Shown: positions 1-64,000 of the stretch, piece after piece
Position numbering within the stretch: the stretch's first letter is position 1
How the letters are laid out: every line of letters starts with the position of its first letter
Assembly: GCA_029858505.1 (NCBI GenBank)
Contig: JAOUEW010000004.1
Location: 131,779-195,778 of the forward strand
Length of the DNA stretch: 64,000 nt
Source: Deltaproteobacteria bacterium
GTDB taxonomy: Bacteria > SAR324 > JACQKK01
Direction of reading: 5' to 3'
The notes under the pieces: generated by a model
Databases searched by the model: none
Told to the model about the DNA's origin: nothing
Seen by the model: the letters and a program-made list of their open reading frames with translations, nothing else
Position numbers and translations under genes: made by a program

Positions 1-219
1 GGCGGTGGCGGCCAAAAAATCCAGGGCGGTCATGTCATCCAGCGTCCAGGGAATGAACACGGCGTCCATCAGCCGTTCGGCCAGCACCAGCAGGGCTTCA
101 CGGCCGGTTTCGGTTTCCTCCACCATTTGCACCCCGGCCCGGCGCAGGGCCAGGGCCGTGCGGCGGCGGGCCAGCATGTCCGGCCCCGCCACCAGGGCCC
201 GGGGTTTTCCAGCGGTCAT
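1..219 (-). CDS. Partial (N-terminal ~73 aa only) receiver-like domain protein; remainder lies outside the window
   Basis: ATG at 219 overlaps the plsC stop (tcATGa); reverse-strand translation MTAGKPRALVAGPDMLARRRTALALRRAGVQMVEETETGREALLVLAERLMDAVFIPWTLDDMTALDFL resembles a CheY-like REC fold but lacks the N-terminal DD pair. Confidence 0.3.
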   Translation of the reverse strand, partial: MTAGKPRALVAGPDMLARRRTALALRRAGVQMVEETETGREALLVLAERLMDAVFIPWTLDDMTALDFLAATA

Positions 220-1001
220 GCCTTTTGCTCCGGAACTGGCCAGGTGACCCGGATTTCCTCCCACGTTTTGATCATATCCTCCCGCAGGGTTTCCATGAAG
301 GCCTTGGCTTCTGGGGCGGGCATGGGCTTGGGGTGGCGGGGGGGCATGATTTTCATCCGCACCACCCGGCGGCCCAGGGGGGCCGCCCGCCAAGCCGCCG
401 GCTGGGTCAGCAGCCGGGTGCCGTCCAGCACCACGGGAACCAGGGGAATGTTGTGCTCTTCCGATACCCGCAGGCTTCCCCGCCGGAAGACCCCAAATTT
501 TCCCTCCGGGTCCTTGGTGCGGGTGCCTTCGGGGAACACAATCAACCCCTGTTGGCGGAGAATCAGGTGGTCGGCCCAATCCTTCATCCGGTTGAGGGCT
601 TTGCGGTTGTCTTCCCGGTCCAACGATACGCAGCCCAACCGCCGCATCCAAAAGGTGAGCACGGGGATGTAAAACAGCTGCTTCTTAGCCACGAAAGCCA
701 CCGGGCGGGGGAGAGTGACCAGCAGGGGAATGTCTAAATTCGACTGATGGTTGGCCATCAACAGAAAGGGGCCGCTGGTGGGCAGGTTTTCCAGGCCCAG
801 AATTTCAATCCGGGTTCCCAAGTTGGCCATCAATTCTTTTCCCCACAGGTTAAAACGGTTTTCCAAGAACCGCCACACGGTCAGGTTCCCCCAGAACCAT
901 TCCATGGGGTACAAAAATGGGGCATAGAACACCATCAGGATAAAAATCTTCATGAACTGAAATCCCCCCAGCACGGTCATTTGTACGATGGTCCACATCA
1001 T
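216..1001 (-). CDS. plsC: 1-acyl-sn-glycerol-3-phosphate acyltransferase (PlsC/LPLAT family)
   Basis: 261 aa; acyltransferase motif I NHQSNLD (H-x4-D) and motif III FPEGTR present in the translation; N-terminal TM segment. Confidence 0.8.
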   Translation of the reverse strand: MMWTIVQMTVLGGFQFMKIFILMVFYAPFLYPMEWFWGNLTVWRFLENRFNLWGKELMANLGTRIEILGLENLPTSGPFLLMANHQSNLDIPLLVTLPRPVAFVAKKQLFYIPVLTFWMRRLGCVSLDREDNRKALNRMKDWADHLILRQQGLIVFPEGTRTKDPEGKFGVFRRGSLRVSEEHNIPLVPVVLDGTRLLTQPAAWRAAPLGRRVVRMKIMPPRHPKPMPAPEAKAFMETLREDMIKTWEEIRVTWPVPEQKA

Positions 1002-1059
1002 GCGGTATCCTGGCTTGCGCGGTGAAAGAGAAAAGGGTGTTGGGCCATTATTTCTTCCT

Positions 1060-1800
1060 TCAGTCTACATCATCTACGCCCCACGAGTCTGAATGCCGAT
1101 AGGTTTTCCAGGCCACGGGCAGCAGGGCCATGGCCCCCAGGGCCATGAACAACACCAGCAGCCGGGGGGTGAAAATATCCTCTGGGCGGCTGACCCGGCC
1201 CAACTCTTGCCCCGCCGTGACCAGCACCCAGGTGATGGGCAGCATGCCCACCATGGTTCCAACCATGAATACCCGGTATGGCAAGGGGGTGACCCCCATG
1301 GTCAGGTTCACCAGAAAAAACGGAACCACCGACACCATGCGAAGAAACAACAGAAACGACAACCCATGGCGAGACACCTGAAGGTTCACTTTGTCCAGGC
1401 GGGTTCCCATCCGCCGGGCCACCCACCCCCCAAATAAATACCGCGCGGAAAAAAAACCCAACGAGGCCCCGCCGGTGGCGGCCAGCACGCACAACACCAA
1501 CCCCCAAACCCACCCAAACAAAATTCCCGCCAGCATGGTCATGCCTGCCGCCAGCGGGGGGGGCAGGGCACAGGCCAGGGCGTACAACGAGAAAAATACC
1601 AGGCTAAACCCCCAGGGTTGGCGGTGATAGAGGTTGATGAGGCGCTCTTTTTGGGCCTCTAGGGCCTGATGGGTGACCAGGGCGGGAAGATCCAGCCCGT
1701 ACACCAGCAAAATTCCAGCGGCAATGGCCAGAGCCGCCACCACCCGGAGCAGGGGAACCCGGGCGCGGTCGGGGGAAAGATGGCGTGGGGCAGAGGTCAT
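1060..1800 (-). CDS. TVP38/TMEM64 (DedA-related, SNARE-associated) family membrane protein
   Basis: 246 aa, multiple TM helices, conserved G-rich stretch (GILFGWVWG...GASLGFFSARYLFG) typical of YdjX/TVP38 proteins; start overlaps the hsp20 stop (ATGA). Confidence 0.7.
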   Translation of the reverse strand: MTSAPRHLSPDRARVPLLRVVAALAIAAGILLVYGLDLPALVTHQALEAQKERLINLYHRQPWGFSLVFFSLYALACALPPPLAAGMTMLAGILFGWVWGLVLCVLAATGGASLGFFSARYLFGGWVARRMGTRLDKVNLQVSRHGLSFLLFLRMVSVVPFFLVNLTMGVTPLPYRVFMVGTMVGMLPITWVLVTAGQELGRVSRPEDIFTPRLLVLFMALGAMALLPVAWKTYRHSDSWGVDDVD

Positions 1801-2300
1801 GAGCCGGTGGTGGGGGTTTTTCCGGGAGTAGCCCGGCCCAACTTGATTTTCAGGTGCAGCACACCGTGTTCCAAGCGCTGTTCCATTCCCCGTAACAAGG
1901 TGCCTTCCGGCAGGGTAAACTGGCTGGCAAAAGGGCCAAAAGCCCGGTTACGTTCCTTTCCTTCGGGGTTTTGGATCTGAATGGGAACGGGTTTGTGACC
2001 TTCCACGGAGACCATCCGCCCCCCGGGGGAGGTGACCTGGATGGAGGAGGCCGGAACCCCTGGAACTTCCAAATCAATATACAGATATCGCCCCAACCGG
2101 TACAGATCGAAGGTGGGAGACCAGCCTTTTTCCCGCCCTTCCCGGCGTTCCAGATGGCGGCCCTTCTCGGCCAACTGCTGGATGGCGTCATCCAGGTGGA
2201 CTGCCTTTTGCATTATTTGGGATACATCGTCTGGCAAGTTACCAGCCAGATCGTGCTCAGACAGGGTGTTGGGCGTTGGAGGGGGGGTTGCTCTGGGCAT
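1797..2300 (-). CDS. Hsp20/alpha-crystallin family small heat-shock protein
   Basis: 167 aa; alpha-crystallin core (WSPTFDLY..YLYIDLEVPGV..IQVT..LHLKI) recognisable; 4-bp overlap with the downstream gene suggests an operon. Confidence 0.75.
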   Translation of the reverse strand: MPRATPPPTPNTLSEHDLAGNLPDDVSQIMQKAVHLDDAIQQLAEKGRHLERREGREKGWSPTFDLYRLGRYLYIDLEVPGVPASSIQVTSPGGRMVSVEGHKPVPIQIQNPEGKERNRAFGPFASQFTLPEGTLLRGMEQRLEHGVLHLKIKLGRATPGKTPTTGS

Positions 2301-2336
2301 GGGCGGCCCTGCCGTGAAAGAAACTGGAGCGGTGAA

Positions 2337-2363
2337 AATTGGTCTTCCTTAGAGAAACCAATT
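2337..2363. promoter_or_regulatory. Perfect 7-bp inverted repeat aattggt-N13-accaatt 37-63 nt upstream of the hsp20 start; candidate operator
   Basis: Seen directly in the sequence; not a CIRCE or HAIR consensus. Confidence 0.3.
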
Positions 2364-2535
2364 ACTTGCAAAGTCTGGTGAAAACGCATCTTTGGCAAAA
2401 CGGGTCAAAAGGCCCAACATGCAGTAAAATATCAATAGAACCATTGAAATTTGAACGTATCGAGAATATCTAACGTAAACCATTGTATTCAAAACCATCG
2501 TTTGTTTCAACGATCCCTTTGTTTACACAGCCTAC

Positions 2536-3120
2536 GTGAACCCGCTTATGTTTGCAAAAAAAACCATCTCTGTGTTGATGTCTTTCGCCCTGATCACCGC
2601 CATGATGGCGCCGCCGCTGTTGGCCCAAGAGGAAGACTTCTATGATTCGGATTCTCTGACCGAGGATGCCGATGGCGGGGATTACTCTTTTGAGCCCGCC
2701 GCCCAGGACCCCATGGGTGAGGGTTCCGAAGGGGGAGCTTACTCCGAAGAACTTCCCATGATGGCTCCCGATGAATTCGGCGATTCCACCGCTCCGCGGA
2801 AAAAATTCCGGCTGAAAATGGGGGCGGAACGAGATTTGGTTCCCCTGAACGCCGCCTGGGGGGCGGCCACGGGCCTGCTGCTGGGCAGCTGGCTGGCTTT
2901 GATTTCCAACAGCGACAGCCGAACGACCCAGCGGTCGGTGGGGCTGGGCATTGTGTTGGGGTCGGCCATGGGGGTTGCCGTGGGAATGCGCTCCATCATC
3001 CGACCGGACATTCAACCGGGAACCGCCATGGAAGATGAAGACAGTTCGGAAAATTCGTTTACCCCGCGGTTGGCCTTGGGAGACAACCAAGTGTCTGTGG
3101 GGGTGGGGTTCCAGTTTTAG
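2536..3120 (+). CDS. Hypothetical exported/membrane protein (signal peptide, acidic low-complexity region, two Gly-rich hydrophobic segments)
   Basis: 194-aa ORF with N-terminal hydrophobic leader ending AQEE; no recognisable catalytic motif. Confidence 0.45.
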   Translation: MNPLMFAKKTISVLMSFALITAMMAPPLLAQEEDFYDSDSLTEDADGGDYSFEPAAQDPMGEGSEGGAYSEELPMMAPDEFGDSTAPRKKFRLKMGAERDLVPLNAAWGAATGLLLGSWLALISNSDSRTTQRSVGLGIVLGSAMGVAVGMRSIIRPDIQPGTAMEDEDSSENSFTPRLALGDNQVSVGVGFQF

Positions 3121-3160
3121 TCATGGTTTTCAATCCAAGCGAGACCTTTGATTCATTAAT

Positions 3161-3270
3161 TTCCCCCTTCCCCCTTCCTCCAGGGAAGGGGGTTGATTTT
3201 AGGGGGAGGTTTCACCCCCCACTCCCCCCTTTCACGGCAAAAACCCTGGGGATGCAGAGGTTTTGGAGTT
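3161..3270 (+). repeat. Dispersed intergenic repeat family A, copy 1 (G/C-tract hairpin element)
   Basis: ~110 bp sharing ccttcc..gggaaggggg(t/a)tgatttta..gggg..cccc..ccccctttcacggcaaaaa(c/t)cc..g..t(g/a)(c/t)agaggttt with copies at 44375-44480 (same orientation) and 40425-40530 (reverse complement). Confidence 0.6.
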
Positions 3271-3317
3271 TTAAATCTGAGCTGGTTACTTTTTATTTAG
3301 GAATAAATATTTAGGGT

Positions 3318-3364
3318 AAAACAACAAAGCCCCCTTCGCTTGACTGCGAAGGGGGCTTTGTTGT
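3318..3364 (-). terminator. Intrinsic terminator of rpoC (perfect 19-bp stem acaacaaagcccccttcgc / gcgaagggggctttgttgt, 6-nt loop, T-rich tail on the minus strand)
   Basis: Perfect inverted repeat 24 nt downstream of the rpoC stop; A-tract/T-tract on both sides, so it may act bidirectionally. Confidence 0.8.
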
Positions 3365-3390
3365 TTAGGGGGTATAAGGGGGGCAGGCGC

Positions 3391-7575
<4,185 letters not shown>

Positions 7576-7945
7576 TCAATCTGTTTGGTGAATCCGTTTT
7601 GCAAATATGTTCTGTACATCTGTTCTTTTTACCTGCCTGTAAATTCCGCCTGTTTACTTTTTTCTGTTTTGCTTTCCGTGACGATCTCGTGTTTCGTTTA
7701 CCGCAGAAAGGCAAAGGCGGACTTCATTTTGCCCCCAGTGACGGGGGATACATCAACCAGCATTTCTTTCCGCCAACGCGGCTGGTTTTTCCTTGGCTGT
7801 ATCCCGATGCCCTTCCCCTCCCCGATTATCCATTGGCAAATTTTTGATCAAAACCACCGGTGATTCCATAGGGCCCAAATTCGGGATTTACCGGCAGAGA
7901 TCACCGGCTTCCTGTTCAAGTCAAATCCCAGGAGGACGGTTCCGA

Positions 7946-10900
7946 CTATTCAGCCTGGGGGGGCAATTCTTTCAGTAGCCGCACGTCGAGGCACAAGCTT
8001 TTCAGCTCGTTGGTCAGCACCTTGAAGGCTTCGGGGATGCCCGATTCCAACACGTAGTTGCCCTTCACGATGGCCTCGTAAATGCGGTTCCGGCCCATGA
8101 TGTCGTCGGACTTCACGGTGAGCAGTTCTTGCAGGGTATAGCTGGAACCGTAGGCCTGCAGGGCCCAAACCTCCATTTCCCCGAAGCGCTGCCCGCCGAA
8201 CTGGGCCTTGCCGCCCAGGGGCTGCTGGGTAACCAGCGAATAGGGCCCAATGGAGCGGGCGTGGATTTTGTCGTCGACCAAGTGGTGCAGTTTCAGCATG
8301 TAAATATAGCCCACGGTGACCTTCTGCTCGAAGGAGTCTCCGGTCAGGCCGTCATACAGGGTCACCTGGCCGTCTTCCGGCAGGCCCGCCAGCCGGAACA
8401 GGCGGTGCACGTCGTCTTCCCGGGCGCCGTCGAACACGGGCGTGGCCAGGGTAAACCCGGTGATGTAGCGCTGGGCAAAGGTCATCATCTGGTGGTCGTC
8501 CAGCGAATCCAGGTATTCGCTCACCATCTTCGAATCGTAAATATTTTTAATGAAGTCGCGAATTTTGTTCACCGGGTGGTTGCGGGCGATCATGTCGTCC
8601 AGCTGGCTGCCCAGGGCTTTGGCGGCCCAACCCAGGTGGGTTTCCAGCACCTGGCCCACGTTCATGCGGCTGGGCACCCCCAGGGGGTTCAGCACGATGT
8701 CCAGGGGGCGGCCGTCTTTCATGTAGGGCATGTTTTCCACCGGCTCGATGCGAGACACCACGCCCTTGTTGCCGTGGCGGCCGGCCATTTTGTCGCCCAC
8801 GGAAAGCTTGCGCTTGATGGCGATGTACACCTTGACCATCCGGATGACCCCAGGGGGCAGTTCATCGCCGCGCATCAGTTTGTCGCAGCGGTCCTGGTAA
8901 ATCGACTCCAGCAGGTCCATCTGGGTCAGGGCGTTGTTGATGATCTGGGTGATTTTGGGGTTAATCTTCTCGTCACCCACGGTCACGTCTTTCCAGCTTT
9001 TGTTGGGGATGTCTTCCAGCATGGCCGCGGTGATTTTGGCGCCAGCCTTGAACAACACCTCGTTCGAGTCGGGGCGCACCACGTCGTAGAGCAACTTGTT
9101 GCCCACCAGAATGTCGCGCACGATTTTGATCAGGTTGCTGCGAACGATACGGATTTCGTCGTTGTAGTCTTTTTCGTAGCGCGCCAACAGTTCTTCTTCG
9201 ATTTGGCGGGTACGGGCGTCTTTTTCAACCCCTTTGCGGTTGAAGATCACCACGTTGGTCACCACGCCTTCAATGCCTTGAGACACCCGCAGGGAGGTAT
9301 CGCGGACGTCTCCGGCTTTCTCGCCGAAAATGGCCCGCAGCAGTTTTTCTTCGGGGTTCAGCTGGGTTTCACCCTTGGGGGTCACCTTACCCACCAGCAC
9401 GTCGCCCGGCTTTACGTAAGTGCCGATGCGGACGATGCCGGAGTCGTCCAGGTTGCGCAGGGCTTCTTCGCTAACGTTGGGGATGTCGCGGGTGATGTCT
9501 TCTTTGCCCAGCTTGGTGTCGCGGGCCACCACTTCAAATTCTTCGATGTGGATGGAAGTGAACAGGTCCTCCCGCACCACCCGCTCGGAAATCAGGATGG
9601 AGTCTTCGAAGTTGTAGCCATTCCAGGGCATGAAGGCCACCAGCAGGTTTTGGCCCAGGGCCAACTCGCCTTGGTCGCAGGAGGGGCCGTCGGCGATGAT
9701 GTCGCCCTTTTCCACCCGCTGGCCCAGGTTCACGATGGGCCGCTGGTTGATGCAGGTATTCTGGTTCGAGCGGCGGTACTTGGCCAGGTGGTAGATATCC
9801 ACGTTGGCTGGCACCACCACTTCATCGGAAGACAAGTCCACGTCGGCCTGGATGACCACCCGGCCTGAATCAATGCGGTCCACCACGCCAGAGCGCTTGG
9901 AGGCCACCAGGGCGCCGGAGTCTTTGGCAATCCGGGCTTCCATGCCGGTGCCCACCAGGGGGGCCTGGGGGCGGATCAGCGGCACGGCTTGGCGCTGCAT
10001 GTTCGATCCCATCAGGGCGCGGTTGGCGTCGTCGTGCTCCAGGAAGGGAATGAGCGACGCGGCGGCGGACACGATTTGCTTGGGCGAGACGTCCATGAAC
10101 TCAATCTCGGCCCGGTTCATCATGGTGAACTCGCCGTGATGGCGGGAGGACACCAATTCGTTGGTTAAGTGGCCCTTGGCGTCGAAGGGGGCGTTGGCCT
10201 GGGCAATTTTGAACAGGTCTTCCTCGATGGCCGACAAAAACCGGATTTCATCGCTCACGTTGCCGTCCGCCACCTTGCGGTAGGGAGATTCGATAAATCC
10301 AAAGTCGTTGATGCGGGCATAGGTGGCCAGAGAGGCGATCAGGCCGATGTTCGGGCCTTCCGGGGTTTCCACCGGGCAAATGCGGCCGTAATGGGAAGAG
10401 TGCACGTCGCGCACGTCGAAGCCCGCCCGCTCCCGGGTTAAGCCGCCTGGCCCCAGGGCGCTGAGGCGCCGCTTGTGGGTGACTTCCGACAGGGGGTTGG
10501 TTTGGTCCATGAACTGCGACAACTGGGAAGACCCGAAGAACTCGTTGATGACCGCCGCCACCGGCTTGGCGTTCACGATGTCGTGCAGCATCATGGATTC
10601 GGTTTCTTGCAGGCTCATGCGTTCTTTCACGGCCCGCTCCATGCGCACCAGCCCAATGCGGAACTGGTTTTCCAGCAGCTCGCCCACCCCGCGAATGCGG
10701 CGGTTGCCCAGGTGGTCAATGTCGTCCACAAAGCCGTCTACCCCTTCTTTCAGGGTCAGCAGATAGCCCACCGTGCGCAGAATGTCTTCTTTGGTCAGCA
10801 CGGTGTTTTCCAGGGGTTCTTCCAGCCCCAGCTTCTTGTTGATTTTCAGGCGGCCCACTTTCGACAGGCTGTAACGGTCCTCGTTGAAGAACATGTTGAA

Positions 10901-12094
10901 CAGCAGCAGCTTGGCGGTTTCCAGGGTGGGGGGGTCGCCCGGCTTCAATTTTTTGTAAAACTCAATCAGCGCTTCCGAGGTGGTGCGGGTGGTGTCCAGG
11001 GCCAGGGTTTCCCGCAGGGAATGGCCGATGGTGGAGTCGCCGATGTACATCAGGTCAATGGTTTCTTTGCCCGCTTTCAATACCTGCTCCAGCCCGTCGG
11101 GGGTTACGGGGGTGTTGGCGGGAATAAGCACGTCGCCGTTCGGGGCGGTAATGGCCCGGATGGGGTAGCGCCCCAGGATGTCATCGGTGGTGATGGGAAT
11201 GTGGGTCAGGCCCGCCTGCTGAATTTTGCGCAGGGCCAGCCGGGTGATCTTGCGCTCGGCGTGGACCAACACCTCTTTCGAGGCCGGATCCACGATGTCG
11301 TTCTGGGCCCGCTGATTGATGGTGACGTCGGGGTGCACCAGTTTGCGGAAGGTGCGCTCGGCCGGGTCTTTGTTCAAAGCACCGGTCAGGTCAATGGTTT
11401 CGCCCTTGTAGTAACGGCCCAGAATGTCTTCTTCGCTTAAGCCCAGGGCCCGCAAAAACACCGTGGCGTGGAATTTCCGTTTGCGGTCAATCCGCACGAA
11501 CAGCAGGTCTTTGGTGTCAAACTCCAGGTCAATCCACGAACCCCGCTGGGGAATGATCCGGGCGGAATAAATGTGCTTGCCGGTGGTGGTCAGCCGAGAG
11601 CGGTCGAAGAACACCCCGGGGCTTTTGTGCATCTGGCTGACGATGACCCGCTCGGTTCCGTTGATGATGAAGGAACCGGTTTCGGTCATTAGGGGCAGTT
11701 CGCCCAAGTAGATGTCTTGCTCTTTAATATCGTGAATGTGCTTGGCATCGCCCTCGCCCTCTTTTTCCCACACGATCAACCGCAGAGAGACCCGCAGGGG
11801 GGCGGAGTAGGTCACCCCCCGGATGCGGCACTCGTCGACCGTGTATTGGGGGTCGCCCAGCCGGTAGTGCACATACTCCAGGGTAGAAGAGCCGGAAAAA
11901 TCGGAAATGGGGAAAATCGAGCGAAACACCGCCTCCAACCCCTCGTTTTTGCGCTGGTCGGGGGGCAATTCTTTCTGCAAGAAGCGGTCATAGCTGTCGA
12001 CCTGGATTTCCAGCAGGTTGGGGGGGTCTACCGGGGTTTGAATCTTACCGAAGGAGTGGCGGAACCGGGAGTTGGTGAGCGTGCTCTTCTGCAT
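7946..12094 (-). CDS. rpoB: DNA-directed RNA polymerase subunit beta
   Basis: 1382 aa; conserved RpoB blocks throughout (e.g. [15 protein letters not shown], rifampicin-cluster region [30 protein letters not shown]). Confidence 0.97.
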
Positions 12095-12137
12095 GGATCT
12101 CTTTCGGGCTGGCGGTGGCCCGGCGGCGGGCCGGGTG

Positions 12138-12184
12138 TCAGAAAAAAGAAAACTCCCGCGCCCGGAATGCTCCGGGCCGGGAGG
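12138..12184 (-). terminator. GC-rich hairpin plus U-tract inside the rpoB 5' leader (attenuator-like intrinsic terminator) ~45-90 nt upstream of the rpoB ATG
   Basis: Minus strand reads cctcccggcccgga-gcat-tccgggcgcgggag followed by ttttcttttttctg; no upstream minus-strand gene that it could terminate. Confidence 0.5.
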
Positions 12185-12588
12185 GGGGTTACCCCAAAAC
12201 GGTCCTGTTTTGAATCCTGTGGGCCCCTGCGTTGCGCAATGCCGGACCTCTTAGATTACGGGGACTGAAAGCTTCAAACCGAACATCAAACCGAAATTTA
12301 AGTACAGTTCAAGTGCAAATTGATTACAGATTAGTCAGCAGCAATCAAAGATCAGATTGGATACGGGAATTCATCCCCCCGAGGAATCCCCAGGAAATCC
12401 GGGCCGCGCCGGAACGTATTTTCTGCAATATTCCAGTTAACCAGAAAATCCCCAGAACGCAAGGATTATTTTTAGGGTTTTTTGAAGCCGGGCGAGAATT
12501 CGTCAGAATTTGGTGTTATCCGACGTTTTTTGCTAGTTTTAGCGAAAGGGGGATACATATTACCCCAAAATAATAATAGGAGAGCCCG

Positions 12589-13080
12589 ATGAAAACCAAG
12601 ATCATGCGATGGCCAGTGTTGGGTGTGGCGTTCGGAATAGGTCTGCTGATGGCCTGGGAGCCCCACCCCGCTGTGGCCATGGGGGAAGGGGAGGCCTTAG
12701 GAGGGCTGATTGAACTATCGTTTGATTTGTCCTCGACCACGACTGAAATCATGCTATGGAAAGACAAACAGGATGAAGAAAAAGAAAGGGATGAGAAAAA
12801 GAAGGGGGCGGAAACCCCCTCCGCCACCCAGCGGGAATACTTGAGACGAGAGGGAGAAAATCTGGCTCAGGAAGCCGCCCAGGGGGGCGGAGAGCGCTTG
12901 GTGGTGGTGGCCGAATGGATGGGCTGCCCGGCAAAAATTCACCCGGCGTTTTTCCGGGCAATACAGGCCAAGCAGCCGGGTCTGTTCTTTTCCGGCGCCA
13001 ACCCAGACGCCACCTGGGCGGGCATTCGTGAAACCGTGCGCCAAACCCCGGAACTGGCTGCCCGGTGCCAGGCGCCTTGA
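12589..13080 (+). CDS. Hypothetical secreted protein
   Basis: 163-aa ORF with N-terminal signal-like hydrophobic segment and a Lys/Glu-rich low-complexity stretch; plausible RBS (aggagag) upstream. Confidence 0.45.
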   Translation: MKTKIMRWPVLGVAFGIGLLMAWEPHPAVAMGEGEALGGLIELSFDLSSTTTEIMLWKDKQDEEKERDEKKKGAETPSATQREYLRREGENLAQEAAQGGGERLVVVAEWMGCPAKIHPAFFRAIQAKQPGLFFSGANPDATWAGIRETVRQTPELAARCQAP

Positions 13081-13220
13081 GTTGGAAGCGTATTGTGGAT
13101 GAATTGGCTGTAAGGTTTACTTAGGGGGCTTGCCGGGGGGGAGGGAAACAGCGTAGGTTTTTCTGGAACCCCTGTTTTTTTCCACTTCCTATCGTTTCTC
13201 CATCTTCCGGCCAAGATTCC

Positions 13221-14144
13221 ATGCAGGTCCATTCCTTCCGTCCTGTGTTCTTCCCCCGTCCGGCGGTGCTGACCCTGGGGAATTTCGACGGCATGCATCT
13301 GGGCCACCAAGCCTTGGCCCGGCGGGTGGCAGAGGAAGCCCATCGTCTGGGGGGGGTGTCTACCCTGGTGACCTTTCACCCCCACCCCCAAAACGTGCTG
13401 GGGGCCCACCCGGAGCCCCAGATTACCCCCCTGGCCATGCGGTTGAGTTTGCTGGGGCCCTTGGGGCTGGACCGGGCGGTGGTGATTGGCTTCAGCCGCG
13501 ACATGGCCCGGCTGACCCCCGCCGAGTTTATCGAGGAATATCTGCTGAAGCGCTTTCCTTTGGTGAAGCTGATCGTGGGGTACGACTTTGCCTTTGGGGC
13601 TGGGCGTCAGGGCACCCACTTTCGCCTGGAAGAGTTGGGCCGCCGCCATGGATTTGAGGTGGAGGTTTTCCCCGAAGTGCGGGTGGAGGGAGAAGTGGTG
13701 AAATCCACCGCCATCCGCAAGTTGTTGGAGGCCTGTCGCTTTCACGAGGCGGCCCGGCTGTTGGGCCGTCCGTTTTCCCTGGCGGCACCGGTGGCGCGGG
13801 GCGATGGCCGGGGCAGTCAGCTGGGCTTTCCCACTCTGAATCAGCCCCTGGAAGAACCCCTGCCCCTGCAAAAGGGGGTGTACGTAACCACGGTGCGGCT
13901 GGCGGGGCAGACCTATCCCGCCGTGAGCAACTATGGCCGCCGCCCCACCGTGGGGGGGCACCAACTGGTGATGGAATCTCACCTGCTGGATTTTGACCGA
14001 AAGGTGTACGGGGCCATGGCGGAAGTTACCCCCCACACCATGCTGCGAAGCGAGCAGGCCTTCCCCTCGTTGCAGGCCCTGGCCCAGCAAATTGACCAGG
14101 ACCGGCTCCAAGCCCGTGCTTGGCACCAGGCCCAAAGCCGCTGA
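13221..14144 (+). CDS. ribF: Bifunctional riboflavin kinase / FMN adenylyltransferase
   Basis: 307 aa; N-terminal nucleotidyltransferase motif GNFDGMHLGHQ, C-terminal riboflavin-kinase motifs (RGDGRGSQLGFPTLN, E.HLLDF). Confidence 0.9.
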   Translation: MQVHSFRPVFFPRPAVLTLGNFDGMHLGHQALARRVAEEAHRLGGVSTLVTFHPHPQNVLGAHPEPQITPLAMRLSLLGPLGLDRAVVIGFSRDMARLTPAEFIEEYLLKRFPLVKLIVGYDFAFGAGRQGTHFRLEELGRRHGFEVEVFPEVRVEGEVVKSTAIRKLLEACRFHEAARLLGRPFSLAAPVARGDGRGSQLGFPTLNQPLEEPLPLQKGVYVTTVRLAGQTYPAVSNYGRRPTVGGHQLVMESHLLDFDRKVYGAMAEVTPHTMLRSEQAFPSLQALAQQIDQDRLQARAWHQAQSR

Positions 14145-14533
14145 TCCATGATAGATAACGGGCGGATTGTGTTTCAGGGGATGCCCAACCATTGAGACGC
14201 CCCAAGACCCCCAGCGCCTCCTATTTTGTTCCCTAGATCAACCCTCGTTCTTGGGGGGGGCGCTGTCCAGTGGAGCAAAGCTCAGCCTTTTGCGCCAGTG
14301 GGTTGATTTTATTGGGCGAACCCCCACGCCATATTTTTCATAAGAAAAGTCCTGCCTTATGTGCCTGATGAAGTAGAATTCGCCCCCCTGATTCTCCCAT
14401 TCATTTCTTAATGTCTTGCTTTTTAACGCCCATTATAATATTGCAATGGTTAGCGGGGGTGGCTTTTTCCCCCGCAAGAAAGACCTGGCTTAAATAAGGG
14501 CCGGTATTTCAATTCAATCTCTAGGAGATCATC

Positions 14534-15016
14534 ATGATGAAAAAGATGGCTGTTATTTCCATGGTGTTTGGCTTGGCTTTGGCCGGCAACGCCATGGCCA
14601 CTGCCGACGGCGCCGGTTGCGGTGTGGGTCAGCAACTTTTCAAAGGTAAAACCGGATTGGTCAACCATGTGTTGGCCTTCTCTGTCAACGGAACCTTTTC
14701 TGGCACTTCTTCCATTACCTCTGGCACCTCTGGCTGCCATGCCAACGACTCCACCCTGATGCGCGAAAAAGAGCAGCGCGAGTTCATTTCCCTGAACCAG
14801 GACAACCTGTCTTTGGATATGGCCCAAGGCCGCGGTGAGTATCTCTCCACGCTGACTGGCCTGATGGGCTGCTCGGTGGAAGCCCAAGGCGACTTCGCCC
14901 GGATGACCCAGTCCAAGTACGCTGAATTGGCTGGTTCTTCCGACATGCTGAACGCCATCAAAAGCGAACTGGCTGCCGATCCTAAACTGGCCAAAGCTTG
15001 CAGCCGGATTTCCTAA
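14534..15016 (+). CDS. Small secreted four-cysteine protein, DUF3015-like (family assignment from memory)
   Basis: 160 aa, signal peptide, four Cys at conserved spacing (GAGCGVG, TSGCHAND, LMGCSVEA, KACSRIS); paralog of the next gene. Confidence 0.6.
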   Translation: MMKKMAVISMVFGLALAGNAMATADGAGCGVGQQLFKGKTGLVNHVLAFSVNGTFSGTSSITSGTSGCHANDSTLMREKEQREFISLNQDNLSLDMAQGRGEYLSTLTGLMGCSVEAQGDFARMTQSKYAELAGSSDMLNAIKSELAADPKLAKACSRIS

Positions 15017-15071
15017 TCATTTTCCGGGCCGGAGGACGTTCCCCCGGACGGTTTAAACATCCAGATTCATC

Positions 15072-15578
15072 ATGGAGAATACAATGAAAAAACTCATCGG
15101 ATTGGTGATTGCCCTGGGGCTGTTTGCCCCCATGGCCATGGCCGACAACGGCGGTGCTGCCTGCGGTATTGGTGCCACCCTGTTGCGGGGCAAAAGCGGC
15201 GTGGGCCCCCACCTGTCGGCAACCTTTACGGACAGCTTTGTGGAGTACGGTAACTTGCTGTCTTTGACCACCGGAAACTTTAAGCCTGGGTTCTTGGGCT
15301 GCGACCCCAAAAACTCCGTGATCCAACGGGATATGGAGCGCCGGGACTTCGCCAAAGCCAACCAAGAAAACCTCTCCCGCGACATGGCCGCTGGACAGGG
15401 CGAATACCTGAGCACTTTCTCCGGCATGATGGGCTGCTCTCCTGAAGCCCAAGCTCAGTTTGCCCGGGTGATGCAGGCCAAATACAGCAAAATTTCCGCC
15501 AACGCCGACATGGTGGAAGCGGTGAAACTGGAAATGGCCGCCGATCCTCGGTTGGCTTCCGCTTGCAGCCTGTCTTAA
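15072..15578 (+). CDS. Small secreted four-cysteine protein, DUF3015-like paralog
   Basis: 168 aa; collinear with the previous ORF incl. all four Cys (AACGIG, FLGCDPKN, MMGCSPEA, SACSLS) and the shared block GEYLST..GMMGCS.EAQ..FAR..Q.KY. Confidence 0.6.
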   Translation: MENTMKKLIGLVIALGLFAPMAMADNGGAACGIGATLLRGKSGVGPHLSATFTDSFVEYGNLLSLTTGNFKPGFLGCDPKNSVIQRDMERRDFAKANQENLSRDMAAGQGEYLSTFSGMMGCSPEAQAQFARVMQAKYSKISANADMVEAVKLEMAADPRLASACSLS

Positions 15579-15602
15579 TTTGTCTTTTTTTGGCTGAAAC
15601 GA

Positions 15603-15637
15603 ACCGCCCTTCACGCAAGTGGAGGGCGGTTTTTTTA
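15603..15637 (+). terminator. Rho-independent terminator after the DUF3015 pair (ccgcccttcac-gcaa-gtggagggcgg + T7)
   Basis: 11-bp stem with a GCAA tetraloop followed by ttttttt. Confidence 0.8.
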
Positions 15638-15759
15638 TGGGGTTTTATTTCCCGGTGAATACCCGGTAAGATTTTTGGGTTACGTCTTTTTTGGCGTTCG
15701 GTTTTTCCTCCAATCATTCGGCTACGGCTGTCTGCCCAATCAACTTTCTTCATTTCCCT

Positions 15760-17784
15760 ATGCGCAAAATTTATTTACTTCCTTTGTTCTTGATGGCCTG
15801 GGGGTTGGCGGCCCTTCCGGCGCTGGCCCAGCAATCCGAGGAACCCAAACCAATTATCGCTACCTATGTTCCCCGGAACCCTCAAGAGGGATTGACCCCG
15901 ATTCAATTGGAGCGACTGGCCCAGTTGATGAAAAAGGCCGAGGAAAAAGACCTGTGGAACAACTCGTACTGGCACACGCTGCTGCGATACCAAAAGGGCT
16001 GGTTTGGCGGGGTGAAAAGCCAGGCAGATTCGCCGGTTTTCTTCTTCTCTCCGCAGGGCAAGACCAACCCTAAGGCCGAATTGGAGGCCAATGTGGCGGC
16101 GTTCTTCATGGACAAGCCAGGTTGGAACCGGATGGCGGTTACACCTCAATGTGCGTTTCCTGCCCGCTACCGCTGGCTAAAGGAACAACTGGAATTTAAC
16201 CCCATTTGGATACCCGAACAGACATGCCCAGAGTTTGAATATTGGCGGAAGCAAATTGATATCCAATCCGTGACCTTCATTTACAGCTCTTTTTACATCA
16301 ACAGCCCGGTTTCTGCTTTTGGCCATACCTTCGTTCGGTTGGACAACAAAAAACACACCGATGACCAACGGCTGATGGACCGTGCCATCAATTTTGCCGC
16401 GGCCATCCCCGAGGAAGATACCCATGGGGTCATGTGGGTTTTTTACGGGCTGTTTGGCGGCTACCCCGGGGTGTTCAGCCAGTCACCCTATTACATGAAA
16501 GTGTTGGAATACAGCGACTCTGAAAAACGGGATTTGTGGGAATACCGATTAAACTTTACGCAGGAGGAAAACGACCGGGTGGTAGCTCACCTGTGGGAAA
16601 TGCAATGGGTGTATTTTGATTATTACTTCTTTGATGAAAATTGCTCGTACCATATGCTGCCGGTTTTGGAGGCAGCCCGGCCCGGCCTGAACATGAGGGA
16701 TCATTACCTGCTGTTTACTTTGCCCACCGACACCGTGAGAGATGTGGCCACGGAACCTGGTTTGGTGAGTAAGGTCACCTACCGACCCAGCCGCCTTTCT
16801 CAGATGAAAAAACGGGTGGACATGGTTCCCCCCGCGTTGCGGAGCTTGGCGGATGATCTGGCGGAAAATCCAGCCCTGTATGAAACCCCCGAAGTCAAGG
16901 GGTTAGATGATCCCAGCCGAATCGCCATGCTCGACGCGGCTGTGGAGCGGATCAGGATTCACCTGGATGTAGGGGAACAGACCCCCAACACCGAGCAAAC
17001 TGCGCTTCGCCAGAAACTGAGCCAATTGTTGCTGTTTCGCTCGCAGATACCGGTAGCCAGCCCGCCCATGGACTTTACCCCCTGGCCCCCCAAGGTGGAA
17101 GAAGGTCATAAACCCAGCCGACTGGCGTTGTCGGGTGGGGGCTGGGAGGTTCCGGGGGTGCCCGGAATCCCCACGAGGTTTACTCGGGTGAGCCTGATGC
17201 CGGTGTTTCAAGAGATGCTGTCGGATGATCGGGGGTATGCCGAAAACAGCCAAGTGATCATGTTTCATCTGCAAGGCCGCTATGATGAAGAGACGAAACA
17301 GGGATATTTTGAAAAATTTGACGTGCTAGACGTCATATCCCTGGTGCCATTGTCCAGCGTGCAAAAAACCATGTCCTGGCAGTTTTCTGGGGGTTGGCAT
17401 GATTACGTGGAAACCCCCTGCCCCAACTGTTTGCAGGCTTATTTAAAGGCAGGTTTTGGTTACGCCTTGCAATCTCACGCCTGGGAGCGGGAAACCTTTG
17501 CCCTGATGGGGGGTGCCACCCTGAATGCTGGGCCCATGTTTGATCAGGGCCGGCGGGCGGATGCGTGGGTGGAGGGCTCGTTTTACCTGAACTTGGCGCC
17601 ATGGTGGCGCATGGGTTTTGTGGGGTCCCGCATTGCCCGGGGCAACAACACCCCCGACCCGATGGTGAACGAAGGGTCCTTCCGCCAGCGGTTGACCCTA
17701 AGCCAAAACTGGGAGCTACGCACCGATGTGACCCTGCGTACCGGTCGGCAAGAAGCTTCTGCCGGGCTGGGGTGGTGGTTTTAA
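15760..17784 (+). CDS. DUF4105 (Lnb N-terminal periplasmic domain-like) protein with C-terminal outer-membrane beta-barrel-type ending
   Basis: ~675 aa from MRKIYLLPLFLMAWGLAALPALA (signal peptide); N-terminal region matches the DUF4105 pattern as I recall it; protein ends ...GLGWWF (aromatic C-terminal residue typical of OMPs). The ORF track starts 23 codons earlier at 15691. Confidence 0.55.
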   Translation: MRKIYLLPLFLMAWGLAALPALAQQSEEPKPIIATYVPRNPQEGLTPIQLERLAQLMKKAEEKDLWNNSYWHTLLRYQKGWFGGVKSQADSPVFFFSPQGKTNPKAELEANVAAFFMDKPGWNRMAVTPQCAFPARYRWLKEQLEFNPIWIPEQTCPEFEYWRKQIDIQSVTFIYSSFYINSPVSAFGHTFVRLDNKKHTDDQRLMDRAINFAAAIPEEDTHGVMWVFYGLFGGYPGVFSQSPYYMKVLEYSDSEKRDLWEYRLNFTQEENDRVVAHLWEMQWVYFDYYFFDENCSYHMLPVLEAARPGLNMRDHYLLFTLPTDTVRDVATEPGLVSKVTYRPSRLSQMKKRVDMVPPALRSLADDLAENPALYETPEVKGLDDPSRIAMLDAAVERIRIHLDVGEQTPNTEQTALRQKLSQLLLFRSQIPVASPPMDFTPWPPKVEEGHKPSRLALSGGGWEVPGVPGIPTRFTRVSLMPVFQEMLSDDRGYAENSQVIMFHLQGRYDEETKQGYFEKFDVLDVISLVPLSSVQKTMSWQFSGGWHDYVETPCPNCLQAYLKAGFGYALQSHAWERETFALMGGATLNAGPMFDQGRRADAWVEGSFYLNLAPWWRMGFVGSRIARGNNTPDPMVNEGSFRQRLTLSQNWELRTDVTLRTGRQEASAGLGWWF

Positions 17785-17844
17785 GGGAGGCTTTGAGGGA
17801 CGCCGCCTGAAAGGTGGCAGGGAGGGGTAACGTTGTAAACATCC

Positions 17845-18726
17845 ATGTCTGGGGCTTTCATGACGACTCGGATGACGATGGGGCTGGCCGGGGTGTTGGC
17901 CGGACTGCTGGCCATGATGCTCGGCGGCTGCGATTCGCTGTTCTATCAACCCAGCCGGGCCATGACCGCCACCCCGGAGAATATCCATCTGGCCTACTCT
18001 GACCTGTGGCTGGAAAGCCCAGGTCAGCCCAAGCTCCACGGCTGGCTGCTGCCCGCCAAGGGCCCCCGCAAGGGGTGGGTGGTGGTGTTCCACGGCAACG
18101 CGGCCAATATTTCGAATCACATGTATGGGGTGCATTGGCTCCCTGGCGAAGGCTACTCGGTGATGGTTTGGGATTACCGGGGCTATGGCCGCAGCGCGGG
18201 AGAGCCCGACCGGGAAGGCTTGGTGAACGATGGAGAGCGGGCCCTGGCCAAGGCCCGTGAACTGGCGGGCAACGAACCCCTGTTTGTTTATGGCCAAAGC
18301 CTGGGGGGGGCCGTGGCCCTGGCCACCTTGGGTAAAACCGGCATCACGGGCCTGAACGGGCTGATTCTGGAATCCACCTTTGGCTCTTACCGGGCGATGG
18401 CCAGGGAAAAAATGAGCGAGCTGTGGCCCCTGTGGCCGATTCAATACCCCTTGTCTTGGCTGCTGATCTCTGAGGAGTGGAACGGCGAAGACCCTCTTCC
18501 CAAGCTGGCGGCCCTTCCTCTGCTGGTGGCTCACCAGGTGGATGACCCGGTGGTGTCATTCGACAATGGGAAGCGCCTGTTTGATTCCTTCCCTGGCGCC
18601 GACAAAACCTTCCTCCCCTTGGATGAGGACGGGCATATCAGCGTGTTTGCCCCCAAATACAGCCCCTACCGCAAGCCATTGCTCGATTGGATGGACAAAC
18701 GGCGGCAGAGAACCCCAGCCCCCTAA
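17845..18726 (+). CDS. Alpha/beta-hydrolase fold lipoprotein (esterase/peptidase-like)
   Basis: 293 aa; lipobox LGGC; nucleophile elbow GQSLGG, conserved HGNAAN oxyanion region, Asp and His downstream. Confidence 0.7.
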   Translation: MSGAFMTTRMTMGLAGVLAGLLAMMLGGCDSLFYQPSRAMTATPENIHLAYSDLWLESPGQPKLHGWLLPAKGPRKGWVVVFHGNAANISNHMYGVHWLPGEGYSVMVWDYRGYGRSAGEPDREGLVNDGERALAKARELAGNEPLFVYGQSLGGAVALATLGKTGITGLNGLILESTFGSYRAMAREKMSELWPLWPIQYPLSWLLISEEWNGEDPLPKLAALPLLVAHQVDDPVVSFDNGKRLFDSFPGADKTFLPLDEDGHISVFAPKYSPYRKPLLDWMDKRRQRTPAP

Positions 18727-18879
18727 AACCCGCTGCCCTGCTTTCCCTCTTCCTTCCCCCCTTCCCCCTTCCCCCCACTCTATTCTCGCCCTTCCCCTCA
18801 CTCCAAAACGCTTGGTTTTTTGTTGTGCCACCCACCTGAGGGTTGGATGTCTCGGTGCTGACTAGAAATATTCCCTGGT

Positions 18880-19420
18880 CTTTCGCAATTTCATAAAAAG
18901 GGAGTTATTTGGACATTTCTCGTTTAACCGAATAGAACAAAGCACAGGCATATTTCCGCAAAGTCACATGGAGATGGATGAAAAGAATAACTTATATAAG
19001 TAAAAATACATAATAATTAGTATTTTTAGGTGAAACAACGGACCGTGTTATTATAAGTAATATATACTTAAATGAATATATTCACATGGGCCATCTGTTC
19101 ATATTTTCATTGATTATTTTTACATATACGCTTAAAAGGAACGTTAGACAGATAGAATACCAAACAGAGATATAGTTCAGTAATATATACTCATTCTTGT
19201 TCTCAATAAAAAAACTTTTCGTTATAAGTGGTAAATTAACTTATTTTCGTATATTTACTTGGAGCTGTGTTTTGTGGAAAGGCATTGGCAGGAAAAAACC
19301 GGAATAGGTTCCAATAAAAACAAAACATATCAATTTGATATGAATAGATAGGCCCAAGTAAGCCAGGGACGGGAAACGTCATCCATCCGCCTTGGATTCT
19401 GAAACGGTTGAAGTTTGATC
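18880..19420. other. AT-rich (~30% GC) non-coding island in a ~60% GC genome, with short repeated motifs (ttataagt x3, gtaatatatact x2)
   Basis: Composition shift visible directly; no ORF >15 codons with a plausible start; sits immediately upstream of the CI-like regulator gene. Confidence 0.7.
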
Positions 19421-19487
19421 CGTGAAAGGGTGGGGAAGGATCGAATTGGATGGTTTCCCTACAATCTTTTTTCGAAAGATCAACATC

Positions 19488-19934
19488 ATGGCTACTCCCC
19501 AAACGCTTCATGACATTATTGAGCGTGTTGAATATTTGCGGACGTTTTTGGGGTTAAACAAAAGCCGATTTTCCGGGGAAATTGGCCTGAAACCCCAAAC
19601 CTACAATAATTTTATTGGGGCCCAGGGCAGCAAGCCCAGCATTGAATTGGTGATGGGGGTGGTGCAGCGGTTTGGGGTCAACCCCACTTGGGTGCTGACC
19701 GGGGGTGGGGGTATGTTTCAGGACGAGGTCAGTGAGAAACGAGCCCTGGAAACCCTGCGGGGGGGGAGTTATGATTCTGTGGTGGCCGATTCGTACCAGC
19801 GGGAAAAAGACAGCAAACGCCGGGAGGATGTGATGGAGAACTTGCTTAAAAAAATGGAAACCTTTGAAGAGACCCTGCGGCAGATGGACCAGCGCCTTCA
19901 GCAGATGGGAAACCCGCAAGATACGAAACGATAA
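19488..19934 (+). CDS. Phage CI-repressor-type HTH transcriptional regulator (N-terminal HTH, C-terminal charged coiled-coil; no peptidase S24 domain)
   Basis: 148 aa from MATPQTL; LNKSRFSGEIGLKPQTYNNF HTH followed by GVNPTWVLTG, which is the NP.W(L/V)L.G signature of the Phage_CI_repr family; GC lower than flanking genes. The ORF track starts at 19422. Confidence 0.6.
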   Translation: MATPQTLHDIIERVEYLRTFLGLNKSRFSGEIGLKPQTYNNFIGAQGSKPSIELVMGVVQRFGVNPTWVLTGGGGMFQDEVSEKRALETLRGGSYDSVVADSYQREKDSKRREDVMENLLKKMETFEETLRQMDQRLQQMGNPQDTKR

Positions 19935-20159
19935 CAGGAATTCCTCTCGGCAGGCCCTTTTTTTACGCCCTTTACGTTTATTTTCCCCCGATTTTTCTCG
20001 GGATTTTTTTTCCCCTTTTGGGGGAGAATAGGATTTGCCTTTGACGGAGACTTCCCGCAAGAATATAGGAAATTGTTAGCCCTTCCGCTGAGGATAGCAG
20101 GGCGGAATTTCGCCCCAGGGAACCAAAACAGGGGGGGGTGATAAAACCAAGGATCGGCC

Positions 20160-21317
20160 ATGGCTTTCGCCACGGGACAACCCATCAGCCCCATGCTGGG
20201 GGCTTTGTCTCAATATCAAATTCTGTTGGTGGACGATGACCCCACCAACTTGCAGGTGTTGTCGAACTGCTTAATGCCCCAGGGATACCGTCTGCTGCAT
20301 GCCACCCATGGCGAGCGGGCCCTTTCCATTTGCCAAAACACCACCCCCGACTTGGTGCTGCTGGACGTTGGACTGCCCGGCATGGATGGGTTCGAGGTCT
20401 GCCGTCAGTTAAAAGCCCTTCGAAGTTTGGCCGATACTCCGGTGGTGTTTTTGTCGGCGTTTAAAGACTCGGCCAGCAAGGTGAAGGGGTTTCAGGCCGG
20501 GGGGGTGGACTATGTGGATAAACCGTTTAACTACGATGAACTGTTGGCCCGGGTGGAAACCCACCTCACCCTGAAAATCGCCCGGCAAAAACTGGCCCGC
20601 CAAAACGAAGAAATTGAAAGCCTGCTGCACGTGCTTTCCCACGATTTGTCGAACCCCCTTTCGGCCATCATGGGGTTCTGCCAGCTGGCTTCCATTCTGC
20701 CCACCTATCAAGACCCCGACACCCAAGAATTGTGGCGCAACGTGCATCTGGCCCTGGCCCAGCAAGAGGAAATTATCGAGCACGTGCGCGAAATGCGGGC
20801 GTTGGAAATGGGCAAGAAGACCATCGAGCTTACGCCGGTGAACCTGGGAGATTCGCTGCTGACCGTGGCGAAAATTTTTCATCATAAGCTGAGCGAAAAG
20901 CAAATCCATCTCGATTTACAACTGACTCCTGAAAAGGAAAACTGGAAGGTAATGGCGGAGTACACCAGCCTGACCCACAACGTGATGAGCAATCTGGTGT
21001 CGAACGCCATCAAGTTTTCCGACCGGGGAAAGACCGTGTCCATTTCTCTGGAGGAAGAACCTGTGGGGAAGATTCACCTGTCGGTGGCCGACCAGGGGAT
21101 TGGCATTCCTGATGATCTGTTGAAAACCATCTTTTCCAACGACCAGCCCACCAGCCGGCCCGGCACCGAAATGGAACTGGGCACCGGGTTTGGCATGCCC
21201 CTGGTGAAAAAATACGTGGAGATTTACGGGGGAGAGATCGAAGTGGAAAGCATGTCTCGGGTGAGCGGAGGGGGCACCAGCGGCACCACCATTCATCTGC
21301 GCTTGAAGCGGGCCTAA
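20160..21317 (+). CDS. Hybrid response-regulator receiver / histidine kinase (REC-HisKA-HATPase_c), soluble, no sensor domain
   Basis: 385 aa; REC with phospho-acceptor context LLDVGLPGMDG; H-box LSHDLSNPLSAI; N, G1 (DQGIGIP) and G2 (GTGFGMPLV) boxes. Confidence 0.85.
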   Translation: MAFATGQPISPMLGALSQYQILLVDDDPTNLQVLSNCLMPQGYRLLHATHGERALSICQNTTPDLVLLDVGLPGMDGFEVCRQLKALRSLADTPVVFLSAFKDSASKVKGFQAGGVDYVDKPFNYDELLARVETHLTLKIARQKLARQNEEIESLLHVLSHDLSNPLSAIMGFCQLASILPTYQDPDTQELWRNVHLALAQQEEIIEHVREMRALEMGKKTIELTPVNLGDSLLTVAKIFHHKLSEKQIHLDLQLTPEKENWKVMAEYTSLTHNVMSNLVSNAIKFSDRGKTVSISLEEEPVGKIHLSVADQGIGIPDDLLKTIFSNDQPTSRPGTEMELGTGFGMPLVKKYVEIYGGEIEVESMSRVSGGGTSGTTIHLRLKRA

Positions 21318-21414
21318 ATAAAAGGGGCTCCGGGCTGGAAGACAGGCAAAAAAGGAGGAAAAACCTGTCTAGGGGGTTCCAGTCCGGAGCTTTCCGGGGG
21401 CAGGGGATGCCCTG

Positions 21415-21591
21415 CTAATTCTCGAACATTTCGCTGTTTCCCCAACGGTGGCCCACATGGGAATGGGCCACGCTTTTTTGATCGGGCAGCTTTTGAATCA
21501 TCCCGCCTTCTTTTAGAAAACGCTGGATGGCCCGCTGTAGTTCCTGATGCGAGATGGTTTGTTTTTCTTTTCCCTTCCGGTGTGAGATCAC
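21415..21591 (-). CDS. Possible small ORF (59 codons from a GTG) with no ATG start; uncertain
   Basis: Open frame of 101 codons on the minus strand ending ...KEKQTISHQELQRAIQRFLKEGGMIQKLPDQKSVAHSHVGHRWGNSEMFEN*; protein-like composition but no recognisable family and no canonical start. Confidence 0.2.
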   Translation of the reverse strand: MISHRKGKEKQTISHQELQRAIQRFLKEGGMIQKLPDQKSVAHSHVGHRWGNSEMFEN

Positions 21592-21805
21592 GGCAGACTC
21601 CCGCTGCGAGGGTGGGTAGAATGTCCATGGGCCCCTGGAATGGCTAGGCGCGCCATGGACGGGGGTCTTCTTCCATGTTAAACGTTCTAACCATATAGAG
21701 GTTTGATCTCCCCAAAAGGTTCAAATGGGACCCGCATGGAGGGAAATCAACCCATCTACCCGTGTACGCACTGAAATCGCTCACCCTTTTTCTTTGGTAT
21801 CTCGC

Positions 21806-22846
21806 ATGTTTCCCGTTCCCCCTTTGAAAAACGATCTGTTCTTCCGGGCCTTGAATCACCAGCCGGTGCCCCGGGTGCCGGTGTGGATGATGCGCCAAGC
21901 GGGCCGCTCTGACCCTGAATACAACGCCTACAAAGAAAAAAGCGGCCTGACCCTGCACCAATTGTTTCGCAGCCCAGAACACGCCGCTGAAATTTCTTTG
22001 CTGCCCCGCCGGTTTGGGGTGGACGCCATCATTTTTTTTCAAGATATTCTGACCCCCCTGGAACCCATGGGGGCCGACTTTCACTTTGTTCCCGGCCCCA
22101 AGCTGGCCGCCCCCCTGCGCCACGTGGATCAGGTGCAGAACCTGACGACCTTTGACCCGGCCGAAGGGCTGCCCTTTGTGGCCCAAACCCTGGCCGAGGT
22201 CAACCGCCGGCTGGCGGGGGAACTGCCCCTGCTGGGGTTTGCCGGCGCCCCGTTTACCCTGGCGGCTTTTTTGATTGAAGGGGGCAGCCCCATGAAGGGC
22301 ATGCCCCACACCCTGGCCTTTGCCGCCGAGCAGCCCAGGGCTTTTATGCAGCTGCTGGATAAACTGGCCGAAGTGACCACCCTGTATTTAAACCACCAGT
22401 TGGCCTCTGGCGCCCATGCCGTGCAGTTGTTCGAGTCGGCGGGAGATTTGATCCCCGAGGAACTCTACAAGCGTTACGCCCAGCCCATTCACCAGGCCAT
22501 TCTGGAGTCGGTGCGGGGGCCTTCCATTTTGTTCGTGAAGGATTCTCCCTTCCCCGATTTAATGGCCCAAACCCCGGCGGCGGTGTTGAGCCTGGGTCAC
22601 CAGGTGAACCTGAAAGACATGCTGGCCCGTGGCCAGGGGCGCTATGCCGTTCAGGGCAACGTCAGCAATCAATTGCTGGCGACCGGAACCCCCGACCAGG
22701 TGGCCCAGGCCGTGGCCAACTGCATTCGCTCCACCGGGGGCCGGGGGCATATTCTCAACCTGGACCACGGCCTAAAGGCCGAAACCCCCTTCCAAAATGT
22801 GCTGGCCTTTGTGCAGGCGGCCAAAAATACCCCCCTGGGGGCCTAA
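21806..22846 (+). CDS. hemE: Uroporphyrinogen decarboxylase
   Basis: Signature PVWMMRQAGR near the N-terminus; start placed at MFPVPPLKNDLFFRAL (the ORF track extends 27 codons upstream). Confidence 0.9.
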   Translation: MFPVPPLKNDLFFRALNHQPVPRVPVWMMRQAGRSDPEYNAYKEKSGLTLHQLFRSPEHAAEISLLPRRFGVDAIIFFQDILTPLEPMGADFHFVPGPKLAAPLRHVDQVQNLTTFDPAEGLPFVAQTLAEVNRRLAGELPLLGFAGAPFTLAAFLIEGGSPMKGMPHTLAFAAEQPRAFMQLLDKLAEVTTLYLNHQLASGAHAVQLFESAGDLIPEELYKRYAQPIHQAILESVRGPSILFVKDSPFPDLMAQTPAAVLSLGHQVNLKDMLARGQGRYAVQGNVSNQLLATGTPDQVAQAVANCIRSTGGRGHILNLDHGLKAETPFQNVLAFVQAAKNTPLGA

Positions 22847-22951
22847 CGGCCCCCCGGCGGTCTGCCGCTTGTGCGAACCCCCCAGGTTGGTTAGGATAAT
22901 GGGATATCTTCCCGTAAGCGTCTGAACTTCGGCGGGGCACATTTTATATCT

Positions 22952-23434
22952 ATGAATGATTCCAGGGTGATGGATCTGGCGATTCCCAAGTCCTTGTTGG
23001 ATGAGTGCTACGGCCACGGGGGAGAAACCTACCCGGAGGAAGCCTGTGGCGTGTTGTCCGGCCCCCAGGGAGAGCCCCGGGTAGATGCCCGGCACCCCTT
23101 TGAAAACCGGATGACCCGGCTCCATCAGTTGGATCCCGTCCAATATCCCCGCACGGGGAAAGACGGCTATCACATGGACCCCCTGGCGTTTCTCAAGCTG
23201 GAAAAAAAACTGCGGGAGGATGGCCGGGAGGTCAAAGCCATCTACCATTCTCATCCCGACTGCGGGGCGTATTTTTCTCAAGAAGACACCGATCAGGCCC
23301 TGTGGGAGGGCCAACCCCGGCATCCAGGCATTGTGTATTTGGTGTGCGGGGTAAAACAACAACGGCCAGATGGGGCCATTCTGGCTTGGTTTAATCCCGC
23401 GACCGGGGGGTTTAACACCAAACCGGTGGAGTAG
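22952..23434 (+). CDS. JAMM/MPN+ (Mov34) family metallo-isopeptidase
   Basis: 160 aa; EACGVLSG (E..CG) and HSHPDCGAYFSQED (H.H...S..D) zinc-binding JAMM motif. Confidence 0.75.
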   Translation: MNDSRVMDLAIPKSLLDECYGHGGETYPEEACGVLSGPQGEPRVDARHPFENRMTRLHQLDPVQYPRTGKDGYHMDPLAFLKLEKKLREDGREVKAIYHSHPDCGAYFSQEDTDQALWEGQPRHPGIVYLVCGVKQQRPDGAILAWFNPATGGFNTKPVE

Positions 23435-23666
23435 GGGGGTAAAAAATCGCGTAGGGGATATGGACGGGGAATAGGGGAATGAATAGCGGATCCAAGATGC
23501 CTAAATATTGGCCCCGCTGGACAGCGCTTTCTCCCAGGGCAGGGGGATGGGGAAAAATAGGTTATGCAAAGGTCTCAAAGAGATTTTAAGAAATCGTCAT
23601 GAAAAGTGAATTTTCTAATCCAAAAATTTTACTGACGCCGCAGACATCCACAGCACCAGGAGACAA

Positions 23667-24449
23667 ATGATTAGCTTCAAGGGAAAAAAAGGGCTGGTGG
23701 TGGGCATCGCCAACCAGAAGAGCATTGCCTACGCCGTGGCCAAACGCCTGCACGAGTGCGGCGCCGAAATGGCCTTTACCTACGGCCCCGACCCCAAGGA
23801 GCGGTTTAAGGGCAACGTGCAAGAAGTGGCCGACGAAATGGGCGTGAAGGTGGTGCTGCCCCTGGACGTGCGCGACGACGCCATGAACCAAGCGGTGTTC
23901 GCCGAACTGGACCGCCAGTGGGGCGGCCTCGACTTCTTGGTGCATTCCGTGGCCTTTGCCGACCGGGGCGACCTGGAGAAACCCTTCTCCAGCACCGGGC
24001 GGGAAGGCTGGCGCATGGCCCTGGAAATCTCGGCCTATTCCCTGCTGCCCATGGTGCAGCAGGCGGCCCCGTTGTTTAAGAAGAACGGCGGGGGGTCGGT
24101 GGTCAGCATGTCGTTCATTGGCAGCGTGCTGGCCGTGCCCAACTACAACGTGATGGGGCCGGCCAAAGCCGCCCTAGAGTCTGCCAACCGCTACCTGGCC
24201 CGGGAACTGGGCCCGGACAACATCCGCTGCAACGTGGTGTCGGCTGGGGCCCTGCGCACCCTGTCGTCCTCCGGCATCAAGTCCTTCGGCGACATGCTGA
24301 AGGTGGCGGGCGATCACTCGGCCCTGGGCCGCACCGTGACCCAAGACGAAGTGGCCACGGCCACCACGTTTCTGCTGTCAGATTGGGCCAGCGGCATCAC
24401 CGGCCAAACGATTTACGTGGATTCTGGTTTTAACATCATGGCCAACTGA
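23667..24449 (+). CDS. fabI: Enoyl-[acyl-carrier-protein] reductase (NADH), FabI
   Basis: 260 aa; GKKGLVVGIANQKSIAYAVAK dinucleotide-binding N-terminus, catalytic Y..K context (YNVMGPAKAALE). Confidence 0.9.
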   Translation: MISFKGKKGLVVGIANQKSIAYAVAKRLHECGAEMAFTYGPDPKERFKGNVQEVADEMGVKVVLPLDVRDDAMNQAVFAELDRQWGGLDFLVHSVAFADRGDLEKPFSSTGREGWRMALEISAYSLLPMVQQAAPLFKKNGGGSVVSMSFIGSVLAVPNYNVMGPAKAALESANRYLARELGPDNIRCNVVSAGALRTLSSSGIKSFGDMLKVAGDHSALGRTVTQDEVATATTFLLSDWASGITGQTIYVDSGFNIMAN

Positions 24450-24455
24450 TTCCCC

Positions 24456-24860
24456 ATGGATATTACCGATCCCTCCTACGCCGAAGGCCGCGTCTATGAT
24501 TTTCAGGGGGAGGACAAAATCGCCTCCCACCTGCTGCAAACCTTTCCCTACCAGGGAGAGCTTCAAAAGATTACCTACGAGACCAAAGAGTTCTCCGCCG
24601 TCTGCCCGTTTTCCGGCTTGCCCGACATCGCCTATGTTTCCATCGTGTACATTCCCGCCCAAAAAATCGTCGAATTGAAATCGCTGAAATACTATTTCGT
24701 GTCGTACCGCAACGTTGGCATTTATCAAGAACACGCCACCAACCGAATTTACCGGGACCTGAAAAAGGTGCTGGAACCCAAGCGGCTGGTGGTGAAGACC
24801 ATCTACAACACCCGAGGCGGCATTGACGCCGCCTGCGAGATAGACTCGGATCAAACCTGA
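24456..24860 (+). CDS. queF: NADPH-dependent 7-cyano-7-deazaguanine (preQ0) reductase, type I QueF
   Basis: 134 aa; catalytic Cys in EFSAVCPFSGLPD and the QueF motif ELKSLKYYF. Confidence 0.85.
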   Translation: MDITDPSYAEGRVYDFQGEDKIASHLLQTFPYQGELQKITYETKEFSAVCPFSGLPDIAYVSIVYIPAQKIVELKSLKYYFVSYRNVGIYQEHATNRIYRDLKKVLEPKRLVVKTIYNTRGGIDAACEIDSDQT

Positions 24861-24872
24861 ACCGCCAGCCGA

Positions 24873-25703
24873 TCAGGATTTCAGCAGGTCTTGAAACTCC
24901 TTTTCGTCACGGACGGCATCGTAGTCGTGGTCTTCTTTGAGTTCCTTCAGCCGATGTTGTTTGTTGACGGTGATGGCCAGCGACTTTTTGGCCCAGCGAA
25001 TGGCTTCTTTTTTGTTGCCCAGCAAGCTGTTCAGCGCCCCAATGTTATAAGCCCGGGCTTCTTTTTCCATGGGTGCTTTGGTTACGCTTTCCGAGTCAAC
25101 CACGAACATTAACGCCTCTTTGTAATTTTTCTGGGTGTAGGCGCAAATCATCATCATCTGATAGTCATCAAAATCTTTTTTAAAGCCTTTGGCGAGTTTG
25201 GGGGATTGGGGGTAATAGGTTTTTTTAAAGTAAACCAGCGCTTGGCTGTACTCATTTTTGTGGAAATAGAGTTTCCCCAGCAGCTCGTTCAACAGATAAT
25301 ACATGTCAGCCAGGGCTGGAATGGCTTTTTTGGTGTTGCGGTCTGCCGTTCCGTCGGCAATCTGTTTCTCTCCTTGTTCAAAATAATCCATAAATTTGCT
25401 GTACGAGTTTGCCTCGGCGATGGCCTCATCGAGTTTTTTATCGTGGCCCAGCAGGTGGATGTTCAACAAACTCCATTGAAGCTTATGGCTCCCCTTCTTG
25501 TCCTTTAAGACAGCTCTGAGTTCTTCAAATTGGTTTGTTTCAAAAAGATGGATGGCGTGGAGCATCTCATCGGATTCTTGTTGATCCGATAAGAGAACCA
25601 AAATATCGGGGTCGATGTCGATTCTTTCCTTTTCTGCGTGAACTTGGGGAACGCCGAAGATCAGGCCGACCCCCAACACCAGAGCGAGTGCGAGATGTTT
25701 CAT
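24873..25703 (-). CDS. Secreted tetratricopeptide-repeat (TPR) protein
   Basis: Signal peptide MKHLALALVLGVGLIFGVPQVHA followed by several TPR-like 34-aa repeats (W/Y..A..YF motifs); markedly lower GC than neighbours. The ORF track starts at 25742. Confidence 0.6.
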   Translation of the reverse strand: MKHLALALVLGVGLIFGVPQVHAEKERIDIDPDILVLLSDQQESDEMLHAIHLFETNQFEELRAVLKDKKGSHKLQWSLLNIHLLGHDKKLDEAIAEANSYSKFMDYFEQGEKQIADGTADRNTKKAIPALADMYYLLNELLGKLYFHKNEYSQALVYFKKTYYPQSPKLAKGFKKDFDDYQMMMICAYTQKNYKEALMFVVDSESVTKAPMEKEARAYNIGALNSLLGNKKEAIRWAKKSLAITVNKQHRLKELKEDHDYDAVRDEKEFQDLLKS

Positions 25704-25874
25704 GGGATTCCAGGATTCGGGTTGAAGATAGAAAGAGAGCAAAAAGCCCTCTTCCGCTCGCGGGAAAAATCAAATAGGCTATTTTTTCAACCAACGGGAT
25801 GGGAAGAACGCGGAATGACCCCCACTTCCCCCCAGATGTCGTGAAATTAACACAGTCTTTTTCGAAAAAAAACC

Positions 25875-26612
25875 ATGACCATTCGGGTATTGGTGAACGG
25901 CGCCAAGGGGCGCATGGGAAGCGAAGCGGTGAAAGCCGTGGAGGCCGACCCCGAACTGACCCTGGCCGGTGCCGCCGACCAGGGAGACGACCTGCCCAGG
26001 GCCATTGCCCAGGCCCAGGCCCAGGTGGTGGTGGATTTCACCACCCCCCAGGCGGCCTTCCCCAACGCCCAGGCCATTGTGCTGGCCGGGGCTAGGCCGG
26101 TGATTGGCACCACGGGCTTTAGCGAGGCGGAGATTGCCCGGCTGGAAGCCATGACGGCGGAGCGGGGGCTGGGGGGGGTGATTGCCCCCAACTTTGCCAT
26201 TGGGGCTGTGCTGATGATGCGCTTTGCCGCCGAGGCCGCCCGCCACCTGCCCCACGTGGAGATCATCGAGATTCACCACGACCACAAGGCCGATGCCCCC
26301 AGCGGCACGGCGGTGAAAACCGCCCAGCTCATTTCTCAAGCCAGGGGCCGGGCCCCCGCCCCCAAGGTGAACGAAACCGAGCTGAACCCCGGCGCCCGGG
26401 GCACCAAAGACACGGGGGTGCCCATTCACTCGGTGCGGCTGCCGGGCCATGTGGCCCACCAAATGGTGGTGTTCGGGGGAACGGGGGAGTCTCTCACCCT
26501 GCGCCACGACACCATTCACCGGGAGTGCTTTATGCCCGGCGTGGTGCTGGCCTGCAAAAAAGTGATGACCCTGGACCGGCTGGTGTATGGGCTGGAACGG
26601 CTGCTGTTTTGA
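25875..26612 (+). CDS. dapB: 4-hydroxy-tetrahydrodipicolinate reductase
   Basis: 245 aa; NAD(P)-binding VLVNGAKGRMG, catalytic block EIIEIHHDHKADAPSGTA. Confidence 0.9.
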   Translation: MTIRVLVNGAKGRMGSEAVKAVEADPELTLAGAADQGDDLPRAIAQAQAQVVVDFTTPQAAFPNAQAIVLAGARPVIGTTGFSEAEIARLEAMTAERGLGGVIAPNFAIGAVLMMRFAAEAARHLPHVEIIEIHHDHKADAPSGTAVKTAQLISQARGRAPAPKVNETELNPGARGTKDTGVPIHSVRLPGHVAHQMVVFGGTGESLTLRHDTIHRECFMPGVVLACKKVMTLDRLVYGLERLLF

Positions 26613-26664
26613 GAGAGGGAGAGAACCCGCAGGTTAGGCTTACAATACAACTTCCTGCTCATGC

Positions 26665-27111
26665 CTAGCGACCCCGTGACTTTGGGGATTTGCGCTGGAT
26701 ATTTTCTGCCACCGCCGCAAGGATCAAATCCTGAAAGGCCTTGGTGTTGATGGCTTCACCCTCCCGGATGTCGATGGCCCGGCGCGTGTTCCCCTCAAGG
26801 CTGGCATTGAAGAGCCCCTGGGGGTCCGCCAAGGAAGCACCCCGGCTGAAGGTGAGCTTGACCACCTGTTTGTAGACCTCTCCGGTGCAGACGATCCCCG
26901 CGTGGGACCATACGGGTACCCCCAGCGGGTTGCCGGGTTTGACCCATTTGCACTCCTCTACGATGTCTGGGTCCGCCTCATGGATGAGGAGGCGGACCCG
27001 CGCCAGGGTTTCGCCGCGCCAGCCGCCCAGAGACCGGATCCGCTCGTCAATTTGGTGCGAAGGCGCCATGGCGGCAGTCTTTGGGCTATTATTTTTGGAT
27101 TTGGGTGCCAC
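26665..27111 (-). CDS. DUF1801-type (YdhG/YdeI-like) small protein
   Basis: 148 aa; overall pattern resembles DUF1801 family proteins (from memory); start may be the internal Met (MAPSHQ) at 27069. Confidence 0.45.
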   Translation of the reverse strand: MAPKSKNNSPKTAAMAPSHQIDERIRSLGGWRGETLARVRLLIHEADPDIVEECKWVKPGNPLGVPVWSHAGIVCTGEVYKQVVKLTFSRGASLADPQGLFNASLEGNTRRAIDIREGEAINTKAFQDLILAAVAENIQRKSPKSRGR

Positions 27112-27167
27112 GGTTTGTTCTCCAATTTGAATACCCCATTATATTTTACGCCTTTTCCTCTTGAAGT

Positions 27168-28268
27168 TTACCCTCCCATCTCCTCCAGGGTTGCGATCAA
27201 CCCCCCTGTTTTCTCAAGCCACACGTCTGGCGGGGCTTCCACCCGCAGGGGCTTTCCGGTGAAGGGGTGAATGAATTCCAGCGATTGACAGTGGAGGGCT
27301 TGGCGGGGCAGCAGCAACTGGGCTTGCAGCCGGGAGAAGTCGCGGTGTTCCAGCCAGTCTAAAAACACGCCGGGGTCCGGGTGGTATTTTTTATCCCCCA
27401 CGATGGGGTGCCCCAGGTGGGCCAAGTGAGCGCGCAATTGGTTGGTGCGGCCAGTCACGGGCTCCAGCTCCAGCTCGGTGAAGGCGCCGCCCGCGGAACG
27501 CACCACCCGCCTGCCATGGATGCGGGTGTGGGATGCCCCGGCGGTACCAGCGCCTGGGGCACGGGGAGCGTTGGGGGCACGGGCGCCCGGAAGTACTTCC
27601 GTGGGTCTATCTATTCGTTTTTCTGTGATCTCTTTTTTAGGCTCGGTCACCCGGCGGCGGGTGTGAATGGGCGAATGGGGATCGTCTTCCAGCACGCCGT
27701 GGATGTCTTGAACCCCCCCGGGGAATTCTCCGTGCACCAGGGCCCGATAGCGCTTGGCCAGGGTCTTGGCGGTGAACAACTCCTGAAACCGAGAGATGTG
27801 TTTTTTTTGCCGGGCGAACAGCAGGGGGCCGCTGGTTTCCAGGTCCAGCCGGTGAACGGGGGTCAGCTCTGGCTCGGCCAGGGCCTCTCGGGCCCACACC
27901 GCCAGGGCGGAAAAGTAATAGGCCCCGCTGGGGCTCACCGGCACGTTGTCCGGCTTCAGCAGCACTCGCAGCCAGTCGTCTTGGTGCAGCACCTGGGGGG
28001 CCGGGGGCGGGGCTCCGATAAACGGGGGTTCCTCCCGCCGCAAATGCAGGTAGTCTACCCGGTCGCCGGGTCGGGCCAGGGTGCCCAGGTCCACCGGCTG
28101 CCCGTTCAACCGCACCCGCTGGGGGTAAAACGTGTCGGCCCATTCGGCGGGGCGGCCCCAGCGGTAGCGCTCTCGCAGATAGGGCCCCAGGGGCACGGGC
28201 TCTCCCTGGTAAATAAAGTGAAACACGTGGGCCTGGGGGCTGTTTTCAAAGGGGGGCAGGGCATTCAT
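27168..28268 (-). CDS. RluA-family pseudouridine synthase with an unusual internal insertion
   Basis: 366 aa; catalytic motif HRLDLETSGPLLFA and C-terminal GRTNQLRAHLAHLGHPIVGDKKY; ~45-aa Lys/Pro/Ala-rich insert (TRRRVTEPKKEITEKRIDRPTEV...APGAGTAGAS) encoded in part by a locally AT-rich stretch. Confidence 0.8.
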   Translation of the reverse strand: MNALPPFENSPQAHVFHFIYQGEPVPLGPYLRERYRWGRPAEWADTFYPQRVRLNGQPVDLGTLARPGDRVDYLHLRREEPPFIGAPPPAPQVLHQDDWLRVLLKPDNVPVSPSGAYYFSALAVWAREALAEPELTPVHRLDLETSGPLLFARQKKHISRFQELFTAKTLAKRYRALVHGEFPGGVQDIHGVLEDDPHSPIHTRRRVTEPKKEITEKRIDRPTEVLPGARAPNAPRAPGAGTAGASHTRIHGRRVVRSAGGAFTELELEPVTGRTNQLRAHLAHLGHPIVGDKKYHPDPGVFLDWLEHRDFSRLQAQLLLPRQALHCQSLEFIHPFTGKPLRVEAPPDVWLEKTGGLIATLEEMGG

Positions 28269-28380
28269 GGGGGGCCAGGAAGAAATCGCTTTCCCCGCCG
28301 GATTCGACGCATGGCCGGAGGGATGCCGGGAGACATGAAATCAATCTACCCGGCCCTCACGAAAAACGCACTTTCCTCCT

Positions 28381-29205
28381 TTGGGGGAGAAGGCTACAAT
28401 ACGAAAAATTTCAGATCCACCCCAAGGTCTCTGCCGGATGCCCTTCCAGCCCCCTCCACACAAAGAAATTCAGGCTCCCACCGCGGCCATGGTGGTGATT
28501 GGCAACGAAATACTCTCTGGCAAGGTGGTGGATAAAAACTCACCCCTGCTGGCCAAGTTGTTGCGGGCGGTGGGGGTGGACCTGCGGATGATCGTGACGG
28601 TGCCCGACCACATGGCCGAGATAGGCCGCTGGACGGCCGAATGCGCGGGGCGGTTCGATTGGGTGTTTACCTCTGGCGGGGTGGGCCCCACCCACGATGA
28701 CATCACCTATCAGGCCATCGCCCAGGGGTTTGGGGTTCCGCTGGCGGCCCATCCCAGGGTGATTGATATCTTGAAGGCCCATTATCCAGACCCCCTGTCT
28801 CAGGCCCACCTGCAAATGGCCGAACTGCCCCAGGGGGCCGACGTGGTGGAACTGCCCGGCCAGCGCTTCCCCACCGTGCGCTTTCGCAACGTGTATATTC
28901 TGCCGGGGGTTCCCGAGTTGTTTCAGGACCGCATTCAGGCCATCCAGAAAACCCTCACCGGGGTGCCCCTGGTGTTGAAGCAGGTGTATCTCAACGTTCG
29001 AGAGGTAGACATTGCCCAGCCCCTGCGCCGGGTGGATGAAAACCACCCCGCGGTGGTGATTGGCTCCTACCCCCAAAGCGAGTCTGGCAAGCCCCGGTTG
29101 AAGCTTACCCTGGAAGCCACCCAGGCCGCCCAGGTGCAGGCGGCGCTGGACGATCTGCTGGCCGCGTTTGCCGCCCAGGGCGTTCAGCCGGTGGACGTGG
29201 TTTAA
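28381..29205 (+). CDS. CinA N-terminal / MoaB-MogA-like molybdopterin-binding domain protein
   Basis: Block VVIGNEILSGKVVDKNSPLLAKLL...VFTSGGVGPTHDDITYQAIAQGFG matches the CinA-N/MogA fold; true start may be 28438 or 28492. Confidence 0.7.
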   Translation: MGEKATIRKISDPPQGLCRMPFQPPPHKEIQAPTAAMVVIGNEILSGKVVDKNSPLLAKLLRAVGVDLRMIVTVPDHMAEIGRWTAECAGRFDWVFTSGGVGPTHDDITYQAIAQGFGVPLAAHPRVIDILKAHYPDPLSQAHLQMAELPQGADVVELPGQRFPTVRFRNVYILPGVPELFQDRIQAIQKTLTGVPLVLKQVYLNVREVDIAQPLRRVDENHPAVVIGSYPQSESGKPRLKLTLEATQAAQVQAALDDLLAAFAAQGVQPVDVV

Positions 29206-29214
29206 AAAAAGGGC

Positions 29215-29365
29215 GTGGGAGAGGGACAATACTCGAACCCATCGGCATACTTTTCAACCGTTCGGTTAGTGAAAACTGGACGGAAGCAAATAATTAACCC
29301 ACCGGATTGGAGTTGTTCCCCCCTCCCTGGTTGTGGAGGGGGCGAGGGGGGAATGGTACTGTTGG
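29215..29365 (+). repeat. Dispersed intergenic repeat family B, copy 1
   Basis: Core actcgaacccatcggcatacttttcaaccgttcggttagtgaaaactggacggaagca shared with 35285-35345, 45018-45080, 50945-51010, 51125-51190, followed by a G/C hairpin. Confidence 0.55.
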
Positions 29366-29494
29366 GGTGCCAGGGGATGAGGGGATTGTGCAACCCCTAA
29401 AAAAAGGGCTGGAATAGATGGACAGGAAAACCTCGGTTAGAATACGCTGTTTTTGTTTGCCCCGTGATCTTGATCTCTAACAAGGAACAAAAAA

Positions 29495-30898
29495 ATGGCC
29501 GCCACAGTCAGCACTGTCAGCATGGATCAACTGGTTTCCCTGGCCAAACGCCGGGGGTTTGTGTTTCCGGGTTCGGAGATTTACGGGGGGCTGGCCAACG
29601 CCTGGGACTACGGCCCCATGGGGGTGGAACTGAAGAACAACATTAAGCAGGCGTGGTGGAAGCACTTTGTGCAAGACCGCCCCGACGTGGTGGGGCTGGA
29701 TTCGGCCATTCTGATGAACCCCAAGGTGTGGGAGGCCTCTGGCCACTTGGCGGGGTTCTCCGACCCCCTCACCGACTGCCGGGTGTGCAAGACCCGCCAC
29801 CGGGCCGACAAACTGGTGGAAGACCACATGACCAAAAAGGGGCAAGACCCCTCCCAGGCCGCCGGGTTGGGCGAAGCCGGGCTGATGGCCTACATGACCG
29901 ACCACGGCATGAAGTGCCCCAACTGCGGCAACGCCGACTTCACCCCCATCCGCCAGTTCAACCTGATGTTCAAGACCTTCCAGGGGGTCACCGAAGACAC
30001 CGCCTCGGCCATTTTTCTGCGGCCAGAGACCGCCCAGGGAATTTTCGTCAATTTCAAAAACGTGCAAACCACCAGCCGCCGCCGGGTGCCCTTTGGCATC
30101 GGCCAAATCGGCAAGTCCTTCCGCAACGAGATTACCCCCGGAAACTTTATTTTCCGCACCCGGGAGTTTGAACAGATGGAGCTGGAGTTCTTTTGCCATC
30201 CCGACCAATCGAAAGATTGGTTCGACCACTGGAAGCAATATTGCCTAAACTGGCTGACGGCCCTGGGAATGCGACCGGACAACCTGCGGGTGCGGGACCA
30301 CGACCAAAAGGAATTGTCTCATTACAGTCAGGCCACCAGCGACATCGAATTCCGCTTTCCGTTTGGCTGGGGAGAACTGTGGGGCATTGCCCACCGGGGA
30401 GACTTTGACCTGACCCAACACCAGACCCATTCCAAAAAAGAACTGTTGTATGTGGACCCCGCCACCCAGGAGAAATACCTGCCCCACGTGGTGGAACCGG
30501 CCCTGGGGGTGGACCGCTTGGCCCTGGCCGTGCTGGCCAACGCCTACCGAGAAGAAGACGTGAAGGGCGAAACCCGCACCGTGCTGGGGTTTCATCCGGC
30601 CCTGGCCCCAGTGAAGGTGGCGGTGCTGCCCCTTTCGGCCAAGCTGGAAGAGCCCGCCACCAAACTCTACCAAAGCATCAAGCATTTGTTTCACGCCGAG
30701 TACGACGAGACCGGTTCCATCGGTAAGCGTTACCGACGGCAAGACGAAATAGGCACCCCGTATTGCGTGACCCTCGACTTCGACAGCCTGAATGACCAGG
30801 CCGTGACCGTGCGGGAGCGGGATGCCATGACCCAAGAGCGCGTGCCCATGGAGCGCCTGGGGCAATACCTGACCGACCACCTGGCGGTTGTGAAGTAG
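29495..30898 (+). CDS. glyQS: Glycine--tRNA ligase (alpha2 homodimeric type)
   Basis: 467 aa; class II aaRS motifs, typical alpha2-GlyRS N-terminus [28 protein letters not shown] and Cys cluster C..C..C..C. Confidence 0.92.
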
Positions 30899-31101
30899 GT
30901 CTTCCGGCTGCCGAGGAACACGAAGCGCACTTGCGAAGCTGGGAGGTTTCTGCTGGAATATCCTCTCCATGCTCAACACATGGGCCTTGGAAACCTACCG
31001 TGGGGGTCTATCCAGAGAATTTGATGTTTTTGTAAAAACCCGCGGTAGGTATGGGAAGCAAATGATTTTCTGGTATTCAACCTCACACGAACGAATGAAC
31101 C

Positions 31102-31611
31102 ATGAAAAAATATCTTGTTGTGTTTCTTTTTATGATGGCCATTTTGGCGGCGGGAACCTCTAGTGCCCTGGCCAGGGGCTCGGCTTATGCCGATGGCGTG
31201 GGAACCAATGGGGAGAATCGCTTGCGGGGAGATGTTGGGTTTATTTTCCTGGGTATTGGCGGTGATCTGGAATATCAATTCCATCGGAACATTAGCGCTG
31301 GAGGGGGAGTTTACATGGCGAATTATGGTTGGGCCGGATCCTCTCTGACCATCACCGACATTCCCATTTATGGGAAATACTATTTTGATGACCCCAACGG
31401 GTTGTACCTGAAGGGCGGGATTACACTGGTTTCGTTTACCTATAGTTCAGCTCTGGGCCAGAAAGCCCCGCTCGCGTCAGGGGCGTGGCCTTTGCTGGGC
31501 GTCGGGTACCAAATCCCCATGGGAGACGGCTGGTATGTGGATGGGTCCGTTGAATATTGGCCAGTGGGGGCCTTCCTGCCCCTTGTTGGGCGGATCGGCA
31601 AAACGTTTTAA
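31102..31611 (+). CDS. Small outer-membrane beta-barrel protein (OmpW/opacity-like)
   Basis: 169 aa; signal peptide, alternating-hydrophobic beta-strand pattern, C-terminal ...IGKTF. Confidence 0.55.
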   Translation: MKKYLVVFLFMMAILAAGTSSALARGSAYADGVGTNGENRLRGDVGFIFLGIGGDLEYQFHRNISAGGGVYMANYGWAGSSLTITDIPIYGKYYFDDPNGLYLKGGITLVSFTYSSALGQKAPLASGAWPLLGVGYQIPMGDGWYVDGSVEYWPVGAFLPLVGRIGKTF

Positions 31612-31634
31612 GGCCTGAAGGTTGATTGGGAACG

Positions 31635-31675
31635 CACGGGGACAGGCCGCAGGGCTTGTCCCCGTGTTTATTTGG
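31635..31675 (+). terminator. Rho-independent terminator after the OMP gene
   Basis: cacggggacag-gccgcagggc-ttgtccccgtg followed by tttattt. Confidence 0.7.
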
Positions 31676-31868
31676 GTTCTCGAACGTCTCAATACAAGGT
31701 CGATGTTATTCGCCTATTCATTTGATATGTTATGCGATTAATCAATATTCCAAAATAACGCAACAATTGTTTGCTTATTTCCAAACTCCCTCACATCCGT
31801 CGTGATATTCCCCCCTCCCCCACGCTTCCCGTTCTGGTGTATTCTAAGGGTCTGTCTCCTCCCTTTTT

Positions 31869-33914
31869 TTGGCACGGATGCCCATGCAACTGGACCTGTC
31901 TAACTTAAACCCTGAGCAGCACTCTGCCGTGACCACCACGGAAGGGCCGGTGCTCGTGCTGGCGGGGGCTGGCTCGGGGAAGACCCGGGTGATTACCACC
32001 CGGGCGGCATACATCATCGCGGCAGGTTTGGCCAAGGCCGACCAGGTTCTGGCCCTGACGTTTACCAACAAGGCCGCCGGAGAAATGGCCCAACGGGCGG
32101 CAGCCCTGACCCAGGCCAAGACCCGGCCCCTTACCGCTACCTTTCACGCTTTTGGGGTGCGGATGCTGCGGGCCCACATTCAGAAGCTGGGGTTTCACCC
32201 GGATTTTGTGATTTACGATGAACACGACCAGCAGGCCGTGGTAAAAGATTTGGCCGACCACCACCCCCTGGACCCGTTCTTTACCCCCCAAACCGCCCAC
32301 TATGCCATTCAATCGGCCAAAAGCCGGGGCTTGAAGCCGGAAGACCTGCTGCGCAACGAATCCCCCGCCGACCGCACCTTGGGAGAAATCTACCGGCGCT
32401 ACCAAGAGACCCTCAAGGGGATGAACGCGGTGGATTTTGAAGACATATTGTGGCTGCCCCTGGAACTGGCCGAGCGGTTTCCCGAGGAAACCAAACTTTA
32501 CTTTGCCCGCTGGCGGTATGTGATGGTGGACGAGTATCAAGACACCAACACCGTGCAGTACAAGCTGCTGGGGCACCTGGCGGCGGGCCACAGAAACCTG
32601 TGCGTGGTGGGCGACGATGACCAATCAATTTACGGCTGGCGGGGGGCAAGGCCGGAAAACATGGCCCAGTTTTTAACCGACCGGCCCGAAGCCAAGGTCA
32701 TTCGGCTGGAGAGGAACTACCGCTCGACCGAAACCATTTTGACCGCCGCCAACCAGGTGATTGCCCACAACCCCGGTCGCCAGCCCAAGACCCTGCGGGG
32801 GCTGGGCAAGCAGGGAGACCCCCTGGTGTGGATTGAGGGAGAGGAAGAGCGGGATGAGTTGGAACAGGTGGCGGCCCACCTGCGGATCACCCGCATGAAG
32901 ACCGGTGCCCCCCTCAACGATTTCGGCTTGTTGTTCCGCTCTAATCATCAGTCGCGCCTGTTGGAGGAAGTGCTGCGAGAGGAAGGCATTCCCTACCGGC
33001 TGGTGGGGGTGACCAGCTTCTACGAGCGCAAAGAAGTGAAAGACGCCCTGGCCTATCTGCGGCTGCTGCACAACCCGGCCGATGAGGTGAGCTTGTTCCG
33101 GGTGATCAACTTTCCTCGGCGCAACATTGGCAAAACGTCTCAGGTGAAACTGATGGAGTATGCCCGCCACCAGCGCCGACCGGTGATGGACATTCTGCGA
33201 GTGGCCGACCAATACCCTGAGTTTACCGGCCCCCAGGCCCAGTCCATGGTTCATCTGGCCCAGTTGCTGGACCGGTTTCGCTTGCGGTTTCAGTCCGAGC
33301 CCTTGGGCGAGGTCTTTCGGGCGTTTCTGGCCGATTTGAAATTCCACGCGGCGGTAGAGCTGGAAAAAAAGGAGCCCAAGGCCCGTGCCCAGGCCCTGGG
33401 GCTGGTGGCCGAGCTGGAATCGGCCACCGATCACTTTGCCCGGAACAACCCCCAGGCTGCCCTGCGGGACTACCTGGAGCGCATCGCCTTGTACACCCGG
33501 GCCGACCAGGGAGAAGACCCCAGAGATCAGGTGACCCTTCTTACGGTGCATTCAGCCAAGGGTCTGGAGTTCCCCTTTGTGTACCTGGTGGGCATGGCCG
33601 ATGACCAGTTCCCTCACAAGCGGGCCTTGGAAGAAAACGGGGTGGAGGAAGAGCGGCGGTTGGCCTATGTGGCCTTTACCCGCGCCATGAAGCAGCTGGT
33701 GTTTTCCATGGCCAAGGTGCGCCGCCGTTACGGCGAAACCGTCCGCCAGCAACCCTCTCGTTTTTTGCTGGATATTCCGGCCCACCTGTTTCAGGGGGCG
33801 GCGCCCCATGGCGAGGGCGCCGCGCAGCTTTCCAAAGAACAGTTGGAAACGCGCAAGCAAGAAGCCAAAAGCCGATTTTTCGAGCAAATGCGTCGGCTGC
33901 AGCCCCCCAGCTAA
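31869..33914 (+). CDS. uvrD: UvrD/PcrA/Rep-type ATP-dependent DNA helicase (superfamily 1)
   Basis: 681 aa; Walker A AGAGSGKTRVIT, motif II VDEYQDTN, motifs III-VI (e.g. VGDDDQSIYGWRGA, TVHSAKGLEFP, YVAFTRA). Confidence 0.9.
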   Translation: MARMPMQLDLSNLNPEQHSAVTTTEGPVLVLAGAGSGKTRVITTRAAYIIAAGLAKADQVLALTFTNKAAGEMAQRAAALTQAKTRPLTATFHAFGVRMLRAHIQKLGFHPDFVIYDEHDQQAVVKDLADHHPLDPFFTPQTAHYAIQSAKSRGLKPEDLLRNESPADRTLGEIYRRYQETLKGMNAVDFEDILWLPLELAERFPEETKLYFARWRYVMVDEYQDTNTVQYKLLGHLAAGHRNLCVVGDDDQSIYGWRGARPENMAQFLTDRPEAKVIRLERNYRSTETILTAANQVIAHNPGRQPKTLRGLGKQGDPLVWIEGEEERDELEQVAAHLRITRMKTGAPLNDFGLLFRSNHQSRLLEEVLREEGIPYRLVGVTSFYERKEVKDALAYLRLLHNPADEVSLFRVINFPRRNIGKTSQVKLMEYARHQRRPVMDILRVADQYPEFTGPQAQSMVHLAQLLDRFRLRFQSEPLGEVFRAFLADLKFHAAVELEKKEPKARAQALGLVAELESATDHFARNNPQAALRDYLERIALYTRADQGEDPRDQVTLLTVHSAKGLEFPFVYLVGMADDQFPHKRALEENGVEEERRLAYVAFTRAMKQLVFSMAKVRRRYGETVRQQPSRFLLDIPAHLFQGAAPHGEGAAQLSKEQLETRKQEAKSRFFEQMRRLQPPS

Positions 33915-33977
33915 AGGTCCAGGCCCCAGGCGGTATCTTTCGCGCACTTTTCTGGGGTAAAATCAAGGGGGCAGGGT

Positions 33978-34775
33978 TTGTCTGGGGCACGGGTACACTC
34001 ACCGAAACAAGCCGAGGAGACGATGAGACGACCGGTTGCGATGGGACTGGCCGGAGGAATCCTCCTGACACTATGGGCGGGGGCAGCCTGGGGCCGCTCC
34101 GATGAAACCAACCGCATGGAAAGCCATGTGTTGGTGCTGGTGTCTCCATTGGGTTTTCAGGCCTCCAACCTGGCGGTCTCTCCCCTGCTCAAAGGAAACA
34201 TTACTCCGGTGGAGTCTACGGGTGGAGAGGGAAACTGGAAAGTGGGCTATGTGTTGCAGGGTGGGCACTGGGTGGTGGGGCTGGAACGGGGGAACAGTTT
34301 TTTTCGAATCACTTCCCCCCTCACCAGCGACAAAGCGTCTCTTTCGGCGCTGAACGTGGGGGCTTTTGCCCGGTATTACATGGGGAATTCGTTTTACCTG
34401 AACCTGATGATGAACGAGCGCACCCATACCGGCGACAGCACGTTTTCCTACACCAACACGGGCACCGGGGTGCTGGTGAGCAGCCAGGGCCATTTCAAGG
34501 CCCAAGCCCAATCGGTTTCGGTGGGGTTCGGCAACCAATGGATCATGGACAACGGGCTGATTCTGGATATGGAGTGGGTGGTGTTGTCGAAGGCCGTGGG
34601 CAAAAGGGCTCTCTCCAGCATTCAAACCACCGGCACCTACAATGGGGTCACCACCCCCTTAACCGCAGCGGACCTGGCCACCCTGGAAGGGTACAGCGCC
34701 ACCTTAACCCAGACCATCAACCATTTTGCCGCCCAGGGGGGGCTGTTTATTTTCTCGGCGGGATGGGCGTTTTAG
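33978..34775 (+). CDS. Hypothetical secreted protein, possibly an outer-membrane beta-barrel
   Basis: Signal peptide (MRRPVAMGLAGGILLTLWAGAAWG, likely start 34023), beta-rich composition, ends ...SAGWAF. Confidence 0.4.
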   Translation: MSGARVHSPKQAEETMRRPVAMGLAGGILLTLWAGAAWGRSDETNRMESHVLVLVSPLGFQASNLAVSPLLKGNITPVESTGGEGNWKVGYVLQGGHWVVGLERGNSFFRITSPLTSDKASLSALNVGAFARYYMGNSFYLNLMMNERTHTGDSTFSYTNTGTGVLVSSQGHFKAQAQSVSVGFGNQWIMDNGLILDMEWVVLSKAVGKRALSSIQTTGTYNGVTTPLTAADLATLEGYSATLTQTINHFAAQGGLFIFSAGWAF

Positions 34776-34886
34776 AAAACGAGCCGGACAGAGGACCTGA
34801 GGGAAAGGGGAGGAAGGATGGGGGCAGGGCGAGGATAGCACCCACAGGAAGCGAAACGCGCCTGAATTCAACAGAGGGACACCGCC

Positions 34887-35144
34887 ATGGATGTGTTGAA
34901 AGCCCACCGCGATAAAATCGCCGCCACCCGCCAGGGCATGGACGAAATGGCCGATTTAAACCACCGCTTGTTTGAAAAACGGAAGGCCCTGGCCTTGTTC
35001 CGCAAGCAGCAAAAAGGGCTGGAGGGTGAAGAGACCGCCTTGGCGTTGATCCGTGAAATTGAAGACCTGCAAGTGGCCCACGACCGGGTGAAAGCCTCGT
35101 TGTTTTCCGCTTCTTCCTCCCGGGTGCTGCCCACCGAGCCCTAA
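34887..35144 (+). CDS. Small hypothetical helical protein (85 aa)
   Basis: ORF with charged coiled-coil-like composition; no family recognised. Confidence 0.3.
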   Translation: MDVLKAHRDKIAATRQGMDEMADLNHRLFEKRKALALFRKQQKGLEGEETALALIREIEDLQVAHDRVKASLFSASSSRVLPTEP

Positions 35145-35189
35145 GGGGCCGCTCTCCGCGGCGTTTCATTCCCCGGGATTTTCACCTGT

Positions 35190-35480
35190 CTTGTGACTCG
35201 AATCCATCGGCTTCGATTTGCTTCCCAATAGCACCTCACCCCGCCAGCCGAACGGCTGGCTGCCCCTCTCCCGAAGAGAGGGGCCATGCTCGAATCCACC
35301 GGCTATTCTTTTCATCCGTTCGGTTGGTAAAAACTGGACGGAAGCAAGTGCGTAACTTGTCGGATTCGAGTTTAGGGATGCCCGTAGGGCAGGGGTGGGG
35401 TGTTGTTGATTCAGCCGGAAGGAAGCAAGCGCATAACCTTTCGGCTTCGAGTAGAACTGCCTTTGGAGCAGGGGAGATGG
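35190..35480 (+). repeat. Dispersed intergenic repeat family B, copy 2 (one full unit plus partial units)
   Basis: Contains cacctcacc / ccgccagccgaacggctggctg / cccctctcccgaagagagggg / ccatgctcgaatccaccggctattcttttcatccgttcgg...actggacggaagca, then two gcgyataacyttkcgg(a/c)ttcgag motifs. Confidence 0.55.
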
Positions 35481-35484
35481 AGTT

Positions 35485-36090
35485 TTAGGCCGCGGTGGGC
35501 AGCATGTCGGCCAGCGACAGCACCAAGTCGTTGAGGGCTTTGGGCAGGGGCTCCCCCAGGAACAACCGGCCAAAGGCCGCGTCATAGGGAATGGGCCGGC
35601 CAAACAGGGGAATGCCCAGCCGCAGGCTTTCCCGCTCTAGGGAGGAGATGTCTTCGCCCTGGTGTTGGTTTACGGCGATGAGGGGGTCCATTACATGGCG
35701 GTCCCGCTTCATTTTGCGAATGACCGCCGCCAGCCAGTGCAGGGCCCACAGGTCTGGCTCGGCGGGCCGCACGGGGATAATCAGCCGCCCGCCGGTTTGA
35801 ATCACCGACTCGGTCATGGTGGACAGGGAGGGGGGGGAGTCCACCACCACCCAGTCATACTTTTGGGCCAGCTGGGGGACTTCGCGGTGCACCACCGGCT
35901 GCACCTGAGAGTGCAACTCTACCTGAAAGGCCGAGCCGAACCGGTTCACCCAGTCGCCCGCGGTGCCCTGGGGGTCCGCGTCATACAGCAGCACGCGGTT
36001 GCCCAACTGGGCCAGCCCGGCGGCCAGGGCGATGGCCAGGGTGCTTTTTCCGGTGCCGCCCTTTTGATGGAGAAACGAAAGGATGGGCAT
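35485..36090 (-). CDS. ParA/MinD-family P-loop ATPase (small ~200-aa type), orphan (no ParB in the window)
   Basis: Deviant Walker A HQKGGTGKST, DADPQG motif, Walker B VVVDSPP. Confidence 0.8.
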   Translation of the reverse strand: MPILSFLHQKGGTGKSTLAIALAAGLAQLGNRVLLYDADPQGTAGDWVNRFGSAFQVELHSQVQPVVHREVPQLAQKYDWVVVDSPPSLSTMTESVIQTGGRLIIPVRPAEPDLWALHWLAAVIRKMKRDRHVMDPLIAVNQHQGEDISSLERESLRLGIPLFGRPIPYDAAFGRLFLGEPLPKALNDLVLSLADMLPTAA

Positions 36091-36107
36091 GGGTCGTCCC
36101 GTGGATG

Positions 36108-36368
36108 TCAGGCGTCTGCCAGGGGAAGGAGGATGGCTTCCTCCGTCAGCATCACGGGAATGTCATCCCGGATGGGGTAAAACCGCTTGCCGTCTTGCCG
36201 GACCAGCCCGCCGTCCACCGGTTCGGTGACGGGCTGGCCCCCCTTGGATTTCAGGGTTCCCCGGCCAATGGCTTCGTTGACCCGGGCCACCAGGGCCTTG
36301 TCGGCCAGGCTGACTGGCTCTTTGGTTTCGGGGCAGACCAGAATTTCCAGCAATTGCTCATCCATCAT
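36108..36368 (-). CDS. Trm112/YcaR (UPF0434) family small protein
   Basis: Start at MMDEQLLEILVCPETKEPVSL, the Trm112p-like signature; ~86 aa. The ORF track extends to 36428. Confidence 0.6.
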   Translation of the reverse strand: MMDEQLLEILVCPETKEPVSLADKALVARVNEAIGRGTLKSKGGQPVTEPVDGGLVRQDGKRFYPIRDDIPVMLTEEAILLPLADA

Positions 36369-36517
36369 GAAATACCTGGCGAAAAAAGGGGTTAGGGTTT
36401 TCTGTGGGTTGCGCCAACGCTGTCTCATGTTATAAGGGACGGATGGGGGAACACAAGCACGGGGGGGCCATGGCCCACCCCCATCCCCCCGCCCCCCTCG
36501 TTCCCCCTGGGGTTTCC

Positions 36518-37636
36518 ATGATGTCCAAACGATCAGAACACCAGGAATGGACCCCTACCGTGGCCTTGGTGGCGGGGAAAACCCCGTTACGCGCCCGTTT
36601 GACCGGCATTTTGGGGAAAAAATACCGGTTGCTCCGATTTTCCAGCCAAGAAGAAGCCCTGCAGGGCCTGCCCAGCCAGCCGATAGATATCCTCATTTCC
36701 GATTATGCCCTGGCGGGAAAGGAGGGGGTGGGGTTTTTCGTGGAGGCGGCCCGTATTTCTCCCGGAGCCAAACAAATCATCACCGGCCCGGAAAATGTAT
36801 CCGATCGGGAGCGCCAACAGTTGTTGTCCCTGGCCCATCAGGCCCAGATTGACCTGTTTTTGTTTCAGCCCTTTCACCCGGTGGAGCTGGTGCAGGCCGT
36901 GGAACGGCTGTGGCGGGTGAGAATGCTGGAAATGGAGCGGGACATGCTGATTCAGCAAAACCGGGTGCTGGTGGGGGAACTGGAACAGCTGGAAAAACAA
37001 ATGAATGAGAAGGTGTCGGAACAGGTGGAGGAAGTGACCCGGGTGAACAGCCACCTGCAAGAAACCCTGGAAAACGTGCGGAACAGGAACCGGGAACTTT
37101 CCCGCATGAACGAAATGTTGAATACCCTGGCCACCATTGACCACCTGACCGGGCTGCCCAACCGCCGGGAGTTTCACGCCCACCTGGTTCAGGAGTGGGC
37201 CAATTACCAGCGTTACGGGCAAACCTTCTCGGTCATCATGGTGGATATTGACCACTTTAAGCAGATCAATGACCAGCATGGCCACGAATGCGGTGATCAA
37301 ATCTTAAAGAAACTGGGCATTTTGTTCCGGGCCAGCCAGCGCCGCCAAGACATCACCTGCCGCTATGGGGGAGAGGAATTTGTCCTCATCCTTCCCCGTA
37401 CCACCCAGGCCGATGCGTTTATCGTGGCCGAAAACTTGCGCCAACGGGTGGCCGAGCAGGGGTTTTCCTGCAAAACAGCCCGGGTGCCGGTGCACATTAG
37501 CTTGGGGGTGGCGGGGGTGGAAGAAACCGGGGTTCCGCGGGGCGAGGTGCTGGTGCACTTGGCCGACCAAGCCTTGTATCGGGCCAAGGAGGGCGGCCGC
37601 AACCGCACGGAACCGGCCCGGCGGGAAGCCGTCTAA
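36518..37636 (+). CDS. Diguanylate cyclase (GGDEF) with N-terminal degenerate receiver-like domain
   Basis: GGDEF domain with active-site RYGGEEF and I-site RRQD five residues upstream; N-terminal REC-like fold has ISD acceptor Asp but lacks the acidic DD pair; coiled-coil linker. The ORF track starts at 36404. Confidence 0.85.
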   Translation: MMSKRSEHQEWTPTVALVAGKTPLRARLTGILGKKYRLLRFSSQEEALQGLPSQPIDILISDYALAGKEGVGFFVEAARISPGAKQIITGPENVSDRERQQLLSLAHQAQIDLFLFQPFHPVELVQAVERLWRVRMLEMERDMLIQQNRVLVGELEQLEKQMNEKVSEQVEEVTRVNSHLQETLENVRNRNRELSRMNEMLNTLATIDHLTGLPNRREFHAHLVQEWANYQRYGQTFSVIMVDIDHFKQINDQHGHECGDQILKKLGILFRASQRRQDITCRYGGEEFVLILPRTTQADAFIVAENLRQRVAEQGFSCKTARVPVHISLGVAGVEETGVPRGEVLVHLADQALYRAKEGGRNRTEPARREAV

Positions 37637-37759
37637 ACATGGGGTTGGGCGGGGCCGTGCTGTTTATTGTGTTGCGGGGGAAGAATAGCGATAATGAACG
37701 AAACCACGCCTTCGGCAGTGTTGGCCGGGGGATTTTGTTTCTTCTTTGGAAAGGATGCC

Positions 37760-39796
37760 ATGCGCCGTTCTCCGGTTATTCTGCTGTTGGCGGCCCTGGT
37801 GGCCTTTTCTCCCGCCCTGCGGGCCGAACAACCCACCCCCCCGCCGCAGTTAAAGGGCGCCCACGCGGCGGTGATTGTCCGCTCGTTTCTGTCGAACCAT
37901 TACGCCCAAGAGCCGCTGGATAAAGTGCATTCCCAGAGAATGCTGGCCCAATACCTGGCGGGCTTCGACCCGGAACACTATTATTTTACCTCCGCAGACT
38001 TGCGGGGGTTTCAAAAGTTTGGCCCCCACCTGGGAGACATGCTGCTGAAGGGAGACATTTCTCCGGCCTTCACCATTTTTGACATTTACAAACAGCGGGT
38101 GGATGAACGCACCGCCCAGGCCCTCAAAATTTTGGGAGAGTCGTTTGATTTTAAGGGGAACGACACGCTATTGACCGACCGGAAGAAAGCCCCCTACCCG
38201 GCCAATTCCGAGGCGGCGATTCCCATTCTGCGAAATCGAATTAAATTCGAACTCTACGAAATGATTTTGTCGGGCAAAACCGAAAAAGAAGCCCGGGATA
38301 TTCTTTCCAAACGCTACCGAAACCAAAAACTTCGGCTGGCCCAGATTAACAACAACGATTTGGTAAGCGCCTACATCAACGCGGTCACCGCCGCTTACGA
38401 CCCCCATTCGACGTACCTGCCCCCGGACGAACTGGAAAACTTCCAGATCAACATGCGGTTGTCGTTGGAGGGCATCGGGGCCACCCTGCGCTGGGAAGAC
38501 GGCTTCACCATTGTCACGGCCATTGTGCCTGGGGGGGCCGCCTCCCGAGAAGGCACCTTGCAGCCGGAAGACAAAATCGTGGCGGTGGGTCAGGGATCGT
38601 CTGGCCCCATGGAAGACGTGCGCAACCTGCGCTTGAGCGACGTGGTGAAGTTGATCCGCGGAGAAAAAGGTTCCAGCGTGCGCATCGAGTTTCTGCGCCG
38701 GGGAGAAGGCAAGGTGGAAACCCGCCGGGCGGTTACCATCATCCGCGATACCATTGTGCTGAAAGAGGGCGAGGCCCACGGCAGCGTGCAAGAAATTCCC
38801 CGGGAAGGCGGCAAACCATACCGGGTGGGGGTGATTGTGCTGCCGTCTTTTTACGCAGACTTTAACGGCATGCGGGAAAACCCCAAGAACTATAAAAGCT
38901 CGGCCCGAGACGTGGAAAACCTGCTGAAGGGGTTCCAAAAACAAAACGTAGACGGCGTGGTGCTGGACCTGCGCAACAACGGGGGGGGGTCTTTGGATGA
39001 AGTGGTGAACATGGCGGGGCTGTTTCTGCCCCCCGGCCCCGTGGTGCTGTGGAAAGACAACACCGGGCGGGTGAACGCATTCAAAAACCCCTACGACCAG
39101 CCCCTGTACAAAGGCCCCCTGGTGGTGCTGACCAACCGCAACAGCGCTTCGGCTTCAGAAATTCTGGCCGGGGTGATTCAAGATTACGGCCGGGGGCTGA
39201 TCGTGGGAGAGGTGACCACCTTTGGCAAAGGAACGGTGCAGAATATCTTTTATTTAGACGGCAACCTGGGGGCACTGAAAACCACCGTGGCCAAGTTTTA
39301 CCGCCCCAGCTCCAGTTCTACCCAAAACAAAGGGGTGCCCTCCGACATTGTGTTCCCCTCGGTGTACAACCACATGGACATCGGCGAGTCGTCCATGGAC
39401 AACGCCATGTCTTGGGATGCCATTCAGCCCTCTCGGTTTACCCCCGCGGGAGACTTGTCGGCTTACATTCCGGTGCTGGTCAACCGCTCTCGCGGCAGGG
39501 TGAAAGACAACCCGGCTTTCAAAGACGTTCGAGAAGCCGTGGCCGCCTATCTGAAAAACCGCAAGGGCCGGGACCGCATCACCATGGCCGAACTGCGGGA
39601 GGAACACCACCGGTTGAAAGGGAAGGCCCTTCCCACAGATGGTGAAGAACCAGAATCCAGCGGCAAGCCTAAGGACAAGAAAGACGATATTTACCTCAAG
39701 GAAACCCTGGCGGTGATGGGTGACCTGTTGTCTCTTTCCGAGGGCAAGCCCGCCGGGCGGCAAACCAAAGCCGGTCAAAAATCCAGCCAGCGGTAA
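37760..39796 (+). CDS. ctpA: Carboxyl-terminal processing protease (peptidase S41, PDZ-containing; Prc/CtpA-like)
   Basis: Signal peptide MRRSPVILLLAALVAFSPALRA; PDZ region; catalytic Ser in NRNSASASEILAGV and downstream Lys (TFGKGTVQ). The ORF track starts at 37667. Confidence 0.85.
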   Translation: MRRSPVILLLAALVAFSPALRAEQPTPPPQLKGAHAAVIVRSFLSNHYAQEPLDKVHSQRMLAQYLAGFDPEHYYFTSADLRGFQKFGPHLGDMLLKGDISPAFTIFDIYKQRVDERTAQALKILGESFDFKGNDTLLTDRKKAPYPANSEAAIPILRNRIKFELYEMILSGKTEKEARDILSKRYRNQKLRLAQINNNDLVSAYINAVTAAYDPHSTYLPPDELENFQINMRLSLEGIGATLRWEDGFTIVTAIVPGGAASREGTLQPEDKIVAVGQGSSGPMEDVRNLRLSDVVKLIRGEKGSSVRIEFLRRGEGKVETRRAVTIIRDTIVLKEGEAHGSVQEIPREGGKPYRVGVIVLPSFYADFNGMRENPKNYKSSARDVENLLKGFQKQNVDGVVLDLRNNGGGSLDEVVNMAGLFLPPGPVVLWKDNTGRVNAFKNPYDQPLYKGPLVVLTNRNSASASEILAGVIQDYGRGLIVGEVTTFGKGTVQNIFYLDGNLGALKTTVAKFYRPSSSSTQNKGVPSDIVFPSVYNHMDIGESSMDNAMSWDAIQPSRFTPAGDLSAYIPVLVNRSRGRVKDNPAFKDVREAVAAYLKNRKGRDRITMAELREEHHRLKGKALPTDGEEPESSGKPKDKKDDIYLKETLAVMGDLLSLSEGKPAGRQTKAGQKSSQR

Positions 39797-39808
39797 ACGG
39801 AGGGCCCC

Positions 39809-40387
39809 ATGGAGAACGACCCCCTGGATATCCTGACCCCCCAGGGTTATCTCAGCCGCATCCAGGCCAATCCGGGGCTAGATGTGGTGATGAACCTGTT
39901 TCGCATCCCCCGGGCCTTTGCCGTGTCGGGCTTTGGCGACTGGAACGTGGGCCAACACAGTTTTTGCGCGGCCTTTCTGGCCCTGTACTGGGCGCGCCAC
40001 CGGGGCTACCCGCTGGAAACCCGGGACCGGTTGATGGTGCTGGGGCTGACCCACGACCTGCACGAATCGGCCACCGGAGATATCCTCCCCGGCTTGAAGG
40101 TGCCCGCCCTGCGGGAGCGGCTGGATGACGTTCAGCGCCGGTTCTTAAACGGGCTGGGGGTGGCCCAGGCCGCCGGGCTGGAGGGGGACCTGAAATTGTT
40201 GGACCGGGTGGCTTTCCTCTACGAAATCCGCCAGGCCGCTTGGCGAGACAACGAACAACGCCGCCGCCTGGCCGATTTTTTTCAGCTCCAAAAAACCCAA
40301 TTGCTGGAATTTGCCGCCGGGCAGGGGTTTGACACGGTGGAGGCCTTTCTGCGGGAAATCGGCTTGGAGAAACTGGAAGACAAGTAG
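39809..40387 (+). CDS. HD-domain phosphohydrolase (YfbR-like 5'-deoxynucleotidase family)
   Basis: 192 aa; H..(x)..HD motif HSF...LTHDLHESATGDILP. Confidence 0.7.
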   Translation: MENDPLDILTPQGYLSRIQANPGLDVVMNLFRIPRAFAVSGFGDWNVGQHSFCAAFLALYWARHRGYPLETRDRLMVLGLTHDLHESATGDILPGLKVPALRERLDDVQRRFLNGLGVAQAAGLEGDLKLLDRVAFLYEIRQAAWRDNEQRRRLADFFQLQKTQLLEFAAGQGFDTVEAFLREIGLEKLEDK

Positions 40388-40424
40388 GGGGCATTTGGAA
40401 CGCAGGGAAGAGAGATATATGCTA

Positions 40425-40530
40425 CACCGTCCGAGACCCCTGCATAACCATGGTTTTTGCTGTGAAAAGGGGGAATGGGGGGAGAAGCCCCCCCCTAAAA
40501 TCATCAGATTTGTGAGGGGAGAACGAAACG
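40425..40530 (-). repeat. Dispersed repeat family A, copy 3 (reverse orientation)
   Basis: Reverse complement aligns to 3161-3270 (..ccctgcataaccatggtttttgctgtgaaaagggggaatggggggagaagcccccccctaaaatca..). Confidence 0.55.
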
Positions 40531-40906
40531 AAGGGTGGCAGTACAAGGGGCGAAAAGAAAGGCGCTGAGAAACGAGGGACCAGAAGAATCAGAGAAAGTT
40601 GAAACAGAGAAAACAAAACAGGGAAGATTGAGTGAAACGGCGGCAGGCCAACGGCAATGATTCACAGGGTTCGCTCGCGTGCTCTCAGGACGGATGTTCA
40701 CTTAATGAATCCATCACCGATGGCCCTTGCCTGAGAGCATATATTTCACGGAATGTGCCAGGCGGGAAAATTAAGCAAGTATTTGATATTGCAAAATAAT
40801 TTAAAGATATTCCCAGGCTTTGACCGTTCGCAATGCCTAATATTTAGGCAACCAGCCCTTACTCTGCATGAAATTTAAGCACGCCCCCCACGTAGAACCA
40901 GGACCC

Positions 40907-41578
40907 ATGTCTGCTCCGGCTTCTCCAAACCATTGGGCTTCCCGCCTGGGTGGAAAACTGTTGACCCTGGAAGGCATTGACGGCACGGGCAAGACCACCC
41001 AAAGCCGCCTGCTGGCCCAACGCCTGCGGGAGGCGGGCCTGACGGTGTTGGAAACCCGGGAACCGGGGGGCACCCCCGCTGGCCAAACCCTGCGCAAGGT
41101 GTTGCTGGACCCCGCCAGCGGGGCCCTGGCCCCCCAAGCCGAGCTGCTGCTGTTTTTGGCCGACCGGGTGCAGCACCTGACCGAGCGGATTTTGCCCGCC
41201 CTGGCGGCGGGGCAAGTGGTGGTGTGCGACCGCTTTCACGATGCCACCCTGGCCTATCAGGCCCATGGCCGGGGGTTGGACCTGGCCCCCCTGGCGCCCT
41301 TTATGGCCCAGCACATCGAGCCCCATTTGCCCTTCTTTACCCTTTGGATTGACCTGCCGGTGGAGGAAGCCCTGGGCCGAGTTTCATCTCGCCAACCAGG
41401 CCCCCGGGAAACCCGGCTGGAGGATGAAGGGGCCGCCTACATGGAGCGGGTGCGGAAGGGCTATCGGGCCTTGGCCCTGGCCCACCCAGGGCGCATGGTG
41501 CGGATTGACGGCATGGGCACCCCCGAACAGGTGGCGGAAGACATTTGGCGGCGGGTGCAAGCCCGCTGCGGAGAATAA
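40907..41578 (+). CDS. tmk: Thymidylate kinase
   Basis: P-loop LEGIDGTGKTTQ, LID/DRF region (VVCDRFHDATLAYQ); the ORF track starts at 40868, an internal Met at 40907 is the more likely start. Confidence 0.88.
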   Translation: MSAPASPNHWASRLGGKLLTLEGIDGTGKTTQSRLLAQRLREAGLTVLETREPGGTPAGQTLRKVLLDPASGALAPQAELLLFLADRVQHLTERILPALAAGQVVVCDRFHDATLAYQAHGRGLDLAPLAPFMAQHIEPHLPFFTLWIDLPVEEALGRVSSRQPGPRETRLEDEGAAYMERVRKGYRALALAHPGRMVRIDGMGTPEQVAEDIWRRVQARCGE

Positions 41579-41594
41579 ATCCAGGAGATCAGGA

Positions 41595-42572
41595 ATGCCG
41601 TTTCAACACATTGCCGGGCAAGAGGACGCCATTGGGTTTCTGCGGGAGATGGCCGCCCGGGAGCGGGTGCCTTCGGCCCTGCTGTTTCACGGCCCCCCCC
41701 AGGTGGGCAAACGCCGGGTGGCCCTGGCCCTGGCCCAGTGGCTGAACTGCCTGGCCCCCCAGCCCGCGGATGCCTGCGGCCAATGCCCCTCTTGCCGCAA
41801 AATTGAGGAAGGCCTGCACCCGGACGTGCTGCTGGTGGAGCCGGAGGGCCAGTTCATTAAAATTGACCAAGTGCGGGAGATTTCTCGGCGGCTGAACATG
41901 ATTCCCTTCGAGGCCCGCCGCCGGGTGGTGGTGCTGGCCGAGGCGGAGCGGATGAACCCCCAGGCGGCCAACGCCTTTCTGAAAACCCTGGAGGAACCCC
42001 CCCTGGATACGTTGATCGTGCTGGTGTCGGGCAACGCCAGCCGCCTGCCCGACACCATTCTCTCCCGCTGCATGGGGGTGCGCTTTGGCCTGCTGGGGGG
42101 AGACCTGGTGGCCCAGGCCCTGGCGGGTGGGTTGTCGGGGGAGGAACTGGCCTTTGCCGTGCGGTTCTCTCAGGGGCGGGTGAAGCCCGGCTTGAGAGAA
42201 AACGCTGGGCGGCTGATGGCCCTGCGGGACGACCTGATCCACGGGCTGGAGAAACCCTCGGGGGCGGCCTTTGAGGTGATGGCCGATCGGCTGGCCCAGT
42301 GGGCCGCGGGGGGAGACTTGGATTTTGTGCTGGAGTGGCTGGAGACTTGGTTCCACGACCTGGCCCTGCTGGGGGCCGGCGCCCGGGAGGAATGGCTGAT
42401 CAACGCCGACCGGATGCCCCAACTGAACCACTGGCTGGGCCGCACCACCCCAGAGCGGGCGGCTCGTTGCCACCGTGACGTGCTGGCCACCCGGGCCGAC
42501 CTTGCTTTGAACAACAACAAAACCCTGGCCCTGGAAGCCCTGTGGTTCTCGCTGAAGCGAGAAGTGAACTGA
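41595..42572 (+). CDS. holB: DNA polymerase III delta-prime subunit
   Basis: Starts MPFQHIAGQEDAIGFL; Walker-like HGPPQVGKRRVA, zinc module C..C..C..C (CLAPQPADACGQCPSCRKI), SRC motif (LSRC); 16 nt after tmk. The ORF track reading frame extends upstream to 41241. Confidence 0.8.
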   Translation: MPFQHIAGQEDAIGFLREMAARERVPSALLFHGPPQVGKRRVALALAQWLNCLAPQPADACGQCPSCRKIEEGLHPDVLLVEPEGQFIKIDQVREISRRLNMIPFEARRRVVVLAEAERMNPQAANAFLKTLEEPPLDTLIVLVSGNASRLPDTILSRCMGVRFGLLGGDLVAQALAGGLSGEELAFAVRFSQGRVKPGLRENAGRLMALRDDLIHGLEKPSGAAFEVMADRLAQWAAGGDLDFVLEWLETWFHDLALLGAGAREEWLINADRMPQLNHWLGRTTPERAARCHRDVLATRADLALNNNKTLALEALWFSLKREVN

Positions 42573-42574
42573 TG

Positions 42575-43465
42575 TTACAGCGCCATGCCGCTCTTCAGCC
42601 GCTGGATGCGGTCTTCCAGGGGCGGATGGGTGGCGAGCAGCGCCCAGAACCCGCCGCCGCCGGAAATTTTCATGCTGGCCATGGAGGCGTGCTGGGTGTC
42701 GATCAACTGGGTGGTGCTCATCAACGATTGCAGGGCCCCCACCATTTTTTCGCGGCCCGCCAAGCGGGCGCCGCCGGCGTCGGCCCGGTATTCGCGAATG
42801 CGAGAGAAGTAGGCCACCACCATCGAACCCAAAATCCCAAGCAATATATCCAGCACGATGGTGACCGCGAAGCGCACCATGTAGCGCATGTCTTCCCGCA
42901 CGTTTTGGGCAATGGCGAAGGCGATGATGCGGGCAAAGAACATGACGAAGGCGTTGACCACCCCTTGAATCAGGGTCAGGGTAACCATGTCTCCGTTGGA
43001 GATGTGGGTGATTTCATGGGCCAGCACACCCTCTAATTGGTTGCGGTCCATGCGGTTCAGAATGCCGGTCGACACCGCCACCAGAGAACGGTTTTTGCTG
43101 GGGCCGGTGGCAAAGGCGTTGACTTCGGGGCTTTCATACCAGCCCACCTGGGGCATGGTAGACAACCCAGCCCGGCGGGCCAGGGAGTGAACGGTGTTCA
43201 CCAGCCAGCGGGTGTTTTCCTCTTGGGTGTCTGGGGCAATCAGTTTCACGCCCATCATCCACTTGGCCATCATGCGAGACAAGGCCAGGGAAATAAACGC
43301 CCCGGTAAAACCCCAGATCAAGCAGAAAATCATCAGGTTGGTGTAATGGATGCCATTCTGGGTGAGATAGGGCTGCACGTTAAATACCGCCATTACAATG
43401 GAAATGGTGGCCAGCACCAAAATGTTCACCAGCAAAAACAAGACAATGCGTTTTGCGAAGGCCAT
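42575..43465 (-). CDS. htpX: Zinc metalloprotease HtpX (peptidase M48)
   Basis: 296 aa; four TM segments; HEITH zinc motif (HEITHISNGD). Confidence 0.88.
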   Translation of the reverse strand: MAFAKRIVLFLLVNILVLATISIVMAVFNVQPYLTQNGIHYTNLMIFCLIWGFTGAFISLALSRMMAKWMMGVKLIAPDTQEENTRWLVNTVHSLARRAGLSTMPQVGWYESPEVNAFATGPSKNRSLVAVSTGILNRMDRNQLEGVLAHEITHISNGDMVTLTLIQGVVNAFVMFFARIIAFAIAQNVREDMRYMVRFAVTIVLDILLGILGSMVVAYFSRIREYRADAGGARLAGREKMVGALQSLMSTTQLIDTQHASMASMKISGGGGFWALLATHPPLEDRIQRLKSGMAL

Positions 43466-43626
43466 GGGGAGATTCTCCGTAAAGGTGAATAATCAGCGGC
43501 TTTCCAAACCGTTAGATCAGCCCCGCCCCCGAAAGGTTCAACCGGGCAAGCCGGATGGGAGCGGGCTTTGCGTAGAGGAATTTTAGCACGGATCACAGGT
43601 TTGGGAAGCGGGTCTTGGCCCCGCCC

Positions 43627-44301
43627 TTACAGGTCTTCTTTTTTCAGGTCGGGGGGCGGGGGAGTTTGGTTCATGGGGAAACTTTCCAAAGAGACCCAAG
43701 GCGTGAACCCAAAAAACCGAGCCAGCGGAATAAACGGAAGGGTTTTCAGCGTTTGATTGTATTGGCTGACCGACTGGTTGTAGCTCTCCCGATGGGTGCT
43801 CATTTTTTCTTCCAGGGTTTCCAGCCGGGCCAGAATATGTTCCCATTCCTCCCCCAGAGAATCACGATGGGCCGAGACCTGGGGGATTAACCCAGACAGG
43901 GCATAGGAAATCAGGTTGTCGGTTTCCATCCGCCGGTCGGGGGTAAGGTCCATGCCCAGGGCCTTGGCGCACAACATAGCGATTTCTTTTAGCTGGGGGT
44001 CCCCCGGCCCCATGGTTTGTTCCATCTGGGGCAAAATGCCATAGACCAGCCGGGCTCTCTCCCGCAGCAGCACGGTAAGCCCCCAAAAGTGCCCCCGCAA
44101 TTCGTTGCGCAGGCTGTTCAGGCGGTCATACATAAAAATATGCGCCAACAGCGAAATCATTAAAAAGGCGAACAACAGCCCCATGGCTTCGGGGTTGCGG
44201 TGTTCTCCGGCTTCTGGATTGAGCGGCATGGCGTGGACGGCATGGGTGAAGGGATTGGATGGCAAACAGAATAATATCTCCCGGTCTGGCTGGGGGGTCA
44301 A
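43627..44301 (-). CDS. lemA: LemA family protein
   Basis: Y(D/N)RLNSLR...LTVLLRER and C-terminal YNQSVSQYNQTLKTLPFIPLARFFGF match the LemA family; probable start at MGLLFAFLM (44184); sits immediately upstream of htpX. Confidence 0.7.
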   Translation of the reverse strand: MTPQPDREILFCLPSNPFTHAVHAMPLNPEAGEHRNPEAMGLLFAFLMISLLAHIFMYDRLNSLRNELRGHFWGLTVLLRERARLVYGILPQMEQTMGPGDPQLKEIAMLCAKALGMDLTPDRRMETDNLISYALSGLIPQVSAHRDSLGEEWEHILARLETLEEKMSTHRESYNQSVSQYNQTLKTLPFIPLARFFGFTPWVSLESFPMNQTPPPPDLKKEDL

Positions 44302-44374
44302 GCAAAAAGGACGTGATCAAAAACCTAGAAAACCGGCGGAAAGACCAACTGAGATCTCCGCATAACCTATTTTT

Positions 44375-44480
44375 CCCCATCCCACTGGCCCCTTCCCTGG
44401 GGGAAGGGGGATGATTTTATTGGGGGGCTTCCCCCATTCCCCCTTTACGGCAAAAATCCGGGTTATGTAGAGGTTTCAAA
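44375..44480 (+). repeat. Dispersed repeat family A, copy 2
   Basis: ccttccctgggggaagggggatgattttattggggggcttcccccattccccctttacggcaaaaatccgggttatgtagaggtttc aligns with 3161-3270. Confidence 0.55.
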
Positions 44481-44593
44481 CCTGTCAAACAGGTGAACCG
44501 GAATCTTGCGATCAAGAGAAAGAAAAATAACGCAGAAAAAGATAAATAAAAGATAATGGAAAGAAACGAATAGGGAAGAGAAAAAGCCGGGCA

Positions 44594-44923
44594 TTACATG
44601 CCCATGCCGCCTTCTCCGCTGTCGTCTCCGCTGTCATCGGGTACCGGGGCCACGATGCCGTCATCTCCCCCATCCATGCCGGGCTCTCCGGGGGAGTCTC
44701 CCGAATAGGTGTCCCCAGCGTCTCCCCCTTCGCTCCCTCCCTCGTCTCCGCCCATGCCGCCCATGGCCCCCTGCATGGGCTTCAGGGGGTCGGGGGAATC
44801 TGTGAAAAGGGTGCTTGCCCAGGTTGTGCTGGCGGCCAGGGCCAATGCCATCATGCTTAGAAAGATGGGTTTGAATGGGCGCGGCATGGGTGTGTTAGGG
44901 TTTGGGCGGGGGGAAGGCAACAA
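44594..44923 (-). CDS. Small secreted Gly/Asp/Glu-rich acidic protein
   Basis: Signal peptide (MPRPFKPIFLSMMALALAASTTWAS) then GGMGGDEGGSEGGDAGD... low-complexity acidic tail; likely start 44888. Confidence 0.4.
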   Translation of the reverse strand: MLPSPRPNPNTPMPRPFKPIFLSMMALALAASTTWASTLFTDSPDPLKPMQGAMGGMGGDEGGSEGGDAGDTYSGDSPGEPGMDGGDDGIVAPVPDDSGDDSGEGGMGM

Positions 44924-45002
44924 GGTTTTATTCTTCGAATGTTATTTCCCTCCCCATTCCAATATCCTACGCCGTTTTCAAAATAAATTCATCTCAGGCG
45001 TT

Positions 45003-45150
45003 TTTTTGCTTCCATGCTCGAAGCCATCGGCGATTCTTTTCAACCATTCGGGAAGCATAGACTGGAAGGAAGCCATTACTTCACCCATCGGATTCGATTT
45101 ATTTCCCCTTCCCGTCGGGAAGGGGATGCTCCGTCAGGAGCAGGGGAGGA
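45003..45150 (+). repeat. Dispersed repeat family B, copy 3
   Basis: ccatgctcgaagccatcggcgattcttttcaaccattcgggaagcatagactggaaggaagcc...cacccatcggattcgat then hairpin ttccccttcccgtcgggaagggga. Confidence 0.5.
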
Positions 45151-45185
45151 GTGCTGTTGGAAGGGACAAGGTGGGTATCCAGCGG

Positions 45186-46208
45186 TTAAACGCTTGAGCC
45201 TGTTTGATTGACCCGCCGGTAACGCAGGGGGGTGGTGCCATACCAGCGAATGAACGCCCGGTGAAACGAGGTGGGGTCTTGAAACCCGGTGCGCTCGGCC
45301 ACCACTTCCAGCGGCAGTTTGGTTTCTGCCAGCATGCTTCCAGCCTGTTCACGGCGCAGAGAATCTTGCAGATCATGAAAGGTGGTGGCTTCTTCTTTCA
45401 GCCGATATTGCAAGGTGCGGACGGAAACACCCAGGCGGCCGCTGACCCACTTAACATCGCGGGAAAGATGGTTGGAATCCTCTTGGCGCAGCAGGTCGAG
45501 CACGGTGTGGGCCATGCTGGTTGGTGGATGAGCCGGCAGCAGGCGCTCCAATTGACCCAGCAATTCCGAGGACAGCGTGGGGTTCGACTGGGGAGAAGTC
45601 TGTTCAATCAGGCTGGCGGGGAACAGCACTTCGTTCACGGGTTGGTGAAACTTCACCGGGCACTGAAAAAGGTTTGCGTAAAACGAAGCCTCTGCCAGGG
45701 GGCCGTGCTGAAAGCGGACTTCTAAGGGGCTGCCGTCCTTCAGGCCCAGGCTGGCAAAATAGGCCAGGTTACTGGCCACGATATATTCAAAGCTCAGGGG
45801 CAGGTCATCGGCGCTGACATGCAGGGCATCTAACCGGCAGCGGTACACGTTGCCGTCTTTGCGGGTGCTGGGGCGAATATGATAATTCGCCCGCTGGATA
45901 AACATTTCGGCCAGTTCAATACCCACCCGGGCGTTGGGCATGCTGGCCATGGCATTTCCCATCAGGCCCATGTCGGCGGGGGTCATGGCCCGACCGGTTT
46001 CCAAAACCAAGTGAGACCCCCCGGCGTGCTGAAAGAGTTTTTGCTGCACGGCCTGTTGGATGGCGGGGGATACGGGCTGGAAAGGGTTGATTTGAATGGC
46101 CCGAACCAGGGCATCGTTGCCCACAAATGGGCCGGGGTCTAGGCCCAGCCGTTCGGTTGCCCGCAGCAACGGGCGCAAAAACATCGCCGGTTCAAGGGTG
46201 ATCATCAA
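45186..46208 (-). CDS. AraC/XylS-family transcriptional regulator
   Basis: 340 aa; C-terminal dual HTH (VAERTGFQDPTSFHRAFIRWYGTTPLRYR). Confidence 0.85.
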   Translation of the reverse strand: MMITLEPAMFLRPLLRATERLGLDPGPFVGNDALVRAIQINPFQPVSPAIQQAVQQKLFQHAGGSHLVLETGRAMTPADMGLMGNAMASMPNARVGIELAEMFIQRANYHIRPSTRKDGNVYRCRLDALHVSADDLPLSFEYIVASNLAYFASLGLKDGSPLEVRFQHGPLAEASFYANLFQCPVKFHQPVNEVLFPASLIEQTSPQSNPTLSSELLGQLERLLPAHPPTSMAHTVLDLLRQEDSNHLSRDVKWVSGRLGVSVRTLQYRLKEEATTFHDLQDSLRREQAGSMLAETKLPLEVVAERTGFQDPTSFHRAFIRWYGTTPLRYRRVNQTGSSV

Positions 46209-46769
46209 AAGGCCTTGGGGATAATCCCAGAATAAGTGGGAATATTATGTAAAATAATGGCGTTATTTTTATTACCCCCAGTGATTTGATTCTTATCGTT
46301 TTTAGTCGCCCAATGTCAATAAAATTGCGCGAAATGCTAATTTCTTGCGCCTAGGGCTAATGCTTTTGCACATTTAACCAGGATATTCTGGCCGCAATAG
46401 TTGTTGGGCAGGGAAAGAGTCAGCCGATAGTGGGTCTGGGCCCTCCCTCCAGGCTTGATTATCGGCTGGCTTTTTTTATCTCAAGTTCTCTTCATCAGAG
46501 ACGCTATATGAACCTCGGCCAAAGGACCTGGGGCAATCCGCTTATAAATTCGATGTTAAATATTTGGGAGACATCTGGGTCATCGAAACAGCATCGGGGT
46601 ATAAGCGGTAAATAAGGGCATGGACCGGGTGTAGGGGTCTTTTTATTTTTTAGGAACCGTTGTATATTTCTGGTACTGTTTCTTAATCATGAGCCAAAAA
46701 ATAAGCTGAAAAGCCAGTGATAGGTCACTTTCGTGTGGGGGGCACACAAAGTTCTCGGAGGGTTCTCCC

Positions 46770-49700
46770 ATGTCGTTTATGCACAAAATTTCTTGGGTGG
46801 GGTTGTTGTTTTTGACCAGCGTGCTGTCTGGCTGCGATATTCCCAAAGTGTACCGGGGAATTGACCACCTGCTGCCCACCTGCTTGTACTGCCCGTTTGT
46901 GCAGGCCACCCCACAGACGGTGGCGGAAGACCAAGCGAACGCTCCCATCACGTTGACCGTTACCGACTCCGACTCAACGGCGGTGACCCTGGCTGTGAAG
47001 GCCACCACCGCCAACGGCACCCTGACCTGCCCGGTGAATCCGAACACCACGGCGGGGAACCTGACCTCCGGGTTTACCTTCACCTTTAACTGCACCTATA
47101 CCCCGAACCTAAATTATAACGGTGCGGATAGTTTCGACGTGGTGGCCACCGACAACGCTTTGCCCACGGCCAGCGCTTCCACCACCACCACCATTCCCAT
47201 TACCGTTACGCCGGTGAACGATGCCCCGGTGTGGGGCACCAACCCGGCCACCATGACCTTTAACGAGGACACCCCCACCACCTTCACCGTGACCGCCACG
47301 GACGTGGACGGCCCGGCCCTGACCTTTGCGTCCTTTTCCACCCCCGCCAAGGGTGGGATTGGCTGCTCGGCTCCCAGCCTGGTGGGAATCACCTATACGA
47401 CGACGTGTACGTACATCCCCGGCTTGAACAAGAACGGCGCTGACACTTTCTCCATGCAGGCATCGGATGGCACCCTCACCTCTGCCGCATCCGCCCTGAT
47501 CGGAGTGACCATCAACCCGGTGAACGACTCGCCGGTGATTAACTCTGCCCCGGCCATCAACACCCCGGAAGACACCGCGGCCACCACTACCGTGAACGTG
47601 ACCGATGTGGACGGCGTGGCCCCCACGGTGAGCGTGACCGGGGCCCCAGCCAATGGGGCGGTGGGTTGCGGCGCGGCCACCATGGTGAATGCCACCACCT
47701 GGACCTACGTTTGCACCTTCACCCCCAACTTGAATTGGAATGGAACCGACAGCTTTATTGTGCAGGCCAGCGACGGCTTGGCGTTTGTGAGCACCACCGT
47801 GGGGGTCACCGTGACCCCGGTGAACGATGCCCCGGTGATTACCGCCGCCCCGGCGCTGACCACCAATGAAGACACGGCGGGCACCACCACCGTTACCGTT
47901 ACCGACGTGGACGGCCCCACGCCCACCTTAACCGTAAGCACGGTCCCAACAAAGGGCAGTGCCGCTTGCGGCACGGCCACCGTGGTGAATGCCACCACCT
48001 GGACCTATGTGTGCACGTTGACCCCCACCTTGAACCTGAACGGGGCCGACAGCTTCGCGGTGCGGGCCTCCGACGGCACCCTCACCTCCGCGCCGTCAAC
48101 CATAACGGTGACCATCAACCCGGTAAACGACCCGCCGGTGATTAACTCTGCCCCGGCCATTACCACCCTGGAAGACACGGCAGGAACCACCACCTTGAAC
48201 GTAACCGACGTGGACGGCGTGGCCCCCACGATCACCATTACCACCGCCCCTGCCCTGGGGGGGGTGACCTGCGGCGCGGCCACCGTGGTGAATGCCACCA
48301 CCTGGACTTACCTTTGTACCTTTACCCCCACCCTGAACCTGAACGGGGCCGATAGCTTTATTGTGCAGGCCAGCGACGGGTTGGCGTTTGTGACTTCCAA
48401 CGTGGGTGTGACCATTACCCCGGTGAACGATGCCCCGGTGTGGGGCACCAACCCGGCCACCATGACCTTTAACGAGGACACCCCCACCACCTTCACCGTA
48501 ACCGCAACCGACGTGGACGGCCCGGCCCTGACTTTTGCGTCTGTGGCTGCCCCGACCAAGGGTGCCATCACCTGCGCGGCTTCCTCGGTTGTGGGTACCA
48601 CCTATACTTCAGTGTGTACGTTTACCCCCACCCTAAATCTGAACGGGGCCGACAGCTTCACCATGCGGGCGACGGATGGCACCCTCACCACGGCCACTAC
48701 CGCCGCGATAACGGTGACCATTACCCCGGTGAACGATGCCCCGGTGTGGGGCACCAACCCGGCCTCGATGACCTTTAACGAGGACACCGCCGGGAACTTT
48801 ACGGTGACCGCCACGGACGTGGACGGCCCGGCCCTGACCTTTGCGTCCTTTTCCACCCCCGCCAAGGGTGGGATTGGCTGCTCGGCTCCCAGCCTGGTGG
48901 GAATCACCTATACGGCGACGTGTACGCACAACCCTGGCTTGAACATGAACGGCGCTGACACTTTCTCCATGCAGGCATCGGATGGCACCCTCACCTCTGC
49001 CGCATCCGCCCTGATCGGGGTGACCATCAACCCGGTGAACGACCCGCCGGTGATTACCGGGACCCCGGTGAGCCAGGCCTTCAACAGCGGCGTGGCCCAG
49101 AACCTCACCCTGGCCAATATGGGAATCACCGGCGTGACCGACCCCGACATTGCCACCAATGGCGATGTGCTGACCTATTCCATTGCCGGGCAGCCCACGG
49201 GCGCCCTGGCCTCGGTTCCCTTTGCGGTTGGGGCCACCACCGGCACCATCACGGGTACGGCCTCGGGAGAGGGAACGGTTTCCCCCGAACCCTACACCGT
49301 CACCCTCACGGTGACCGACAGCGGGGGCGGGCAGGGTGCCGGATTCAATATGTCGGCGTCTGCCAACGTGCCGTTCTCGGTGACCGACGTGACCCCGCCC
49401 GTGGTGCCCGTCGTGCATGTGAATCGGTCCACCGCGGGTCTGAATGTCCTTGAAGTCACCTTTTCTCCAGGCTCGGCCGATCAATCTGGAGTGATTATAT
49501 GCCAGCACGTGAAAGGAACACCGGTTCCCACGGCAACCCTCGTGGCGGGGACGGGTGCTTGCAGTTCCGGAGTTTTAACACAGGCGGCAGCCTGGGCCGG
49601 GACCAGTTTCATCCCGGCGATCGCGGGAGGGCCTAATGATTTTGCCGTCTACGCCTATGATGAAGTGATGCTGCTGGGCCCCGGCGTGAACATTACCCTG

Positions 49701-50759
49701 ACCCCGAAAACCGTGTTTGCCGGCGGTGGTTATCAAGCCTCTTTCATGACGCCCATCACTGGAGCGTTGGGTACCTTTGCCTTGGCTTCTGGGGCAAGCT
49801 CGGCTGGGGGTGCTGTCACCGACCCCGCCGGACGGTTTGTATTCACTTCTGATTTTGCGTCCAACACCGTGAGCGCCTACAGCATTGACCAAGTCACCGG
49901 TCTGGTCACCTCCGTGGGGGTGCCCATCGCCAAAACAACCACCGGGATGACCCTTTCCCGACAAATGGCCATTGACCCTGCCGGGCGCTATTTATATGTG
50001 GTGGGTCAAACTTCCAACAGCGTGGCGTCGTTTGCCATCGGCGGTACGGGCATCCTGACTGCGGTGACCGGTTCTCCGTACTCAACGATGGATGCGACAG
50101 CCGTGGCCACGTCTCCCCAATCCCTGGCTGTCCATCCCTCCGGGCAGCTCCTGTTTGTCAACAACAGCGGAGACAAGACGATGGCGGCGTTTGCCGTTGG
50201 CGGAGGAGGGGTGCTGACCCAATTAGATTTAAATCTGGGGGTAGGCGGGCTCCAAAACTTCGCTTTGACGCCCGCTCCGATGGCTTCCCTTTCGGTGGCG
50301 GTGACCCCGGGTGGTAACTGTGCTTATGTGGGAACGCAAACCGGGGTCGGCCAATACGGCATTTATGCCTACACGGTTAACATGGCGGCCACCCCCCCCT
50401 TTACCGCCGTCACGGGCTCTCCTTTCGTCAGTGCGACTCCTCCGAATCACATGACCACCAATTTAACTGGGTCGGTTCTCTATGCGGCGGGCGGCACCAG
50501 CTTGCAGGCATTTACGGTGGACCAAGTTACGGTCCCCTGTGCCCTGACCAGTGCCGCTACTTTGGCGAACGCGACCACTTCTCCGGAAGGCTTGACCCTA
50601 GACCCCACGGGCCAATACCTGTACATTCCGAACAATCAGTATAATATTGGCGTGGACGCGTTTTCGGTGGGTGCTACCGGAACGACCCTGAGCAAAATCG
50701 CCAATTATCCCATTCTCACCAATACCATGGATATCGCGGTGATCGGGTTGTGGCAGTAA
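46770..50759 (+). CDS. Giant surface lipoprotein adhesin: ~9 tandem cadherin/Ig-like ~97-aa repeats plus C-terminal lactonase-type 7-bladed beta-propeller
   Basis: 1329 aa; lipobox LSGC; repeats punctuated by PVND(A/S/P)PV and a conserved Cys pair; C-terminal blades with recurring ..S..V.AF.I....G.LT.V motif. Confidence 0.85.
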   Translation: MSFMHKISWVGLLFLTSVLSGCDIPKVYRGIDHLLPTCLYCPFVQATPQTVAEDQANAPITLTVTDSDSTAVTLAVKATTANGTLTCPVNPNTTAGNLTSGFTFTFNCTYTPNLNYNGADSFDVVATDNALPTASASTTTTIPITVTPVNDAPVWGTNPATMTFNEDTPTTFTVTATDVDGPALTFASFSTPAKGGIGCSAPSLVGITYTTTCTYIPGLNKNGADTFSMQASDGTLTSAASALIGVTINPVNDSPVINSAPAINTPEDTAATTTVNVTDVDGVAPTVSVTGAPANGAVGCGAATMVNATTWTYVCTFTPNLNWNGTDSFIVQASDGLAFVSTTVGVTVTPVNDAPVITAAPALTTNEDTAGTTTVTVTDVDGPTPTLTVSTVPTKGSAACGTATVVNATTWTYVCTLTPTLNLNGADSFAVRASDGTLTSAPSTITVTINPVNDPPVINSAPAITTLEDTAGTTTLNVTDVDGVAPTITITTAPALGGVTCGAATVVNATTWTYLCTFTPTLNLNGADSFIVQASDGLAFVTSNVGVTITPVNDAPVWGTNPATMTFNEDTPTTFTVTATDVDGPALTFASVAAPTKGAITCAASSVVGTTYTSVCTFTPTLNLNGADSFTMRATDGTLTTATTAAITVTITPVNDAPVWGTNPASMTFNEDTAGNFTVTATDVDGPALTFASFSTPAKGGIGCSAPSLVGITYTATCTHNPGLNMNGADTFSMQASDGTLTSAASALIGVTINPVNDPPVITGTPVSQAFNSGVAQNLTLANMGITGVTDPDIATNGDVLTYSIAGQPTGALASVPFAVGATTGTITGTASGEGTVSPEPYTVTLTVTDSGGGQGAGFNMSASANVPFSVTDVTPPVVPVVHVNRSTAGLNVLEVTFSPGSADQSGVIICQHVKGTPVPTATLVAGTGACSSGVLTQAAAWAGTSFIPAIAGGPNDFAVYAYDEVMLLGPGVNITLTPKTVFAGGGYQASFMTPITGALGTFALASGASSAGGAVTDPAGRFVFTSDFASNTVSAYSIDQVTGLVTSVGVPIAKTTTGMTLSRQMAIDPAGRYLYVVGQTSNSVASFAIGGTGILTAVTGSPYSTMDATAVATSPQSLAVHPSGQLLFVNNSGDKTMAAFAVGGGGVLTQLDLNLGVGGLQNFALTPAPMASLSVAVTPGGNCAYVGTQTGVGQYGIYAYTVNMAATPPFTAVTGSPFVSATPPNHMTTNLTGSVLYAAGGTSLQAFTVDQVTVPCALTSAATLANATTSPEGLTLDPTGQYLYIPNNQYNIGVDAFSVGATGTTLSKIANYPILTNTMDIAVIGLWQ
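47130..49070 (+). repeat. Intragenic tandem repeats (~290 bp unit) with several near-identical copies
   Basis: e.g. 47215-47520 vs 48730-49035 and 48425-48530 share long runs of identical nucleotides (gatgccccggtgtggggcaccaacccggcc...gacggcccggccctgac...). Confidence 0.8.
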
Positions 50760-50785
50760 GTCGGGTGAACGGTTCTTTCTAACAA

Positions 50786-50819
50786 CACCTCTCCCCTTTG
50801 GGGAGGGGTGTTTTTTTTT
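50786..50819 (+). terminator. Rho-independent terminator after the adhesin gene
   Basis: cacctctcccc-tttg-gggaggggtg followed by T9. Confidence 0.85.
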
Positions 50820-50859
50820 GCATAGTCTCTACCCCGTACAACACCCCACCCTGGCGGCT

Positions 50860-51295
50860 TTCAGGGGGTGAGGTTTCATCAAGCGGAGAATGGACCTCAC
50901 CCCACCCGCTGGCGCGGGCTGCCCCTCTCCCGATGGAGAGGGGCAATGCTCGAATCCATCGGTTATTCTTTTCAAGCGTTCGGAAAACAAACCCTGGACG
51001 GAAGCAGGCCATGCCCAAACGCCATTAAACTCCCCCTCTCTTCGGGAATGGGGGCGGTGAGGTTTCATCAAGCGGAGAATGGACCTCACCCCGCCCGCTG
51101 GCGCGGGCTGCCCCTCTCCCGATGGAGAGGGGCAATGCTCGAATCCATCGGTTATTTTATTCAAGCGTTCGGAAAACAAACATTGGACGGAAGCAGGCCA
51201 TGCCCAAACGCCATTAAACTCCCCCTCTCTTCGGGAATGGGGGGGTGAGGTCCAAATACGGAAATCAGCGTGTAACTTGTCGGACTTAGGCAGAG
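50860..51295 (+). repeat. Dispersed repeat family B, tandem copies 4 and 5 (~180-bp units) plus a partial third unit
   Basis: Two ~95%-identical units (50868-51057, 51050-51240), each = ggtgaggt..acctcacc hairpin + cccgc-tggc-gcggg hairpin + cccctctcc-cgatg-gagagggg hairpin + core ctcgaatccatcgg..ttcggaaaacaaac..tggacggaagca. Confidence 0.7.
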
Positions 51296-51301
51296 GCTTT
51301 G

Positions 51302-52372
51302 CTAGTCTTGAATGTGATGCTGGATGGGGTGGCCGTGTTCATCCAGGTCATAGGGCCTGCCGCAGGCGCGGCAATGGGTGCGGTGTTCGTGCTTGCGGCG
51401 CAGCTTGGCTTGGTGGGCCCGCTCGCGGTTGATTTCATCCATGAACGACGAGCCCAGCAAACCGGCGGGCAGGGCAAACAAAATCACCCCGGCCACCTGG
51501 GTAAACCCCCCCACAAACCGCCCAAAGGTGGTGATGGGCACCACGTCGCCATAGCCCACGGTGGTCAGGGTGGTGACCACATACCAAAAGGACATGGGGA
51601 TGGAGCCAAACTTATCGGGCTGGGCGTGGCGCTCGGCGTAGTACATCAGGGTGCCGGACAGGGTGAGGGCGATGACCCCCAGCATGAAGGTGAGCATCAA
51701 TTCCTCTTTATGAGAGGAAATGCCCCGGCCAAGGGTGCGAAGGGCTTTGGAGTAGCGCCCAATTTTGGCCAGCCGCATAAACCGGAAAATCCGGGCCAGC
51801 CGGGCCATCCGCAGGTCGATCCCCAACAAAGATTGAATGCCAAACAGGCCCAGGTAAAACGGCAAAACGGAGATGAGGTCTATCAGCGCCATGGGGGTGA
51901 GGGCATAGGCGATTCTGCCCCCAAAGGGCCCATAGCCTTTTTCCACCGCGCACCACATCCGCATTCCGTATTCTACTGAAAATACAATTACAGAGATCAG
52001 GTCGAAGTAATGCAGCCAGGTGTGATAGCCGTGCCAGTACCCCTCGATGGTTTCCAAAATGGCCACAACCCCGTTGGCCACGATGAGCAGCAGCAGCAGC
52101 ACGTCCACCCAGGTGGTGTAGCCATGGCCCCGCTCGCCCGGTTCCAGTTGAATATACACCCAGCGGCGCATGGAGGAGATTTCCTCCTGCAGCATTTCAG
52201 GGTGAGAAAGCCCCTTCAGCAGGCGGGGCACGTTCAGGGGGATGGGCGAAGTGGAAAAGGCGGGCAGCGACGGCATGGCGGCCATGCCGGGCAATCCTTT
52301 CCGTTTTGGCGGAACGGGCGCGGGGGCCAGGGCTTTAGACCCCGTGGGTTTCTTTTTTCCCGGCTTGGCCAT
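51302..52372 (-). CDS. Voltage-gated (Kv-type, 6-TM) potassium channel with Cys/His-rich C-terminal tail
   Basis: 356 aa; S4 with Arg every third residue (RMARLARIFRFMRLAKIGR); selectivity filter TLTTVGYGDV; tail HEHRTHCRACGRPYDLDEHGHPIQHHIQD. Confidence 0.85.
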   Translation of the reverse strand: MAKPGKKKPTGSKALAPAPVPPKRKGLPGMAAMPSLPAFSTSPIPLNVPRLLKGLSHPEMLQEEISSMRRWVYIQLEPGERGHGYTTWVDVLLLLLIVANGVVAILETIEGYWHGYHTWLHYFDLISVIVFSVEYGMRMWCAVEKGYGPFGGRIAYALTPMALIDLISVLPFYLGLFGIQSLLGIDLRMARLARIFRFMRLAKIGRYSKALRTLGRGISSHKEELMLTFMLGVIALTLSGTLMYYAERHAQPDKFGSIPMSFWYVVTTLTTVGYGDVVPITTFGRFVGGFTQVAGVILFALPAGLLGSSFMDEINRERAHQAKLRRKHEHRTHCRACGRPYDLDEHGHPIQHHIQD

Positions 52373-52482
52373 CCGGTCCTCTCAACGTTGGCAAAAGGGG
52401 CTCCCTTGATTCAAATCTACCCAAATTTATTTCTACCAAACCCAACCCATCTCGTCCCCATTGGTCGCATCCAGTGCTGGGC

Positions 52483-53970
52483 CTAGTCTTTTTTCCAGCG
52501 CAACACCGGCTGGCGGGCGGCCCGGGTTTCGTCCAGCCGCCGCCGGGGGGCGGTGTGGGGGGCCGAATGCACGGTGTCTGGGTCGGTCTCGGCTTCGGCC
52601 AGCACGGCCTTCACCGCCATTACAAACCGGTCCAGTTCCTCCCTGGGCTCCGACTCGGTGGGTTCCACCATGAAGGCCCCCTTCACCGTCAGGGGAAAGT
52701 ACACGGTGGGGGGGTGGAAACCATGGTCAATCAGCCGCTTGGCCAGGTCTAGGGTGGTGATGTTCCGCTCGGCCAGCCCCGCGTCGGTAAACACCACCTC
52801 GTGCAGGGTGGGGGTGGGGTGGGCGGGGGTCAGCACTCCCTCCAGTTCTTTCCGCAGGTAATTGGCGTTCAGCACGGCGGTGTCGGTCATCTCTCGCAGG
52901 CCCGGCCCCCCCATGGCCAGCAGGTAACTCCAGGCCCGCACCAGCACCCCCACGTTGCCGTGAAAGGCATGCAGGCGGCCGATGGATGTGGCCCCCAGGT
53001 CCTTCATCCGGTAGTTCGGCCCAGATTTTTCCACCACCGGTCCCGGTAAAAAGGGTGCCAGTTCCGCCGTGCAATGCACGGGTCCCGCCCCAGGGCCGCC
53101 CCCGCCGTGGGGGGTGGAGAAGGTTTTGTGCAGGTTCAGGTGCAGCACGTCCATGCCGTAGTCGGCGGGGCGGGCCACCCCCACCTGGGCGTTCATGTTG
53201 GCTCCATCGCAATACACATAACCCCCGTGCTGGTGCACCACCTTGGCGATTTCGGTGATGTTCTTTTCAAAAATGCCCAGGGTGTTGGGGTTGGTCAGCA
53301 TCAGCCCGGCGGTTTGCCGGTCCATCTTGGCGGTCAGGTCGGCCATGTCAATGCAGCCATCGGGGCCGCTTTTCACTTCTTTCACCTGAAAGCCCGCCAG
53401 GGCGGCGGAGGCCGGGTTGGTGCCATGGGCCGAGTCCGGTACCAAAATCACCGGGCGTTGTTCGCCCCTGGCTTCTAGGGCGGCCCGAATCATCAGCACC
53501 CCGGCCAGTTCCCCATGGGCCCCGGCGGCGGGCTGCAGGCTAACCCCCGGAAAGCCCGTAATCTCGCTCAGCCATTCCTGCAGCTGATGCATCAAGGCCA
53601 GGGTGCCCTGGGTCAGGGGTTCGTTCATCAGAGGGTGAATTTGGTTGAAACCAACCAGGGCCGCCGCCCATTCGTTTAGGCGGGGGTTGTATTTCATGGT
53701 GCAACTGCCCAGGGGATACATGCCCTGGTCCACCGAGTAATTGGCCCGGGACAGCCGGGTGAAATGCCGCACCGCGTCGAACTCCGACAGGCGGGGCAGG
53801 CCCTCCAGGTTGTCCTCTCGCAGGGGCACCCCCGGAAGGGATTGTTCCACCGGGGGCAGCGGTACCGGCGCTTGCCGCAGGCTAACCCCTTGGCGATCCG
53901 AGGGGGGGTACTCAAACGACAACCGTTCGTCTTGAATGAATCCCATGGGTTTTACGGGCGTGTGGCTCAT
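52483..53970 (-). CDS. gcvPB: Glycine dehydrogenase (decarboxylating) subunit 2
   Basis: PLP-dependent GcvPB blocks (GSCTMKYNP, lysine-containing HLNLHKTF); start MSHTPVKP at 53970 overlaps the gcvPA stop (tcATGa). The ORF track extends to 54147. Confidence 0.9.
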   Translation of the reverse strand: MSHTPVKPMGFIQDERLSFEYPPSDRQGVSLRQAPVPLPPVEQSLPGVPLREDNLEGLPRLSEFDAVRHFTRLSRANYSVDQGMYPLGSCTMKYNPRLNEWAAALVGFNQIHPLMNEPLTQGTLALMHQLQEWLSEITGFPGVSLQPAAGAHGELAGVLMIRAALEARGEQRPVILVPDSAHGTNPASAALAGFQVKEVKSGPDGCIDMADLTAKMDRQTAGLMLTNPNTLGIFEKNITEIAKVVHQHGGYVYCDGANMNAQVGVARPADYGMDVLHLNLHKTFSTPHGGGGPGAGPVHCTAELAPFLPGPVVEKSGPNYRMKDLGATSIGRLHAFHGNVGVLVRAWSYLLAMGGPGLREMTDTAVLNANYLRKELEGVLTPAHPTPTLHEVVFTDAGLAERNITTLDLAKRLIDHGFHPPTVYFPLTVKGAFMVEPTESEPREELDRFVMAVKAVLAEAETDPDTVHSAPHTAPRRRLDETRAARQPVLRWKKD

Positions 53971-55325
53971 TGGGCGGCCTCCTTCAGCAGGGCGATGAGA
54001 TTTTGCGCCTGGGCCAGGGTGTTGTTTTCGGTAAAGGCCGCCAGCAGGGTGTGGTCTTCGCCGGGAATCAACCGCCCCAGGTCCAGCCCCGGCACCAAGC
54101 CCTGGGCCTCTCCCAAGGCCACGATGTTTTGGGCCGGCACGGGGCACACCAGGGCCGTTTCGTTAAAGCGGGGCCCGGTATATCGCAGTTTGTAGCCCTT
54201 TATTTTCAGCGCTTCGCTCTCGAACCAGCGGGCCAAGCCCGCCGACTGCCGGGCAGCTTCTTTCAAACCCTCCGGGCCCATCAGGGTCAGGTGAATCACC
54301 GCCCGCAGCATCATCAAGCTTTGGTTGGTGCAAATGTTCGACGTGGCCTTTTCGCGGCGGATGTGTTGCTCGCGGGTGGACAGGGTGAGCACGAACCCCC
54401 GCCGTCCGTCGGCGTCTACCGTTTGCCCGCAAATGCGCCCCGGCATCTGCCGCAGAAATTCTTCCCGGGCCGCCATGAACCCTAGGTGGGGGCCCCCAAA
54501 GCCCATGGGAATGCCGAAGGCCTGGGCTTCTCCCGCCACGATGTCGAACCCCAGTTTACCGGGGGGTTGCAGCAGGGCCAAACTGTAAGGCTCGTTCACC
54601 ACCGCCACGGCCAGGGCCCCTGCCCCATGGGCCGCCGCCGACTGACCAGACAGGTCCTCCACCACCCCGAACACGTTGGGGCTTTGCACCACCAAGCAGG
54701 CGGTGTCGGGGCCCAGCTTGGCCAGGGCCGCTTGGTCTACCCGCCCGGTCTTGGGGTCGGCGGGCAGGGTTTCCAGCTCCACGTCTAGGTAACGGGTGTA
54801 GGTCTCTACCACCTGCCGGTAATGGGGGTGCAGGGTGGCGGCCAGGGCCACTTTGCGGCGGCCCTTTTTAATGCGTAGGGCCATCAGCACGGCCTCTGCC
54901 GTGGCCGAGGCCCCGCAGTACAGGCTGGCGTTGGCCACGTCCATCCCCGTCAGCAGACAGGTGAAGGTTTGAAACTCGAAGGTGGCCTGGAGGGTGCCCT
55001 GGGCAATCTCTGGCTGATAGGGCGTGTAGGCGGTGAAGAACTCGGCCCGGCTGGTGAGGGTGCTGATGGTGAGGGGGATGAAATGGTTGTAGCACCCGGC
55101 GCCCAAGAAGCTGGTCATCCCGGCCCCCCGGTTGGCCTCCGCCACGGCGGCCATGTGGTCCATTTGGTCCGGTTCAGACATTCCCGGCGGCAGGTTCAGG
55201 GGGCGGTTCAGCCGGGCCTGGGGGGGAATGGACTCGAACAGGCTGTCTACGGAAGGAACGCCCATGGCCGTTAACATTTGACGACGGATGGCGTTGCTGT
55301 TGGGAATGTAGCGCATACCAAACAA
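53967..55325 (-). CDS. gcvPA: Glycine dehydrogenase (decarboxylating) subunit 1
   Basis: 452 aa; typical GcvPA N-terminus MFGMRYIPNSNAIRRQMLTAMGV and conserved blocks throughout. Confidence 0.9.
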   Translation of the reverse strand: MFGMRYIPNSNAIRRQMLTAMGVPSVDSLFESIPPQARLNRPLNLPPGMSEPDQMDHMAAVAEANRGAGMTSFLGAGCYNHFIPLTISTLTSRAEFFTAYTPYQPEIAQGTLQATFEFQTFTCLLTGMDVANASLYCGASATAEAVLMALRIKKGRRKVALAATLHPHYRQVVETYTRYLDVELETLPADPKTGRVDQAALAKLGPDTACLVVQSPNVFGVVEDLSGQSAAAHGAGALAVAVVNEPYSLALLQPPGKLGFDIVAGEAQAFGIPMGFGGPHLGFMAAREEFLRQMPGRICGQTVDADGRRGFVLTLSTREQHIRREKATSNICTNQSLMMLRAVIHLTLMGPEGLKEAARQSAGLARWFESEALKIKGYKLRYTGPRFNETALVCPVPAQNIVALGEAQGLVPGLDLGRLIPGEDHTLLAAFTENNTLAQAQNLIALLKEAAQ

Positions 55326-55466
55326 ACCCGAAATGAAGGGTGATGGAATAGAATCGCGGGAAAAATGAATGAAACAGCTTAGGCTAACATGGGAAAAACA
55401 GCGTGGGAATAGATGGAAAGAATAGGCGCCAAGGAAGAAGAATTTGGGCTGATGGAGAGCCTTTCA

Positions 55467-55499
55467 CAAAAAACCGCCCTGTATTTCCAGCGGTTTTTT
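55467..55499. terminator. A-tract/hairpin/T-tract element (bidirectional-terminator-like) in the divergent intergenic region, i.e. within the gcvPA leader
   Basis: aaaaaaccgccctg-tatttc-cagcggtttttt; ~140 nt upstream of the gcvPA ATG on the minus strand. Confidence 0.45.
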
Positions 55500-55798
55500 G
55501 TATAGAAAAGGGAGATCAAGTGAGCCTAGGAGAATGGGTAAAAACAGTTATTCAGGGGGTCGCCTTGCGTTTCGTGATAATACGAAACCCATACCTTGAT
55601 AGAGCCATGGGGATTGGACTATAACCAAGTCAGACCCCCACGGGGGGGATTCTCTGCTTGCCACGGGAAAACCACATGGGGGCAGGTCACCAAAAAGGAG
55701 GAACCGACATGAGGAAGCACGTCCAACCCGCGCAGACCAGGGGTGTGTTTGTGGGGGTCTTCAAAACGAAAGCCCATAAGAACGCCCAAAGGAAAACC

Positions 55799-56836
55799 AT
55801 GGTTGCGTTGCGAAACCTATTCACCGGAATGTTGCTGCTGGGGGTTTTCAGTTCAACCGCGTTGGCCCTAGACCCCGCGGCGGCGAAAAAATGGAGCGGA
55901 CACTGGGACGCCATGGAAGACCCCCCGGAAAGCCCGGAGGTCTATTTTAACTATCACATCGAATTGACCAAAAATGGGTTCAAATGGACCAGTGCCCATC
56001 AGGAAGAACCTTATGGCCCAAATGAAACGCTTGATGAGGGCGAAGGAGTGTTTGTGGATGAACACCACGCCACAGACACTTCTAAAAATCTTCTTTTTAC
56101 CCTGGTGGAAGGCGCCACCCCGCGTCAGAAGCGGCTGGTGGTGAAAGCGTTGAAAGAACCCCAGGGCTCGCTTGAAAATACAGGAGTAGACTATACTTTT
56201 TTCTTCATCCCAGACACCTTTCAGGCCGGGTTTGACTGCGAGAAGGCTTCTACCCCCATCGAAAACACCCTGTGCCATGACAGGCGGCTGGCCCAGGCCG
56301 ACAAAGAAATGGGCGGGTTGTTCAAGGAGGCCAAAGGCAAATTATCTAAAGATGCCGTGGCGGGTCTGGTGGCGGACCAAAAACAGTGGGTGACCCAACG
56401 CAATGCCTGCATGAAGGGGAAAGAGGTGAATGCATCCTGCCTCAGGCGGTCTTATGCCCACCGGTTGGCTGCCCTGGAAAAAATCATAGACCCCTCCTTG
56501 GGAAAAGGCCCATTGTTCGACGCGGAATTCCTGGCGGGCTTGTATAAAAAAGGAGGCCATCTGGGGGCAAACACCATCATTCAATTGCTGCTGTTGGATT
56601 TTGAAGGGGGCAAAGAAACAGCGGTGGAGTTAACCCAAAGACAGAGTACCTACAAAGCTGAAATCACCCCAGCAAAAACAACTATAACCGGGTCTTATTC
56701 CTTCTCCTATGTTTGCTATCCAGCGGATTGCGAGAAGGAAGTGACGTTCCACTTGACCGCGGATAAAAACGGGAACATTCAATTTGACCGTCAAGAAAAA
56801 TCAAATGAGGAGGCCGGAAGCTCAGAAGATCAATAA
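55799..56836 (+). CDS. Secreted protein containing a DUF1311 (LprI lysozyme-inhibitor-like) domain
   Basis: Signal peptide MVALRNLFTGMLLLGVFSSTALA; domain with C..D..L...D..L...QR.W...R...C pattern (CHDRRLAQADKEMGGLF...QKQWVTQRNAC); lower GC. The ORF track starts at 55658. Confidence 0.6.
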   Translation: MVALRNLFTGMLLLGVFSSTALALDPAAAKKWSGHWDAMEDPPESPEVYFNYHIELTKNGFKWTSAHQEEPYGPNETLDEGEGVFVDEHHATDTSKNLLFTLVEGATPRQKRLVVKALKEPQGSLENTGVDYTFFFIPDTFQAGFDCEKASTPIENTLCHDRRLAQADKEMGGLFKEAKGKLSKDAVAGLVADQKQWVTQRNACMKGKEVNASCLRRSYAHRLAALEKIIDPSLGKGPLFDAEFLAGLYKKGGHLGANTIIQLLLLDFEGGKETAVELTQRQSTYKAEITPAKTTITGSYSFSYVCYPADCEKEVTFHLTADKNGNIQFDRQEKSNEEAGSSEDQ

Positions 56837-56870
56837 AATATTTTCAGTGGCAGGCCCTTCCTCTTTCTGG

Positions 56871-56925
56871 CATCGTGGAAAACCACCTGCGTTCTTCCGG
56901 GGGTTTCCACGATGCTTGTTTTTTC
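56871..56925 (+). terminator. Rho-independent terminator after the DUF1311 gene
   Basis: 13-bp perfect stem catcgtggaaaacc / ggtttccacgatg, 17-nt loop, then cttgttttttc. Confidence 0.7.
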
Positions 56926-57011
56926 TTACCCGGAAATAAATAATCACATGGATGTATGATTCTGTACCGCCATATCACCCTGCACCCTCATTCATTCTCT
57001 TAGCGGCACCC

Positions 57012-57980
57012 ATGGCCAAGAAGGTATCTACCAAGGAAATTGGGCTGATTTTGGCCCCCCACCTGCTGAAAACCGAAGACCTGCATTATGGCTATTGGAA
57101 GGGGCTGGCGGTCAACCTGACCAACCTGCCCAAGGCCCAAGAGGCTTACACGCAGCACCTGATCAGCCACATTCCCCAGGGGGTGAAAACCATATTAGAC
57201 GTGGGGTGCGGCACGGGGCACTTGGCCCAGCGGCTGCTGGCCAAAAAATACCGGGTGGAGGGCGTGTCGCCCTCGCCGGTGCTGTCGGACATGGTGGAAA
57301 AGCGGCTGGGGAAGGCCTTTCCCCTGCACCGCACCACCATGGAGGGGCTGAACCTGGACCGCACGTTTGACCTGGTGATGTTTTCGGAAAGTTTCCAGTA
57401 CATTCCCCCCCAAGCCAGCCTGCCCATGTGCCGCACCCTGCTCAAGCCCGGCGGGCACGTGTTGATCTGCGATTTTTTCCAGAAGGAAGGCACGGGAGAC
57501 AGCGCCCTGAAAGGCGGCCACCTGCTGAAGGGGTTTTATGATTACCTGGCTACCCAGCCCTTTACCGTGGTGAAGGACCTGGACATTACCCCCCACACCG
57601 CCCCCAACCTGCAACTGGTGGATGACATGCTGACCCAGTGGGGCCTGCCGGTGTGGGACACCTTTGGCTATTACTTCAAAAGCAATCACCCTTGGCTGAG
57701 CGCCCTGTTTACCCGCATGTTCCGCCGCAAGCTGGAAAAAGTGCGCTTCAAGTATTTTTCGCACCAGCGCAACGCCAAAACCTTTGCCCAGCACAAAAGT
57801 TACCGGCTGCTGCTGCTGCAATTGAAATCCAACGGCGATCAAACCACGGCAGACCCGCGCCCGAAACTTTCCCCAGCAAAAAAAACCACGGTTCGGCCGG
57901 GGAAACCGGCCCGCAAGCCTGCTATGAAATCAGCAGGGAAATCAGGGGGGAAGTCAGGGGGAAAACCCCGCCCGCGGTGA
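57012..57980 (+). CDS. Class I SAM-dependent methyltransferase with Lys/Gly-rich C-terminal tail
   Basis: Motif I ILDVGCGTGHLAQRL; tail KPARKPAMKSAGKSGGKSGGKPRPR. The ORF track starts at 56952. Confidence 0.8.
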   Translation: MAKKVSTKEIGLILAPHLLKTEDLHYGYWKGLAVNLTNLPKAQEAYTQHLISHIPQGVKTILDVGCGTGHLAQRLLAKKYRVEGVSPSPVLSDMVEKRLGKAFPLHRTTMEGLNLDRTFDLVMFSESFQYIPPQASLPMCRTLLKPGGHVLICDFFQKEGTGDSALKGGHLLKGFYDYLATQPFTVVKDLDITPHTAPNLQLVDDMLTQWGLPVWDTFGYYFKSNHPWLSALFTRMFRRKLEKVRFKYFSHQRNAKTFAQHKSYRLLLLQLKSNGDQTTADPRPKLSPAKKTTVRPGKPARKPAMKSAGKSGGKSGGKPRPR

Positions 57981-57981
57981 A

Positions 57982-58054
<73 letters not shown>

Positions 58055-58278
58055 AATGGCGGTAGGAAAAGCGAAATGTTGGAAAGCCTGGGGGTGATAG
58101 GCCCCTGGTCATCCAACATAAAGGCGGTGGGGGGGGCTGTCAACGGAAGGGCTTTCCCCGTCGGGCCTGCCCGATGGCTGGCAGATTGGCTTCGAACAGG
58201 GGGGTCTTTCTATCGGGTCTTTTTCTATCTGGCCGGTTGCTCCCTGTGTTTCTTGCTCACCCCCAAATCTCCCTCGTC

Positions 58279-58728
58279 ATGGCGCCATCCTCCCCCAGCT
58301 CTCTCATCCGTGTGTGGTGCGATGGTTCCTGCTCCCCCAATCCCGGTCCTGGGGGGTGGGGGGCCATCATCGAGCAAAACGGCACCCGCCGGGAAATTTC
58401 CGGGGCTGCCCCCAACGCCACCAACAACATCATGGAAATGACGGCGGCCCTGGAGGCCCTGAAGCAAACCCCCCCTGGGGCCCAGGTGGAGGTGACCACC
58501 GACAGCCAGTACCTGGTGAAGGGCATGACCCAGTGGCTGGCGGGGTGGAAGCGGAAAAACTGGCGCAAGGCCGATGGCCAGCCAGTGATGAATCAAACGG
58601 TGTGGATGGCCCTGGATGAAGCCGCCCGCGCCCGGCAGGTGACCTGGGTGTGGGTCGAGGGCCACAACGGCCACCCGGAAAACGAACGCTGCGATGAACT
58701 GGCCAATCAGGCCCGCAGGGCAACTTGA
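58279..58728 (+). CDS. rnhA: Ribonuclease HI
   Basis: Start MAPSSPSSLIRVWCDGSC; catalytic DEDD residues in conserved RNase H blocks (CDGSC, TNNIMEMTAALEAL, TDSQY, GHNGHPENERCDELA). The ORF track starts at 58174. Confidence 0.85.
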   Translation: MAPSSPSSLIRVWCDGSCSPNPGPGGWGAIIEQNGTRREISGAAPNATNNIMEMTAALEALKQTPPGAQVEVTTDSQYLVKGMTQWLAGWKRKNWRKADGQPVMNQTVWMALDEAARARQVTWVWVEGHNGHPENERCDELANQARRAT

Positions 58729-58800
58729 TGAGAGCCACAAAAAAAATCCCCCCTCCCCGGTGACACCGGAAAGGGGGGACGGGCGGCATCCTGCCAACCC

Positions 58801-59226
58801 CTAATTGGCAAAAATTCGGTTGCCCCCCGAATGGCAGCCCATGGCGTTGCACGAGCCCCCGGATTGTTGCGAGACCATGGCCGTGTCCACGGTTTTATGG
58901 ACTTTGGCACTGTAAGTCCCAGGGGTTCCAAAGCCACTCCACCAGAAATTTCCCAGTTTGTCGGTCATCAGGGTGTAGGGCATTCCAACCACGGGGGTGA
59001 TGGTTACGGTGGCCCCCTGAACGGCGTTGGTTCCCGTGGTGCTGTCATACACCGTTCCAGCGATGATAAAGGCGTGCTCACCCATGTTGTGGCACCCGGC
59101 GGTCATGCAGTCGGTCCCCGGGTTATGGGACCCTTCCCCATCTCCTCCTCCGCAGCCAGCCAGGGCCAGCAGTCCGGCCGTCATTCCCGCCATCCACACT
59201 CCGCGCATCGTCATCCAGGCACCCAT
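58801..59226 (-). CDS. Lipoprotein with two C-x4-CH motifs flanking a carboxypeptidase-regulatory-like beta-sandwich segment
   Basis: Lipobox LAGC; DCMTAGCH and SCNAMGCH; middle GTVYDSTTGTNAVQGATVTI resembles a CarboxypepD_reg-type fold. Confidence 0.5.
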   Translation of the reverse strand: MGAWMTMRGVWMAGMTAGLLALAGCGGGDGEGSHNPGTDCMTAGCHNMGEHAFIIAGTVYDSTTGTNAVQGATVTITPVVGMPYTLMTDKLGNFWWSGFGTPGTYSAKVHKTVDTAMVSQQSGGSCNAMGCHSGGNRIFAN

Positions 59227-59565
59227 CCGTTCTTTCCTTTCCTAGACACAACCTTGGCCGCCACCCGGAACGTTACCAATTCCGGCCCTGTTGATGGGGT
59301 TTTCTGGTGGAAGCTCTAGGGTAGTGTTGCGTTTTTGTTGAGGGTTCAAGTTGAACTCACAAACCTAGCCTTGGCTTAAGCCCAATTGGCCATGGATGTA
59401 GATTTGTTAGGTTTATGTTAGCACCGGTTTTGGTGGGATGCAACATTGTCATAAAATACACATTAATCGGGCAGATGTTTGTATAGTTTGCCCCTGAAAT
59501 GCCGATACACCCTTAGGACAATCCAATCACCAACCCAAGAATTCACCCATTTCAAGCCAAATCCC

Positions 59566-59991
59566 ATGGGAAAACGCGCAAATTTACTTCGTTATTTGGC
59601 TGGAATGCTGACAGGCCCATGGGCCTTTGCCGTGTTGCTGGGGAGTCTTGCCAGTTGCGCCGGATCGGAACCCCAGGGGGCCAAATGGCCCACCGTGCGG
59701 GAGGAACTGGCGGTGTATGACCAGCAGATGAACTGGGGGCTGATTTATTATCAAAGCTGGATCAAGGAGAAAAACCCCCGCTATTTGGTGCTGTCCAGGG
59801 AGCATATCTTCACGGCGGTGAATCACTATCATTACCTGCAGCGGGAGATGGGCACCGGATTCCCCGACTATTACATTGTGAACCGCCGGCGGAGGATTGG
59901 CTGCACCTACCTGAAAGAGCTGGACGCCGCCGCCCTGCGCTATCAGGTGGACCTGCCCAATACCAGCGATTCTGGCTGCTGGCCAGACTGA
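59566..59991 (+). CDS. Hypothetical lipoprotein
   Basis: Start MGKRANLLRYLAGMLTGPWAFAVLLGSLASC (lipobox LASC); Trp/Tyr-rich, no family recognised. The ORF track starts at 59479. Confidence 0.4.
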   Translation: MGKRANLLRYLAGMLTGPWAFAVLLGSLASCAGSEPQGAKWPTVREELAVYDQQMNWGLIYYQSWIKEKNPRYLVLSREHIFTAVNHYHYLQREMGTGFPDYYIVNRRRRIGCTYLKELDAAALRYQVDLPNTSDSGCWPD

Positions 59992-60014
59992 CCCCGTGAC
60001 CTGGGGGGCCAGCC

Positions 60015-61484
60015 GTGATACAGGAAAAGGGAAGCTTAACGAATGCTCCCCCTTTCCCTTTTCGGTTATCCATGAACCTGGGTTTTGTGTTCCGCGTGTT
60101 GTTTTCCCTGGCGCTTTTTTTCGGGGGGCTGCTGTGGGTCTTTCCCCTGGAGGTGGTGGGCTGGTCGGCGGCGGCCTTGGCGCTGGCCACGGGTTGGGCG
60201 GTGGTGTTTCGCCGCAGCCTGCGGGTGGTGGTGAAACCCCCGCCAGGCCTGAACCCGGCCTTGGCCCAGTTGCTGCGGGCCGCCCGTGCCAAAGCCCAGG
60301 CCAAAGAGTCCTCCCCAGCGGCCGCCCAGGTGCTCTCAACCCCACTCTCCCGGTTGCCCGCCGAGCCCGCCGAGCCGGGCCAAATCCCCAGCGGGGTCTT
60401 TGGCGGGTTTCAACAGCACCTGAACGCGCTGGAAGGCAAGCCCGCCGCCCCGGCCGCCAAATCACGGGTCAGCGGCAAGCCCGCCCGGTCTCCTGTGCCC
60501 CCCGCCGAGGAAGACGAACCCACCGTGGAAATCTCCAAGGCGGGCCGTAAACTGGCCGAAAAGAAACCCAGGGAAGCCAGGATGGGAGGCTATCCCGCGC
60601 CCGGCACGCCCATTCATCCCGCGGGTGCTCCCCCCAAAACGGCCGCCAGCCCAGGTGCTGCGAATCGAGCGAATCTCGAAGCGCCCCAGCCCCAACCTAC
60701 ATCCGTCGAATCGAAGGAGTCTAACCTGGGGGAGCCCCTGCTGCCCCCCGGCCAAGATCTGTTCAGCGACCTGCGGCCCTCTCTAGACGAAGTCTCTGCC
60801 GCCAAGCCTGCCGCCAAATCTGGGCGGCTAGACCCAGCCCGCCCGGAGAAAATCCGGCAGGCCCTGGGCACCGGCGCCGGCCCCGCCGCCGAGGATGCCG
60901 CCGCCCTGCTGGATGCCTTTGACCGGGCGGTGCTGCGCCGGGACGCCCAGGCGGCCAGGGAATCCTATGAAAAGTTTGAGAGCCTGGCCGCCAAAGACGC
61001 CCTGCTGGGCCGGGGGGCCCTGGGCCGCCGCGGCGAGGAAGCCCGGGTGCGGCTGGCGGTAACCGAGGGCGACCCCAGCGAAGCCGCCGCCATGCTGGAA
61101 ACGCTGCTGGAAGACTGGCCCGCCCCGGAACCCGCTGAATTGGAGGAGTTGATGGGGCGCCTGACCGAAGGGGCCGACCCCGCCCAGCGGCCAGCCCTGC
61201 GGGTGAACCTGCTGCTGAAGGTGTTGGCTATCCACCGGAAATCCGCCAACCAGGGGGCCATGGACCAAGTGTATGGCCTAATTGTGGGGGCCCAGGAGCA
61301 GGCGGGGGACCCCAAGCGGCTGGTGCAGTTCCTGAAAAATCAGCTGGCCCTGAAGAAAGCCCTGGGCGACACCCAGGGGCAAACCGCCCTGGCCGACCGC
61401 CTGGGCAAAGAATTGTTCCGCCTGGGAGACAACGAAGGCGCCAAGGAATATTATGAAATGGCCATTGGTTTGAAGGAGAAGTAA
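60015..61484 (+). CDS. Hypothetical membrane-anchored Pro/Ala-rich protein with C-terminal TPR-like helical domain
   Basis: 489-aa ORF; N-terminal TM (LFSLALFFGGLLWVFPL), long PA-rich low-complexity linker, helical C-terminus (..KEYYEMAIGLKEK); start may be 60072. Confidence 0.45.
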   Translation: MIQEKGSLTNAPPFPFRLSMNLGFVFRVLFSLALFFGGLLWVFPLEVVGWSAAALALATGWAVVFRRSLRVVVKPPPGLNPALAQLLRAARAKAQAKESSPAAAQVLSTPLSRLPAEPAEPGQIPSGVFGGFQQHLNALEGKPAAPAAKSRVSGKPARSPVPPAEEDEPTVEISKAGRKLAEKKPREARMGGYPAPGTPIHPAGAPPKTAASPGAANRANLEAPQPQPTSVESKESNLGEPLLPPGQDLFSDLRPSLDEVSAAKPAAKSGRLDPARPEKIRQALGTGAGPAAEDAAALLDAFDRAVLRRDAQAARESYEKFESLAAKDALLGRGALGRRGEEARVRLAVTEGDPSEAAAMLETLLEDWPAPEPAELEELMGRLTEGADPAQRPALRVNLLLKVLAIHRKSANQGAMDQVYGLIVGAQEQAGDPKRLVQFLKNQLALKKALGDTQGQTALADRLGKELFRLGDNEGAKEYYEMAIGLKEK

Positions 61485-61722
61485 AACAAGAGCAGGAAAT
61501 CGGGCACGAATTATTAGGGTATTCCCATGCGAATTGAAAATGGTCTAGGGCCAAAGAAATTCTCCCCCAGAAAAATGCCCGACTGGGAATCGGATACAAT
61601 GCAAAACTGTGCAAATTTGTTCGTGAGGCATGGTCTTTAGAGGCGGCCATAAAAAAAATCAAAAAGTTTAGAAAAAGCTCACTTACGCATCCGCGAAATC
61701 TTTTCAAGATAGATCAAATTCC

Positions 61723-63162
61723 ATGACCTCTCCTCCCAATTCCTCTAAATCAACCTCCCCCTTTCTGGCCTCCAGTCTTCTCCGCACCCCCATTCAGCGG
61801 GTGCTTGCCCGGGGGCAAGCGGGGGAGAAGGTGCGGGTGCAGGGCTGGGTGCGCACCCGGCGCGACAGCAAGGGGGTCACGTTTTTAGAGCTGAACGACG
61901 GCTCGTGCCTGGCCCATTTGCAGGTGGTGGCCGAGGCCGGGCACCCGGCCCTGAGGGAGCTGGCCCCGGTGACCACCGGCTCGGGGGTGGCCCTGGAGGG
62001 CCTGCTGGTGCAAAGCCCCGGCGCCGGGCAGGCGGTGGAACTGCGGTTGGAGCGGGTGCTGCTGGCCACGCCCTCTCACCCGGAATATCCCCTGCAAAAG
62101 AAGCGGCATACCCTGGAATACCTGCGCACCATTGCCCACCTGCGCATGCGCTCCAACACCCTGGGGGCGGTGTTCCGGGTGCGGGACCGGCTGTTCCACG
62201 CCATCCATGGGTTCTTTCGGGAGCGGGGGTTTTTGTTTCTGGCGGCGCCCATCATCACCGCCAGCGATGCCGAGGGAGCGGGGGCCATGTTTCGGGTGAC
62301 CACCCTGGATGTGGAAACCCCCCCCCGGTCTTCCTCCGGGTCGGTGGATTGGTCGAAAGATTTCTTTGGCAAGGGGGCCCACCTCACCGTGTCGGGCCAG
62401 TTGGAGGGCGAAGCCTTTGCCTTGGCCTATCACGACGTGTATACCTTTGGCCCCACCTTTCGGGCGGAGAACTCCAACACCGCCCGCCACGCGGCGGAGT
62501 TTTGGATGGTGGAGCCGGAAATGGCCTTTGCCGACCTGGCCGCCGACCGGGCCCTGGCCGAGGCCTTTGTGCGGGAGGTGCTGGGCCAGGTGCTGGAGCA
62601 ATGCCGAGAGGATTTCGCTTTGTTTGAGAAACACTGGGAGCCAGGGCTGTTGGCCAAGCTGGACCACGTGGTGAAGTCATCCTTCGAGGTGATGGATTAC
62701 GGCGAGGCGGTGGGCCATTTGGAAACATCCGGCGAGGCGTTTCAGTTCCCCGTGAGTTGGGGGGCCGACCTGCAAACCGAACACGAACGCTGGCTGACCG
62801 AAAAGAAAGTGGGCCGGCCCCTGTTTGTGGTGAACTACCCCAAGGCCATCAAAGCGTTTTACATGCGGGCCAACGATGACGGCCGGACGGTGGCGGCCAT
62901 GGACCTGCTGGTGCCAGGGGTGGGAGAAATCATTGGGGGCAGCCAGCGGGAAGACCGGGAAGACGTGCTGAGGGAGCGGATGAGAGAAATGGGCCTGCCC
63001 CTGGAAGACTATCAATGGTATTTAGACCTGCGGCGCTATGGGGGGGTTCCCCACGCGGGGTTTGGCATGGGGTTCGACCGGCTGTTGATGTACATCACCG
63101 GCATGAGCAACATTCGCGACGTGATTCCCTTCCCCCGGGTGCCGGGGTATGTGGAATTTTAA
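61723..63162 (+). CDS. asnS: Asparagine--tRNA ligase
   Basis: Class IIb aaRS; N-terminal OB-fold (VRVQGWVRTRRDSKGVTFLELNDGS); AsnRS-type motif FRAENSNTARHAAEFWMVEPEMAF; motif 3 GFGMGFDRLLMYITG. Confidence 0.85.
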   Translation: MTSPPNSSKSTSPFLASSLLRTPIQRVLARGQAGEKVRVQGWVRTRRDSKGVTFLELNDGSCLAHLQVVAEAGHPALRELAPVTTGSGVALEGLLVQSPGAGQAVELRLERVLLATPSHPEYPLQKKRHTLEYLRTIAHLRMRSNTLGAVFRVRDRLFHAIHGFFRERGFLFLAAPIITASDAEGAGAMFRVTTLDVETPPRSSSGSVDWSKDFFGKGAHLTVSGQLEGEAFALAYHDVYTFGPTFRAENSNTARHAAEFWMVEPEMAFADLAADRALAEAFVREVLGQVLEQCREDFALFEKHWEPGLLAKLDHVVKSSFEVMDYGEAVGHLETSGEAFQFPVSWGADLQTEHERWLTEKKVGRPLFVVNYPKAIKAFYMRANDDGRTVAAMDLLVPGVGEIIGGSQREDREDVLRERMREMGLPLEDYQWYLDLRRYGGVPHAGFGMGFDRLLMYITGMSNIRDVIPFPRVPGYVEF

Positions 63163-63219
63163 CCGGCTGGCTTCCGATTTTTTGCTTTCACCCGCCGTTC
63201 CTGTGGCGCGCCGTTGGCC

Positions 63220-63510
63220 TTAAGTGTGGGTGGGGTGGGCCGCGATGCGGCGGATCATCTGTTGGATGATGTGATCCAACTCGGCATCGCTGGGGTTGGG
63301 GTCTAAAATCACCGAACCCTCCTGGGCGTAATGGGCGGGCACCGCGTTCATGGTGGCGGCGAACAAATCCTCCACGCAAATGCGGCAGCCGCAAAACCCC
63401 TGGGCTTTTTGCAGGGCTTCCCGCATGCGCTTCACCACCCGCAGTTTGTTGCGGTTTTGAATGGTGCTCAGGTTGTAACCGTTTACCACCAAAGGTTCAG
63501 GAATTTTCAT
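63220..63510 (-). CDS. comFB: ComFB-family (late competence development protein-like) small Cys-cluster protein
   Basis: 96 aa; GFCGCRICVEDLFAATMNAVPAHY matches the ComFB Cys motif as recalled. Confidence 0.55.
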   Translation of the reverse strand: MKIPEPLVVNGYNLSTIQNRNKLRVVKRMREALQKAQGFCGCRICVEDLFAATMNAVPAHYAQEGSVILDPNPSDAELDHIIQQMIRRIAAHPTHT

Positions 63511-63632
63511 AAGAACCTGTTTGATTTGGGGGAAATAAATAAAATGGGATATTTTTCTGTCAACCTAAGGCCATCATAATCCAATTCCACTGAAAAAAAT
63601 AAGCCCCCCATGGAATTTAGCCCCAACCGCCC

Positions 63633-64000
63633 GTGAATATTCTCCGCTCTGAAGCCATTGTGCTGCGCCGCCGTGACTTCAAGGAGCGGGACCTGCTGGT
63701 GACCCTGCTCACCCGGGACCGGGGGCGGCTGGACGGGGTGGCCAAGGGGGCCCGGGCCCTCACCGGGCGGGGGGCCGCCTCCTTTCAGGCCCTTACCCAT
63801 GGCATGGTGTTTTTTGGGGAGAAACCCGCTGGCGGGCTGGTGTCCATCCGCAAGTTAGACCCCCTTCCCCCCCATTTTACCCTGCAGCCCGACTACGACG
63901 GCTTTCTGCTGGCCAGTTACTTCAGCGAATGGCTGATGCTGTGCGAGGTGTCTCCCGCCGACGCGGAGCGGTGGTTTCTGCTGCTGCTGGGGGGGTTAGA
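63633..64000 (+). CDS. recO: DNA repair protein RecO (N-terminal part; truncated by the window end; GTG start)
   Basis: VNILRSEAIVLRRRDFKERDLLVTLLTRDRGRLDGVAKGAR... matches the RecO N-terminal OB-fold region; the upstream ATG at 63611 is followed by a stop after 8 codons. Confidence 0.6.
   Translation, partial: MNILRSEAIVLRRRDFKERDLLVTLLTRDRGRLDGVAKGARALTGRGAASFQALTHGMVFFGEKPAGGLVSIRKLDPLPPHFTLQPDYDGFLLASYFSEWLMLCEVSPADAERWFLLLLGGL

Follow-up and report, generated by a model that had tools for sequence, protein, structure and literature searches.

A dispersed intergenic repeat in an uncultured SAR324-like bacterium, very probably a MITE family with inverted ends and 3-bp target duplications

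The window (the whole stretch of DNA that was analysed, 64,000 nucleotides) contains, on the minus strand, the rpoC gene, which ends at position 3391 and faces a convergent gene on the plus strand (2536-3120). The latter encodes a 194-aa protein with a weak Gly-zipper hit; its high coding score and its conserved, syntenic counterpart in a relative (L053, 14414-15046, minus strand, 38% identity) indicate that the gene is real. The spacer between the two genes measures 270 nt in both the window and L053 and cannot be aligned between them. Within this spacer rpoC is followed by a strong terminator hairpin of its own (3325-3365), which has an A-run on one side and a T-run on the other and could therefore work in both directions. 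Beyond this hairpin lies a copy of a dispersed repeat (copy A). A second copy (copy B) is found downstream of a small minus-strand gene (44594-44923), which likewise has its own terminator (44604-44588, over and after the stop codon) before the repeat is reached. Two partial copies (C and D) were found elsewhere in the window (Table 1). Flanking genes were called with a codon model and most of them were checked against Pfam.

The initial annotation had listed three copies of about 105 bp, each placed just 3' of a gene. Related sequences are indeed present at these three places, and far beyond chance: in BLAST comparisons A and B are 76% identical over 102 nt, A and C 84% over 74 nt and B and C 81% over 73 nt, and searches with core motifs (at most three mismatches) recover the window copies where dinucleotide shuffles lead one to expect 0.0-0.1 matches. 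The extents had to be corrected. The full unit measures about 126-134 nt, of which the 105 nt are only the inner part; it begins some 21-25 nt earlier than had been proposed (at 3140 rather than 3161, and at 44350 rather than 44375), with 18-nt terminal inverted repeats that had gone unlisted. For the third copy, annotated at 40425-40530, the right 73 nt are homologous and positions 40506-40530 are not. The list of three was also incomplete, as the left-end fragment D had been missed. A covariance-model search, which the annotation had suggested, recovers the same copies and no further ones in the window.

Table 1. Copies of the repeat in the window and features associated with them
Feature	Position	Strand	Evidence
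Copy A, long form, 126 nt	3140..3265	+	nhmmer E=2.9e-34; cmsearch 97 bits
Copy A, hairpin 1 and T-rich tail (CCCCCTTCCTCCAGGGAAGGGGG TTGATTTTAG)	3170..3201	+	terminator scan; -20.4 kcal/mol
Copy D, left part only (model positions 1-58)	23527..23577	-	inverted-repeat pair; nhmmer E=4.4e-08; TIR (terminal inverted repeat) match
Copy C, right part only (model positions 61-134)	40432..40505	-	nhmmer E=8.1e-19; alignment
Copy B, target duplication AAC, left	44347..44349		flanking sequence
Copy B, long form, 129 nt	44350..44478	+	nhmmer E=6.9e-38; cmsearch 126 bits; TIR matches
Copy B, hairpin 1 and T-rich tail (CCCCTTCCCTGGGGGAAGGGG GATGATTTTA)	44389..44419	+	terminator-like pattern
Copy B, target duplication AAC, right	44479..44481		flanking sequence

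Further copies were found with a degenerate pattern in JGI metagenomes, on five contigs of sample Ga0224495 (982, 646, 91, 55 and 53 kb). Eleven copies on these contigs, named here by their locus numbers, were confirmed by BLAST and nhmmer, which brings the total to 15 copies on at least six contigs; three other pattern hits (L038, L041 and L048) are chance matches. Genes of the Ga0224495 loci score well with the codon model, which had been trained on the window, and we infer from this that the contigs derive from the genome of the window or from a very close one. The density of pattern hits (about 5 per Mb for the contigs of Ga0224495 vs 3 in the 64-kb window) suggests, as a rough estimate, some tens of copies per genome.

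The long form, with a consensus of 134 nt (TGAGACCTCTGCATAACCTATTTTTTCCCATCCCCCTGCCCCCTTCCCTGGGGGAAGGGGGATGATTTTATGGGGGGGCTTCGCCCCCCATTCCCCCTTTTCACGGCAAAAACCCGGGTTATGCAGAGGTCTCA), consists of five parts: an 18-nt left terminal inverted repeat (TGAGACCTCTGCATAACC), which continues with imperfect pairing to a length of about 27 nt (TATTTTT/AAAAACC); hairpin 1, a G/C-rich stem followed by TGATTTTAT (-20 to -30 kcal/mol); hairpin 2, of the form G6-7 CTTCG C6 (G6-loop-C6); a C/T-rich spacer; and the right terminal inverted repeat (GGTTATGCAGAGGTCTCA). In the seven copies that have both ends the helices between the two arms are 84-92% paired. Both ends are present in copy B (44350-44367, TGAGATCTCCGCATAACC, and 44461-44478, GGTTATGTAGAGGTTTCA); copy A has a degenerate left arm (CGAGACCTTTG-ATTCATT), and its right arm reads GGGGATGCAGAGGTTTTG. 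On either strand the consensus gives a very stable fold (-83 kcal/mol, z about -8 to -9), as is expected of any long palindrome. The similarity between copies does not dissolve into low-complexity G/C tracts, since the MAFFT alignment retains long invariant blocks (TGATTTTA, CCCCCA.TCCCCC and AC.GCAAAAA.C..GG..ATG.AG.GGT). Two structures that had been ascribed to each of the three copies hold for A and B: the ccttcc/ggaagg hairpin is absent from C, and the caaaa(a)cc...ggtttt stem is confined to A and B, the family consensus ending in GGTCTC and not in GGTTTT.

The long form is represented by A, B, L049, L042 and L040a, and by the degenerate copy L040b. A short form of 76-81 nt (L043 and L044) has lost both hairpins and kept both ends and the duplications; its two copies have a right-arm variant in common (GCAGATGTCTC), and the short form was therefore probably transposed as such. 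Truncated solo ends are frequent, with breakpoints around the hairpins. Most of them have kept the right end and are broken within or close to the hairpins (C, L045, L047, L037, L046 and L039); of these, C retains hairpin 2 and the right arm (GGTTATGCAGGGGTCTC) and lacks hairpin 1 and the left arm; copy D (TGAGACCTTTGCATAACCTATTTTTCCCCATCCCCCTGCCC...), broken inside hairpin 1, is the sole left-end fragment. The loop of hairpin 1 reads TGG in B (44398-44400), L049 and L040 and the complement, CCA, in A (3179-3183) and L042 (at about 165); it has been flipped, a change that template switching or recombination inside a palindrome would be expected to cause.

The termini are directly abutted by perfect 3-bp direct duplications in five of the seven two-ended copies (AAC in B, TTC in L049, TTC in L044, GTT in L040a and TAT in L043). 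The other two show partial matches: copy A is flanked by AAG (3137-3139) and GAG (3266-3268), which agree at two of three positions, and L042 has GGT on the left and GTT on the right. With the termini set as N-GAGAC...GTCTC-N, we scanned offsets of -2 to +2 and lengths of 2 to 5 (20 combinations); offset 0 with length 3 was the sole combination with three or more matching bases, and the flanking repeats are direct and not continuations of the inverted ends. With a probability of about 1/64 for each copy, duplications in five of seven copies would arise by chance at about 1e-6 or less once the scanned offsets and lengths are allowed for, so that even with 20 combinations the duplicated flanks cannot be due to chance. 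The outermost T...A is kept in just three of the five copies with duplications, and the reading of the termini as TG...CA is therefore tentative. In several insertions (right flanks of L049, L044, L040 and L045) TATC or TATA directly follows the right-hand duplication, which hints at a target-site preference; the reconstructed empty site of L044 reads GATA-TTC-TATC.

Inverted ends, short target duplications, small size, lack of an ORF and dispersed copies are the features by which MITEs, small non-coding mobile elements, are defined (PMC10969869), and all of them were found here. The units measure 76-146 nt, within which no ORF is possible; the 18-nt ends are present in the seven two-ended copies; and the four copies of the window and the eleven of the Ga0224495 contigs would be dispersed over one shared genome. 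We are thus confident that the repeat family is a MITE family with 3-bp target duplications, novel in its sequence and of an ordinary kind. The copies are 76-89% identical to each other, and the family is therefore old and possibly inactive.

The known range of the element is narrow. Among GTDB representative genomes, a collection that contains neither the source genome nor its family, 35 single hits to the right-arm pattern were obtained in unrelated taxa, with no similarity beyond the pattern itself. The element was not found in plasmids (BLAST) or viral contigs (two scans for the ends). The RpoC of the window is closest to that of uncultured MAGs, with at most 85% identity, and the nearest named ones are SAR324 cluster bacteria (80%). 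Relatives whose RpoC is 81-85% identical lack the element at their rpoC loci. In L053 (81% identical RpoC) the synteny of rpoC and the neighbouring gene (gene X) is kept and the spacer lacks the element, this spacer being too divergent to align; a 13-nt resemblance to an arm in L053 (GAGACCCCTGCAT) was unsupported by alignment and was treated as chance. A search with LemA for a relative with an empty copy B site returned a match to itself only and no close homologue.

Several other repeats were observed. In the closest relative (RpoC 85% identical; L051, 12012-12697, and L052) both assemblies break about 690 nt after rpoC, and the region after rpoC is full of short repeats of its own (GCCTTTCTTTTGG..., CTGTCCAGCACCAGC...), a different repeat family at the place equivalent to that of copy A. 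The window itself harbours a second, unrelated dispersed family of about 89 nt, with five same-strand copies (29226-29314, 35284-35372, 45012-45100, 50944-51032 and 51133-51221) that are 63-76% identical to a reference copy; one of them lies about 530 bp from copy B. An ORF of 1329 aa (46770-50759, plus strand) contains about seven tandem repeats of 300-306 nt (47179-49068, 69-92% identity), and its product looks like a repeat-domain surface or adhesin-type protein. Just downstream of this large gene, at 50864-51241, a 189-nt unit is tandemly duplicated (97% identity), and this duplication contains two copies of the 89-nt family.

All copies of the MITE family are intergenic and lie beside unrelated housekeeping genes (among them rpoC, fabI, tmk, recX, livK/livH, hisF, purB-like and ispA-like). 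The claim that they are always placed 3' of a gene was not borne out: L047 lies between divergent genes, and L042 and L040a immediately precede genes. Copies B, C and D are indeed 3' of a gene, but in co-directional spacers, where they are equally 5' of another one. Copy A, which had been assigned to rpoC, lies 126 nt past the rpoC stop and only 20 nt past that of the convergent gene, relative to which it has the opposite polarity; another convergent spacer contains L046.

The polarity that had been reported as consistent is real but modest. Twelve copies lie in co-directional spacers, and ten of them are, as had been described, antisense to transcription (B, C, D, L049, L040a, L040b, L045, L037, L043 and L044; two-sided binomial p about 0.04), the two copies of L040 being antisense around livK in a liv-type transporter cluster. 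Of the two sense copies, L039 is a fragment of 45 nt that has no hairpin, and in L042 the tail of hairpin 1 is degraded to TTGATGATAT, with a disrupted T-run. Copies C (minus) and B (plus) have opposite orientations 4 kb apart, each opposing its neighbouring genes, within one arm of positive GC skew (1-48 kb); the bias thus tracks transcription and not replication, and a replication-strand cause was rejected.

Hairpin 1 with its T-rich tail forms a terminator-like module on the sense strand of the element only (A, B and L049). In copy A the terminator-like reading is confined to the plus strand, and the module follows the stop codon of the convergent gene 2536-3120 by about 50 nt; in copy B the module, again on the plus strand, is antisense to both flanking minus-strand genes. 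The strand with the T-run is thus opposite to rpoC, to the small gene at copy B and to recX (L049), and gene 2536-3120 at copy A is the only one for which the terminator pattern has the right direction. A copy in the sense orientation, with hairpin 1 and a U-run, would terminate transcription between genes, and the antisense bias is therefore most likely the result of purifying selection against the terminating orientation. The weak point of this explanation is that the same bias is seen in forms lacking hairpin 1 (C, D, L037, L043, L044 and L045), which it fits only if these were truncated in place after insertion.

The initial annotation had taken placement and polarity as signs of a function in the 3'-UTR of the upstream gene (a stabiliser, a terminator enhancer or a protein-binding site), for which the element would be conserved and which would set its polarity. 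In favour of such a cis-acting RNA are the 10:2 orientation relative to transcription in co-directional spacers and the very stable fold of the consensus, and repeats like ERIC, Correia and BIME are known to alter the stability of transcripts that include them (PMC3049150). Nevertheless, rpoC and the small gene at copy B have terminators of their own between stop codon and element, both element hairpins lead, in the gene direction, into A-rich and not U-rich sequence, and some copies lie between divergent genes or just upstream of genes. Nor was a conserved RNA structure apparent. In the stems of the seven copies 85.3% of the cells were paired vs 84.5% after shuffling (83 of 500 shuffled sets reached the observed value); 61 of 500 reached the covariation score. 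A scan against Rfam 15 gave a tRNA as the sole hit of the window, and a permissive scan of copy B gave E=2.9 or worse, far below threshold. G-U wobbles in the arms, inspected by eye for a strand choice at the RNA level, favoured sense in B and antisense in L040a and thus gave no signal. Together with the target duplications and inverted ends, which a 3'-UTR function leaves unexplained, and with the absence of the element downstream of rpoC in relatives, this makes a dedicated RNA role of this kind very unlikely; the repeat is genuine but is not a dedicated 3'-UTR signal. A role as promoter was likewise not indicated: no sigma-70 site was found in the regions with copies A, B or L049, the sole site in the region of copy C lies about 280 nt outside the element, and no sigma-54-like spacing was seen by eye in the element regions.

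The polarity could also reflect benefit rather than harm, if the element were kept as a mobile one-way insulator that lets sense transcription pass and stops antisense or convergent transcription, with the 10:2 ratio arising from positive selection. The terminator-like module is present on one strand only, it opposes the local gene direction in ten of the twelve co-directional spacers, and in copy A it stands just past the convergent gene, where a terminator is needed. But half of the antisense copies lack hairpin 1 (the six forms listed above), its tail is degraded in L040b and L042, orthologous sites in relatives show no conservation, and simple counter-selection of the terminating orientation predicts the same bias. 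We consider positive selection of this type highly unlikely, and see a very small chance that the element is domesticated as a backward-facing terminator protecting genes and operons from such transcription. The other suggestion of the annotation, that the repeat is REP-like, is apt if the term is taken broadly, for a palindromic repeat dispersed between genes; G/C-richness, hairpins and an orientation bias would also suit REP or REPIN sequences, palindromic units spread by a RAYT (an IS200/IS605-like tyrosine transposase) through single-stranded DNA intermediates. REP elements depend on RAYT transposases, and their insertion is not known to leave a target-site duplication. Here, exact 3-bp duplications flank most two-ended copies, the arms are not themselves short palindromes, the orientation follows local transcription and not the replication strand, and no RAYT gene was seen in the small part of the genome that was searched. 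On the basis of the target duplications and the genomic context we rejected this reading, to which we give almost no credence. Integron attC sites, with RYYYAAC ... GTTRRRY cores, occur one per cassette in tandem arrays beside an integrase; GCATAAC and GTTATGC of the element match these cores at six of seven positions, but its copies are scattered beside housekeeping genes, reach 10 nt further out than the cores and are flanked by duplications, and attC was discarded as well.

Among known repeats, Correia/NEMIS of Neisseria, ERIC of enterobacteria, RUP and BOX of Streptococcus pneumoniae and MITEPsy1 of Pseudomonas syringae resemble the MITE family described here in being non-coding and about 100-150 nt long, in having short target duplications and inverted ends that together form a single long stem, and in occurring in a single lineage as tens of dispersed, mostly intergenic copies with decayed or internally deleted variants. 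No sequence similarity of the element to any of these was found (GTDB representative genomes, plasmids and viral contigs), and it differs from them in its interior, dominated by the two G/C-tract hairpins, and in its host, an uncultured SAR324-like bacterium. The duplication also differs: that of Correia and ERIC is TA, whereas here it consists of 3 bp of varied sequence. In MITEPsy1 it is a 4-nt CTAG/YTAA (PMC3189936). Bacterial MITEs are expected to affect co-transcribed genes through their secondary structure (PMC3049150; PMC10969869; PMC3189936), and for SPRITE, BOX, RUP, ERIC, Correia and BIME it is orientation and secondary structure that determine the placement of the repeats or their effects (PMC3049150, PMC10969869). 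SPRITE is alike in being a small dispersed repeat with a terminator-like hairpin and T-run, the placement and orientation of which are apparently shaped by avoiding the disruption of transcription; it is AT-rich, ends in AAAA/TTTT only, lacks a demonstrated duplication and shows enrichment in convergent spacers (PMC3049150), whereas long inverted ends and clear duplications of 3 bp characterise the element, which lies mostly in co-directional spacers in the non-terminating orientation. REP/BIME and REPIN are alike as intergenic, G/C-rich, palindromic repeats, and BIMEs can act as attenuators or stabilisers within transcripts (PMC3049150); the duplications and classical inverted ends set the element apart from them.

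The transposon architecture, the 3-bp duplications, the dispersal and the series of decayed forms are established by the copies themselves. To explain them, we propose that a DDE-type transposase encoded elsewhere in the genome would bind both ends and act in trans, inserting the unit through a 3-bp staggered cut that would give rise to the duplications. The copies would since have drifted to their present divergence and lost internal or terminal parts, mostly through breaks in or beside the G/C hairpins. Insertions in the terminating sense orientation would have been selected against, while transcription would pass through those in antisense orientation, and individual copies may have been co-opted; copy A, for instance, could terminate the convergent gene 2536-3120. 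The roughly 180 kb of the lineage searched, plasmids and viral contigs yielded neither a transposase nor an autonomous element whose ends match; within these 180 kb the ends occur on small elements only. TG...CA termini and a 3-4-bp duplication are hallmarks of the IS3 family. Judged from the ends, an IS3-type parent, or one of some IS5 types, would tentatively fit, with a 3-bp duplication, consensus TG...CA termini and inverted ends of about 18-27 nt in common; the outer T/A bases are incompletely retained, and the sequences searched yielded no transposase for comparison. The IS5-family element ISPsy19 has 17-nt GAG... ends and a 3-nt duplication (PMC3189936).

A literature search returned no earlier report of such elements for a SAR324-like 'Deltaproteobacteria' MAG. 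The initial annotation had thus correctly spotted the repeat, while delimiting it wrongly and interpreting it too far. The MITE family does not challenge current understanding; it adds to a poorly studied, uncultured SAR324-like lineage a well-delimited family, with defined ends, a 3-bp duplication and long, short and solo-end forms. For annotation, it accounts for contig breaks and odd hairpins in spacers, and its copies should not be taken for gene-specific regulatory RNAs. The one-way terminator-like module and the antisense bias together provide a small case of transcription shaping which transposon insertions survive.

Follow-up and report, generated by a model that had tools for sequence, protein, structure and literature searches.

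The genes for small secreted DUF3015 proteins, a terminator-like hairpin behind the last of them and the gene for an outer membrane (OM) β-barrel enzyme form a conserved, chromosomally inherited envelope module and not a chance neighborhood. The window, which is the whole 64-kb stretch of DNA analyzed here, contains this module together with the gene for a lipoprotein hydrolase. We give an even chance to the reading that the barrel enzyme is an OM-anchored, periplasm-facing enzyme that transfers or hydrolyzes phospholipid acyl groups, with DUF3015 as its abundant, dedicated partner.

Gene content of the locus

The features of the locus are as follows.

12589 to 13080, plus strand: DUF3015c, a third paralog, upstream of ribF (PF11220, E = 1.8e-9)
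14534 to 15016, plus strand: DUF3015a, 160 aa (PF11220, E = 1.5e-33, 116 bits)
15072 to 15578, plus strand: DUF3015b, 168 aa (PF11220, E = 1.2e-23, 84 bits)
15601 to 15640, plus strand: intrinsic-terminator-like hairpin that separates the last DUF3015 gene from the barrel-enzyme gene
15760 to 17784, plus strand: barrel-enzyme gene, 674 aa from the ATG (PF13387, 175 bits)
16324 to 16326, plus strand: codon of His189, the predicted catalytic histidine of the barrel enzyme
16642 to 16644, plus strand: codon of Cys295, its predicted acyl-thioester nucleophile, in the invariant motif E-N-C-S-Y
17119 to 17781, plus strand: β-barrel membrane anchor, 12 strands (DSSP), with a C-terminal aromatic residue
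17845 to 18726, plus strand: lipoprotein alpha/beta hydrolase, 293 aa (PF12146, Hydrolase_4, E = 6.9e-20, 72 bits)

The four open reading frames from DUF3015a to the hydrolase gene, the GLGWWF end of the barrel enzyme and the LGGC lipobox of the hydrolase, all described in an initial annotation, were found again. In an HMM search against Pfam, all four of its family assignments were above the gathering thresholds. Each of the four products carries a signal peptide or a lipobox. An independent gene call placed the start of DUF3015b at 15084, which yields 164 aa, and the barrel gene starts either at 15691 (TTG) or at 15760 (ATG), with the 674 aa of the NCBI record matching the ATG.

The GC contents are 0.551 for DUF3015a, 0.580 for DUF3015b, 0.548 for the barrel gene and 0.618 for the hydrolase gene. 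The block, described in the initial annotation as lower in GC than its flanks, is not low throughout, and the deviations are not significant, being inside the ordinary spread of the 1-kb windows of the 64 kb (mean 0.585, s.d. 0.043). The GC content of the cluster is not anomalous and does not indicate a foreign origin.

Linkage of the DUF3015 and barrel genes across genomes

A DUF3015 gene is located directly upstream of the barrel gene and on the same strand in 73 of the 80 best-scoring genome loci, which are mostly from Nitrospirota. The linked loci span at least five phyla, including Nitrospirota, Nitrospinota, Proteobacteria, and Desulfobacterota. Four of the seven unlinked loci are contig edges, and the remaining three barrel genes (L011, L075, and L080) have no DUF3015 gene nearby. 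In the reverse search, 59 of the 62 informative metagenome loci had the barrel gene immediately behind DUF3015; the DUF3015 loci L101, L124, and L125 are without a nearby barrel gene. The pair is also present in NC10, SAR324, and Bdellovibrionota with differing flanking genes, is adjacent amid wholly different flanks in Gamma-, Beta-, and Alphaproteobacteria, Desulfobacterota, and Nitrospinota, and overlaps by 4 bp in Competibacteraceae. Co-occurrence of DUF3015 and DUF4105, the former name of the Lnb_N domain of the barrel enzyme, had been raised as a question to be tested across taxa, and the gene-neighborhood analysis finds it in many phyla and in both search directions.

The hairpin behind the last DUF3015 gene

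The strong terminator postulated downstream of the DUF3015 pair is borne out by a stem-loop at 15601 to 15632 with a 14-bp stem, 8 GC pairs and a 4-nt loop, followed by TTTTTTT. When hairpins of −18 kcal/mol or stronger not more than 100 nt past the last DUF3015 stop codon were scored, 92% of 134 loci possessed one, compared to 5% in shuffled sequence. Two control sites also scored low, the region behind the barrel gene with 12% and the spacers of tandem DUF3015 copies with 10%. At least four T residues were among the next 8 nt in 72% of the strong hairpins. The hairpin is a conserved part of the module. Conservation of a terminator at this position argues against a strict 1:1 co-expression of both genes, so that a stoichiometric complex of DUF3015 and the barrel enzyme is not implied. 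We propose that DUF3015 would be in molar excess because most transcripts would end at the hairpin.

The DUF3015 proteins

DUF3015a and DUF3015b are 45% identical (BLASTP, E = 2e-47). Cysteines 29, 68, 113, and 156 of DUF3015a align with 31, 77, 122, and 165 of DUF3015b, which verifies, together with the common block G(R/Q)GEYLST..G(L/M)MGCS.EAQ, that these are two paralogs with four positionally conserved cysteines. Across homologs, the four-cysteine pattern is the trait of a subfamily, and the Cys1/Cys2 and Cys3/Cys4 pairs come and go independently. DUF3015a is Sec-exported and contains a Gly/Ser/Thr-rich conserved N-terminal region between Cys29 and Cys68, followed by a C-terminal helical bundle with Cys113, Cys156, and the GxGE motif at residues 99 to 102, of which G99 and G101 are invariant among the homologs and E102 is conserved in at least 90%. 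In the AF2 model, residues 70 to 160 are helical with a pLDDT of about 97, and residues 23 to 68 remain below 50. The mature N-terminus is not conserved. Short forms of DUF3015 combine a lipobox with a flexible Ser/Thr/Gly linker, an arrangement that would put the helical domain at a membrane face.

Tandem copies of DUF3015 occur in 25 of the 80 genome loci, and solo genes also occur. One of these is DUF3015c at 12589 to 13080, which the initial annotation had overlooked. Its product has a signal peptide and matches PF11220 at profile positions 57 to 142, with 31% identity to DUF3015a across the helical half. The helical GxGE domain is kept, with cysteines only at residues 113 and 160, corresponding to Cys3 and Cys4, and the N-terminal Cys1-Cys2 region is exchanged for a charged low-complexity linker.

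The barrel enzyme

The barrel enzyme is composed of a signal peptide (residues 1 to 24), DUF7843 (about 64 to 143) with the invariant Cys131 and Cys156, Lnb_N (about 158 to 330), a helical hairpin (345 to 428), DUF7840 (454 to 673), and Phe674. As had been predicted for an OMP-type protein, DUF7840 is a 12-stranded β-barrel in the AF2 model (pLDDT 92.3, pTM 0.90), with alternating hydrophobic and polar residues along the strands. The last residue is F in 72 and Y in 3 of 81 homologs. The barrel also matches Tsx, NanC, and KdgM, which are not autotransporter barrels, equally well. No pore-spanning helix was predicted before strand 1, residues 429 to 453 being a Pro-rich coil.

The Lnb_N domain has a permuted NlpC/P60 fold and in structure resembles TseH and YiiX, themselves permuted members, most closely. 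His189, Asn294, and Cys295 showed no variation in a set of 120 homologs or in a set of 81; Asn211, the candidate third catalytic residue, is conserved in 75 of 81. In Bacteroides, Lnb_N forms the permuted NlpC/P60 catalytic domain of the lipoprotein N-acyltransferase Lnb, which N-acylates lipoproteins and requires Cys148 (bioRxiv 10.1101/2024.05.31.596883). The statement that all proteins of the cluster are of unknown function consequently no longer applies to the DUF4105 part; literature searches found no biochemical or genetic data on barrel-type Lnb_N or DUF3015 proteins. Tox-Act1, from a sister clade, cuts acyl chains from PG and PE and produces lysophospholipids, and lipids are general targets of permuted NlpC/P60 enzymes (PMC12994826).

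The lipoprotein hydrolase

The hydrolase contains the lipobox MLGG-Cys29 with Asp at +2 and the nucleophile elbow GQS152LG. The top hits in NCBIfam and PDB are weak and point in different directions (proline iminopeptidase, monoacylglycerol lipase, and MenH), and the protein has no lysophospholipase-specific signature; among solved structures, it is closest to proline iminopeptidases and monoacylglycerol lipases (E = 3e-8 to 6e-8). Its identity as a cluster member was upheld by PF12146 and the lipobox, but not a constant co-occurrence: lipobox-bearing orthologs (E of 1e-38 or better) adjoin the pair in 12 of the 80 genome loci, from several classes and in downstream, upstream, or divergent arrangement, and are missing from most. 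One more adjoins the pair in a Bdellovibrionota contig. The hydrolase is a facultative third member of the module.

Comparison with known systems

Lnb (NF051878) and the barrel enzyme share the PF13387 permuted NlpC/P60 domain, TseH as best solved structural match, and the arrangement His...Asn...Cys (H49/N66/C148 in Lnb, H189/N211/C295 here). By residue order and spacing and not by direct alignment to Lnb, His189 would be the equivalent of Lnb His49. For both proteins, the predicted site of action is an extracytoplasmic membrane surface. Lnb, however, has about 398 aa with five inner-membrane transmembrane helices, compared to 674 aa with a 12-stranded OM barrel plus the additional DUF7843 and helical hairpin, and the barrel enzyme reached only 17.6 bits with the Lnb equivalog model, which has a cut-off of 550. 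A DUF3015 partner is not described for Lnb, and the barrel enzyme is found in Proteobacteria, where the canonical Lnt is already present.

Tox-Act1 and TseH are type VI secretion system (T6SS) toxins delivered into rivals and come with immunity proteins, whereas the barrel enzyme is a resident OM protein with wide and stable inheritance, and 79 of the 80 barrel-gene loci show no secretion-system context. In OMPLA (PldA), LpxR, PagP, and PagL, the active site belongs to the barrel and works on the outer leaflet or lipid A. The barrel of the present enzyme seems only to anchor a distinct Cys-His domain of soluble type, and no sequence relationship to these four was detectable. EstA displays a GDSL serine esterase passenger on the surface with a pore-spanning helix (type Va), in contrast to the Cys-His NlpC/P60 domain, the lack of a predicted pore helix, and the periplasmic partners of the barrel enzyme. 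The Aat/Cex system similarly combines a dedicated N-acyltransferase-family enzyme, AatD, with the small Sec-exported Aap/CexE in an operon with an OM component (PMC7943197), but AatD is an inner-membrane CN-hydrolase (Lnt) homolog, the substrate begins with an N-terminal glycine, and a TolC-like channel and an ABC transporter carry out the export. The present module contains none of these components.

Alternative explanations

Adjacency due only to the shared ancestry of close genomes, with no functional link, is extremely improbable and already contradicted by the cross-phylum data. Synteny could account for many of the 80 best-scoring loci, dominated as they are by Nitrospirota, but not for a pair adjacent across phyla with different flanks, linkage in both search directions, and a specific conserved intergenic hairpin. 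It is very unlikely that the NlpC/P60 domain cuts peptidoglycan stem peptides or processes DUF3015 instead of acting on lipids. Cell-wall amidases and peptidases are numerous in the superfamily, DUF4105 is listed with uncharacterized families in a survey of papain-like folds (PMC10318531), and TseH was initially proposed as an endopeptidase (PMC12994826). The domain is nevertheless of the permuted type, with H189 before C295 and the permuted TseH and YiiX as top structural matches, and lipid acyl groups are what the characterized permuted members LRAT/PLAAT, YiiX-like, Tox-Act1, and Lnb target (PMC12994826; bioRxiv 10.1101/2024.05.31.596883). Export of the DUF7843/NlpC-P60 part as a passenger through or alongside its own barrel, as in EstA, to work at the cell surface or against other cells is quite improbable, although the module adjoins vgrG-type T6SS genes in one SAR324 contig. 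A pore-spanning helix is not predicted, the barrel matches Tsx, NanC, and KdgM equally, the homologous Lnb domain acts on the periplasmic side (bioRxiv 10.1101/2024.05.31.596883), and DUF3015 and the hydrolase carry only Sec or lipoprotein signals, which argues for periplasmic action.

DUF3015 may itself be the acyl acceptor, its N-terminal region being acylated from phospholipid by the barrel-anchored Lnb-like domain to yield a non-canonical lipoprotein, OM-anchored or threaded into the OM through the barrel. We consider this unlikely. The order of small precursors, often in tandem, then terminator and enzyme is typical of substrate/modifying-enzyme operons, and a dedicated acyltransferase for one small secreted protein has a precedent in the nearest analog, Aat/Cex, where AatD acylates Aap/CexE (PMC7943197). 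The strongly conserved segment GCGLG...TTNGT...ITSGTSGC is predicted to be disordered alone (pLDDT <50), which fits folding or modification on a partner, and its replacement by an ordinary lipobox anchor in some lineages suggests an anchoring job. The full catalytic set, however, is kept even where the DUF3015 partner is such a short form, a classical lipoprotein without the segment, so that acylation of the segment cannot be the sole function. Moreover, neither Cys1 nor Cys2 is gained or lost without the other, which is expected of a disulfide and not of a free acyl acceptor, and the mature N-terminus varies. A similarly small probability is assigned to a latent OM phospholipase, OMPLA-like in function, with abundant periplasmic DUF3015 as its inhibitor or gatekeeper until envelope stress. 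TseH and Tox-Act1, the closest characterized relatives, are membrane-damaging lipases neutralized by small cognate immunity proteins (PMC12994826), an excess of DUF3015 from terminator and duplication would suit an inhibitor, and the invariant GxGE is acidic and on a compact helical domain. DUF3015 genes found alone, including DUF3015c, and the three barrel genes without a nearby DUF3015 do not agree with this explanation, and a structural comparison of DUF3015 with known immunity proteins found no similarity.

Proposed mechanism

The core of the module consists of one to three DUF3015 genes, the terminator or attenuator hairpin, and the barrel-enzyme gene. In the preferred reading of an OM-anchored acyl-transferring or -hydrolyzing enzyme, the barrel would tether the catalytic domain to the OM on the inner side, where His189 and probably Asn211 would activate Cys295 for an attack on an acyl ester, either in a glycerophospholipid or in a lipoprotein lipid. 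This would generate a thioester and release a lyso-lipid, and the acyl chain would be handed on to an acceptor, as by a transferase, or to water, as by a phospholipase A. With its invariant GxGE helical domain, DUF3015 would act as the dedicated partner at the same membrane face, most likely by presenting or accepting the substrate or by gating the activity. Where it is found, the hydrolase may remove the lyso-lipid by-product or undo the modification. Overall, the probable function of the module is to remodel lipids of the envelope or lipidated proteins.

Genes of the block and family assignments

All four open reading frames proposed in the initial annotation were found on the forward strand of the window, at the positions claimed there. 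The features of the block and a further paralogue upstream of it are the following:

12589-13080, forward strand: third DUF3015 paralogue, between rpoB and ribF, upstream of ribF
14534-15016, forward strand: DUF3015a, first of the two tandem genes for small exported proteins, open reading frame of 160 amino acids
15072-15578, forward strand: DUF3015b, second tandem gene, open reading frame of 168 amino acids (164 amino acids from position 15084 in a separate gene call)
15601-15640, forward strand: hairpin between DUF3015b and the barrel gene, with a 14-bp GC-rich stem and a T7 tail
15691 (TTG) or 15760 (ATG) to 17784, forward strand: barrel gene, encoding the 674-amino-acid barrel protein from the ATG start
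17845-18726, forward strand: hydrolase gene, open reading frame of 293 amino acids

The family assignments of the initial annotation were supported by Pfam in every case (PF11220, PF13387, and PF12146/PF00561). PF11220 scored 116.2 bits for DUF3015a, 84.0 bits for DUF3015b, and 38.1 bits for the third paralogue, with a gathering cutoff of 25 bits. PF13387 matched the barrel protein with 174.9 bits over profile positions 1 to 173 of 175 (cutoff, 22.2 bits), and this protein additionally contained a DUF7843 domain before and a DUF7840 domain after the PF13387 domain. Its NCBI entry reads [quoted passage not shown] Envelope targeting signals were carried by all four products, and the GLGWWF C terminus of the barrel protein and the lipobox MLGG-C29 of the hydrolase were both present.

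The description of the block as low in GC did not hold. The GC content was 0.551 for DUF3015a, 0.580 for DUF3015b, 0.548 for the barrel gene, and 0.618 for the hydrolase gene, compared to a window mean of 0.585 with a standard deviation of 0.043. An origin by horizontal transfer or as a genomic island was rejected: the GC content of the block was within one standard deviation of the mean, neither repeats nor boundaries of mobile elements flanked the block, and no tRNA or other Rfam element was found near it. Downstream of the hydrolase gene, a 695-bp AT-rich gap (18727-19421; GC content of 0.376 versus the window mean of 0.585) opens with CCCTTCCCC-type pyrimidine repeats at about 18740-18805 and gave no match in an Rfam search. 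It is followed by an HTH_19-like gene (19422-19934) and a gene for a hybrid response regulator/histidine kinase (20160-21317).

Linkage of DUF3015 and barrel genes

The co-occurrence of DUF3015 and DUF4105 genes across taxa, which had been left to a gene-neighborhood analysis, was evaluated from both sides. Starting from the barrel protein, 80 species-representative genome loci of at least 586 were examined, and in 73 of these 80 the gene directly preceding the barrel gene, in the same orientation, was a DUF3015 gene. Contig edges accounted for four of the seven unpaired loci; the remaining three (L011, L075, and L080, the last from Pseudomonas sp. P818) were apparently genuine, with barrel genes devoid of a DUF3015 gene in at least 760 nt upstream. 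Starting from DUF3015, 80 metagenome loci were scanned with a narrow DUF3015 alignment, and a barrel gene followed in 59 of them. The contig ended within 445 bp in 18 of the other 21 loci, and three (L101, L124, and L125) were genuine exceptions, in which the downstream sequence, 1.4 kb or longer, contained no barrel gene. The linkage between the two genes is tight and bidirectional. The six genuinely unpaired loci could act as natural experiments on the mutual dependence of the two proteins.

Paired genome loci were found in Nitrospirota, Nitrospinota, Alphaproteobacteria, Gamma- and Betaproteobacteria (Competibacteraceae, Chromatiaceae, Acidiferrobacterales, Nitrosomonas, Nitrosospira, and Burkholderiales), and Desulfobacterota (Desulfosarcina, Syntrophorhabdus, Geotalea, and Deferrimicrobiaceae). 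In contigs examined in addition, the pair was also found in Bdellovibrionota, SAR324, and NC10, with unrelated flanking genes in each. A chance synteny of the two genes, which would leave them without a functional connection, is contradicted by these cross-phylum data and effectively excluded. The two genes even overlap by 4 bp in a Competibacteraceae genome. Tandem arrangements of two or three DUF3015 copies occurred in 25 of the 80 metagenome loci, and solo DUF3015 genes also exist, including the third paralogue of the window.

Several loci differed in their surroundings. Two tandem Lnb_N-barrel genes (4657-6798 and 7920-9695) were located downstream of two DUF3015 genes in a Nitrospiraceae locus, L055. 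In L086, a SAR324 locus, type VI secretion genes (VgrG-type Phage_GPD/Gp5 and DUF2169/pentapeptide) adjoined the pair (1-4164, reverse strand) back-to-back; this neighborhood was seen in this one locus only and is of interest since TseH and Tox-Act1, the nearest characterized relatives, are type VI secretion effectors. The Competibacteraceae loci L081 to L083 contained a gene for an IS605 OrfB/TnpB (Cas12f-like) protein directly upstream of a short lipobox-type DUF3015 gene, and a DUF1800/DUF1501 pair plus a large polyketide synthase (PKS) gene after the barrel gene. Among the Nitrospira loci (L003 to L057), in 27 Nitrospirota loci the barrel gene was followed, after about 0.1 to 1 kb, by a gene for a small OmpW/OmpA-like OMP_b-brl protein, and in 19 loci a gene for a TRL-like small lipoprotein was near the barrel gene. 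These two neighbors may be additions to the module that are specific to the lineage, or mere synteny. An M48 peptidase, a metallophosphoesterase, and others were not accepted as module members but treated as lineage synteny, being confined to Nitrospira.

The strong terminator noted in the initial annotation was recovered as the hairpin at 15601-15640, and its counterparts were conserved across the module loci.

Best 40-nt hairpins in the module loci
Region; median energy (kcal/mol); share at −18 kcal/mol or stronger
Last DUF3015 stop codon, 100 nt downstream (134 loci); −26.4; 92%
Same regions, shuffled; −11.5; 5%
Downstream of the barrel gene (92 loci); −13.2; 12%
Between DUF3015 genes in tandem (29 loci); −13.9; 10%

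The stem started at a median of 8.5 nt past the DUF3015 stop codon, and 72% of the strong hairpins were followed by at least four T residues in the next 8 nt. The sequence of the stems was not conserved across phyla. The hairpin is a conserved feature of the module and not peculiar to the source genome. In the simplest reading, it is a terminator or attenuator, or alternatively an mRNA-stabilizing 3′ hairpin, and either role would yield far more DUF3015 than enzyme transcript.

DUF3015 proteins

Tandem paralogy of DUF3015a and DUF3015b was evident from 45% identity (E = 2e-47) and from the alignment of their four cysteines. These proteins are small, stand-alone, and exported, with a C-terminal helical domain and the core motif MAxGxGExL, in which G99 and G101 were invariant and E102 was at least 90% conserved in 60 sequences. 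The two glycines were the only invariant residues family-wide. Residues 70 to 160 of DUF3015a were modeled as a helical bundle with a pLDDT of about 97. A profile search of the full library yielded 3,275 representative clusters at 50% identity; the best 150 of these representatives were all stand-alone proteins of 118 to 243 amino acids, and no informative fusion was among them. No NCBIfam model matched DUF3015.

In 120 alignment rows, Cys1 and Cys2 co-occurred, and Cys3 and Cys4 were either both present or both absent. A single member of a pair appeared in none of the rows, except for short forms in which the sole aligned cysteine was that of a lipobox. This pairwise behavior fits two disulfides, as had been suggested from the aligned cysteines of DUF3015a and DUF3015b, but the two pairs are independent of each other, so that the four-cysteine pattern is a trait of a subfamily and not of the whole family. 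Several lineages, among them Competibacteraceae and Desulfosarcina, had a lipobox followed by a Ser/Thr/Gly linker in place of the N-terminal segment. Since this segment is replaceable, the N-terminal part has the look of an exchangeable tether, and the functional core would seem to be the helical domain. The third paralogue kept the helical half with Cys3 and Cys4, and its N-terminal half was replaced by a charged linker. This paralogue also contained a weak second copy of the family motif, VAMGEGEALGGL, at residues 29 to 40 directly after the signal peptide, with the canonical GGGE at residue 99. The second copy may be due to chance (E = 7.3 for the BLASTP subalignment).

Architecture of the barrel protein

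The AlphaFold2 model of the barrel protein, calculated with 120 homologues in the alignment, had a pLDDT of 92.3 and a pTM of 0.90. From the N terminus, it contained a signal-peptide helix, an alpha/beta region including DUF7843, an NlpC/P60-like core, a long helical hairpin (residues 345 to 428), a Pro-rich coil, and twelve beta-strands (residues 454 to 673). The predicted beta-barrel was thereby substantiated: hydrophobic and polar residues alternated in the strands, and the terminal residue was aromatic in 75 of 81 homologues. The protein has the features of integral outer membrane beta-barrels that are BAM substrates: a Sec signal peptide, amphipathic strands in even number, and an aromatic beta-signal at the C terminus. 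A type Va autotransporter would have an alpha-helical linker in the barrel pore and a passenger exposed on the cell surface; the DSSP assignment, which reads out secondary structure, showed only coil at residues 429 to 453, before strand 1. A search of the PDB with the sequence profile of the barrel family gave chance matches only (Max bHLH, E > 0.1).

His189, Asn294, and Cys295 were invariant in 120 of 120 and in 81 of 81 homologues, and Asn211 was present in 75 of 81. The predicted catalytic His is located upstream of the predicted catalytic Cys, which is the permuted order, and both are conserved. Within the DUF7843 region, Cys131 and Cys156 were invariant. A CxxC motif (C554 and C557; positions 17419-17430 of the window) sits in the short loop that connects barrel strands 5 and 6; about 57 of the 81 homologues have it. 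Barrels with this motif adjoined 10 of 10 DUF3015 copies with Cys3/Cys4 versus 41 of 64 of the others, an association confounded by phylogeny. In the barrel protein, a Cys-His NlpC/P60 domain that is exported and belongs to the permuted, lipid-acting type is fused to an outer membrane barrel.

Relation to Lnb and other permuted NlpC/P60 enzymes

To our knowledge, DUF4105 had no known function until 2024. PF13387 is now Lnb_N, the catalytic periplasmic domain of the Bacteroides lipoprotein N-acyltransferase Lnb, with a permuted NlpC/P60 fold and an essential cysteine (bioRxiv 10.1101/2024.05.31.596883; PMC12994826). Lnb is the long-missing lipoprotein N-acyltransferase of the Bacteroidota. It requires Cys148 to N-acylate lipoproteins (PMC12994826; bioRxiv 10.1101/2024.05.31.596883). 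By analogy with Lnt, this reaction would proceed via an acyl-cysteine (thioester) intermediate. Among related enzymes, Tox-Act1 strips acyl chains from PG and PE to leave lysophospholipids, and LRAT/PLAAT enzymes transfer acyl groups from phospholipids (PMC12994826; bioRxiv 10.1101/2024.05.31.596883).

The Lnb triad H49/N66/C148 appears to be mirrored by His189/Asn211/Cys295 of the barrel protein, as judged from residue order and spacing alone. Lnb, however, has about 400 amino acids and about five transmembrane helices in the inner membrane, whereas the barrel protein has 674 amino acids and, in the model, a 12-stranded C-terminal beta-barrel with no transmembrane helix after the signal peptide. 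The Lnb equivalog NF051878 (NCBIfam) matched the barrel protein with 17.6 bits (E = 0.0014) compared to a cutoff of 550. Judged from this score and from the modeled barrel in place of the five transmembrane helices, the barrel protein is not an Lnb orthologue.

Putative lipoprotein hydrolase

The hydrolase matched PF12146 (Hydrolase_4) with 71.8 bits (cutoff, 27) and also PF00561. It contained the nucleophile elbow GQSLG at residues 150 to 154, which was GQS[LI]G in adjacent orthologues, and its signal peptide end, ...LLAMMLGG-C29-DS, fits the lipobox [LVI][ASTVI][GAS]C of a putative lipoprotein. Most adjacent orthologues possessed a lipobox (LSGC, LSSC, LGGC, LTSC, LAGC, or LQGC). As a raw count, homologues were present within 8 kb in 39 of 80 loci. 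The matches in Nitrospira were rejected as orthologues: they lack a signal peptide, have GRSLG in place of GQSLG, and reach E values of only about 1e-20. They are a different, cytoplasmic paralogue, so the association of the hydrolase is much weaker than the raw count implies. True orthologues, defined by E values of 1e-38 or better, GQS[LI]G, and mostly a lipobox, adjoined the pair in 12 of 80 genome loci from several classes plus the Bdellovibrionota contig. They were arranged directly downstream, as in the window, directly upstream, or divergently. Adjacency in several classes and in three arrangements argues for a functional link that is real but facultative.

For an identity as lysophospholipase or monoacylglycerol lipase, no NCBIfam model scored above its cutoff, the best one being proline iminopeptidase (27 bits versus 500). 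PDB matches were weak (E = 3e-8 to 6e-8), and the best matches in both collections were mixed, comprising proline iminopeptidase, monoacylglycerol lipase, and MenH.

Possible function of the module

In the mechanism considered most likely, the barrel would keep the catalytic domain at the outer membrane on its periplasmic side, where Cys295 would remove an acyl chain, either from a phospholipid or from the lipid of a lipoprotein, and then transfer or hydrolyze it. DUF3015, made in excess, may be anchored close to this membrane face, through either its N-terminal segment or a lipid, and serve as a dedicated partner of the enzyme through its GxGE helical domain. The hydrolase would clear the lyso-lipid by-product or reverse the modification. 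A more far-reaching reading, which we consider improbable, is a second, outer membrane-located pathway of protein or lipid acylation in two-membrane bacteria, in which a barrel-anchored Lnb-like Cys-His transferase would move acyl chains of outer membrane phospholipids onto the abundant DUF3015 proteins, or deliver them via DUF3015, and the hydrolase, where present, would recycle the lyso-lipid.

DUF3015 might alternatively be the lipidated substrate, or acyl acceptor, of the enzyme, by analogy with Aat/AatD-Aap (PMC7943197). This explanation lost probability, since the catalytic set was intact where DUF3015 lacked the Cys1-Cys2 segment, and acylation of that segment cannot be the sole function. 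A competing explanation would regard DUF3015 as the inhibitor of a latent outer membrane phospholipase, comparable to the effector-immunity pairs of type VI secretion, and a canonical peptidase or amidase role of the enzyme is a further rival. For the module, nothing observed so far contradicts what is expected of envelope lipid enzymes.

The module is solidly real, and the enzyme is classed as a lipid acyl enzyme of the permuted NlpC/P60 kind, whose outer membrane-anchored, partner-dependent format is new. All of its domain families are already known in Pfam, and the catalytic domain has one characterized relative. In a literature search, neither the barrel-anchored architecture nor DUF3015 nor the association of the two turned out to be the subject of a publication, the sole mention of DUF3015 being a row in a Leptospira expression table (PMC13066512); a search on DUF7840 and DUF7843 found nothing. 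The barrel-fused branch of the Lnb_N family is much larger and differently built, and its genes are nearly always located behind DUF3015 genes and a hairpin. Clustering at 90% identity gives more than 2,600 protein clusters for this branch, which is present in the genomes of at least 586 species. Among its carriers are nitrifiers (Nitrospira, Nitrospina, Nitrosomonas, and Nitrosospira) as well as Competibacter, a wastewater organism. If the second acylation pathway existed, it would mean a new class of noncanonical lipoproteins or a new route of outer membrane lipid homeostasis. If the proposed chemistry is true, the module would be an unrecognized system for remodeling outer membrane lipids or lipoproteins and would provide the first functional context for DUF3015, DUF7843, and DUF7840.

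Follow-up and report, generated by a model that had tools for sequence, protein, structure and literature searches.

An AT-rich non-coding island in a SAR324 genome as the probable control region of a lineage-specific XRE-family regulator

We analyzed a 64-kb stretch of DNA (64,000 nucleotides, hereafter the window) containing an AT-rich non-coding island, next to which lies the gene of a 148-aa regulator with a helix-turn-helix (HTH) domain. The island is best explained as the extended upstream control region of this regulator, inherited with the gene and not recently imported, a reading to which we assign a probability of about 0.6. Most likely, the AT stretch is the unusually long control region found with this SAR324-type regulator in all genomes examined, and it would provide the HTH gene with its promoter, operator and leader. 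The features of the island and its surroundings are listed in Table 1.

Table 1. Features found in and around the AT-rich island (positions counted from the first nucleotide of the window).
Feature	Position	Strand	Basis and description
C/T-rich (polypyrimidine) tract	18744..18803	+	Repeat search; four imperfect 18-nt direct repeats
AT-rich non-coding island	18880..19420	.	Composition; ORF, Rfam, tRNA and fold checks; equivalents upstream of homologues
Dyad A, candidate	18990..19001	.	Palindrome ACTTATATAAGT; head-to-head half-sites ACTTAT and ATAAGT
Dyad O1, candidate	19054..19070	.	TAAGTA-ATATA-TACTTA, 17 bp, perfect 6-nt inverted arms
Dyad O2, candidate	19177..19193	.	TCAGTA-ATATA-TACTCA, 5/6 positions symmetric
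Dyad C, candidate	19225..19243	.	TAAGT-N9-ACTTA, then ACTTATTTT
148-aa XRE-family regulator	19488..19934	+	Pfam, alignments, AlphaFold2, Foldseek
Terminator-like hairpin CCCGA-loop-TCGGG, then T-run	19987..20011	+	Terminator scan; between the HTH and kinase genes
385-aa REC-HisKA-HATPase_c hybrid kinase	20160..21317	+	Three Pfam domains above cut-offs

The GC content of the island was 32.2%, and that of its core (18900-19260) 28.0%, against a window mean of about 58.4-58.5%. When the composition of the 64 kb was scanned in 300-nt segments (mean 58.4%, sd 6.3%), the minimum of 26.3% fell in the island and all other dips stayed at 40.7% or above. The original prediction of an AT island of about 30% GC in a GC-rich context was therefore correct, the island being the lowest-GC stretch of the window, and its statement that there is no credible ORF was confirmed as well, since no ORF lying wholly within the island exceeded 38 aa. 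The gene-free DNA 5' of the HTH gene spans 761 bp, and its left margin is marked by the polypyrimidine tract just 3' of the hydrolase stop codon. A 13-nt match between C-rich and G-rich sequences flanking the island was set aside as a composition effect, and CCCCTTCCCC-type words showed a modest excess in the window (36 vs 24.7 expected). A consensus promoter scan of the island revealed no sigma-70-like promoter, so that the promoter position in the window was not located. A replication origin of the hemE-linked oriC type, considered on account of a nearby hemE gene, was rejected: no TTATCCACA-like DnaA boxes (<=1 mismatch) were found in the island, their count in the window was that expected by chance, and the cumulative GC skew rose near-monotonically over the window and did not reverse at the island.

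The genes on the right side of the island did not share its composition. The 28 ORFs of the window had a mean GC content of 59.3 +/- 4.9% and a mean GC3 of 0.733 +/- 0.067; the HTH gene presented 52.1% GC with a GC3 of 0.617 (-1.7 sd), and the kinase gene 55.3% GC with a GC3 of 0.710 (-0.3 sd). Both had been described as lower in GC than the core genes, a difference that proved marginal, as queF, Lnb_N, a TPR-like ORF and others in the window had equal or lower values. The compositional outlier is the non-coding island only, and the genes are not atypical.

The AlphaFold2 model of the 148-aa protein (pLDDT 80.5 overall) showed a predicted five-helix HTH domain in residues 4-71, with helices at 4-21, 25-32, 36-44, 52-62 and 66-71 (pLDDT >90), and a long helix in residues 104-139; in the model this C-terminal helical region appears coiled-coil-like. 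Foldseek matched the model to the DNA-binding domains of the 434 repressor, SinR, P22 c2 and C.AhdI (TM 0.72-0.80, rmsd 1.8-2.5 A), the first three reaching TM 0.75-0.80, and 186 CI and the N-terminal domain of TP901-1 CI were also among the matches. The modelled five-helix fold thus points to the XRE/Cro-C1-type HTH superfamily. Results of the Pfam search were below threshold for HTH_19 (25.8 bits vs a cut-off of 30.2, E 1e-5) and for HTH_3 (14.4 bits vs 23, E 0.04), and several homologues bear precomputed PF12844 or PF01381 matches. The protein had been proposed to be of CI type, with a Phage_CI_repr signature at its N-terminus. Phage_CI_repr (PF07022) gave no match even at E <= 10, where HTH_19, HTH_3 and noise were listed, and the stretch taken for the signature, GVNPTWVLTG, covers residues 64-73, where the HTH domain ends. 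Structure and profile searches gave only the generic XRE/Cro-C1 fold, which largely contradicts the CI-type identity. The proposed lack of an S24 autoprotease domain was borne out by Pfam, which gave no Peptidase_S24 match, and the C-terminal part of the model consists of a single long helix. The protein also weakly matched phrog_8 and phrog_4, two generic repressor families of PHROG, and its matches in phage databases were limited to Bacteroides phage repressors (35-39% identity over 68 residues).

The regulator is a member of a small family, defined here at E <= 1e-30, that occurs mainly in SAR324 genomes and comprises 64 clusters at 50% identity. The aligned proteins had a mean column identity of about 37% and were 36-50% identical to the window protein, and one stretch of the HTH domain, LNKSRFSxEIGMKPQTYNNFIGAQGSKPNVEL, was nearly invariant across them. 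The window protein is shorter than its homologues, lacking their last 35-40 residues (the C-terminal helix), and a search for a frameshifted remnant of this helix found none; from the alignment, the protein may be impaired because the C-terminal helix of its homologues is absent. A literature search on SAR324 HTH regulators found no paper.

Long gene-free regions 5' of the regulator were present in 9/9 gene-called loci, with lengths of at least 749 bp. Beside the window, these measured 810 bp (L002), 749 bp (L005), 1356 bp (L006), 1348 bp including a tRNA (L069), 938 bp (L075), 1054 bp (L076) and 1048 bp (L077). The GC content upstream of the gene dipped 15-35 points under the genome level in most of about 35 non-redundant loci, also in genomes of 66-70% GC, and at L069, the locus of the nearest homologue, the island had 28-30% GC in a genome of about 58% GC. 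The flanking genes vary among lineages; in one sub-clade, trkH is retained as the divergent upstream neighbour and TldD/PmbA as the downstream one, an arrangement that reads, from gene order, as ordinary chromosomal synteny. The same AT-enriched upstream DNA was thus found among differing neighbours, which argues that the island is inherited along with the gene family instead of having been acquired at this locus. Conserved small ORFs in the upstream regions were rejected: when all six-frame ORFs of 18 aa or longer from 37 loci were compared with one another by blastp, the only similarities were DNA-level ones between close pairs and the N-terminus of the divergent trkH.

We inspected the island for the repeated short motifs noted in the original prediction, and they exist: TTATAAGT has copies at 19051 and 19222, ACTTATATAAGT is a perfect 12-nt palindrome, and the 13-nt exact repeat AGTAATATATACT is located at 19056 and 19179. 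Direct repeats of at least 13 nt appeared in 1.2% of dinucleotide-preserving shuffles of the island (P ~0.012). The sequence ACTTA[A/T], a motif picked post hoc, was found six times vs 1.17 +/- 1.08 in the shuffles (P ~0.0015). These six sites form three dyads, and O2 is a fourth, weaker one. The first copy of the 13-nt repeat (19056-19068) is included in O1 and the second (19179-19191) in O2, the centres of both dyads being 123 bp apart. The dyads are plausible candidate operators; the spacing of the TAAGT/ACTTA pentamers varies among them (0, 7 and 9 nt), which counts against the control-region model.

An unbiased hexamer test, in which 34 upstream regions of the family were compared with dinucleotide shuffles, ranked TACTTA/TAAGTA at the top, with presence in 19/34 loci vs 4.8 expected (z 5.6), an enrichment partly inflated by shared ancestry and amounting to 1.6-fold under a local mononucleotide model (0.13-fold in the rest of the loci). 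The hexamers ATACTT, CATACT and ACTTAT were also highly ranked. The proposal of an intact control region with operator half-sites stood in part, i.e., the motifs noted contain the family-enriched TACTTA/TAAGTA, and the operators remain candidates. High-GC relatives share a conserved block of ~90 nt (CCATACTTATTTTAGG...CCACAAT...GCTTTACAA-N15-GATATA) located about 430-250 nt before the start codon, a position that implies a leader of 190-340 nt. Neither this putative promoter block nor a 52-nt upstream element of the relatives was detectable in the window island (nhmmer E >= 2), and blastn between the island and that of the nearest relative gave one weak match of 37 nt (E 0.008, the search space being tiny). 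The word ACTTATTTT, next to dyad C, recurs in the conserved upstream element of relatives. The upstream regions of the relatives presented single TAAGT/ACTTA sites only, and dyads were found only in the window; therefore, the invariant recognition helix has no matching conserved dyad operator.

In the mechanism that we propose, the island would contain one or more promoters together with sites for protein binding and, probably, a long untranslated leader. The regulator would oligomerise via its long C-terminal helix and is predicted to bind TAAGTA/TACTTA-type sites upstream of its own gene, with dyads A, O1, O2 and C as the predicted binding sites; this binding would lead to autoregulation, possibly with DNA looping over the 123 bp between O1 and O2. 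Such an organization would resemble that of Bacillus subtilis SinR and other XRE-family repressors that oligomerise through a helical C-terminal region. In SinR, a five-helix XRE/Cro-C1 domain is followed by helices (1b0n_A and 3qq6 among the Foldseek matches, TM ~0.77-0.80 for the DNA-binding domain), comparable with the HTH domain and long helix predicted here, and several inverted-repeat sites in a control region are associated with it, those of the window being candidates. Unlike SinR, the window locus has no SinI-like partner gene, the C-terminal part of the protein is a single long coiled-coil-like helix, truncated in this case, and a comparison of the HTH domain sequence with PDB chains gave no significant match. 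The Cro/CI-type phage repressors share the DNA-binding fold (2or1_L, 3jxb, 2fjr_A and 5a7l in Foldseek), and several dyads, again candidates in the window, could allow cooperative binding or looping. They differ in that the window protein has no Phage_CI_repr match, S24 domain or prophage context, and no member of its family was found in 2.9 million viral contigs.

The gene following the regulator encodes, as predicted, a REC-HisKA-HATPase kinase, all three domains being above their gathering scores (Response_reg 99.7, HisKA 30.8 and HATPase_c 76.9 bits). It resembles other sensor-less hybrid kinases of this layout in its domains and in the expected catalytic motifs, namely the phospho-acceptor Asp context LLDVGLPGMDG, the H-box SHDLSNPL and the N and G boxes; it differs in remaining below the cut-off of every named NCBIfam equivalog, the best being EpsF with 159.8 bits vs 900. 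More than 3,300 homologues were found at E <= 1e-20 across many phyla, and the best 120 of them had 65-98% query coverage, nearly all >86%. The nearest one (58% identity) lies in a different context, with no HTH gene.

The original prediction saw in this locus a horizontally acquired module, i.e., AT DNA and both regulatory genes brought jointly from a lower-GC donor, as an islet or as the remnant or boundary of a mobile element. The island is indeed the most AT-rich stretch of the window and the HTH gene is among the lower-GC genes; the synteny ribF-DUF3015-DUF3015-Lnb_N-hydrolase shared with a distant relative (L079) stops exactly at the hydrolase, which places the island at a breakpoint, and a tRNA lies ~1.2 kb upstream of the HTH gene in 3/35 homologue loci. 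The nearest homologues of the HTH protein, the kinase and the hydrolase showed 50%, 58% and 49% identity (overall about 47-58%), and their loci were not syntenic with the window beyond the hydrolase. However, the long AT-enriched upstream region accompanies the regulator in all lineages examined, including those of 66-70% GC, and the ~35 loci compared point to an AT spacer as old as the gene family. No integrase or transposase was found near the block, whose neighbour ORFs had hydrolase, Lnb_N, DUF3015, URO-D and JAB Pfam domains, and the only tRNA detected in the 64 kb is far off (~57981). Flanking direct or inverted repeats were absent, with no convincing bounding repeats, att sites or terminal inverted repeats in 17500-22500; the island had no similarity to plasmids or phages, and IMG/VR viral contigs lacked the family. 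The kinase has a typical GC3 and is not a neighbour of the HTH gene at the other loci examined. Acquisition was thus not borne out, and we consider it quite improbable. The breakpoint would also suit a non-functional spacer, that is, decayed AT-biased DNA at a rearrangement junction whose repeats arose by chance or slippage, and so would the C-terminal shortening of the window HTH protein relative to all homologues and the absence from the island of the block conserved in relatives. Against this stand the recurrence of the AT-enriched upstream region in the family while its neighbours change, the enrichment of the TACTTA-type motif both within the island and family-wide, and the low probability of the 13-nt exact repeat in shuffled sequence; we give it as little credit as acquisition.

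The long gene-free region would also be explained by a non-coding RNA that has escaped annotation or by a leader that is long and structured, e.g., a riboswitch, a reading that appears only slightly less improbable than those two. The extent of gene-free DNA in every gene-called locus fits this idea, as do the long leaders implied by the promoter-like element of the relatives, 250-370 nt before the start codon, and the minus-strand fold z-score of the island (-1.85). As a set, the fold z-scores for the island region on both strands were unremarkable, however, the plus-strand values being -0.58 and +0.94. A search of the window with Rfam 15 yielded only the ~57981 tRNA at gathering score, and the matches in 18650-20200 at E <= 10 were noise, far below threshold. 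For the leaders of two clades of relatives, RNAalifold gave weak consensus structures (-10.0 and -7.5 kcal/mol over 240-295 columns) in which covariation counted as a penalty, and the leader sequences were poorly conserved except for ~30-40 nt before the start codon. The notion of a functional signalling pair of a non-canonical kind, made up of the HTH regulator and the kinase, fared worse, and we regard it as highly improbable. In the window, one gene directly follows the other on one strand, but a 225-bp spacer with the terminator-like hairpin and T-run parts them, their adjacency was seen in no other locus examined from either gene's side, and a large, phylogenetically broad kinase family with a very common layout is set against a small, lineage-restricted HTH family. 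The kinase would be a separately transcribed, unrelated neighbour of the regulator.

Under the control-region reading, the feature is of an ordinary kind and belongs to a lineage-specific regulator that is uncharacterised. The result carries a caution: even a conspicuous AT-rich island in GC-rich surroundings is not necessarily foreign DNA. Here, the comparison of ~35 independent loci suggests that the AT island is a heritable property of the control region of one regulator. As by-products, the analysis provides an uncharacterised, mainly SAR324 family with a nearly invariant DNA-reading head, and the candidate motif TACTTA/TAAGTA, which together make a concrete hypothesis on regulator binding in an uncultured group. 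A more ambitious and rather unlikely version would have the family acting as a lineage-wide master or nucleoid-type regulator, with the conserved AT-rich upstream region of at least 750 bp and its TACTTA-type sites working as a complex multi-site looping autoregulatory switch or also hosting an undescribed regulatory RNA; if true, an abundant marine lineage that is uncultured would gain a new control element amenable to experiments.

The island had a GC content of 32.2%, decreasing to 28.0% in its core, and included the lowest 300-nt GC value of the window (26.3%, against a mean of 58.4% and sd of 6.3%); all the other dips across the 64 kb were at or above 40.7%. The longest ORF confined to it was of 38 aa, so the original prediction of an AT-rich stretch without a credible ORF was borne out. 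No tRNA was found in the island by a tRNA scan, and Rfam gave no match at the gathering score and only noise at relaxed thresholds. A structured RNA in the island (fold z-scores of -0.58, +0.94 and -1.85), conserved micro-ORFs in the upstream regions (none found) and a replication origin linked to hemE (neither DnaA boxes nor a skew switch) were considered and rejected. The HTH gene had 52.1% GC (GC3 0.617) and the kinase gene 55.3% (GC3 0.710), the means of 28 window ORFs being 59.3 +/- 4.9% and 0.733 +/- 0.067; the core genes queF (52.3%) and Lnb_N (54.5%) were equally low and a TPR-like ORF was lower (46.6%). The compositionally atypical part is the non-coding stretch only. At the left margin of the intergenic DNA, directly 3' of the stop codon of the hydrolase gene, a polypyrimidine (C/T) tract contains four imperfect 18-nt direct repeats.

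Positions of the features in the window and in loci from other genomes (L-numbers)
Feature	Locus	Position or length	Detail
Conserved gene order	window	12589-18726 (with the third DUF3015 paralogue)	ribF to S33 hydrolase
Conserved gene order	L079	1324-7981	ribF to S33 hydrolase
Third DUF3015 paralogue	window	12589-13080	ahead of ribF
Polypyrimidine tract	window	18744-18803	60 nt
Island	window	18880-19420	
Island core	window	18900-19260	
Dyad A	window	18990-19001	ACTTAT-ATAAGT; perfect palindrome ACTTATATAAGT
TTATAAGT	window	19051, 19222	
AGTAATATATACT	window	19056, 19179	
Dyad O1	window	19054-19070	TAAGTA-ATATA-TACTTA
Dyad O2	window	19177-19193	TCAGTA-ATATA-TACTCA; 13-nt core common to O1; 123 bp from O1
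Dyad C	window	19225-19243	TAAGT-N9-ACTTA
HTH gene	window	19488-19934 (+)	148 aa
Terminator-like hairpin and T-run	window	19987-20011	
Kinase gene	window	20160-21317 (+)	385 aa
CCCCTTCCCC / GGGGAAGGGG inverted pairs	window	3164-3191, 44389-44409, 45105-45125	intergenic
90-nt block	L002	5644-5731	
90-nt block	L009	4638-4725	
90-nt block	L050	913-1000	
90-nt block	L017	4672-4759	also in about 15 further loci
Inverted repeat	L069	2432-2576	perfect, 17 nt
Gene-free DNA 5' of HTH gene	window	761 bp	
Gene-free DNA 5' of HTH gene	L002	810 bp	
Gene-free DNA 5' of HTH gene	L005	749 bp	
Gene-free DNA 5' of HTH gene	L006	1356 bp	
Gene-free DNA 5' of HTH gene	L069	1348 bp	includes one tRNA
Gene-free DNA 5' of HTH gene	L075	938 bp	
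Gene-free DNA 5' of HTH gene	L076	1054 bp	
Gene-free DNA 5' of HTH gene	L077	1048 bp	

A long gene-free stretch preceded the HTH gene in every locus with gene calls, and in most of about 35 non-redundant loci, from genomes spanning 48% to 70% GC, GC in the 400-800 bp leading up to the start codon was 15-35 points under the local genome level. The locus of the nearest homologue (P0002, 50% identity, at L069) closely mirrors the window, with an upstream stretch of ~700 bp down to 28-30% GC in ~58% GC DNA. This locus also carries a perfect inverted repeat (GAGACCTCTGCATAACT / AGTTATGCAGAGGTCTC) around ~110 nt with a CCCCTTCCCC/GGGAAGGGGG hairpin, which looks like a miniature repeat element, and a tRNA-Ala(CGC) lies ~1.2 kb 5' of the HTH gene both there and in L034. 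The neighbours of the HTH gene vary between lineages. In one sub-clade trkH is divergent from it across 750-1,050 bp (L005, L076 and L077 by gene calls; L009, L026 and L043 by similarity), and L002 and L076 have SelR upstream and TldD/PmbA downstream, an arrangement that is ordinary chromosomal synteny and argues for a core rather than a mobile gene family. Since the AT-rich spacer recurs among differing neighbours, the comparison indicates that it comes with the HTH gene family and was not acquired at the window site.

An origin of the island and both genes by horizontal transfer or from a mobile element, as originally proposed, would fit the position of the island at a synteny breakpoint, where the order ribF-DUF3015-DUF3015-Lnb_N/DUF7840-S33 hydrolase, common to the window and the distant, higher-GC relative L079, stops exactly at the hydrolase. 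This breakpoint is of little use for judging recent events because the relatives are at only 47-49% identity; the collections searched included no close relatives of the source lineage. Transfer was not supported by the rest of the evidence: there were no mobility genes (Pfam), no nearby tRNA, no bounding repeats and no plasmid or phage similarity of the island, and the AT-rich spacer is family-wide. Phage matches of the 148-aa protein were limited to Bacteroides phage repressors, weak and over the HTH, and to generic PHROG families; PADLOC gave it no match, and no member of its family was found in IMG/VR viral contigs.

The 148-aa protein had been described as CI-type with a Phage_CI_repr signature, for which Pfam gave no match even at E <= 10. 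HTH_19 scored 25.8 bits (cut-off 30.2), HTH_3 appeared at E 0.04, and NCBIfam returned nothing. An AlphaFold2 model built with 66 homologues (mean pLDDT 80.5) presented a five-helix domain at residues 4-71 and a long helix at 104-139. Foldseek matches in the PDB (434 repressor, SinR, P22 c2, C.AhdI, HigA, 186 CI and TP901-1 CI; TM 0.72-0.80, E > 0.01) were confined to the DNA-binding domain, and for the C-terminal part a profile search of PDB sequences gave coiled-coil noise only. Together these results point to a generic XRE/Cro-C1-type HTH protein carrying a helical tail rather than to a CI repressor in particular. A borderline Pfam match to DUF1570 over the linker and helix (residues 56-128; 22.7 bits, cut-off 22, E 1.3e-4) is probably an artefact of composition.

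The family is small: when 1.84 billion cluster representatives were scanned in full with its HMM, 64 reached E <= 1e-30 and 249 reached E <= 1e-10. Most of the named members belong to MAGs of SAR324 or 'Deltaproteobacteria'. A length of 170-190 aa is usual and, despite only 36-50% identity to the window protein, the segment LNKSRFSxEIGMKPQTYNNFIGAQGSKPNVEL is nearly invariant. The N-terminus coincides with the homologue starts, which confirms the ATG at 19488; the C-terminus is 35-40 residues short, and no frameshifted remnant was found downstream. Four proteins from the profile search, P0286 (484 aa), P0293 (521 aa), P0336 (667 aa) and P0312 (889 aa), carry 5-7 tandem copies of the same HTH type, an unusual architecture related to this family.

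The kinase matched Response_reg, HisKA and HATPase_c, all over Pfam cut-offs. This layout is common: more than 3,300 homologues were found at E <= 1e-20, and the best 120 listed were nearly all full-length (360-390 aa), from Desulfobacterales, Spirochaetes, Aminicenantes, Deferribacterales, Kiritimatiellia, Methylococcaceae and others. The proposed HTH-kinase module was not supported: the 225-bp spacer between the genes contains a terminator-like hairpin, and the kinase adjoined the HTH gene in none of the other loci examined. At L072, where the kinase has its nearest homologue (58% identity), the context is different again and the HTH gene is absent. CCCCTTCCCC / GGGGAAGGGG inverted pairs recurring elsewhere in the window are probably intrinsic-terminator stems of the source genome.

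All the motifs listed in the original prediction were present in the island. The island's own sequence, shuffled with dinucleotides preserved, served as the null, which is fairer than one based on the GC-rich window: 1.2% of shuffles contained an exact direct repeat of at least 13 nt, and six ACTTA[A/T] sites, a motif picked post hoc, were found against 1.17 +/- 1.08 expected (P ~0.0015). In an unbiased hexamer test of 34 upstream regions of the family against dinucleotide shuffles, TACTTA/TAAGTA ranked top (19 loci, 4.8 expected, z 5.6, with shared ancestry among many loci), followed by TATACT, TTTACA, ATACTT, CATACT and ACTTAT; under a cruder local-composition model the motif was only 1.6-fold enriched in the upstream regions, the value for the remaining parts of the loci being 0.13-fold. 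These hexamers are the building words of the predicted motifs and form four dyads in the window, with single sites, not dyads, in relatives.

High-GC relatives presented a conserved block of ~90 nt, 430-250 nt before the HTH start codon, detected by nhmmer in ~14 independent loci at E 1e-12 to 1e-19 (first half alone in five more). It reads CCATACTTATTTTAGG, CCACAAT, CCACA, a -35-like GCTTTACAA and, after 15 nt, GATATA or GGTTAGA; three yCAyA repeats (CCATACTTATT..., CCACAAT, CCACA), ~22 and ~11 nt apart, precede GCTTTACAA-N15-GATATA, and the block looks like an activator-site array with a promoter. Its position would give leaders of ~190-340 nt, which were poorly conserved and yielded no convincing consensus structure (RNAalifold -10.0 and -7.5 kcal/mol, covariation terms being penalties). 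The window island had no copy detectable by nhmmer, nor a sigma-70-like promoter in a consensus scan. A control region with operator-like repeats is plausible, with some family-wide support in the hexamer enrichment.

In the best-supported reading, the island would serve an autoregulated XRE-type regulator as its control region and leader. Oligomers of this protein, formed by way of the C-terminal helix, would bind sites of the TAAGTA/TACTTA type, with looping possible between O1 and O2; SinR and Cro/CI-type repressors work by this mechanism. The original observation was largely correct. The feature, a regulator together with the region that controls it, is of an ordinary kind; it stands out only because this region is so long and AT-rich and because the regulator is from an uncharacterised family that occurs chiefly in SAR324 genomes.

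Follow-up and report, generated by a model that had tools for sequence, protein, structure and literature searches.

Tandem-95 proteins (NF012211; PF17963, PF17803, PF17892) have in common a period of about 100 aa, PVNDxP linkers and DVDG motifs, and thousands of database proteins match the repeats of the protein described here at 32-44% identity. The tandem-95 relatives listed are mostly 1700-2300 aa long and carry a T9SS-type gliding C-terminal domain, RTX, Fn3 or subtilisin modules, whereas the present protein is shorter than most of them and lipobox-anchored. With its 1329 aa against the 1700-2300 aa typical of tandem-95 proteins among the matches listed, the word 'giant' used in a sequence-only reading of this DNA was overstated. 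Among the 120 matches listed, PF10282 occurs only in the protein's own record, and a few others have NHL, SGL or Kelch propellers.

The lactonase family PF10282 includes Pgl/YbhE (1ri6, 6nau), PpgL (6igb) and muconate-lactonizing enzyme (1jof), to which the head of the present protein is 11-16% identical. These enzymes are free proteins of about 340 aa, while the present propeller forms the C-terminal domain of a predicted lipoprotein of 1329 aa. An archaeal S-layer protein (1l0q) combines a tandem YVTN propeller with PKD domains, whereas the sandwiches of the present protein are of the tandem-95 type; 1l0q moreover has neither a lipid anchor of this type nor a long repeat stalk. The propeller lipoproteins Lp49 (leptospiral, 3bws) and BtuG (Bacteroides, 8ptf, 8blw) are structurally far less similar to the head than the Pgl family is, and they contain one and no Ig-like domain, respectively, against nine domains in the stalk described below.

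RTX/T1SS giant adhesins (LapA, MpIBP, FrhA type) resemble the present protein in the logic of their architecture only: an end anchor, a long Ca2+-dependent Ig-like extender with a variable number of units, and distal ligand-binding modules. The present protein has a lipobox instead of a retention module and lacks RTX repeats, a T1SS signal and adjacent T1SS genes. Four identities were rejected, one of them, a Pgl orthologue, being taken up with the head below. For an RTX/T1SS adhesin, no HemolysinCabind (PF00353) match was found at E <= 0.1, the chain ends with the last blade of the propeller, and ABC transporter, membrane-fusion and TolC genes were absent among the 31 ORFs scanned in the window (the whole 64-kb stretch of DNA that was analysed). 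For an autotransporter (T5SS), the Pfam matches included no autotransporter family and a propeller takes up the C-terminal 340 aa. The myxosortase-dependent M36 metallopeptidase model (NF038112) gave 88.9 bits against 1500, solely via the common repeats.

The Gene and Its Surroundings

The ORF at 46770..50759 on the forward strand is complete by translation (start ATG, 1329 aa). Its product is already public as MDH4121848.1 (P0121; 100% identity, 100% coverage), annotated as 'MAG: Ig-like domain-containing protein [Deltaproteobacteria bacterium]'. The protein is uncharacterised and fairly ordinary within the large class of tandem-95 surface proteins. It is probably exported and lipid-anchored, with an Ig/cadherin-like stalk and a seven-bladed propeller, and consists of the following features:

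46757..46761, forward strand, Shine-Dalgarno sequence GGAGG, 8 nt 5' of the ATG, read from the sequence
46770..46835, forward strand, predicted type II signal peptide, aa 1-22 (K6, hydrophobic core, lipobox L19-S-G-C22)
46833..46907, forward strand, post-lipobox motif C-D-IPKVYRG-x6-LPTC-x-x-CP, aa 22-46, from a 5-member alignment
46905..47210, forward strand, unit 0, divergent Ig/tandem-95-like, aa 46-147 (Cys87/Cys108)
47211..49031, forward strand, six PVND-delimited tandem-95/Big_9/Cadherin_4 units, 100-102 aa long, with one Cys pair per unit; units 1-6 start at 47211, 47517, 47817, 48120, 48420 and 48726
49032..49394, forward strand, divergent cadherin/He_PIG-like domain (neck part 1), aa 755-875
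49395..49724, forward strand, possible Fn3-like beta-sandwich after DVTPP (neck part 2), aa 876-985, low confidence
49725..50756, forward strand, seven-bladed beta-propeller of the lactonase/YVTN class, aa 986-1329
50784..50820, forward strand, intrinsic terminator (13-bp stem with 8 GC pairs, then a T-run)

Since the upstream gene is divergent and the terminator follows at 50784-50820, the gene is monocistronic. We give a somewhat better than even chance to a fuller reading, in which the product is a modular cell-envelope protein, exported and lipid-anchored, whose nine-domain stalk is adjustable in length and whose exchangeable head likely binds a ligand.

A leader with hairpins had been noted upstream, and together with an AraC-family regulator it had been taken to suggest regulated expression. 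The 561-bp intergenic region indeed holds one hairpin with a U-run, which is unique within the window:

46412..46477, forward strand, hairpin of about 29 bp followed by U7 (dG -41.9 kcal/mol, z -4.75)

The regulatory part of the claim fared less well, as neither the AraC neighbour nor the hairpin was found at the homologue loci examined. The leader showed no similarity to the upstream region of homologue P0123, in which the hairpin is not conserved, and no known RNA family in Rfam (the best was a miRNA family, E = 0.78); a promoter scan of the leader gave nothing above chance. The 31 ORFs scanned (30 larger ones and one of 109 aa) were all housekeeping or unrelated, and the window contained no T1SS, T5SS or Lol genes of the kind proposed as context. 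This lack of nearby surface-export machinery counts against the fuller reading.

Probable Lipoprotein Anchor and Post-Lipobox Motif

The N-terminus MSFMHK-ISWVGLLFLTSV-LSGC (Cys22) has the positive n-region, the h-region and the lipobox [LVI][ASTVI][GAS]C of a lipoprotein. The lipoprotein signal of the sequence-only reading is upheld by alignment, the lipobox being LSGC in 4/5 family members and FQGC in the fifth. Because LSGC ends a type II signal peptide, Cys22 would be acylated and would hold the protein in the membrane. Asp at position +2 keeps E. coli lipoproteins at the inner membrane. The present protein carries such an Asp behind its lipid Cys, but family members differ at this position (D, E, Q, Q, M), which makes it weak evidence either way.

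The motif directly after the lipobox is conserved in an alignment of the present protein, P0123, P0242, P0245 and P0241, with the family consensus C-x-IPKVYRG-x6-C-x-x-CP, which includes a CxxC. For aa 1-46 no Pfam or NCBIfam stretch was reported, and the motif matches no library family. The motif may serve in sorting or tethering.

Stalk and Neck

HMM searches found seven units (Big_9 1.4e-63, Cadherin_4 6e-57, NCBIfam tandem-95 6.6e-75). The tandem-95 model NF012211 scored 247.3 bits against a cut-off of 90, over 7 stretches, and Pfam Big_9 (212.2 bits), Cadherin_4 (190.5) and Cadherin_5 (134.6) all exceeded their gathering thresholds (23.6, 25.1 and 26.5), with 6-7 stretches each. The PVND linkers (n=7) start at aa 148, 250, 350, 451, 551, 653 and 755. 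Unit 0 is 35-39% identical in amino acids to the remaining units and is kept in family members. The array had been described as about nine tandem modules of about 97 aa; its tandem Ig/cadherin-like nature stands, the length does not (100-102 aa), and the count of about nine is reached only by adding the divergent cadherin-like and the Fn3-like domain to the seven units that the HMMs count. The Cys pair claimed for each module is real in 7/7 units (87/108, 199/213, 300/315, 400/415, 501/516, 602/616, 704/718). By low-confidence modelling or analogy, this conserved pair probably forms a disulfide in each tandem-95-type unit, which would fit an extracytoplasmic location. Cadherin-type Ca2+ features are present at the sequence level only, as PVNDxP linkers and DVDG motifs, both of which probably bind Ca2+, by analogy with cadherin-like domains.

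A Pfam scan of aa 755-1010 matched no family directly. Neck part 1 (aa 755-875) shares 56% identity with P0123 and 45% with P0242, and its counterpart in P0242 has Pfam He_PIG and Cadherin matches. Its AF2 model (pLDDT about 60-89) resembles cadherin EC and dystroglycan domains. Neck part 2 is tentatively an Fn3-like domain, a low-confidence assignment: alignment with 4 family members gave invariant P, AD, C, G and DE columns, homologue P0242 has a weak Pfam fn3 match at this position, and in the AF2 model of the neck (5-sequence alignment) the Fn3-like part has a pLDDT <50, so that confidence is usable only in the cadherin-like domain. The stalk would thus comprise nine beta-sandwich domains in series (unit 0, six tandem-95 units, the cadherin/He_PIG-like and the Fn3-like domain) and, if extended, might measure roughly 35-40 nm.

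Near-Identical Units and Copy Number

Unit 1 (47211-47516) and unit 6 (48726-49031) are 95.1% identical in nucleotides and 92% in amino acids. The unit at 48420-48725 is 96.7% identical to unit 1 over its first 122 nt and 68.5% over the remainder, and the max-chi2 value of this identity breakpoint was reached in 0/2000 permutations. Other unit pairs are 58-83% identical. The longest exact tracts are:

47289-47399 = 48804-48914, forward strand, longest exact intragenic repeat, 111 nt
47211-47290 = 48420-48499, forward strand, exact tract of 80 nt
47432-47503 = 48947-49018, forward strand, exact tract of 72 nt

Several units had earlier been called near-identical, and this holds for 47211-47516, 48726-49031 and the 122-nt start of 48420-48725. 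The mosaic tracts, the exact repeats of 111, 80 and 72 nt and the sharp breakpoint point to recent duplication of units or to conversion between them, as had likewise been proposed. The proposed capacity for length variation is supported indirectly, by homologues with 1, 5 or 7 units and by a Kelch-headed member whose two public assemblies are identical (0 mismatches) except for an indel of exactly two units.

That same indel resembles a collapse, and it raises the alternative that the near-identical units and their number are partly an artefact, with a short-read MAG assembly having collapsed, expanded or chimerised the array of a gene that is itself real. The repeat number of the present protein comes from one MAG contig, the single record of this protein, and exact repeats reach 111 nt. 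However, this maximum falls below common read lengths and below k = 141 (suggested by k141_ contig names in a related assembly), the units follow one another in frame at a regular 300-306 nt and without junction anomalies, most unit pairs are divergent enough (58-83%) to be easily assembled, and an independent homologue has five clean units. We therefore regard an artefact as improbable. The array is nevertheless a practical warning that MAG-derived unit counts call for long-read support.

The Propeller Head

The C-terminal domain was found to have a seven-bladed propeller fold and scored 58.0 bits with Pfam PF10282 Lactonase (threshold 21.7, E 1.3e-15), aligned over one stretch only (aa 1008-1099). 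The blade motifs quoted in the sequence-only reading occur in the translation, and its 6-phosphogluconolactonase-like propeller holds as to the lactonase-type seven-bladed fold but not as to the enzyme: identity as a Pgl orthologue was rejected, the NCBIfam equivalog NF008258 giving 38.6 bits against a cut-off of 370.

The distal head would be the working part of the protein, most likely ligand-binding (adhesive or capture) and less likely a hydrolase; a role as an adhesin is suggested by the domain types only. Many of the head's closest relatives in sequence have a lipobox or signal peptide of their own, in favour of an exported, anchored protein. An unlikely alternative, which we still weigh seriously, is a membrane-tethered periplasmic enzyme, an active lactonase or cycloisomerase similar to PpgL, in which the Ig-like repeats merely space the propeller from the membrane. 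Beside the PF10282 score above its cut-off, a profile from the head's homologues matches 3scy at 5.5e-61, and many of the nearest head homologues are exported and labelled 6-phosphogluconolactonase by their sources. Since the nearest solved structures are enzymes, the head may be catalytic. Against an enzyme speak the failed equivalog and the automatic, not experimentally based, origin of these labels. The head is 11-19% identical to solved structures, and its own sequence has a best PDB match of E = 2e-7, aligned out of blade register. The near-invariant columns in a 71-sequence head alignment are G, L and Y, without His, Asp, Glu or Arg, and no polar residue is conserved at >=90%. At a recurrent blade position with Asn as homologue consensus, the residues of the present protein are D, D, G, T, G and N. 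In addition, NHL or Kelch propellers occupy the equivalent position in homologues of the whole protein. A paper on CJ1041C describes six-bladed SGL-type lactonases and does not transfer to this head.

A Family With Different Heads

A scan of the genome collection with aa 755-1329 found no relative, and a metagenome scan gave two propeller matches only, at 27-28% identity. The middle region (aa 755-999) retrieved nothing in a word-indexed protein search, and 12 matches in an exhaustive HMMER search. The present protein belongs to a small family, new here, that shares the lipobox, the post-lipobox motif, the stalk and the neck, and that varies in unit number (1, 5 or 7) and in its propeller (lactonase-type, NHL or Kelch). 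P0123 is 60-61% identical to the present protein across anchor, stalk and neck, with 5 units, but has an NHL head unrelated to that of the present protein (head-versus-head BLASTP E = 2.9). An NHL head on 1 unit is found in P0242 and P0245, and a Kelch head in P0241 and P0247. Differently headed members co-occur, two in apparently one MAG and three in one metagenome assembly, which argues for diversified specificity.

This co-occurrence also bears on a structural role, as an S-layer-like or biofilm-matrix component instead of a specific binder, in which the propeller would mediate self-assembly, in the manner of archaeal S-layer proteins with YVTN propellers and PKD/Ig domains. Thr, Ala, Gly and Val are abundant in the protein, which is frequent in repetitive surface proteins; yet a lipid anchor and a single-copy head suit a tethered protein better than a lattice, and members with different heads side by side also count against it. 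We consider a structural component quite doubtful and retain the anchored protein with a likely ligand-binding head. Its stalk length is taken as adjustable because units recombine or convert mutually and homologues carry 1, 5 or 7 of them, and its head as exchangeable because relatives carry NHL or Kelch propellers on a common anchor, stalk and neck.

More tentatively, and with less than an even chance in our judgement, the family may be a lineage-restricted lipoprotein chassis that swaps unrelated propeller heads and changes stalk length by unit recombination. If so, it would be a cassette system displaying binding or catalytic heads at a tunable distance from the membrane, and a compact natural case of envelope proteins that swap heads and tune the length of their stalk; the short post-lipobox motif would then stand out as a candidate sorting or tethering signal. 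By itself, the gene adds an uncharacterised modular envelope protein of an uncultured bacterium to those already on record, and the comparative point is of more interest. For annotation, we suggest a lipoprotein whose stalk is of the tandem-95 type and whose propeller is of the lactonase class, not a Pgl enzyme.

As a side observation on the same DNA, the best 80 matches listed for its RpoB are 54-56% identical and come from alpha- and gammaproteobacteria.

Gene and Deposited Record

The gene at 46770-50759 encodes a protein that is already deposited under a generic name. Its exact sequence is public as MDH4121848.1 (‘MAG: Ig-like domain-containing protein [Deltaproteobacteria bacterium]’, from a 208-kb contig) and is the sole member of its 90% cluster. 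A word-indexed search with the C-terminal 468 aa as query missed this record, which the full-length query retrieved at 100% identity. Negative results from this search and from the contig index therefore need care, since they missed the protein's own record or contig. The gene and its surroundings are as follows.

46770-50759, + strand: open reading frame, 1329 aa, ATG start
50784-50820: strong intrinsic terminator after the stop codon (13-bp stem with 8 GC pairs, then a T-run)
45186-46208, - strand: AraC family gene, upstream and divergent
51302-52372, - strand: ion channel gene, downstream and convergent

A GGAGG ribosome site lies 8 nt before the ATG. With its own terminator, a divergent gene upstream and a convergent gene downstream, the gene is monocistronic.

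Anchor, Stalk and Neck

The protein is arranged, from the N-terminus, as follows.

aa 22-46 (46833-46907): post-lipobox motif of 25 residues, C-D-IPKVYRG-IDHLLPTC-LY-CP, including a CxxC pair
aa 46-147: unit 0, a divergent unit that precedes the canonical ones
aa 148-754: six PVND-delimited repeat units
aa 755-875: cadherin-like domain, first part of the neck
aa 876-985: probable Fn3-like domain, second part of the neck
aa 986-1329: seven-bladed propeller, the C-terminal head

The N-terminal sequence MSFMHK-ISWVGLLFLTSV-LSGC forms a type II signal peptide whose lipobox is canonical, with Cys22 as the residue that would be lipid-modified. Neither Pfam nor NCBIfam has a reported match over the motif that follows it (aa 22-46). 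In E. coli, Asp at position +2 after the lipid Cys marks a lipoprotein that is retained in the inner membrane. The protein has Asp at this position and would stay in the inner membrane by this rule, which may not be that of the present lineage; the residue is D, E, Q, Q and M across the family of homologues described below and is thus not conserved.

PVND linkers begin at seven positions (aa 148, 250, 350, 451, 551, 653 and 755), and both Tandem Repeats Finder and a repeat finder gave a period of 300-306 nt. An HMM scan assigned the seven units to Big_9 (1.4e-63), Cadherin_4 (6e-57) and Cadherin_5 (1.1e-39), and the NCBIfam tandem-95 model scored 247 bits against a cut-off of 90 (6.6e-75). A sequence-only reading had proposed about nine modules of about 97 aa, each with a Cys pair. 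The Cys pair was indeed found in every unit, but the array consists of seven units of 100-102 aa; a count of nine has to include two more beta-sandwich domains.

Identity between the units is mosaic. Unit 1 (47211-47516) shares 95.1% of its nucleotides and 92% of its amino acids with unit 6 (48726-49031). Units 2 and 4 share 83% identity, and the remaining pairs range from 58 to 80%. Unit 5 matches unit 1 at 96.7% over its first 122 nt and at 68.5% beyond, with a maximum chi-square breakpoint that was matched in none of 2000 permutations, and different units have stretches of 111, 80 and 72 nt in common without a mismatch. This mosaic identity is far above chance and, judged from the sequence, is the pattern expected of recent duplication or gene conversion, as the sequence-only reading had claimed for its near-identical repeats.

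The first neck domain (aa 755-875) was not directly recognized by Pfam. It is 45-56% identical to the matching region of homologues that score He_PIG and Cadherin, and its AF2 model, of moderate confidence, resembles cadherin EC and dystroglycan domains. The second (aa 876-985) is probably Fn3-like: four homologues align with it, and a weak fn3 match occurs in one of them. Its AF2 model is poor.

Propeller Head

A beta-propeller had been claimed for the C-terminus, and the head modelled as one: a model from a 71-sequence alignment has pLDDT mostly 85-96 from aa 1010 on and seven groups of four strands. The best PDB matches in Foldseek belong to the 6-phosphogluconolactonase family (4qrj, 1ri6, 3scy, 3fgb and 6igb; target-normalised TM 0.73-0.80), and the head falls in Pfam PF10282 (58 bits against 21.7). 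A tethered lactonase-type enzyme, with putative catalysis, would fit this kinship; we regard this reading as less likely than that of a binding head. When the head and its 70 nearest homologues were aligned, the near-invariant columns were Gly, Leu and Tyr of the blade motif and none was His, Asp, Glu or Arg. At a recurrent blade position with Asn as homologue consensus the protein has D, D, G, T, G and N. The head's own sequence reaches E = 2e-7 at best against PDB lactonases, in alignments that are out of blade register. The protein was rejected as a Pgl orthologue, as it scored 38.6 bits with the Pgl equivalog model where 370 are needed.

A Family with Different Heads

Among 120 listed repeat-sharing proteins, PF10282 occurs only in the protein's own record, and propeller domains of the NHL, SGL or Kelch type appear in a few of the others. 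With the neck (aa 755-999) as query, exhaustive HMMER searching of 1.84 billion representatives yielded no more than 12 proteins. Four of these, with two versions of a Kelch-headed gene counted once, form a family with MDH4121848.1. Each member combines a lipobox and the KVY-x-G ... C-x-x-CP motif with unit 0, tandem-95 units in varying number, and a neck that is He_PIG-like plus Fn3-like. The post-lipobox motif in its family form, C-x-IPKVYRG-x6-C-x-x-CP, is common to all five (MDH4121848.1, P0123, P0242, P0245 and P0241).

Table. Stalk and head of MDH4121848.1 and its database homologues (P numbers).
Protein; length; linker motifs; head
MDH4121848.1; 1329 aa; 7; lactonase-type propeller
P0123; 1107 aa; 5; NHL propeller
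P0242; 720 aa; 1; NHL propeller
P0245; 720 aa; 1; NHL propeller
P0241 / P0176; 1388 / 1355 aa; 6; Kelch propeller
P0247; 1192 aa; two units fewer than P0241; Kelch propeller

The homologues thus keep a common chassis and vary both in the length of the stalk and in the type of head. The anchor, stalk and neck of P0123 are 60-61% identical to those of MDH4121848.1, and a BLASTP comparison of the two heads found no similarity (E = 2.9). The Kelch-headed P0176 is MDH4120966.1, which appears to share the MAG of MDH4121848.1, judged by how it is labelled and by an accession number close by. P0247 and P0241, which come from two public assemblies (locus L087 6001-9579, the same gene as MDH4120966.1), match in 1192 of 1192 aligned residues, and P0247 differs by a clean deletion of 196 aa, i.e., two units, flanked by the repeated sequence ITPVNDAPSAVSGSLTMAE. 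This difference reflects either real recombinational variation or assembly collapse. It favours the capacity for length variation that the sequence-only reading had suggested, and equally the caveat of collapse that had been attached to it. That the repeat structure of MDH4121848.1 is partly an assembly artefact is given a smaller weight than the readings of a tethered binding head or a tethered enzyme. One metagenome assembly, ERZ27296335, contains P0123, P0242 and P0247 together. We tentatively propose that these proteins form a chassis family specific to their lineage, in which propeller heads can be swapped and the stalk tuned in length, with a post-lipobox motif hitherto undescribed.

Proposed Function and Known Systems

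The analysis shows how the domains are ordered, that the lipobox and post-lipobox motif are conserved, that the units have Cys pairs, that the head has a propeller fold, that identity among the repeats is mosaic and that homologues differ in unit number and head type. As to function, we lean towards a tethered stalk that presents a binding head. Acylation of Cys22 would tether the protein to the membrane, disulfides and Ca2+-stiffened linkers would give an extended stalk of roughly 35-40 nm (taking about 4 nm for each domain), and the distal propeller would capture a ligand or adhere. Such a stalk, if extended, would outreach a typical periplasm.

In design, the protein resembles RTX adhesins, which combine an anchor with a Ca2+-dependent, Ig-like extender that varies in length and a binding module at the far end. 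By HMM tests the protein belongs to the tandem-95 repeat class and the PF10282 propeller family, and it failed the tests for RTX adhesins, autotransporters and myxosortase substrates. Among propeller-plus-Ig surface proteins, Lp49 and the archaeal S-layer protein 1l0q also resemble it. A structural or matrix role is given a smaller weight than either ligand binding or a lactonase-type enzyme. Modular shuffling of such domains is common among bacterial surface proteins.

Genomic Context and Regulation

The window is ordinary chromosome, with rpoB, rpoC, tRNA synthetase genes, uvrD, prc, tmk, holB, M48 peptidase and LemA genes, as well as glycine-cleavage P subunits, hemE and fabI-like genes. 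Among the 31 open reading frames scanned in these 64 kb, none belongs to a T1SS, a T5SS or the Lol system. The 561-bp intergenic region before the gene is AT-richer than its surroundings (46-48% GC compared to 58%) and contains one prominent hairpin.

46412-46477, + strand: near-perfect hairpin of about 29 bp followed by U7 (dG -41.9 kcal/mol, z -4.75)

This hairpin is terminator-like on the + strand, lies in the middle of the divergent promoter region without a + strand gene upstream, and has no second copy in the window and no Rfam family match. It could end a small RNA or serve as an attenuator. Regulated expression had been suggested from the AraC gene and the leader hairpins. This stays speculation, because an AraC gene is absent upstream at all three homologue loci examined and the leader of P0123 has no similarity to the hairpin.

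Between the terminator and the ion channel gene, a 189-nt non-coding element occurs in two tandem copies that are 96% identical (50864-51241). The copies fold strongly on the minus strand (-84 to -89 kcal/mol, z about -4 to -5), and no further copy in the window and no Rfam match were found. The pair may represent a small-RNA gene that was duplicated, or else a MITE-like element. A 109-aa open reading frame (44594-44923, - strand), without a Pfam family, resembles a signal peptide at its N-terminus and has an acidic tail in which Gly, Asp and Ser abound (GGMGGDEGGSEGGDAGD...). The MAG is labelled ‘Deltaproteobacteria bacterium’ at NCBI. Its RpoB (rpoB at 7946-12094, - strand) is 54-56% identical to the best 80 genome matches listed, in which alpha- and gammaproteobacteria are mixed, which suggests that the lineage is deep-branching or poorly represented.
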